From: Salpingoeca rosetta
Taxonomy: Eukaryota > Protista > Choanoflagellata
NCBI GenBank assembly: GCA_033442325.1
Contig: JAWQFM010000020.1
Location: 907,863 to 971,862 of the forward strand
Length of the DNA stretch: 64,000 nt
Direction: 5' to 3'
Each line of letters opens with the position of its first letter. The stretch's first letter is position 1. Of the stretch, positions 1 through 64,000 are shown one piece after another. A model generated the notes under the pieces. The model was not told the DNA's origin and ran no database searches. It saw only the letters and a program-made list of their open reading frames with translations. The translations under genes and the position numbers were made by a program.

Positions 1-357
1 AAAGCCGTTCAGATACTCAACAGCGACATCGGAGTGCGTGGACTCATAAAACCTGCAAGGGAGTGAAAAGGGGATGCAAAGGAGCGGTGTCAATGAGAGT
101 GTGCATGAGGGATCAAGCGTGAAGGCTGAGTGCCCGCTTGCAGCGACAAGCTGTTGTCATGCAGACACACACACACACACACGCATACACACACACACGC
201 ACACACACGCACACACACGCACACACACGCGCACGCACTACAACTCACTCCACAAGGTATACGCCGGTACGTAGCCGCGTGGACGGATCCCGCTGGACTT
301 CAATGTGCTTCACTGGCCCGACCCTACGCGTGCACGAGTGCGTGGGGGCACGAGTAA

Positions 358-453
<96 letters not shown>

Positions 454-1007
454 AGAGAACGTACAGCAGCAAAGGACATGACCAAATGTGTCAAAACAAA
501 CCCCCTCCCACACACACACGCACACACTTGCACACCCGCCTTCCTACCCGAGATGAACCGCTGGTAGTCTGCCCAGATGGCGTCGAGCGGGTTGCGTACG
601 AGGATGATGGCCCGCGCAAACACCGACACGCCGTCGCACACGCCGTGCTCCCGTCTGTAAAATACAATGCACAAGTGATGGCACGTGGAGGGAACCAGGC
701 ATCAACGCACAGCGAACGGAGCAAGGCAGAGCACATGGCATGGAATGTGGTGGTGATTGTGGTGGTGTTCAGTGGCAACAACTGCAGCCTCATAACAGTC
801 ACAACATCAACAACGACAACAACAGCAGGCACGTCAATCGTTACAGCAACGTCACTGCAGTCATGGTTGAGGCAGGCGTGCTGTGGTATCCAGCGTACTT
901 GAAGGTGGCTGTGTAGTGGTCCTCCTTGTTGGTGCGTCGTGGGTTGATCAACGGGTGCAACTTCACCGCAATCACTGCAAGGCGCGGCAAGTTGCAACAA
1001 CAGCACA

Positions 1008-1041
<34 letters not shown>

Positions 1042-2301
1042 GTGAAAAAGGCAAATTGCGTAAGCTTCCACCACACTACAACAACTGCGCGATTTTGGCC
1101 CAACCACAACACAGGACAGAGACACACACCCAAGTTATATCGCACCTGATGAGTCGCACGTGTCTTCGCCCGGCAGCACATCCAGCAAGCTCTTGTCACC
1201 ATAGGGTGAGCCTTGGCGCCAACGAGTGCCAGAATGCAAACGAAGGAGAAGAGAGTGTGCGGGTGCGTGCGAAGGAAACCGTCCATAATAGTGTGAGTAT
1301 ATGCGAGCAAAACAGTTGCAGTGACATCTTAGCAGCAACAACGCGTGCATATGCACATTGTAACAGAAACGTGCAACAACGCAATGTCGTCGATCCGGGC
1401 CAACAGTGCAGCTGCAGTTTGCATTGCAAGGCCATAAGAATGACCCAAACCTGTAAGGTAGCCGGTGGCGTACTCGATCAACAAACGAGTCATCGTGTTT
1501 CCGCTGCCCGGCTGAGACCACAACAATGCAGGCGCCTGACAGACGACGATAACAACAAGAACAAAAACGCATGTGTGGGGAATCGTGCGAGTGAGTGAGA
1601 GGCGCGGGTGTGTGTGTGTGAATGTCAGGGTCAAAGCATGCGTTGGACGTGTGGGTTTGCGTCTGCGATTGCGTCTGTGTGGCGTATGGAGCTGTGGCGC
1701 AGGTGTCGTTGCTACATTGCCCAAAGCTGACCTTGTGTTGCTGGGCTGGGGGCAAGAAGTGTCGCTGTCTTAACCTGGAATCACTGTGGTCGCATTGAAG
1801 GAGCGAGGGCTGGCCATCACTTAAACGCGAGTCAGCCGCAGCAGCTGTGATGGGGGCGCTTTGCTCCTCGTGATGGTCATGATGGTAGTCGTGGTTGTCG
1901 CGAAGCAGAAACACCAGCGCGGCACTGAACGTCGTCAATGACACATCGCAATGGTACGAAACACAGTACGTAACGTGAGGAAGATGGGAGAAGGTGTTGT
2001 CACGCTTGCATACACACGCAGACAAAGAAGAATCGGACACAGGAAACAACGCGTACAAACAAACAAGCATATGCACACACAGACGAACAAACATACGCAC
2101 ACACAGATACACACATACAGAGATACAGAGATACACATGCACACACATGCACACAGATACACACATACAAAGATACAGCGATACAGAGACACACATGCGC
2201 ACACACACACACATGCACACACACATACATGCACATACGCACGCAAACAGCAGGAAGGCTGCCGCCGAGGTGAGCAGCTTCCGGTTTGGTTGTATCGCCA
2301 T
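1..2301 (-). CDS. WSCD-family (sialate O-sulfotransferase-like) type II Golgi sulfotransferase; multi-exon, 3' end beyond left edge
   Basis: The putative start MAIQPNRKLLTSAAAFLLF (2301) looks like a signal anchor. The exon at ~1450-1535 encodes PALLWSQPGSGNTMTRLLIEYATGYLTG, the 5'-PAPS loop typical of WSCD proteins. Later exons give GAKAHP (~1200-1220) and ARAIILVRNPLDAIWADYQR (~560-620, 3'-PAPS motif). Span includes introns. Confidence 0.8.
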
Positions 2302-2410
2302 GGAGGATTCACCACCCTGTTAACAAATCGTCCTTAACCACTCTGCTGCTGACTCAGCGAATTTCCTCTTCCCGTCCCTCGCGCGTGTCTTTTCGGTGCA
2401 CACACCAACC

Positions 2411-2481
<71 letters not shown>

Positions 2482-2536
2482 GTGCTTCTTTCCGAATTGT
2501 TGGCTTTGCTTGGCACCTTTTGAACGCCCAAACAGG

Positions 2537-3799
2537 ATGTCGTTTCGTGGTGGCGGTGGTCGCGGCGGTGGCCGGGGCTTTGGCCGTGGTGGTGGCCGTG
2601 GCGGTGGTCGCGGCGGTGGCCGTGGACGAGGTGAGATGGGCTGCTTGCACGCACGCGCACCGTGTTTGTGTTTGTGCACCATGCGTGTTTGTGTGGTGTG
2701 CATCGTTCCTTGCGATGTCTGCAACAACATTGTGGGTTGATCCTCACAACCCACTGTATGTGCGTGCATGCGTGCGTGTGTTGTGTGCGTTGCAGGCCGT
2801 GGTGGTTACCCAACAGGCCCACCACCCCGTGTGGAACGTGAGTATTGCCAGTGACAGCAAAAACATGACTTTGCCAGCAGCGCTTGCATGACACACTGCC
2901 CTCAATAACCACAGCGCTGGCCACACGTCGCATGCCAAAATCAACACCATCCAGAACCCTTGATTCACATGCTCATCCTTTCGCTCATCCACACACTGAT
3001 CCACACGCTAATTCACATCCCGCCCTCCCGCCAATCTTTTCGCTGTCCTCAGTCCTTGGCAGCGTGGTGCAGTCGTGCGAGGACGATCTTGTGTGCAAGC
3101 TTGAGAACAAGAACGTGCCTTACTTCAACGCCATGGTCTACCTCGAGAACAAGCAGGAAGTCGGCAAGGTTGACGACATCTTCGGTCCCGTTGCGGACGC
3201 GGTGCGTGATCCCTCCAATCGGGGATGGCCCTGCGCTCTCCGTGCTCCCTTCATACTGCCCTTTGCACACGAGATGAGACAGTTGGATGCATGTGCAAAC
3301 CACTGGTTGCTCCAGAGCGTGGATGAAATGTTGGCTCGGTGCAGATGCTTGAATGGCAACACAGCACTTCAGATGTGCCTTGATGCCTGCTGTTGCCCAT
3401 CGTTGCCTCCAATGTACTCACACCACCTTGGTGGACACTGACCACACGCGTGTTCTGCAGTTCTTCACAGTGAAGCTTGGACAGGGCATGAAGGCCGGCA
3501 GCTTCAAGTCGGAGGACAAATTCTTCATTGACCCGTACAAACTGCTTCCGATTGAGCGGTTCTTGCCCGGCAAGAAGCCCGCGCGTGGTCGTGGCGGTGG
3601 CCGTGGTCGTGGCGGTCGTGGTGGTGGTCGTGGTGGTGGTCGTGGCGGCCGTGGTGGTGGTGGTTTCCGTGGTGGCCGTGGTGGTGGTGGTTTCCGTGGC
3701 GGGCGCGGTGGTGGTCGTGGTGGCGGCGGCTTTAGGGGCGGCCGCGGTGGTGGTGGTGGCTTCAGGGGCGGTCGTGGCGGTGGTGGCTTCCGCAGGTGA
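2537..3799 (+). CDS. GAR1: H/ACA ribonucleoprotein complex subunit GAR1 (4 exons)
   Basis: The N-terminal RGG box [14 protein letters not shown] starts at ATG 2537. The core [46 protein letters not shown] (3052-3201) is followed by [36 protein letters not shown] and a C-terminal RGG box (3461-3799). Introns are canonical GT-AG. Confidence 0.96.
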
Positions 3800-3898
3800 G
3801 CCGGCTTGGCTTGCCTTTCTCCACCTTCTCCCTGCCCCCTCCCCTTGACACCCGTTCCCCCCCCCCTCCTCCCAACGACGATGAACGATAACTGACAA

Positions 3899-3899
3899 C

Positions 3900-3963
<64 letters not shown>
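3899..3963 (+). repeat. (GAT)n trinucleotide microsatellite downstream of GAR1
   Basis: About 21 perfect GAT units; source of the spurious poly-Met ORF at 3901. Confidence 0.95.
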
Positions 3964-3965
<2 letters not shown>

Positions 3966-4571
3966 TGCAAGACGTACTGTGCTGCTGGTGGAATTGCGGC
4001 ATATGTTGCCGGTTGTTCACGGACGAAGAACAATACGACGACGTTATGGATTGATCGCGTGCCTGTGTCTCCATCTGGAGCGTGCGTACGAGTGCGATCT
4101 TGTGCCTGTGTGTGTGTGTGTCTGTGATGGAGTTATGGCAAGCAAGAGCGAGCAGTGTGCATCTGCTCTTGTGATGTTTTGTTGTTGGGCGTTGTCTGAC
4201 ATTTGATGTGGTTTCTGGTGATGCTGTGGTCAATCAGCAAAGGTTGTGCCTTTGCCTCCCCACGCTCGTTTGTTTTTGTGTGCATGTGTGCGGTTGTGCT
4301 GTGTCCCTTGTGATGTGTTGTTGTGGAACGCTTTGCAATCGTTAGTGCTTGCTTGTATTTTGTTTCACAACACAACAAGTATACTCTAATGACCGAAATA
4401 ACGCCACAACGCCAGAACGCAGGCAGTGTGTGGTTGTGAGAGAGGGGCGGGGGGTTTCACCTGGGACCTGTGTTGTGTGGGCCAACATCTTTCAAGACCA
4501 AACCAAGCATCTCACAAGCTTCCTCCTAACTAGACACCCGAAGATGTGTAACTTGCGAACAACGCATGTGC

Positions 4572-4661
<90 letters not shown>

Positions 4662-4833
4662 TGTGTGTGTGTGGTGTGGGTGTGCGTGTGTGTGTGTGTG
4701 TGGGTGTGTGTGGTGTGGGTGTGCGTGTGGGTGTGGGTGTGGGTGTGGTGTGGGGTGTGCGTCATGACGCACAGTGCTCTCATCCACTAAGGGAGTAGCA
4801 GCGCGCATCAGAGGGTGGTGGTGGTGGTGTTTG

Positions 4834-5059
4834 TCACTCATCCTCGTCTGTGAGCCACTGCACGATGGCGGCCATCTCATCGCGTCCCAGCGGCGGCGAC
4901 TGCAGTGCGTCTTCCTTCAGCCGCTCCAGCACGAACAACAGCCTGCAGTGCGGTGTTGTGTGTGAGTGTGTGAGGGTGTGTTGTGTGTGTGCAGGTGGTG
5001 GCGTGACCATGGGAGTGGATATACACATATTCTACCGTCATCACAGGAGCAAGTGCATG

Positions 5060-5103
<44 letters not shown>

Positions 5104-5860
5104 CGCGCTCACCACATGCGTAACGCTGGCGGAAGGCCGATTGGATCCCCGTTCTCGTCCACGCGCGTCGCGCTCTTCAACTTTGTAAACCGCGTCTGCA
5201 CACACATACACATGCGCCAGCAGTGAGTACGCGCGTGCATGCGCGTGTATGCATGTGTGTGTGTGTGTGTGTGTGTGTGCGTGCGTGTGTGAGATGAATG
5301 GAATCAGTGCAGCGCTTCGTGGCAAGCTCAAGGGCGCACACCGCAAAACAAATGCTTGCACACCACAATTCTCCACCAGCACAAGCAGGCACCCACTACA
5401 CCTCACCTCGATGGCTGCTCTGTATGCCTCCAAGGGGCGGCCGCAATGGACAACAGCCTGATACAGCAGCGCAACCTGGTGGGCAAGGTGCTTCAGGTGC
5501 CCGTTCTCCACGTCGCCAGCGAGGATGTCGCACAGCGTCACAATGGAGTTGGTGTGCGACATATGGGGTAAGTAGTCTGCATGGGTGGGGAGGAGGGGGG
5601 ATGGNNNNNNNNNNNNNNNNNNNNNNNNNNNNNNNNNNNNNNNNNNNNNNNNNNNNNNNNNNNNNNNNNNNNNNNNNNNNNNNNNNNNNNNNNNNNNNNN
5701 NNNNTCTCTCTGCCTCTCTCAGCGCTCTCACGCCGCGTGGTCGAGCGTGGAGGCAACACATGCAAGAGGAAGCCGAAGGAGGGCGGCGCGGCGCCACAGC
5801 GTCTCTCCCGCGCTCTATCGCGATATATCGACGTACATATCCGCACATATAGACGGAGAT

Positions 5861-5915
<55 letters not shown>

Positions 5916-6276
5916 CACACACACACACGCACACACATCACGCACCATCAAGCAGGCCGCGGTCCCCGGGTATGGGCTCGTCAAAGCACCACGCAGCAAC
6001 ACGCGGGCACAGCACATCCATCCCCGTCTGTCGCATGTATCGCTGCAAACACAAGCGTCGAGTGATGAGCACCAACGTATGCGTGTGTGCGTGTGTGTGC
6101 GTGTGTAGGTGTGTGTGGGTGTGTGTAGGTGTGTTTAGATTTGTTCGCATATCCAGGGCACGCAACAGAGATGAGCGGTTGTTTACGTCGATGCATCGTG
6201 ATTGGTCGCCGGAGACGCGCTGCAGCTCCGCCTCGGCATTCTCCAACATCGTGTTGCCTGGTGTTGATGACGAGGG

Positions 6277-6318
<42 letters not shown>

Positions 6319-6380
6319 ACACAGACACACAGACACACACAGACACACAGACACACACACACACACACAGACACACAGAC

Positions 6381-6419
<39 letters not shown>

Positions 6420-6537
6420 GACACAACGCACCTTTGAAGGAGCTGCTCGCGGTTGTACGTATCCTCAGGGGCAGGGTTATGCTTTGCCTGTCATCGTCCC
6501 TGCTCACCTCAAACGTGACATTCTTGCTTGTAGCCAT
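4834..6537 (-). CDS. Hypothetical protein, multi-exon, interrupted by an assembly gap
   Basis: Phase-consistent exons: [35 protein letters not shown] / [24 protein letters not shown] / [32 protein letters not shown] / ...[56 protein letters not shown] / ...[35 protein letters not shown]. No family recognised with confidence; middle exons uncertain. Confidence 0.6.
5605..5704. other. Scaffold gap (~100 N)
   Basis: Run of N next to G-rich and CT-repeat sequence. Confidence 0.98.
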
Positions 6538-6700
6538 CACGCTTGTTGTCTGGTGTTGTGGTGTTTGACAATGGTTCTGCTTTTGCTTGCTGTTGTTCGT
6601 GTTGTTGTTGTCGCTGTTTGACGAATGAGACACAGGCCAACACATCACACACATACATACACGCAATGCATCAGAGGAAAGCAGGCCTGCCCGCAAAGAG

Positions 6701-6779
<79 letters not shown>

Positions 6780-6876
6780 TGCAACACCAGGCAGGAATGA
6801 AGGAAAGCACGCGTCAAGGGACAATGGAGGAAAGGTGAAGAGGGATGCGGTTCGTGGAGCAGGGGCCTTGATCTGA

Positions 6877-7213
6877 TCACTTGTTAGCGCCCTGCGCCCT
6901 CGCTGTGATGGCAGATTGCTGTGTGCGTGTGTGTGTGTGTGTGTGTGTATGTGTGTGTGTGTGTCATGAAGTGAGCGTACGCGAGGATAACATGACGACA
7001 AACACATCCATACATAAGCACACGCACAAAGGCACACACACACACACACACACACACACATCCACCAAGCACACAGGAGACGTGCACGCGTGGGTACCTC
7101 GGCGAGGTTCACGGCCTCGCTGGCTTTTGTGCGAGTCAGAAGCTGCGAGCCCTTCCAGATGCCTGCGATGGAAATACACAGCCAGCAAGGAACAGGTGAG
7201 AGCGGGAAATACG

Positions 7214-7301
<88 letters not shown>

Positions 7302-8224
7302 CTAACCTTCTTGGCGAGGCTGGCCATGTGTGCCATCAGGGAAGGTCAAGAGACCACTGTCACATTACATCCACATGCACAAGCACAACACGTGTATCGG
7401 GGTCAAACCAGATGTGAGTGAGCTATTATTGCGGTGATGGTCATGCTAGCAAACTGACACGTCGGAGGTATTCGCGTGTGCTTGTTCACGTACCTGCCAT
7501 CAACCTGACCGGCCTGGAACTGGCCCTGGAACTTCATCCCGTCCGCACGCTGGTAGACGCCGTAGCCGTGGTACTTGCCGCCCTCAAAGTCACCCTCATA
7601 CTTGCTGTTGTCTGCGTCGTGTTTGGCATGCATATAATATGTGTGTTGTGAGGTGACACGGGGGCGGGGGTGAACATGAGCAAGGGCGAATGTTCGAGAT
7701 GAGTGACAAAGAGAGACACGCACAACAACGGAGCAGCAGAGAAGCAAATGATCTGCTTGTTTCACAAAAAAAGCATGAAAGACCCCCAACATTCCACAGC
7801 AACCACAGTACCAGGCACAGTACAGGCAAGAAACGACGTGAGTGCAACTCAATTCAACACACACCGGGGAATGTGAGGATGCCCTTTCCGTGGCAGAGAC
7901 CGGCCTTGAAGTGGCCAACAAAGCGGGCACCGTCCGCAAAGGTGAGGATCCCAAACCCTTCACGCTGTTGACCAAACCATGGGTGTGTGTGAGCGGTGCT
8001 GGCGTCAGTGAAACGTGTGCCATTATACACTGCATGCCGATATGAGCGCAAACCAAGCATACAAAGCAAAAAAAAAAAAAAAGTAAGGGACAAAGGAAAC
8101 CACGCATTCACCCACACATGAAAACACCCACACACACACACACCTGCCCCTCGGCGTTCCATTCGCCCTGGTACTTGTCGCCCTCGTTGTATTCGACGGC
8201 GTGGTAGCCCGCAGCGACAGACAT
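6877..8224 (-). CDS. MORN4: MORN repeat-containing protein 4 (retinophilin orthologue), 6 exons
   Basis: Spliced product MSVAAGYHAVEYNEGDKYQGEWNAEGQ/QREGFGILTFADGARFVGHFKAGLCHGKGILTFP/DNSKYEGDFEGGKYHGYGVYQRADGMKFQGQFQAGQVDG/SGLLTFPDGTHGQPRQE/GIWKGSQLLTRTKASEAVNLAE/QSAITARAQGANK*. It has four MORN repeats plus the GLLTFPDGxHGxPRxEG motif characteristic of MORN4. Confidence 0.9.
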
Positions 8225-8425
8225 GTTGTTGGATGGATATGGATGTGGATACGGACGGGGTGTGGCAAGTCGCTCTTGAGGAGGAAGGTGTTGTTTGGGT
8301 TTTGCTTCGTGTTGGCTGGCTGGCTCAGCGATTCGGAAAATTTATGGTCATCTTCCATAACATTCTCAACTTGTGTGTGTGTGTGCGTGTGTGTGTGTGT
8401 CTTTGTGTGTGTGTGTGTGTGTGTC

Positions 8426-8465
<40 letters not shown>

Positions 8466-8599
8466 GCTTCTCTCCCTCCTCTGTCTCTCTTCTGCTCCCC
8501 TCCTCTGTCTCTTCTCTGCCCCCCTCCTCTGCCCCTCTCCTCTGTCCCTCACATACGCACAAAACGCACTCAGGACAATGGCAGGCAATGGATGTGCTG

Positions 8600-11409
8600 C
8601 TACTGGTCCACCTGTACAGTCTGCTCAACCTTGCGCGTGTGCGGATTCAGCTCATGCTGGATCTGGTCAATGGTCTTGCCTGCACACGCACACAACCCCC
8701 CCCCCCAATGTATACACAAGCATACGCACACACATGTACACACACAACCACACACACGCACGCATATGAGCCATTGATATCGAAGAGCAGACGCGTTGAT
8801 TTGGGGGTGACAACAGAGGACAGCACATATGCACACAGGTACGCAGATGCAAACTCATGACGCTCGCACACGTCAAGACGTCAACATACGCACGCACGCA
8901 CGCACCTTTCGTCTCTGGCACGAACACGAGAACAAAGAGGCCGAACAAAGAGCAGAGGACAATAAAGGGAATGAAAACATTGTGGCCAATGGCTTTCTGC
9001 AAACAGAAAAAGACGAGAGTGTGTGTGATTGTGTGAAGTCAGTGTGTTGTGCGTGTGAGGGTGACGCACGTGAACCCGCTTTGCTGTGAACCTGCCTGCA
9101 CACACATGTGCACACACACACATGCACGCGTTACCTGGAGTGGCGTGAAGGAAATGCCAACAACAAAGTTGAAGATCCAGTTGCACGCGACGCACAGCGA
9201 CATGGCGGAGGTAGTGGCCTGCGCAGGAAACAGCTCAGCGGCCTGGTAAAAGGCACAACACAAGGGGGTGTGGCAAGTGAAGGCGAGAGGCGACGGATGA
9301 ATCGACAGTTGTCTACTTGCGTGTCTGTGTCTACCTCTCACACACACATACACTCACCCACCCACACAAACACTCACTCGCACACTCACTCACTCACTCA
9401 CTCACTCACGCCCTCTCACACACACACACACGCACACTCACTCACACACACACTCTCACACACACACACTCTCTCTCTCTCCCCCTCTCGATGCACGTGT
9501 GGCGCCAGCTGATTGCCGCAGCGATGCGTGTTGCGCCGACTAACCATGAGCCAGGGAATGCCACCGGGCCCTACAGCGAAGCAAACGATGACGAGGATGA
9601 CAGAGAGGACGCTGATGTTCGACATGAAGCTCGCCTTGTCCTCCGTGTACACGGACACTGGTGCAGGTTTGCGCAGAAGTGAGACAGTGAAGAAGAAAAG
9701 ATGGGCAATACAGTGAGTGGCGGTGTGCTGTGGTGGGGAGGAGCAAGTGGGTAACGAAGAGAGAGGGAGAGACGAATGAATGAAGGGCACCATGTGCACA
9801 TATATATACATACACAAGTACACAACACACATACGCACATACACACACACTCTCTCTCACTCTTTCTCTCCACCCCATCCGCGTTGGTTGTGTGCGTGTG
9901 GCGCGTGTCTTGTTCACCTGTGAGGAGGGCGTAGGAGGCCGCCATACCGAAGAGACCAAACAGCAGCAGCGGCCGCCGCCCGAGCCGGTCAATCAGCACA
10001 ACAGACACCACGGTCATCACCACATTCACAACGCCAGCCTGCAAGCAGCGCCAACACGTGGATGTGTCGTGAGGGAGCGTGGTGGTGTGAGAGTGGGTAT
10101 ATGAGATGGGGAGGGGGTTATTGTGAGATGAACACTTCAAATGGACAAGATCCCATCACATCCAACACACACCCTGTCACAAATCTATCCCCAATGACCA
10201 CCTTCACCACACACAGACAGACAGACACACACAGACACACACAGACACACACAGACACACACACACACACACACACGCCACGCAAGAGCGGTGGGGACGT
10301 ACGATGGCGGTTGCCACGTCGCCGTTGTTGACGTTCGCGTCCTTGAAGATGGAGCTCGAGTAGTAGAAGATTGCGTTGATGCCGGAGAGCTGCTGGCACG
10401 CCTGCAGCGTAATGCCAATCACAAGCGTCTTCCACAATGACCGTGTTCGTAGCAGCTCAAACACGCCCAGCACCTGCGCATGGTGGAGGCAATGGGTCGT
10501 TGCAGAGAAGCAGTTCGGTTGGAAACGTGGAGGTGGTGTTCGCAATGCAATCGCTCACTCTCTCTCTCTCTCTCACACACACACATGGGTGATGCAAGCA
10601 CTGCAAGGTAGTGCCACGTGGTGTTGCACGTGGCTTCGCTTCTCCTCCCCCCTCATCACCGCATTCACCTCAATTGCCGCCTGTGCGTCCTGTTCTTGCT
10701 GCATCCGTTGCATCTCGCCTTCGACTGCGCTCTCATCACCACCGCGCAGCCGGCGCAGGTGTCCTGTGCAGTCATCGTGGTGGCAGGGTCATGCGTGAGC
10801 TGGGCCCTGAGTTGTTGCGCGCCAAGTACACATGGGCATGCGTTTGCAGGTACAAGGAAGCAAACACACGTATACGCACATTCGTCAACGAACGAACGAA
10901 CAAACAAACAAAACAAACAAGCAAACAAGCAAGCAAACAAACAAGCAAACAAGCAAGCAAGCAACGCTTGCATAAGGTCGCAGTGCATTGTATGCGCGCG
11001 TGTTTCCAACACACGTCGGGCATCTGTCTCGCGCCCGCGGGAGAGGAAGAGCCATCTTGGCGACTCCGGCACAAGGAAGATGGTGGCGAGTTGCAGGCAC
11101 GCGGGCAGCAGCGAGAACCCTGTGGGGTGCGAGGAAGCGGGTCGGTGAGTGAAACGGCGCATGCATGTATGCACGTGCGTGTGCGTGTACGGGTGTGAGT
11201 ATGCCTGTGCGTGTGCATGTATGAGTGTGAGTATGCCTGTGAGTGTGTATGGTGCGTCAGATTGGCAATGCACGCGCTCGCGGATGTGGCAAAGGACACC
11301 GCCCCACCGAGAAGATAGCGCCACAAGCTCACTGTGCCCAGGGCGTCATGGATCCCCATGCTCTGCAGTTCGCATGTGTATGAATGTGGGTGTGTGTGAG
11401 TGTGAGAGT

Positions 11410-11483
<74 letters not shown>

Positions 11484-11876
11484 CACTCACACATGTAGAC
11501 AGGAAACCGTTGACGTGACGTGTGAGGCGTATCGATCCCTCTAAGGAGTGAGACTACGCTCGGTTGTTGGAACTCTGAATACCATTCCCCGCCACCCCGA
11601 GTACACGAGAGTTCTCACTCATTCAGGCGCTCTTGCGTCGTGTGCGTATTTGACATTCACATTCCACACAGAGCCACACGTGTGTGTGCGTGTGCGNNNN
11701 NNNNNNNNNNNNNNNNNNNNNNNNNNNNNNNNNNNNNNNNNNNNNNNNNNNNNNNNNNNNNNNNNNNNNNNNNNNNNNNNNNNNNNNNNNNNNNNNGGAC
11801 AGGGTGGTGATTGCTGCCGCGAATGGAGACGGGCGAGATCTCAGACAGGTACTTTTGGCGTGATGACCTTGTCGTG

Positions 11877-11908
<32 letters not shown>

Positions 11909-11984
11909 ATGGAGAAGAGAGCGATTGCGTGGGTGCGTATATCTTAAGTAACCAATCATCATAGATAGAGAGACAGAGAGAAGC

Positions 11985-12041
<57 letters not shown>

Positions 12042-13117
12042 CACCTCCCTCCCCCTCAACGCACATATTGCTGCCTCTGCACTCACGGTTGTGACGCCGC
12101 TGCCGAGACCGACGAGGAACCGGCCGGCGGTGAAGAGCTTGATGGTGGGTGCAAGCGCCATCATCAGCGCAGCGCCAATCAAGATGATGTTGTTGAGTGC
12201 AAACGTTGTGCGCAGGCCAAGCATGCTGATGAAGGGCCCACACCCCAGCCCACCAAAGAGACCTCCCACGGCGAACATGGATACGGCCGTGCTCCACTGC
12301 ACACTGCACCACATGAGAATGAACGGGTTGATGTACGTGCGATGGGCGTGATGAGATGAGTGGACAGCAGGAAAAGCACGTTGGCCTCTATGAGGATGTG
12401 TGTGTGTGTGTGTGTTTGTGCGCGTTGTCGTGTAGACAGTTGTGGGGGAGGGGCACAAGCTTGGTGTTCACGTACGTGGTGATGGTTGAGTTGCAGTTAA
12501 CTGATGTGTTACATCCGGATAAGCTCTGCTCGATCACATCCTGGGGCGTGTTGATGACTCCTGTCCCAGACACACACGTACATCACAGCAAGGCAAGACA
12601 ACAATGAGTAGGTGTTGTAAGGACAACAGAGGCATCGGACACACGTACATACACACGCACACGCATGCGCGCATACATACACACACGCACACACATTTCC
12701 GTACACACACACATGCAAGCGCATGCAAGCGCACCAGTGTTGTATCCAAACTGAAAGGTGCCGCCAATGACAGCGACCAGCGTGGCCACTAGAACCCAAG
12801 CCGTGTAGCGTGGTCCACCCTGTTGGTCACAGATCGTAGAGTTGAGAGTGAGCGACGTGCAACACGTGGTTGTGATGTCACATCACAATAACGCAACAAC
12901 TCAACAACGCACACCGCAAGACACACCCACACCCCAGCATCAGATCGCACGTGACAACCCTCACATCTGCTGCAGTTGAGGAAGACAGCAAAGGCTGCGA
13001 CTCTGTGCTGCCTGGCGAGCCTGCGTATGCCCTGCCCCCTCCAGCGACCGCGTCATCCTGGCTCCCGCTCATGCCGCCCTTCGCCCACGCACTGCCACCT
13101 TCCCCCAGATCAGACAT
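8600..13117 (-). CDS. MFS sugar porter, GLUT/SLC2A facilitated hexose transporter, multi-exon
   Basis: Motifs: VAVIGGTFQFGYNT/GVINTPQ; WSTAVSMFAVGGLFGG; GRFLVGLGSG; YLSEISP; VPESPRWL; QQLSGINAIFYYS; IDRLGRRPLLL; FAVGPGGIPW; AELF; CNWIFNFVVG; VPETKG. Stop follows ...VQVDQ at 8600. Confidence 0.95.
11697..11796. other. Scaffold gap (100 N) inside the GLUT gene
   Basis: Run of N. Confidence 0.98.
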
Positions 13118-13466
13118 CGTGCAATGGTGTGGTGTGATTGTGCTTTCTCTTCCTCCTCCAAAACAAACAATCTCGCATCACGTCATTGTTGTCCTCCCCG
13201 ACCACATGCACTGTGGTGGTGGTGTTCTTGTGTTGTTGTTGTTGTCGTTTACTGGTGCTGGTGATGGGGCGTCAACGCGCGACCCACCACAGCCCGTCAC
13301 AAGGTGGGGGGTCAGACAAAAGGTGGGGATTCGCATAGCAAGATGGAGAGGTTGTTATGTTCCGCATTTGCATGAACCCGAGCACTTCAACAAGCGCGAT
13401 TGAGGGTCAGCCCACTAGAAGAGCAAACCAACCACAGACTGATACATGGTGCCCCATGCTTCAACC

Positions 13467-13543
<77 letters not shown>

Positions 13544-13718
13544 GAACAGCACAACAAGCGAGCTACCTTCGCTCAAAACCAACAAGGAAGAACACTGTCG
13601 TGTCCTGATGCAAGGCATGCAGCAACGTGTATTCACCAGGGCCTGCAACAGTCGTGTGGTGCATGAGCATGAGTGAGGGAGAACAAGGGTGTATCGGATT
13701 GCAAGCAGGTCAATCAAC

Positions 13719-14358
13719 TCAACAGTGGCAAGCGTAGGCAGACAGCAGACCAAGAGCTGTACGCACGACACGCGTAACAGATATCATACGACCCGTGCCA
13801 CACAAAGCATGGCATCCTCGCTTACGTGTGTGCACGTGGAGGACCTCGTCCTCGCTGAAACCAATCTCGCCCCCACTGAAGTACCCAATCGACTGCACGC
13901 CCGGAAACGCCCGCCTGTGCACACGGAAAGTGATTGTGTGCGATTGTGTGAGTGAGTGAGTGTGAGTGAGTGAGTGTGTGTGTGTGTGTGTGTGCGAAGG
14001 TGGGAGACTGGACAGAGGAGAGTTGTGTGCCACAAACTTGCGCGTCCAAGTGCGTGTGCGTATGAACACTCTTGTGTGCGGGATGGCGTGTGAATCGCTT
14101 GCATGCACCCGCTGCTCGTGAACTGGCCTCATCGCCACACTGCACAACCATCACCCCAGACACCAGCAAAAGAGCGGCCACTCACTCGAGCAGCTTCTGC
14201 TCCGTCTCCTGCGCCTCCTGCTGCTCCCTAAAGCGGCCAAGGCAGCACACCAGCGTGGCCATGCACACCCGCATGCGTGGGCCCTCTGTCGCTGCCAGGG
14301 CCTGCAACAGCTCGCGGCTATCGTGCAGCCCGCGCTCCGATATCAACGACAACGCCTG

Positions 14359-14432
<74 letters not shown>

Positions 14433-14585
14433 TGCGTCACGTGGTTGTGTGGACAGCGGCACACGAAGAATGTCAAGAGGTGACTAGTGGCACTGGCTGT
14501 GGCGAGCATCGTGAAACAGCAAGCGAGGGCAGCCGAGTAGCTGTGCTCGTATGAGCAAGCTCTCATTCGCACGCCCAAGCACATG

Positions 14586-14626
<41 letters not shown>

Positions 14627-15308
14627 GCACGCACGCACACACCTTGATGTGTGGGCCCGAAAATGCCACGCCAAAGAGGTGCGGTCCACATGACTCGAGG
14701 TTGCCGCAGCTCTGAAAAAAGAAAACCACACACACACACATACATTTACATGAGAGCAAGCGTGACAGTAAGTGAGTCATGGGAGTACTGTTCTTCTCAT
14801 CGCGCATGTGCACGTACATCTGCAACACTACAGTTCTCTCTCCCTCTCATCATTGTGCATGTGGGTGTGCGTGAGGTCCGTGCTCTGCGTCACGTGCAAA
14901 CAGCACCACCAACAGCAGCTAGGTCCAAGTCCTGTTCCCCCTTCCTTCCTCCCTCCACCACACAGGTAACAAACGCACAATCATGGAAATGCCGCCAGCG
15001 AGGGCAATGTCGGGGAGTTGGGTCTTGAGAGCAGCAGCCATCGTGCCTGTCACAGGGGCGGGCGTGTTGCATGCACATCAGGGGGTGTGAGACACAACGA
15101 AGGACACGTACAGACAGAAGTAAGACACGTTGAAGGTGGTGAAAAGGCAGTGGAGATGATGGTGCTGACGAAGAGGCACCAAAGCAAGCAGGCAAACGTG
15201 CATGTGGGCACTTGGGGATGTGCACCAAAACTGGCAGACCACGATGCAGCAGCAGTATAGCAGCAGCAACAGACGCGACCGTCAAGAAGCTCGCCAACAA
15301 TAACGCAT

Positions 15309-15346
<38 letters not shown>

Positions 15347-15649
15347 ACTTCACGTCACACAGCTCACCGACACAGTACACATTCCACATTCCATCATGAA
15401 CGCACATGCTTCTTCGAATCGGTTGCGTGTGATGAACATGACCGCCTTTGGGTCTGGGTACGTGTCGCGCTCGCCAAACATGATGCTGTTCAGCAGGTCC
15501 GGGGTCAGGTCGTGTGCAAGCAGGTCGTCACGTGGCGTCCAGAACGGGTGCACCCCAATGTCCTCAGACTCCGGGATCACTTGCAGCGCAATGGCATACG
15601 CATCGTCATTCTCCTGCCTGATGCTCTGTGCAAGAGACAGAGAGAGAGC

Positions 15650-15745
<96 letters not shown>

Positions 15746-15746
15746 C

Positions 15747-15777
<31 letters not shown>

Positions 15778-16000
15778 CAGAGAGACAGAGAGAGAGACAG
15801 AGAGACAGAGACAGAGACAGAGACAGAGAGAGAGAGAGAGACAGAGAGACAGAGAGAGAGACAGAGACAGAGACAGAGACAGAGAGAGAGAGACAGAGAG
15901 ACAGACAGAGAGAGAGAGACAGACAGACAGACAGAGAGAGACAGAGAAACAGAGAGACAGACAGAGAGAGAGACAGACAGACAGAGAGAGACAGACAGAG

Positions 16001-16055
<55 letters not shown>

Positions 16056-17362
16056 GAGTACGTGTGTGTGTGTGTGTGAAGGCGACACATAGGCATGCAG
16101 ACAGGCACGCAGAGAGGCCGGTGGAGAGGAACGATATAACCCCCCCCCCCCATCCCCCAGCGTCAGTATGTATGAATACACAAGCAGGAGTACATGTGAC
16201 AGCCTCAGCTTTGCACACAAATCACAAGGCGCACTTGTCGACACACGCACGCGCGGGCACACTCACGAGAGTTTGCCCTGGGTGGAACATGCCCTGGCCG
16301 GAGCAGAGCAGCAGCTTTGCGCGGTAAACACCAAGCTGGTCCCGAAGCGCCTCGAGAAAGTGCCTGTCGGCATCGTGGGAGGGACAAAGAGTGTGAGCGA
16401 CAGTGAGTGAGAGAGTGAGAGTGGGTGAGTGGGTGAGAGGGTGTCAAGTGGGGTGGGAATAGTGATGTTGGTGATATGAGCGAGCATGGGAGCGCTTCCG
16501 CGTGTGGGAGTGGGCCATGACGCAAAGTAGGCACGGGAGCAGCGCAGTCGAGCGCAAGGAGAGCATCCAGCTTACAAGGATGCTGCTTCGTTGTGGTTCA
16601 GGCAGGACACAAACACAAGGATGCACGATGGAATCACTAAAGCGTTGCTGGTCCAAGCGCTGAAGTCGGCCCGAAGCCGAGGCACGATGTGCCCGTGTTC
16701 ATCACACGCGGAGGACAGGACCGGCCAAGGCTGCAGCCCTCGTGCTGTTCACCAAACATCCAGCGCAAACACGACATGTCAATCCCACACGAGCACCCAC
16801 ACGCGTGATGTAGGATGAGGGCGCAAGCAAGTCAGACTAAGTACCACACACGCGCTCGACTGCACACTGACTGCCTGACACGACTTTGCGCACACACACC
16901 TGGAGCATGAACTTGCAGCACACACGCACACACGCACGCACACACACGCACACCTCGCATAATGTGTCGCATGGTTGCTCTCCAGTCCGTGCACACATTG
17001 TACGCTGTTTGCAGGTCGCGGAACCCACGCACAAACGACAGTATGTGCTCACGCAACTCCGGAATAGCCAGCACCTACGAAGGGGCAACACAGCCAAGAC
17101 GCAGGCACAAGCACACATCCATGAGCACAAGAGCAACAACCGCACGTCTGCACATCTTGTGCTCACGCAGCCATGGCACGCACGCACAGTGCACCTGTGT
17201 GCACGTTTATGTGCTCGACAGGGGCGCAGGCAAGCTGGCCAAGACCAGTGCAACGGCACCACGGCACGCCACACCACCACCCGTCCACAAGGGCGCCTGC
17301 GCGCCCATCACAACCATCACCATCACCATCACCATCACATATCCACAGCAAACCTGCTCCAT
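13719..17362 (-). CDS. FBXO22: F-box + FIST_C domain protein, FBXO22-like SCF substrate receptor
   Basis: MEQ (ATG 17362) splices to VLAIPELREHILSFVRGFRDLQTAYNVCTDWR, an F-box. Later exons give LFGVAFSGPHIK and RAFPGVQSIGYFSGGEIGFSEDEVLHVHT, the FIST_C signature FPxVxxxGFFxxGEIG. F-box plus FIST_C is the FBXO22 architecture. Internal exons and the stop are approximate. Confidence 0.72.
15634..16057 (+). repeat. ~420 bp compound (GA)n/(GACA)n purine-rich microsatellite in an intron of the FBXO22-like gene
   Basis: Directly visible; produces the spurious ER/SL-rich ORFs. Confidence 0.95.
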
Positions 17363-19298
17363 CAGTCCTCTTCGGCAAGCAAAGCAGTGATTGATGAATG
17401 TGATAATTTTTGTGCTGTTGAAGGGGAAGTTGGTCGAGTTGGTTTGACATGAGTGTGAGATGTGTGATGTGACATGAGACATGAGCACGTGCACGTGAGC
17501 ACGTGAGTTGGGCTGCTGGCTCAGTGTCTCAGTGTCATGTCTTCCTAGCCTTCATGTCGCCCCAAGCTTGCACGTTCAAGTGTTCTCGTGTGTTATGTGC
17601 CATGTCATATCAGTTGTCTTGTCTGTATTAAGGGGATTATGAAGAAACAGACAAACGTCACGAGGTCACTTTACATCAGTACATCTACATACTCGCATGA
17701 CACACCATCTGCAATACAATGTCCCTTGGCAGACGGCCCACGGCGCTTCATCTTCTCTTTCTGCCCTTCCGCCTGCAGCTAGGTAGCTGTGCCTCTTCCC
17801 CTCTTGCTCCCTCGTCGCAAGGCCATCACTTCACTGGCAGTGTGCCATGCGTGGGAGGGTGGGGGCGTGCCATGTCTTCAGGCCTGCTGGTAGCGCAGCC
17901 GAGTCCTTTGAGTGTGCAGACAGCTGGTGCCCAAGTTAGTTGCTGTTGACACTCGCTTGCGCCTCCAACTGCTCAATCACTGCACGAAGAAACAATGGGA
18001 CAGATAGCGAGAGAGAGAGTGTGTGTGTGTGTGTGTTTGTGTTTGTGTGCGTGTGCGTGTGCGTGTGTGTTTGTGTTTGTGCATGTGCATGTACGGATAT
18101 AAGTGTACGTGTGTCGAGGCGACGAGCCAGTGCTTACTTGCAAGCAGATAGCAAGTGCAAGAGCACATCAACACTATCAGCGTCAATGTCATCAACGGGC
18201 GCACACAGCTGCTCGCATGGCTGCACCACAACACTACAAAAACAACACACTTACCTGCCAAACTGCTTGATACGACGTTCACGCCCGTCCGTGACTGGCG
18301 ATTGGACGCCCAGTAGCAGTAAGGCGACACGCGGTGTCTTGGGCGCCCTGCGTCTTGCGGAAGTGCTCAAGGGGTGATGAGAGGCTTTGTCATACCAAAA
18401 GGCCATCGTTGTTTGCCGTCCATGGTGATTAATTGGCTTGGTGTGCTGACCCCAAGCGCAATACCAAGGCGGTCGATGCAATTCAGCTCAGGCAGTTGCT
18501 TCCTGCTGCTCAGCTGCGAGTGATGGTCGAAGTGCACCTTCGCGCTGCCTCAATCACCTGTGCCACCCTCATCGCTTCATCGCCACCAAAGCCTCATGCA
18601 TGGTCCTGGTGGTCAAGTACGGTGGTGTCTCTGTGCATGGTAGTCTCAAGTCTTAGCGTGATGTTGCATGTGGACATGTCGTGTGACATGACAATGTGCA
18701 AGAAGAATAACGGAAAGGCCCGAACATTGGGGTTGCAAATTGCGCCGATGACGTATGCCGAAAAATCACAAACGCCTGAGCACAAAACGTCGGCAAGTAC
18801 CCACCCGATGCAATAGGGCAAACCTCTTTCTTTGTCGGACTGAAGAAAACAATGGCGCGTTTCCGAGAAGTAGTGTGAACGGAGAACGCAGCTGCTGAAA
18901 CAATGGTCACACCACCAGTCACTGTCATCACCGCAACTCAGCATGTGGTTGCCGACGGGACCAACATGAGCATGCTTCTGGACGTGCTTGCGCACAAACG
19001 AGATGCCCCGCTGCCTTTATTTCCGTTTTCCCACTCTCAACGCCTTGTGTTCACCACTTAAATTCGGCGAGCTTACACAGCTGCGTTTGTGCGGGTTGTT
19101 GTCATCCTGTCATCCTGTCACATTATTAAGAGTGTCTCGCCTCTGCGCATTTTTCTCATCGTGTGTCAACACACATTCGTACATGCATTCCCCTTGCATA
19201 TGAGATCATTCATTTCCCTTCTATACTTTTTGTTCTTCTGCGCCAACGAGAGAACAAGAACATCCCTACCCCTCCCCACCTGAACGCTGCTCCCAACT

Positions 19299-19901
19299 AT
19301 GACCCCTTTTCCACTCCTCGCCACCATGGCCTGTGTGCTGCTGGCGACCATGTCGCCCTCTCTCAGTGTCGCGGCACTCCCAGTGCAACTCAACCCAGCG
19401 CCAACCTACAACCCCACGGGCACAACGACTACATCCGCACCCGCAACACGCACGGCCATCACCACCACCACAACCACCACCACCAACACAACGCCTTCCT
19501 CGCCCGCCTCAACCACAGCCTGGCCCGCAGACGCGGCATCGTGCCAAAAGCTTGGATGGCCCGTCGTCAACGGCGTGTGCGGTGCAACCAAGATCGGGAA
19601 TACGCCTCTGGGTACCCGCGTTTCGCACGATCAGGCCATGGACACATGCGGTGCCCTTGGTCTTCGCCTGTGCACAGTCCAGGAAATCAAGACCACCATG
19701 CCCCTCCCCAAGAACCGCGCTCCCAACCACTTCCGCACTCTCTTCTGGGCCAGCACCGCCTGCCCAAGCTCGGACCTGCCAAATCAGTTTGAAGCCCGCA
19801 GTATGGTGGCAGGCATTGGTGGCTGGCCAGCCTGCTTCACTACGCCAAGAGCCACGGCCAGCGTGATGTGCTGTGCGGACGACGATACACAGAGCGCTTG
19901 A
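19299..19901 (+). CDS. Intronless secreted protein: signal peptide, Thr-rich mucin-like stalk, Cys-rich lectin/link-like domain (200 aa)
   Basis: Single ORF with a hydrophobic N-terminus (MTPFPLLATMACVLLATMSPSLSVAA) and a Thr/Ser/Pro stalk. The C-terminal domain SCQKLGW..VCG..A..C...GLRLCTVQEI..W.ST.C..C..VMCCAD has 8 Cys. No microsatellite interrupts it. Confidence 0.78.
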   Translation: MTPFPLLATMACVLLATMSPSLSVAALPVQLNPAPTYNPTGTTTTSAPATRTAITTTTTTTTNTTPSSPASTTAWPADAASCQKLGWPVVNGVCGATKIGNTPLGTRVSHDQAMDTCGALGLRLCTVQEIKTTMPLPKNRAPNHFRTLFWASTACPSSDLPNQFEARSMVAGIGGWPACFTTPRATASVMCCADDDTQSA

Positions 19902-20502
19902 CCGCCTTTGGTCGCCTGTGAGCGCAGGAGGCCTCGCTTCCTCGCTATTGCCCTTCAATCGATGCGACTGCTATTTGTTTTTCATGACACTCTGTGGCGC
20001 ACGCCAGCGCACGAGCATATGTCGCACCAACCAACCATAACCAGACTCCGACATCCCCTCACAGCAGCTTTCTGCGACACAGTGCCTTTCTGCCGACCCT
20101 GTTGAACTCGCTGCCATGGCAGTGTCCTTGCATGTTACATTATCACCTGGTGCTGTCGCAAGGACGATTTGGTCTGAGTGCACTGCTCCGTGCTGGGTCG
20201 GCTGGCTTTGCCCGTCCCCGCTTTCGCCTTAGTTTAAGTTCAGTTGATTCCAACGAAGCGTGTGTTACAACCGTGCTCTTCCCTAATATAACAGCAACAG
20301 CAAACTCGTCCACTCGCCACCACAATGTCGAAAGTCCTTGAGCATGCCATCATCATCATCATCATCATCATACGGCCTGTCGTGTAATGTAACAGGACAG
20401 GCACTGCGCCACTACAACACCGAAACCGCACCACCCTTGCATACCTGAACTCAAACTTAAGGTTCGGCAAACAAACACCCCATTTCAGGTCGAAACACGC
20501 AG

Positions 20503-20557
<55 letters not shown>

Positions 20558-20573
20558 GAGCACACGGGTTCCG

Positions 20574-47564
<26,991 letters not shown>

Positions 47565-48031
47565 CTTGTGTGCCACCGGCCGCTGCTGGTGCTGTCTGGG
47601 TTGTTCTTCTTGTTACTGCTTCCTCTGCTTCCTGTGCTGTCAGTTGAATAGGTTGCGTCTGAGCGAGCACCCGGCCAAGTGTCTGGCTCTCTGCACCCGT
47701 GTGTTTGTGGGGGGGGGGGGCTGAAGGCCGAAGCAAGCACGCACTTGATGTATTGTTGGTTGAACGTTGTTCTGTGGTTCTTGGCAACAACAAACTGCTC
47801 TCGCTCGCGTCTTGGGTGTTGTTGTGCAGGAAACCTGCTGGCCAGCTGTTTCTGAGAAGATTTCGGGTATTATTCTACAGGTGGTTTGCCATATCTTCCG
47901 TAGAAACACCGCGCGCTTGGAAACCAAACAGCTCCGCCAAGATCGAGCGAGCAACAAGAGAGACACCAGCCAACAACACCTAACAGCGCACACACGCACA
48001 TACACAAGCGTCAGCTGGGGTGTGCGTGAGG
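47565..48031. promoter_or_regulatory. Putative bidirectional promoter of the dynein and IQUB genes, with RFX X-box-like motifs
   Basis: 467 bp separate the divergent ATGs. It contains TGGCAAC (47782-47788), a 14-mer GTTGTGCAGGAAAC (47821-47834) resembling GTTNNNNNGGNAAC, and TGGAAAC (47918-47924). The region lacks long dinucleotide microsatellites. Confidence 0.6.
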
Positions 48032-50770
48032 ATGAGCAGCAACGCACAGGAAGAAGAGGTGGAGGTGGCAGAGGATGCGCCTCCTGCGGAAACCAGCACG
48101 GCTGACCAAGATGCATCACAGCAGCAGCAGCAGCAGCAGCAGCAGGATGGCGATGACGCCGAGGTAGCGGAGTCTGCTGAGGAGGCAAAAGGGGCAAGCG
48201 ACAGCAAGGCAGAGGACACGCAGGATGGTCAAGGAGAGGCAGACGCTACTGCAGAGGAAACCATCGCTGAAAGTGACAACGAACATGGCGGCGACAATGC
48301 CCGTGACAACGACCAGCAGGAGCAGGAGCAGGAGAAGGGGGAACAAAACGGGGCAGCCAGCAAGGAGGAAGAGGATGAGCCTCCTGAAGATGCCAGACCA
48401 GAAGGCGCAGCGCAGCAAGACCAAGAGCAGGAACACGAACAGCAGAGCGATTCTGCTGGCGATGACAATGACAAGGCCATGGAAGAGGGTGCTGCCGATG
48501 CGGCTGATGATGAAAGCACGGCCAAGGAACAGGCTGCAGACAACGTGCATATTCCGACAGCACCCGCGGCAGACAGTGACGACACGCAGGGTGTTGAGGA
48601 TACCAAGAAGGAAGCAGCAGAAAACAACGGCTCCGGAACACAGAAAGGGGAAGCTCCAGAAGAAAATGGAGAAGGAGAAGGACAGGCTGACGAAGGACAG
48701 CAGCAGCAGCGAGGAGAGGAGGAAGAAGAAAACAGCGGCGAGGGAGATGATCATGGAAGCGATGACAACGCGAAAGAGACGAAAGGCAGTGAAGAGGAAC
48801 AAGAATCAGCAGCAAGCGAAGGCGACACGTCAGCAGCTGTTGCGACGGAAGGTGGTGAACACAAAGCCACTGGCGACAACAACGACGGCGATGACGGTGA
48901 TAGCGTGACGGTGTCTGCCAAGCCGTCGGCGCCAGCATCAGCGTCGTCCCGCCGGCCAACCTCCATGCACCTGGACGCAGACGGCGGCGACCTTGGACCG
49001 GAAAAGGCAGAGCTGCCTGCACCGCCAAGCAGAGGTAGCGATGGCGCTGACGATGGTGACGATGGTGACGATGACGCGGGTGTTGTTGCACAGCGTGGAT
49101 CAGAGGAAGGGGAAGAAGTCCCAAAGGGGACAGAGGACACGGAGGAGGGCGAGTCGCAATCGTCAGCAACAGAGGCAGCAGAACCAGAACCAGAGAGCAG
49201 CGTCAACAACCTCTCGGCCATTTCAGAGGCGCCGGAAGAGGAAGAGCAAGACGGGGAACGTGCCAGCGCTTCCCGGGATCAGCAACAGGAGGGGCACAAT
49301 GACACGACTTCTGATGGTGCATCTGTATCAGCAACAGAGCAGACCACAACAGAGAGTGCCTACACACAGGCGGGTGATGATGGCGATGCTGCTGTTATTG
49401 GTGAACCGGGAGAGATTCAATACTCCCAACGACAGCAGATTGTCAAAGTGCCCGCAGGTGTGTGTGTGTGTGCGTTTATGATTTGTGTGTGTGTGTGTGT
49501 TTATGAGTTGCGTGCGTGTGCGTGTGTGTGCGTGTGTGTGTGTCTGTGTGCGTGTGTGTGTGTGTGCCGCTGCTACTGCTGTTTTTGCTTGACGTTGTTG
49601 AGGTGTTTTGGGTAAGATCATGCGCGGATGTGCGTATGTCTTGGCGGCAATCGCATGGGGTCTGTCCACGTTGCCCTCACCTTGAGTGCTGCGTGCACAT
49701 CATCCCCTCACCACCACCACCACCACCACCACCACATCTCCATTGCCATGACGATGATCAGACGATGGCAGCGACCGCCTGTTCAACATCACAGTCTTCA
49801 CTGCAAACGTCACGAAGCCGTTTCTCGGCGGGTTTCGCCACAAGAAGACCGGTGTGGAGTATCACAACGCTTCCTCACAGACCCCGCGCAAGTTCCGCAT
49901 CCCAAAGGTCGGTGCACGCATGTGTGTGTCTGTGTGTGTGTGTGTGTGTGTCTGTGTGTCTGTGTGTGTGTGTCTGTGTGTATGTTCGGGCATGCACATA
50001 TGTGTATGATTAATGCAAGCATCCCCTGTTGGTGTTTTGGAGTTCGTTGCTGCCTCTTCTCATCAACGTATCCATGCCGATGGTCACGCTTCTGCTTGTG
50101 GACGTACGAATGGACTTATGTGTGTGTGCACGTGCCTACACTTGTGTGTGTGTGTGTGAATGCAGACTGAACGGTTTACGCGGACAACACAGACGGCGAT
50201 TCAGCGCACACATCCAAAGTTTGCGACGCAGACGAGCGTGCACACAGCGACGCAGATGGTCAGTACCACCTTCCACCTTGCTGATGGACGTGCACTCACT
50301 CATAGATTGTTGCCATCGACACCGAGGCTCATTTCATATGTTCACACTCACTGTGACACTCACTCACTCACTCACTCACACACACTCACACACTCACTCA
50401 CACTCACACAAACACTCACACACTCCCTCCCTCCCTCCCTCCCTCCCTCACTCCCTCACTCACTCACTCACTCACTCACTCACTCACTCACACACACACA
50501 CACACTCACTCACCCACACACTCACTCACTCACACACACACACACACATGCACTCACACACACATCAAAAGACGAAGGAGGGTGTGTTTGTGACATCGCG
50601 TGAGGACAAGATCATTGTGCCGACCAAATACGAGACCGCGGCAGACAAGCACGCGCGCGTTGTTGCGGCGGTGATTGTCATCCAGAAGTATTATCGGCGC
50701 TGGCAGGCGAAACGAGTCGTCGGCAACCTCAGATACGCGCGCCACCAGTACCAGCAGTGGCAGGAGGAGA

Positions 50771-50845
<75 letters not shown>

Positions 50846-51142
50846 AGAGTGGGTGTGTGCCATCATGATCGTGATGGGAATCTGTGTGATGGCTGCTCGT
50901 GTTCAGGCTTGTGGCTGCGTGTATTGTGTGGAAGAGCCAGTGCTCGAACAACCTGTCGGCGTGCATGCACTCACCAGCAACACCTCCACTGTTGTACGCG
51001 TGTGGATGTGTGTACGTGGTTGTGTCCAGGAGCGGAAGCGGCTTGAGTTTGAGGAGATGATGCGACGACGTGAGATGGATCGCCGGCTCAACCCGCGCAC
51101 ACCAGAGGACTTTGACATGCTCTACGCAAGCCTCCAAAGTAA

Positions 51143-51206
<64 letters not shown>

Positions 51207-52821
51207 GCGGTGCTGTCAACTTACGCCGCCTATCCGCCGTTGCGTTGCAACCTCACCATTCCTTCCCTTTCCTGACCGGCTCCCCTTTCTCTTTCGTCAT
51301 CACCAGAGTGGCACGGGGAGCAGCTTGAGAAGGTGCGCCTGCTGCCTGAGAGCGAACAGCCGCAGGCACGCATGGACCTTCTGCGCGAAGAAACAAAGTA
51401 CGCTGTCGTGGTTACATGACACAAGCGGTGGTGGAGGGCTGTGATGGTGATCATCAGCGGTGATCACAGTGGTGGTTTCGGTGGCAGTGTCGGCACTGGT
51501 TATCGCAGTGGTGACGGCGCTTTGATTTCGCGCTCAACCCTCGTATGGCTCTGGTCCTGATGAATGATATGGTGGCGGCTGTTCGCACTGCACTCACCAC
51601 CCACCAACAATGCTCAACGCCTGTGCGCTGTGTGTTTGCGGTAACGACGATGGTGGTGGTGGCACAGGTACCTCAACTTCATTGAGCAGCTGAAGCAGCT
51701 TGCCGCCACCGACAACAAGGAGGCGCGCGTGCAGAAGTTCCTGGACGATGCGTCCACCGGCAGAAAATGGGCCAACAAGCAATACGGCATGAAGGTCAGA
51801 AGCACACTGCGATCATGCGTGTTTGTGTTTGTGCATGTACATGTGCGCGCATGAATGTGTGTGTGTGTGTGTGTGCTGAATGAGGAGGAGTGTGCATATG
51901 TCTTTGACGTGGTACCGTCCATGTTGAGTGCGGCGAAAGCCATTTCCAGCTCTCTCAACCCTCCACACCACTCACACCGCTTGTACGTTTCATGGCATGT
52001 GCAGGTGCATGTTGAGACGCCGGAGAGCAAGCTTGCGCAGGAGCTGAAGGAGATCTACAATCTCATCCGCATCCCAGACCTCGACGTCGACGAGCGGCTC
52101 GGTCGGTGGTGGTGGATGATGGATGGTGATGTGAATGGTGGTGGTGGTGGCGGTGGCGGTGATAATGGCAGTAGTGGTGGATGTGAATAGTGGTGCTGGT
52201 GCTGCCGTTGCTGTAGAAGAGGGTTATGGCTGATATGGCTGATACACGTCAATACACAGTTGCAATGTCCACCCCTACACTCTCCACGGCACTCACTCTC
52301 CTCTGCACTGCCCACTGTACGCGCGCGCGTGTGTGACGCTATTGACAGATGCGCTGCTGCAGCTGCGAACGGCGGTGGAGAAACACGACAGCCGGCTCAC
52401 TCGCGAAATCTTGGAGCTCATTCAGCGCGAGGCAGACCTGCTTGGCAGACGCACCAGGGCACGCAACCTTGAGGGTGAGAGCGATGACGTTGGTAATGGT
52501 CGTGTTAAATGGCGACATTGTTGCTCTTGTGTTGACTCTCATGCACACCCACACCCACATACGCACCACTCTCTACAACACTCGCCCTCACACAAACACT
52601 CTCACTGCTCCCCCGCTTCATCGCTGTGTTGTTTTGATTTTATTTTATTTGTGTGTGTGTGTGTGTGTGTGTGCCACTGGCTTCAGGCCTGCGCAAGCGC
52701 CTGCTGAATCTCTTCCTGCAGTTTATTGAGACGCCCGAGTACAATCCAGAGGCCAAGAGGTTGATGGAAGTCCACCAGGACAAGGTGCGCGCACATGTGT
52801 GTGTTTGTGTTTGTGTTTGTG

Positions 52822-52919
<98 letters not shown>

Positions 52920-53447
52920 GTGTGTGTGTTTGCGCTGCGCGACTTGCAGCAACTGCCCTTTGCCTGTGCCTGTCCTTTCCGTTGTCTTACGCCGAGCATG
53001 TTTCTCCTCCGATCGTGCACTTTCGGTCTTCCCTCCCTCTTGCGTCGCCCTTGTTTACCACCACAGGACTTTTTCAAGCACAATCTTGTGCGGTGCGCCG
53101 GCTCACAGACATACCATACCACCTCCAAGTTTGACGTCTCCCCACAGAAGACCACAGGTGTGTGTGTGTGTGTTTGCCCGTGCTGAGGACCCTTGTGTGC
53201 ATGTGTTGTTGTAGTTGTGTGTGTGTGTGTGTGCTCCTCCTCTTGCCTATAGGCTCTCGCATCAGCCACCTGCTTACAAATGTGCGTGCGCATGTGCGCG
53301 TGTGTGTGTCCCTTAGGGCTTGGCAAGAGCAAGTCTGTGCTTGCAGCTGAGAATCGTGCTTTGTACCGCGAGGACAACACCGCATATCGCCGCATCCTCG
53401 ACGCCTGCAGACGCGCCGAGAAGCACTACGCCGACAACTCCCAGGTG

Positions 53448-53524
<77 letters not shown>

Positions 53525-54449
53525 ACATGCGTGGCATCGGACAGCGTCCCGCTGTGTGGTCAACGACGCCACCCCTCACGACTGGTGTGTGAACCTGTGC
53601 GATGGCTGTGCAGTGCATGTCACTGCTTTCGGTGCGAGACATGCGGTACCTGATAGACACGGTGTGGAGCGGCAAGAGTGCACTGAGCGAGGACGCCACC
53701 CTCAGCAACCTCGTGCTGTGCCGATGGAACAAGCACAAAGAACTCTCCCCATGGTAAGTAGCCGTGTGTGTGTGTGTGTGTGTGCGATCGTGCTGCTGTT
53801 GCTCTATGTGTGTCTACATACGCGCGTGCATCATGTTCTGGTTTTTGATGGCTTGTTGTGACTTCTACATTCTTTCCAAGGCGCGTTTTCTGACACCTTC
53901 ACAAACGCATGTGCAATCATGTGTTAGGAATTCCATTCTTCTTACCAAGGACGAGCAAGTAGAGCATCTTGAGCTCGACGACCCGGTGTGTGTGTGGAGA
54001 TGCGCGCGTGTATGTATGTATGTATGTATGTATGTATGTATGTATGTATGTATGTATGTATGTATGTATGTATGTATGTATGTATGTATGTATGTATGTA
54101 TGTATGTGTATGCATGTGTGTGTGTGTGTCCCCATCGCAATCAACAACGCATCGTGTGCATGCGTTTCTCCAACCCACAGTTCACTAACGCCGCAATATA
54201 CAACACAACACAACAGGACGCGTCGTATGGGCCCAACTTTGTCGCTCGAATCAAGCAGAAGCACATCCGCGCAAAGCAACACTTTACTTCCTTACAATCC
54301 CACCTTGCCCGTGCACACAAGCAGCAAACCAGGTTGGTTGGTTCAATCGTTTCCGTTGCTATGCGTGTGGGCTGTGAATGACTGCGCCCTCCTCAGTTTG
54401 CCCTGCTTCCGTTTGCTCTGCATCCCCTGTGCTCCTCTCTCACTCACGT

Positions 54450-54542
<93 letters not shown>

Positions 54543-54665
54543 CAACACACCCTCTGTGTTGTCCTTTCTGTTAGTCGAACGCTGCCACCCAAGCCACAAC
54601 AGCTGCCCTCGCTCAGCACACAACAACAACACCAACAACAACTGCCTGCAAACGCCACGTCATAA
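48032..54665 (+). CDS. IQUB: IQ motif-containing radial spoke 1 stalk protein IQUB/FAP253, multi-exon
   Basis: An acidic N-terminal exon is followed by [34 protein letters not shown], the IQ motif VIVIQKYYRRWQAKR, RRLNPRTPEDFDMLYASL, TREILELIQREADLL, LEGLRKRLLNLFLQFIETPEYNPEA, RWNKHKELSPWNSILLTKDE and YGPNFVARIKQKHIRAKQHF. These blocks are colinear with IQUB. Confidence 0.93.
54011..54105 (+). repeat. (TATG)n tetranucleotide microsatellite in an IQUB intron
   Basis: Directly visible. Confidence 0.95.
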
Positions 54666-54983
54666 TGCGCACTTGTGACGAACTCGTTGATTGTTATGAA
54701 AGGCTTACATAAAATTCAGCAAACCTGATGAGTCATCACTGTTTTGTTTGGTTTGGTTCGCGCATGAGCAACCAACGACTCGATCGCACGCACACACAAC
54801 CGCCAACAAGGCACAACAGACGCCCGCCCACCGCGACCAACGAAGAACTGAACTGTTGGCACTTGACAAGCAAGCAGGAAGGGGAGGGGTTGGAGTTCAC
54901 ACAAGTGCAGTGGTGAGCTGAAGAACCAAGGAGACAAGGCAGGCAGGCTGTGAGTCATTTATTCCAGCATCAGCTTGAGAGAA

Positions 54984-56277
54984 ATGAACGCGTCTGACAT
55001 CCTTGTTGTTGGTGGTGAGGCCGTGGAGAACGCGGTTGCTCCCATGATGATGATGATGATGATGGGGACAAGTGAACCGGGCACCGTTAGCAACCAGGCT
55101 GGTGGCGGCGATGATGTCGGTGGTGATGCTGGCGATGCTGGCGCTGGCGCTGCGGCTGCGTCGTTGTGGATGGGCAGCGCGGGCAGCATCCCAACGGTGG
55201 TGCTCATTGCTGCGTTTGTGATTGGCGTGCTGCTGGGCACGGTCGGCACGCGCCTGCGCCAATGGCTGCAGGCTGCCCGGGGCGTGGAGACGCCAGAGCG
55301 GCGGCGACGTTGGGAGCAGTTTGTGCGCCAGCTCAGCGACAGCCGCGTGCTACCTGAGGACGCCATCCTGGACCAGGTGCGGCAGGCAGACCTGCCCATC
55401 TTGGGTGGGTTTGGCGCCAGCATGGGCTGCACCAGCTCCACGGTGCTGCACGAGATTGCCCGCTGCCCGCACGCCAGCACGCAACTCCTCACGAGCATCG
55501 TGGAGGAGGCGCTCAGGCAGAACCCGGGCCGCACCCCACAGGAGGTCGTCAATTGGACCAACGGCAAGGGCGCCACGCCGCTGCACGAGTGCTGCTTCGC
55601 CGGCAACTTTGAGAACATTGTTTGGCTGGTGCAGCACGGCGCAGATGTCAACGCCAAGACGCGTGCGGGGCGCACCGTATTGCACGAGGTGCTCTCATCC
55701 TCCCGCAGTGCCGACGCCGTCGACATCATCCAGTACCTCCTGTGCAGGGGCGCGTCGCTCGCAGCGTGCGACCGCATGGCCCTCCCCGTCCTCGGGTCTG
55801 CCGTGTACCGGTGCGTATGCATTTGCGTGTGTGTGTGTCGGGGGGGGGGGGGGGTGGGCTCTGCAGCTCTGCGTGTTTGCGTGTATGCGGGTATGCGGGT
55901 ATGCGTGTATGTGTGTCTGCGTGGGTATGTTCTGTCTGCCTGTGGGCCTGCTTGTGCCTGCTTCGGGTTCCCCGGCGTGCTGGATTGTTGCAGCTCATGC
56001 CACGTTGCGCCGCTATGCCTGTCGTTGCGTTTGCGCCCAGCGCCCCCGATGACGTCGTGGCCGTGCTGCTGAAGCACGCCGATGCCGATGACATCAAACT
56101 CACCACCCCGTCCGGCGAGAGCTTGCTCCACCTCGCCATCTCAGAGGTGCTGCAATCCTCACACGCAACTTTGCTCTTGTGCGTTTGTTTATGTGTGTGA
56201 GTGCGTGCGCGTTTGTTTATGTGTGTGTGTGTGTGTGTGTGTGTTCAGCAGTATTTGCGTGTCTTGTTGCAGAATTG

Positions 56278-56310
<33 letters not shown>

Positions 56311-57543
56311 GTGTGCGTGCGCACGCAACCCTCGAAGCCCTTCTGTGTCCTTGCGTTTGAGTGACCATAGCATACCGCGCTCACCTCGCCATTTCCTGCG
56401 CGTACATGTGTGCTTGCCATCTGGTTGTTGGACCAGGGCCGCAAAGGCTTGGTGAAGCTGCTCGTTGGTGCCGGTGCCGATGTCAATGCTGTGGACAGTC
56501 GCGGCGTCTCCGTCTTTGAGGCCGCGTGCTGCGCCGCACAGCCAGATATGGGTGTGCAAGCGGTGCTGATGATGCTGATGCTAGTGATTGTCGTGCACGT
56601 GTGCGCTCGTGCGTATGTGTACGTGCGTGTGTGTGCGTGCGTGCGTGCGTGTGTGTGCGTGCGTGTGTCGTTCAGCTGATACCACATCAATATCATGATG
56701 CGACCCACACGTCTTTCTTCACTCACACGCTCCTTCGTGCAATGTTCTTCGCCGTGAACCCCCACCCCCCAAACAAAACGCACACGCACATCTCAATGGC
56801 AACAGCTGCGTTTTTGTTGTGGAAGGGCAGCCGGCTCAACAGCGCGAGCGACACGCTCTTCCGTCGCTGTGTTGCGCGTGGCAGAAAATATGTCCGGATT
56901 GGGTGGACAAACATGCCGGTTGGAACAGATGTTGTGGAGCAGCGCAACGCCGTCTTTGCCCTCATGGCTGCTCTCGGTTCGTCACCCTTCAGTCTGTGTG
57001 TGTGTGTGTGTGCATGTGTGTGTGTGTGTGCCTCTGTGATCGTCAAAGACGCGGCACTTCTTCATCTGAGTTCTGTACCTACATTCATTACATCCATCCT
57101 GTTCTTTGTTGTGCTGCAGGTGTGCCTGTTTCGCTCAACTGCCTCGTGTTTGAGAAATCTCTCATGTCGTATCCGTGCTCGACCCTCTACCTCATCCTCT
57201 CGCTCGGCGCATTCGGTGAGACGCCTGCTACCTCTGTGCACCTGCACCCGTCAAGTGGCAGAGTCGGGTCCTCATTGCACACCTGTTCACGCACACATAC
57301 ACAGTCTTGCTGTTGTTCTTGTTTGCAACGCACACACGCTGACATTCATTCATTCATTCATTCATTCATTCATTCATTCATTCATTCATTCATTCATTCA
57401 TTCATTCATTCATTGGATTGCGTCATGTTTATTGCAGGCGCAACGGAGGACGACAAGCTGGCCAAGCACTTTGGCTCGCTCGAAGCAACAGCAGCCGCTG
57501 AAATTGCAGGTGCGAACGTGCACGTTGCTCACACGTGTCTGCT

Positions 57544-57579
<36 letters not shown>

Positions 57580-58159
57580 GGGTGTGTGTGTGTGTGTTGG
57601 GTGGGTGTGTGTGTGTTGGGTGTGTGTGTCTGTGTGCGCGCGCTTGTGATTACGCCCTGTGTTCTCCGTACCCACGGTCGCTTGGTGTACGTCATTGTCG
57701 CTGCAGGCGCGACCTTCTCGCGGCTGCAAGTTGCGGACATGTGGGCCCGTTTCGACGACAATACGTGGCAGGAGGCTGCTGCTTCAAGGTGTGTACGCCT
57801 GTAACGCATGCGAAGTGAGAGCGAATGCAAGGACAAGGCACAGAGCCACGGTGCTGCACATACATACACGCACGCAAACACACACCAAAATGATATGCAC
57901 GCACAGCACCAAGTCTGCCAGCATCTCACGGCATACCATTGACCTGTTGTTGCCCATAAAATTGCTCTGTGTGCGTGTGTTGTGTGCGTGTGCGTGTGTG
58001 TGCAGTGGCACGATGGAGACGCGCTGTGCGTGGCTGCTGCTCAACATGATTCGCCAACACCGCCCGCGCACAACAGCAACACAATCCGTGCCAACGCTCC
58101 AGGTACGGTTCGCTTTGTGGTAGTGTGAGGCAACACATGAGCGGGTCTGATTGTGCGTG

Positions 58160-58211
<52 letters not shown>

Positions 58212-60062
58212 GGAGCAGCGAGTGAATCGTTCACGTGCATGCAACGAGGGATTTACCTCTGTTGTGTGCAACAACCTCTTCACTCCTGTGCAGACCCCTC
58301 CCTTTCTCCCCACCCCCATTGTTACCCCACCACCTCATCTCAACCAAACATCTCGCTCGTCTGGTCTGTGCTTCTCCATGGTTGCAGAATCTGTGCCGTA
58401 ATGTGTACCGCAAGCAAGTCCTTTCCCGGCTCAGCGCCCGCCGGCCCCAAAACGAGTGAGTCACGCCACGCTTCCCCCACAGTGAACGACAACTGTGATG
58501 CCAACCGTCCTCTGTTTGTTTGTCACTGCCACACACTGTCAAACACACACACACACACACATACAGATGGCGCATGACCTCACCCTGTGCATGCTGTGCC
58601 AAACAACAACAGGGCTGTTGAGGAGTGCAGTGACCGTGCCTCGCCGCGCACCATTCGCCGCACCATCCGATCACATATGAGCTCGCGGTCGTCGTCCCCA
58701 CAGCGCGCACGGCGCATGCTTCGGCCACACCCAATTGCGCCCGTGCCAACCCGCGCGGCTGGCACCGGTGCTGATGGTATGCAGCCAGCCACAGCTGTAG
58801 CAGCGCCAACGGCGGCCGCAAGAGCATCGGCAAGGGCGGCAACAGCGCCTGCATCTGCATCACTGCGGAGTGCGCCGGCATCTGCGATCTTCTCGCCACT
58901 TCGCCAGCGAACGTTTGATTGGGGCGACGATGACGATGGTGACGAAGACAATGACCGCGACAACCATGATGATGCTGCTGCTGCTGCTGCTGAAGACACA
59001 AATACCGACACGGCCGCCAGCAGCACGAGTGCTGTGATTGCGACAACCATCAGTGCTGACACGGGCCTGCGCCGCCGTCGCCGCCGCCGCCGTGGCCAGG
59101 GCTCCACAGCTGCCCGTGACCAACAGGGCAGCAGCAGCAGTCGCGTTGGTGATGACGATGGTGACGATGACAACGATGACAACGATGATCAAGATGCGAC
59201 GAGGGGCCTGTGGACACGCGGGCTTGCCGTGCGCTTCCAGGATTTGCTGTCGAATGTTGGCTGGAGTGACAGGAGGGCGAGAGACCAGGTCAATGAAGCC
59301 AGACGAGGGGAGGAGGCAGGGCGGGTGATGATGGCACAGCACAGGCGCACCCGCAGCGTTGGGGATGCAGACGACATTGTCCGGCTGGACCACAACGGCA
59401 TCATTCTCCGAAGCCCCTTTGCGTCCCGCCGCCGCCACAACAACGACGACGGTGTCGATGACGTGAATGGCCATGGCAATCAGGTCAACGATGATGACAA
59501 CAGCACACGGCATCAGTCTGCGTCGTGGTGGCCAATGCGATCAGCAGCTGCTGCTGCTGTTGCGAGAGCAGGCCGCCATCACGGACACCATCGTCAGGGT
59601 CGGCAACGCGGTCAACGGCATCGCTGTCGTGGCAAACACACAAGCAGCGGCAACACACACCGAAGCATGTTTCATTGGCGCGGATGGTACAGCACAGGGA
59701 CATCACCGCACGTGCTCTCGGACAACGAAGACGAGAGGGATGCCGAGGAAACGCTTGGTCGCGCCAGCGATGGTGAAGACAACGATGCTGAGGGTGCGTC
59801 CGACGCTGATGTCGATGAGATGCATGATGAAAGCGAGCCAGCGCCGCTGGAGCCCGGGTTGAACCAGCAGCTGCTCTCTGCTGCGGGCGACGTGCTTGCC
59901 TTGGACAGGCGCAATGGAAACTTGTACACGGCAGTGCAGCGGTTGCCTGTTGCGTTTCGCGGGCTCATGATGTATGATGATGCGCAGCTGGCGTGGCCGC
60001 TCTTTGCCGACATGGCCTTGGACGTGGTGGTAGCCCAGCGGGCAGCGGCAACAACACACTAG
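54984..60062 (+). CDS. Single-pass membrane ankyrin-repeat protein with a C-terminal SOCS/VHL-box-like motif (ASB-like)
   Basis: TM segment IPTVVLIAAFVIGVLLGTVG. Ankyrin repeats: GATPLHECCFAGNFENIVWLVQHGADVNAKTRAGRTVLHE, SGESLLHLAISE/GRKGLVKLLVGAGADVNAVD. BC-box-like VPTLQ/NLCRNVYRKQV across the 58102/58388 junction. A long low-complexity last exon (58613-60062) ends in AVQRLPVAFRGLMMY. Confidence 0.82.
57343..57414 (+). repeat. (CATT)n tetranucleotide microsatellite adjacent to a 3' splice site
   Basis: Directly visible. Confidence 0.93.
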
Positions 60063-60209
60063 ATGTGTGTGTGTGTGTGTGCAAAGTGGTGTGGGTCGTG
60101 GTATGTTGACGTGAATGTTGTTTGTGATGACATGATGTTCAGTTGTACACGATTGCCACTGTGCTCCTCTTTCTTGATCTCCCTGCTTGTGCATCCCCCC
60201 GGGCCTTCT

Positions 60210-60213
<4 letters not shown>

Positions 60214-60291
<78 letters not shown>
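60214..60291 (+). repeat. (CT)n microsatellite between the ankyrin and peptidase genes
   Basis: Directly visible. Confidence 0.95.
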
Positions 60292-60293
<2 letters not shown>

Positions 60294-60543
60294 GCATGCC
60301 TGCCTGCCTTTCTGCCTGTGGCCAGGTTAGGCGGGTGTAATGTAACAATATCATGAATGAACGAATCGATGGAAGGATTGGATTGGATTGGATAGTGCGA
60401 AACGCAAACCAGAGCAGGGTTGGAGGAAGGACCACATTGCAGCAAACTCCTCCAAAAAAGAAAACGCGCTGCAGCAACACGCACAACACTGCACAACACC
60501 GTCTTTCTGTGCTTTGCTTTTTGGTGTGCTTGTTCTCAGCGTC

Positions 60544-62378
60544 ATGAGCGGAGACGGACCATCGGAGAGCACGCGGCTGGTGATTGAGGATGCGCCACCA
60601 CCATCCTCGACAAGCACAGACCCGCACGAGCGCGGGCGCCGCTACCAATCGGGCGGTAGCCGAGGTGGTGGCGGGCTCTTGTCGCGGCAGGTGCTGATGG
60701 TGGGCGGTGTGCTGGTGGTTGCGGCCGTGGTTGTGCTGGCTGTGCTGCTGACGCAGGGGGACGACGCAGCGAACACGGAGCGAGCAGCAGACTCCTTTGC
60801 TGCGCGCGTCACTGCCGACGACATCACCGTGCACCTGCGCATGCTGTACAACATCAGCCAGCGGTACCCCAACACGCGCTCTGCCATCTACGGCGGCTAC
60901 AACGAGAGTGTGGAGTATGTGGTCTCGCAGCTGAACACCAGCGACTCGGATTACTACACCGTCACTGTCCAGCCATTCACCGTCACCACCTTCAAGGAAA
61001 CGGCCACCCCAGTCCTCAACCTTACTCGCGGTACTTTGTGTCTCTGTTGTGTGTGTAGGGGGGGGGGGGGTTCTGTCTGTGTGTGTGTGTGTGTGTGTGT
61101 CTGTGTCTGTGTGTTTCTGTGTGTGTGTGTCTGTATGTCTGTGTGTCTGTGTGACTGTCTGTCCCTGTGTGTATGTCTCTGCCTGTGTATCTGTGTGCAT
61201 GTCTGTCCCTGTGTGTATGTCTCTGTCTGTGTATCTGTGTGCATGTCTGTGCGTGTGTATCTGTGTCTCTGCCTGTGTATCTGTGTGTCTCTCTCTCTGT
61301 GTATCTGTGTGCATGTCTGTGCCTGTGTGTATGCGTGTCTGTGTCAACATTATCGCTCCCAAAGACGTGACGTGATGTGATGCTCAACATTCTTGTTCAC
61401 TTTCGGTGCTTGCTTCTGCAGATGGCACGGTAACGCCATTCCCTGGCGTGGCAACGATGGCATACTCCGCATCCGGCACCGTCACAGCGCAGTTCAAGTC
61501 AGTGACACACGCGATGCAACACCACAAACCCACATGCCTGTGCACGCACAGAGGATGGCGCTTGCATTCATTTAATTTGCTCTTCTTCTTTGGTGCTTTT
61601 GCTCTTGCTCTTGCAGGGCGGTGCGTAACTATGGCTGCCAGCCGAGCGATTGGTTCGGGCTCGCGGGCGCCATTGCTCTTGTTCAGCGTGGCAACTGCAC
61701 CCTCTACGACCAGGTGCGCGCGTGCATGTGCATGTGCGTATGTGTGTGCGTGTGTATATATGTGTGTGATGCAGTGTCGTAGGTTCAAGCTCCGTTCTGC
61801 TTTGACCTTTGGCTGCATCCCCATCATCATCAGCATCACCATCACCACCACCGCCATCATCACTTCACCAGGGCTACTATGGCAAGACGGCTGGTGTTGC
61901 TGGCATTGTGTTTGGCAACACTCCTCAGTACCCAACTCTCCCACTTCGCTCCCGCGTTCGCCGTACGTTCGTGTGTGTGTGTGTGTGTGTGTGTGTCTGT
62001 CTGTCTGTGTATGTCTGTGTCTGTATCTGTGTGTATGTGTATATGTGTGTGTGTCTGTGTGTGTGTCTGCATGTGTGTGATTGTGTGCCGTTGAGGGAGA
62101 ATGAATGTGTTGTGGATTGCCACTGACAGCAGCCATCAATGCGAATTGTCATCTGATGCCATGTCCTGCCATCACTGTTTGCGCTGTCCTTGTTGCTGCT
62201 GCTGTTGCATGTGACCTCAGGCCGCAACGACAGCGCGACCGTCGACCTCCCCATGATCGGCACCTCCCACAATCAGTTCCTCGAGCTCACAGAGGCAATC
62301 ACCCTCGGCCCAATCAACGCAACCATCGTCACTGCCGGCGAGGTGGGTGTTTGTTTGTTTATTTGCCCGTCTGTGTGC

Positions 62379-62420
<42 letters not shown>

Positions 62421-64000
62421 GTTTGTTTGTTTGTTTATCTGCCTGCCTGCCTGCCTGCCTGCCTTGCCTGCCTTGCCTGCCTGCCTGCCTGTCCGTCCGT
62501 GCGTGGGCATCGCTCCTCTTCCACGCACCCCCTCGTCCACTCACTACCACTTCAAACCACATCCACTCGCCACCATCGCCATAACCACTGCCACGTTTAT
62601 AATTGGTCCTCGCAGCTCGTGCCGCAGTACACGGCAAACGTTATTGCAGACATGAAGTATGGCCGAGAGGACAGCGTCATTGTCGTCGGGTAAGGGCAGC
62701 AACCACGTGTTCACGTGTTTGTGGCCATGGCGTGCTGTCTTCAGCAAATACAACATGACGCTGATGTTTCCGTTGTTTCTTGCTTCTCCTCATACCACAC
62801 GCGCTGAGCACCACAAGCATAGGCACGCATTCATGTATGTGCACACATCCACATTTCAAACACGCACACACCCACTCGCTCGTACATCCATGTGCGACGC
62901 ACGTGCTTATCCTCCCCCCCCCCCACACACACTTTCCCTTGGTTCTCCGCCGCACGTGACAGCGGCCACCTTGACTCTGTGGAGGCTGGGCCTGGTATCA
63001 ACGACAACGGCTCCGGCTCGTCCATGATTCTGCAGATGGCGCTCGAGATGCGCCGCATGCATGCGCAGCCCGTCAACAAAGTACGTGTGTGTGTGCGTGT
63101 GTGTATGTGTGTGTGTGTGCGTGTGTGTGTGTGTGTGCGTGTGTGTGTGTGTGTCTCCGATAGGGTTGATTCTCTCTTGCCCCTCGGATGCACTCCTCTC
63201 TCTCAGGATTGAATGTGCCCGCTGTCATGTACACATGTGCTGCTGTAGGTGAGGTTCATCTGGTTTGGCGCCGAAGAGCTCGGGCTGCTTGGCTCCTACC
63301 ACTACGTGAACGACCTCAAGGCAAACGATGTGCGTTGATGTGAATAGAGAGTGTGTGTGCGTACGTGTGAGTATTTGTGTTTGTGCGTTTGTGTGTGTAT
63401 ACGTGTGTTTGTGCGTTTGTGTGTGTATACGTGTGCGTGTGTGTGTTTGTGTGCGTGTATATGAGTGCGTGTATGCCTGTACATGCGAGTCAAGTTTCTG
63501 AGTTTTTCACATGTATGTGTTCTCATGTGTGTATGCATGATCCTGCTTGTGCTTCGCCTTTGGCTCGAACTTCGTCCCACTGTTCATCAACTAACCACCT
63601 CTTCCTCCCCCTTCCCTCTCTCCGACCACCTCATCCTCTGTGCACCAACTCCCTGCAGCCCGAGGCGCTTGCCAACATCACGTGCATGTTCAACTTTGAC
63701 ATGGTTGCGTCGCCCAACTTCATTCGCGGCGTGTACGACGGCGCAACAGCAACGGATCCCACAGCAGCGAGCGGGTCCACCATCATCCAGCACGAGTTTG
63801 AGAAGCGCTTCGACGCCCTTGGCCTCACGTGGCAGCTTACGGAGTTCAACGAACGCTCAGACTACGCTGCCTTCACCCTCAACCAAATCCCCGCAGGTGC
63901 TGTGCGTGTGGTGTGCCTTGTGCTTGTTTGCTTGTTTGCTTGTTTGCTTGTCTGCTTGTTTGCTTGTTTGCTTGTGTGTGCGTGTGTTTGTGTGCGGAGA
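60544..64000 (+). CDS. PA-domain M28 metallo-aminopeptidase (aminopeptidase Y/PaAP-like), type II membrane-anchored; 3' end beyond right edge
   Basis: TM segment [20 protein letters not shown]; GYNESVEYV; PA domain [10 protein letters not shown]. Catalytic motifs [51 protein letters not shown] and RSDYAAF carry the Zn ligands H, D, EE and D. Confidence 0.93.

What the first reader, a model, noticed from the sequence alone, without database searches (positions are those of the whole stretch)
47565..48031. Head-to-head DNAH12-like dynein and IQUB: two axonemal partners on one short shared promoter
Seen: the two start codons diverge only 467 bp apart. Established, as I recall from axoneme cryo-EM work: IQUB/FAP253 forms the base of radial spoke 1 where inner dynein arm a docks, and DNAH12 has been assigned to IDAa in mammals. 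Inference: this is an operon-like, co-regulated module encoding a motor and its docking partner. It would be a notable case of functional gene pairing in a unicellular holozoan.
Basis: partly seen in the sequence, partly recalled or inferred. Interest (0 to 1): 0.72.

Follow-up and report, generated by a model that had tools for sequence, protein, structure and literature searches.

The report
Ancient head-to-head DNAH12–IQUB gene pair
In the choanoflagellate Salpingoeca rosetta the gene for an inner-arm dynein motor (DNAH12 orthologue) and the gene for IQUB, which in mammals sits at the radial-spoke base beside that motor, start back-to-back 467 bp apart, and the same pairing is found in six bilaterian animals of five phyla, so it probably predates animals.

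Summary
The minus-strand ATG at 47564 and the plus-strand ATG at 48032 are 467 bp apart. Stranded RNA reads show divergent transcription, and splice junctions fit both start codons.

The genes are public S. rosetta models EGD76448 (dynein) and EGD76447 (IQUB). The dynein falls in the DNAH12/Dhc62B clade with 100/100 support, apart from the S. rosetta DNAH7 orthologue.

Within S. rosetta the arrangement looks ordinary. Published motif tables already list one RFX site (47780-47791) for both promoters. By my count about 57 other adjacent divergent pairs share an RFX site in the same way. In the published cRFXa knock-out IQUB falls 2.2-fold while the dynein does not change, so "operon-like co-regulation" is not shown.

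The new result is conservation. IQUB lies 5'-to-5' beside a DNAH12 orthologue, 1.5-2.4 kb away, in Saccoglossus, Ptychodera, Patiria, Branchiostoma, Magallana and Owenia. It does not in two anthozoans, Ciona, a bowfin or one unidentified protist.

The pair is therefore most likely an ancient microsyntenic unit. I found no paper describing it. Why it is kept is inferred, not shown.

The scan had noted this same stretch once before (s1-442155).

The parts
20574..47564 (-). Coding region of the axonemal inner-arm dynein heavy chain gene, the DNAH12/Dhc62B orthologue (public model EGD76448). It spans about 27 kb and has many exons.
   Evidence: Pfam dynein domains on exons. tblastn of full-length homologues P0006 and P0001 covers 41923 down to 20577. 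The stop codon follows ...ICQLDD at 20574-20576. 5' exons come from RNA junctions.
47556..47711 (-). Dynein exon 1: a 5' UTR of at least 147 nt plus the codons ATG-CCA-AAG. It is followed by intron 47334-47555.
   Evidence: An RNA contig in X4 covers 47556-47711. The junction 47333/47556 is seen in X21, X22 and X4. No upstream ATG is present.
47565..48031 (.). The 467-bp interval between the two start codons. It holds both 5' UTRs and a core promoter region of at most about 175 bp between the transcript 5' ends.
   Evidence: plus the annotated TSS offsets in File S7 of PMC10530576.
47780..47791 (.). A single RFX monomer site (CTTGGCAACAAC, core GTTGCCAA on the minus strand). It lies between the two transcript starts.
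   Evidence: Found. The same 12-mer is listed for EGD76448(+) at -228 and EGD76447(-) at -93 with HOMER score 12.30. The core 8-mer equals the validated spag6 site.
47873..49449 (+). IQUB exon 1: the 5' UTR from about 47873-47885, the ATG at 48032, then 472 codons of acidic low-complexity sequence.
   Evidence: Coverage starts in the 47800-47999 bin and runs at a depth of 60-150 through the exon. Contigs X4 and X8 span 48159-49449. No Pfam domain is found.
49759..50759 (+). IQUB exons 2-4: 49759-49907 (KPFLGG block), 50171-50257, and 50571-50759 (IQ motif).
   Evidence: Contig pieces join them to exon 1. tblastn with animal IQUB proteins matches them. Pfam IQ scores 18.6 bits.
51087..53754 (+). 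Further IQUB exons placed by homology: 51087-51140, 51612-51770, 52005-52100, 52348-52476, 52683-52781 and 53623-53754. They include the IQUB-like domain. The 3' end of the gene was not mapped.
   Evidence: Pfam PF25805 on two exon ORFs. tblastn with P0366 and P0291.

Best explanation
Two genes are transcribed away from each other out of one short promoter region. The DNAH12 orthologue runs on the minus strand and the IQUB orthologue on the plus strand. Their transcript 5' ends lie at most about 175 bp apart and flank a single RFX site.

The same 5'-to-5' DNAH12-IQUB adjacency exists in hemichordates, an echinoderm, amphioxus, an oyster and an annelid. The pair is therefore most likely one ancestral unit inherited from the common ancestor of choanoflagellates and animals. 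It was later broken in anthozoans, tunicates and vertebrates.

The most likely reason for its persistence (inferred) is that the two promoters overlap or share regulatory input in ciliated cells. A breakpoint between them would then damage expression of a motor (inner dynein arm a in mammals) or of IQUB, the radial-spoke-1 base protein it sits beside.

Shown: gene identities, divergent transcription, the shared RFX site, and conservation of the arrangement. Inferred: common ancestry of the S. rosetta and animal arrangements, that selection on shared regulation keeps it, and that the S. rosetta dynein is arm 'a'.
For: Start codons, splice junctions and strand-specific coverage come.

DNAH12 orthology:
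- The careful IQ-TREE tree puts the window gene in a 100/100 clade with Poecilia DNAH12 and beetle Dhc62B.
- The S. rosetta C21 gene sits in a 100/100 DNAH7 clade.
- PDB best hits are DNAH12 over DNAH7 over DNAH3 for two exons.

IQUB identity: Pfam IQUB domain and IQ motif. The closest human hit of EGD76447 is IQUB, and the protein was detected in S. rosetta cilia by mass spectrometry.

RFX: one site is listed for both promoters in published File S7.

Conservation:
- IQUB's upstream divergent neighbour is a 3985-4015-residue dynein heavy chain in Saccoglossus, Ptychodera, Patiria, Branchiostoma, Magallana and Owenia.
- The tail exons of these neighbours match fish DNAH12 better than any DNAH7 tested.
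- For Owenia and Magallana those exons hit human DNAH12 almost exclusively in the PDB.

Chance: IQUB's upstream divergent neighbour being this one gene out of roughly 11,600 (gene count from memory) is about 4e-5 (inference).

Functional link in mammals.
Against: In the published cRFXa knock-out only IQUB responds (logFC -1.11). The dynein does not (logFC +0.01, FDR 0.99).

I found no X-box above chance in the intergenic DNA of the six animals, so no conserved regulatory element is demonstrated.

Both anthozoans tested lack the pair. With equal event weights, independent origin in S. rosetta and in Bilateria is as parsimonious as retention.

No second choanoflagellate, sponge, ctenophore, placozoan or chytrid could be tested.

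Co-expression across conditions was not measured. Depth at the dynein 5' end in two RNA runs is 50-100 times lower than for IQUB. The published logCPM values are similar (7.19 versus 6.71), which suggests 3' bias in those runs.
Confidence: 0.55

Rival explanations
1. The pair is kept passively or for structural reasons, not for co-expression. The two core promoters are so close that almost any breakpoint between them would destroy one gene's promoter, so the pair survives in slowly rearranging genomes. The two genes are in fact regulated separately.
For: The response to cRFXa loss is discordant. No shared conserved motif appears in the animal intergenic regions. All positive animals belong to lineages known, from general knowledge, for slow genome rearrangement. 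The negatives include fast-evolving Ciona and a vertebrate. Mean intergenic distance in S. rosetta is only 885 bp (PMC12572184).
Against: Most short divergent pairs are not retained between unicellular holozoans and animals. PMC3514665 names HSPD1-HSPE1 as an exceptional case. The two products also meet at one place in the mammalian axoneme, which would be an odd coincidence for a purely passive survivor.
Confidence: 0.25
2. It is an ordinary neighbour coincidence in a compact genome. The S. rosetta pairing arose independently of the bilaterian one, by chance or by convergent selection, and has no special meaning in the choanoflagellate.
For: By my count about 57 adjacent divergent pairs share an RFX site in S. 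rosetta, including other dynein genes: DNAH3-like EGD83038/83037, DNAH1-like EGD80666/80667 and DNAH5-like EGD79206/79205. Divergent active TSS pairs are a major class of S. rosetta genes. Two anthozoans lack the pair.
Against: Both partners are the same orthologues in the same 5'-5' orientation in S. rosetta and in six animals. The chance expectation for this one pre-specified pair is about 4e-5 (inference).
Confidence: 0.12
3. It is a gene-model artefact: the acidic ORF at 48032 is a separate gene, or the dynein starts elsewhere, so the two axonemal genes do not really abut.
For: The first dynein coding exon has only three codons. The 472-codon acidic exon has no domain. Some Logan contigs leave the locus at 47596 and 47711.
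Against: RNA contigs splice the acidic exon to the IQUB-specific exons. RNA junctions fit the three-codon exon exactly, and the frame stays open. The stray contig ends map to other contigs, C2 and C9, and are chimeras. The published annotation agrees.
Confidence: 0.03

Closest known systems
Conserved ancestral microsyntenic pairs with bidirectional promoters, e.g. HSPD1-HSPE1 (PMC3514665)
   Same: The genes are in 5'-5' orientation with a short intergenic distance. The orientation is conserved across animal phyla and reaches a unicellular holozoan. The partners act in one complex.
   Different: The DNAH12-IQUB pair is not named in the text I could search, and that paper's supplement was not available. 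It is lost in vertebrates. Co-expression is not shown, and one perturbation in S. rosetta separates the two genes.
RFX-site-sharing divergent gene pairs of S. rosetta (File S7 of PMC10530576)
   Same: This pair is one of them. One 12-mer RFX site lies within about 100-230 bp of both annotated starts, as in about 57 pairs.
   Different: This is the only pair of the set whose conservation I examined, so how exceptional it is within the set is unknown. Its dynein partner does not respond to loss of cRFXa.
COL4A1-COL4A2-type head-to-head pairs conserved in animals (PMC12141075, seen only by title and abstract)
   Same: It is an ancient head-to-head pair whose products assemble into one structure.
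   Different: Those partners are paralogues arising from a duplication. DNAH12 and IQUB are unrelated proteins.
Bacterial operons
   Same: Functionally linked genes sit next to each other.
   Different: There are two separate, oppositely oriented mRNAs rather than a polycistronic transcript. The response to a regulator knock-out is unequal.

Membership tests
DNAH12 / Dhc62B orthologue group of single-headed inner-arm dynein heavy chains | Dynein heavy-chain architecture: linker (DHC_N2), AAA1-AAA6 ring, stalk and C-terminal domain | tested here: met
   Pfam DHC_N2, AAA_6, AAA_lid, AAA_7 and AAA_8 on exons. tblastn of P0006 residues 661-3977, stalk region included, maps collinearly onto 41923-20817.
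DNAH12 / Dhc62B orthologue group of single-headed inner-arm dynein heavy chains | Groups with DNAH12 rather than DNAH7 or DNAH3 in a phylogeny | tested here: met
   A 100/100 clade holds Poecilia DNAH12 and Leptinotarsa Dhc62B. A separate 100/100 DNAH7 clade holds the S. rosetta C21 gene. PDB scores run DNAH12 495/347, DNAH7 490/338, DNAH3 460/293 bits. No named DNAH3 sequence was in the tree.
DNAH12 / Dhc62B orthologue group of single-headed inner-arm dynein heavy chains | Occupies the inner dynein arm 'a' position next to radial spoke 1 | not testable with these tools
   Shown for human cilia only (PMC10266980). For S. rosetta it is an inference.
IQUB / FAP253 / CMUB116 (radial spoke 1 adapter) | IQUB-like domain (Pfam PF25805) | tested here: met
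   Two exon ORFs match profile positions 6-60 (24 bits) and 102-135 (39.4 bits, cut-off 27.8). The exons are collinear with animal IQUB.
IQUB / FAP253 / CMUB116 (radial spoke 1 adapter) | IQ calmodulin-binding motif | tested here: inconclusive
   Pfam IQ scores 18.6 bits, E 0.0015, just under the 20.3 cut-off. That is higher than in bona fide IQUB proteins P0291 and P0366 (14-15 bits).
IQUB / FAP253 / CMUB116 (radial spoke 1 adapter) | Ubiquitin-like domain upstream of the KPFLGG block | tested here: not met
   There is no Pfam hit in exon 1 or its last 172 residues even at E = 1. Saccoglossus IQUB scores 38 bits. Many database IQUB proteins likewise show only PF25805.
IQUB / FAP253 / CMUB116 (radial spoke 1 adapter) | Closest human relative is IQUB and the protein is present in cilia | tested here: met
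   Taken from published tables. EGD76447 carries IPR037695, its closest human hit is Q8NA54 (39.5% over 539 residues), and it is flagged as detected in S. rosetta cilia by mass spectrometry.
Conserved bidirectional (5'-5') microsyntenic gene pairs | Divergent orientation and short intergenic distance | tested here: met
   467 bp between ATGs, with transcript ends at most about 175 bp apart. The gap is 1.5-2.4 kb between called genes in six animals.
Conserved bidirectional (5'-5') microsyntenic gene pairs | The same orthologues in the same orientation across distant lineages | tested here: met
   Present in S. rosetta plus Hemichordata (2), Echinodermata, Cephalochordata, Mollusca and Annelida. 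The neighbours are DNAH12 orthologues. Absent in five other genomes.
Conserved bidirectional (5'-5') microsyntenic gene pairs | Correlated expression of the two genes | tested here: not met
   Only one perturbation was available. In the cRFXa knock-out, logFC is -1.11 for IQUB and +0.01 for the dynein. No time course or cell-type data were examined.
Conserved bidirectional (5'-5') microsyntenic gene pairs | A conserved regulatory element in the intergenic DNA | tested here: inconclusive
   An RFX monomer site is present in S. rosetta. No X-box better than shuffled controls appears in the six animals. Other motifs were not searched.

The most novel reading that the evidence does not exclude
DNAH12 and IQUB form a pre-metazoan bidirectional gene pair. 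It has been kept for more than 600 million years because the inner-arm 'a' motor and the radial-spoke-1 base protein it sits beside must be made together from one promoter region. That would make it a 'motor plus dock' unit of the axoneme written into gene order, and one of very few 5'-5' pairs shared by choanoflagellates and animals.
Probability: 0.35. Interest if true: 0.8.

Novelty: new member of a known kind. Interest (0 to 1): 0.64.

Why it matters
Gene order is almost fully scrambled between choanoflagellates and animals, so a 5'-5' pair that survives on both sides is rare. Here the partners are a specific inner-arm dynein and the spoke-base adapter whose loss lowers that dynein in mammalian sperm.

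If selection on shared regulation keeps them together, the pair gives a compact, genetically tractable handle. S. rosetta has CRISPR and reporter assays, so one can ask how cells match the supply of a given inner dynein arm to its docking site. The pair would also be a clean test case for why bidirectional promoters persist.

It also warns that, judged inside S. rosetta alone, the arrangement is unremarkable. The signal comes only from comparison between species.

Tried and rejected
- **Distal promoter.** Logan contigs leave the locus at 47596 and 47711. Both stray ends map to other contigs, C2 and C9, so they are chimeras.
- **Conserved X-box.** No strict X-box occurs in the S. rosetta interval. 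The best matches in the six animal intergenic regions are no better than shuffles.
- **Relative expression from read depth.** The dynein 5' end is 50-100 times lower than IQUB, but published logCPM values are similar. I treat the depth ratio as 3' bias and draw no conclusion from it.
- **PDB search of a dynein tail ORF (44433-44963).** No hit.
- **A Saccoglossus exon reference contained stops.** Stop-free exons of Owenia and Magallana were used instead.
- **Contig of P0010, an unnamed in-clade dynein.** It came without DNA and showed no IQUB gene upstream within 7 kb.
- **Metagenome scan with an IQUB exon.** It gave only transcript-sized contigs, useless for synteny. It did provide a full-length IQUB query, L044.
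- **Monosiga brevicollis.** Its DNAH12-like gene EDQ87505 is absent from the published RFX-motif instance table (File S7), and its identifiers are not positional. Adjacency could not be tested.
- **Irimia et al. supplement.** Not held. Literature searches for IQUB or DNAH12 with synteny, bidirectional or gene-pair terms found nothing relevant.
- **Two IQ-TREE runs failed on thread settings.** They were replaced.

Full report
**Organism and locus.**
The window is G000:C20:907863-971862. An earlier scan note called the genome Salpingoeca rosetta. I confirmed this: a paralogous dynein locus of G000 is 100% identical to the NCBI protein 'dynein heavy chain 7 [Salpingoeca rosetta]'.

**The observation.**
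The sequence has ATG on the minus strand at 47564-47562 and ATG on the plus strand at 48032-48034. The interval 47565-48031 is 467 bp.

I laid two stranded RNA-seq runs as raw reads (X21, X22) and two sets of RNA contigs (X4, X8) on 45000-50999.

Minus strand:
- GT..AG introns lie at 47334-47555, 46933-47234, 46615-46825, 45986-46145, 45687-45912, 45471-45615 and 45042-45292. Contig pieces imply one more at 46299-46496.
- The first intron begins exactly after ATG-CCA-AAG.
- Exon 1 reaches at least 47711.
- No other ATG lies on the minus strand between 47800 and 47565.
- The exon chain stays open for 269 codons.

Plus strand:
- Coverage starts in the 47800-47999 bin.
- The 472-codon acidic exon (48032-49449) is spliced to 49759-49907, 50171-50257 and 50571-50759.
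- No ATG lies between 47860 and 48031, and an in-frame stop precedes 48032.

Both start codons and the divergent transcription are therefore confirmed.

Contig ends that seemed to lead to a distal dynein promoter map to other contigs and are chimeras.

**How exons were searched.**
Exons were searched one by one by reference, and the joined step against databases was left out. Only in local scripts did I concatenate RNA-supported exons. The purposes were to test frame continuity, to build alignment blocks, and to run one local tblastn.

**What the genes are.**
Minus-strand exons carry Pfam DHC_N2, AAA_6, AAA lid, AAA_7 and AAA_8. Full-length homologues map collinearly from 41923 to 20577, and the stop codon lies at 20574-20576.

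G000 holds about a dozen dynein heavy-chain loci. I took four exon blocks (linker, AAA1, AAA3, AAA4), aligned each separately, then concatenated the alignments.
- A 97-row quick tree put the window gene in a clade with Poecilia DNAH12 and Leptinotarsa 'dynein heavy chain at 62B'.
- A 36-row careful IQ-TREE tree gave that clade 100/100 support.
- The S. rosetta C21 gene falls in a separate 100/100 clade with animal DNAH7.
- In both clades the choanoflagellate sequence is sister to the animal ones, as expected for orthologues that split before choanoflagellates and animals diverged.
- PDB best hits agree with smaller margins: DNAH12 495 and 348 bits, DNAH7 490 and 338, DNAH3 460 and 293.

Plus-strand exons carry the IQUB-like domain and an IQ motif at 18.6 bits. 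They are collinear with animal IQUB proteins. No ubiquitin-like domain is detectable. The N-terminus is instead 472 residues of acidic low-complexity sequence.

**What was already public.**
The supplements of Coyle et al. 2023 (PMC10530576) contain both genes under adjacent identifiers.
- EGD76448 is listed as the best S. rosetta hit of human DNAH12.
[quoted passage not shown] Its closest human hit is IQUB, and it is flagged as detected in cilia by mass spectrometry.
- File S7 lists one 12-mer RFX motif for both promoters, at -228 of EGD76448(+) and -93 of EGD76447(-).
- That motif is window 47780-47791. Its core equals the 8-mer whose mutation lowered spag6 promoter activity.
- The offsets place the annotated dynein start at the ATG and the IQUB TSS near 47873-47885.
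- With dynein exon 1 reaching at least 47711, the two transcript 5' ends are at most about 175 bp apart, with the RFX site between them.

**Is it special within S. rosetta? No.**
- Reading the whole S. rosetta sheet of File S7, I count 57 adjacent divergent pairs (EGDn+1(+)/EGDn(-)) that share one motif instance. That is about half of the 239 motif-bearing promoters.
- 24 of these pairs include a gene of the 201-gene conserved ciliome, and 3 have both genes in it.
- Other dynein genes are paired in the same way (EGD83038, EGD80666, EGD79206).
- A chromatin study reports a mean intergenic distance of 885 bp and whole gene clusters defined by a divergent active TSS directly upstream (PMC12572184).

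**Is it co-regulated? Not shown.**
In the cRFXa knock-out, EGD76447 falls (logFC -1.11, FDR 3.7e-10). EGD76448 is unchanged (logFC +0.01, FDR 0.99), the least responsive axonemal dynein in the rows of that table that I saw.

Read depth at the dynein 5' end is far lower than for IQUB. The published logCPM values are similar, so I attribute the difference to 3' bias.

**The functional link.**
- Walton et al. identified human IDAa as DNAH12 (PMC10266980).
- IQUB is the FAP253/CMUB116 orthologue and acts as an RS1 adapter said to contact the bases of IDAa and IDAb.
- Loss of IQUB lowers DNAH12 and DNAH7 in human and mouse sperm (PMC11755891).

**The new result: conservation.**
An IQUB exon found transcript-sized metagenome contigs. 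One full-length ORF (L044) retrieved named IQUB proteins from many animals. I then looked up the genomic context of eleven of them.

IQUB's upstream neighbour on the opposite strand is a 3985-4015-residue dynein heavy chain, 1.5-2.4 kb away, in:
- Saccoglossus kowalevskii
- Ptychodera flava
- Patiria miniata
- Branchiostoma
- Magallana gigas
- Owenia fusiformis

.

Evidence that these neighbours are DNAH12 orthologues:
- Their tail exons match fish DNAH12 better than any DNAH7 tested, including DNAH7 from closer phyla.
- The Owenia exon hits human DNAH12 at 96 bits and DNAH7 at 32 bits.
- The Magallana exon hits DNAH12 only, at 113 bits.

The pair is absent in Orbicella, Actinia, Ciona, Amia and an unidentified eukaryote. 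No dynein-like sequence lies within 10 kb of IQUB in any of these.

**Interpretation.**
IQUB's upstream divergent neighbour in S. rosetta is the one orthologue that holds that place in bilaterians. The chance of that, out of roughly 11,600 genes (gene count from memory), is about 4e-5 (inference). Retention from the choanozoan ancestor, with later breaks, is therefore the best reading.

Because both anthozoans lack the pair, independent origin is not excluded.

Why the pair is kept is inferred. Overlapping promoters or shared regulatory input is the most likely reason. However, the knock-out data and the lack of a conserved X-box in the animals leave room for passive or structural retention.

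I found no paper describing this pair. The microsynteny survey of Irimia et al. does not mention dyneins in its text, and its supplement was not available.

**Verdict.**
'Operon-like co-regulation' is unproven and partly contradicted. The arrangement is ordinary for S. rosetta but extraordinary in its conservation. It is a new member of the known class of ancient bidirectional gene pairs.

Noticed in passing
window 48032-49449: The S. rosetta IQUB orthologue begins with a 472-codon acidic, low-complexity exon. It has no detectable ubiquitin-like domain, although Saccoglossus IQUB has a clear one just upstream of the conserved KPFLGG block.
   Followed up: partly
window 48379: About 15% of RNA reads in two runs (13 of 86 and 15 of 94) read C where the genome has G. 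The contigs of two other studies show only G. This may be a strain polymorphism, heterogeneity or editing.
   Followed up: no
window 49052-49082: Many reads (33 and 27 in X22) and a 1355-nt contig (X8) match only about 30 nt here and continue into unrelated sequence. Another transcript shares this GAT-rich stretch with the acidic exon.
   Followed up: no
G000 loci L005-L011, L017-L019 (dynein AAA1 regions): Seven S. rosetta dynein heavy-chain genes, the window gene included, are interrupted at the same place, about position 66 of the Pfam AAA_6 profile. This suggests an old shared intron.
   Followed up: no
L027 (G000:C7:1248350-1258349): Another S. rosetta inner-arm dynein, about 71% identical in AAA1 to the window gene, is placed neither in the DNAH12 nor in the DNAH7 clade. 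It sits in an unresolved polytomy with a chytrid sequence. It may be the DNAH3-like gene or an older lineage.
   Followed up: partly
L050 (ENA ERZ25071824 contig, 22 kb): In an unidentified microbial eukaryote, an intronless IQUB gene lies downstream of a CFAP65-like fragment and upstream of polyketide or fatty-acid synthase fragments. No dynein is nearby.
   Followed up: partly
File S7 of PMC10530576: EGD81027/81026, EGD76427/76426, EGD74629/74628: Three other S. rosetta divergent neighbour pairs share an RFX site and have both members in the conserved ciliome. They are candidates for the same cross-species test.
   Followed up: no
window about 5560-5720 and about 11720-11800: Runs of N (assembly gaps) show up as X in the translations.
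   Followed up: no
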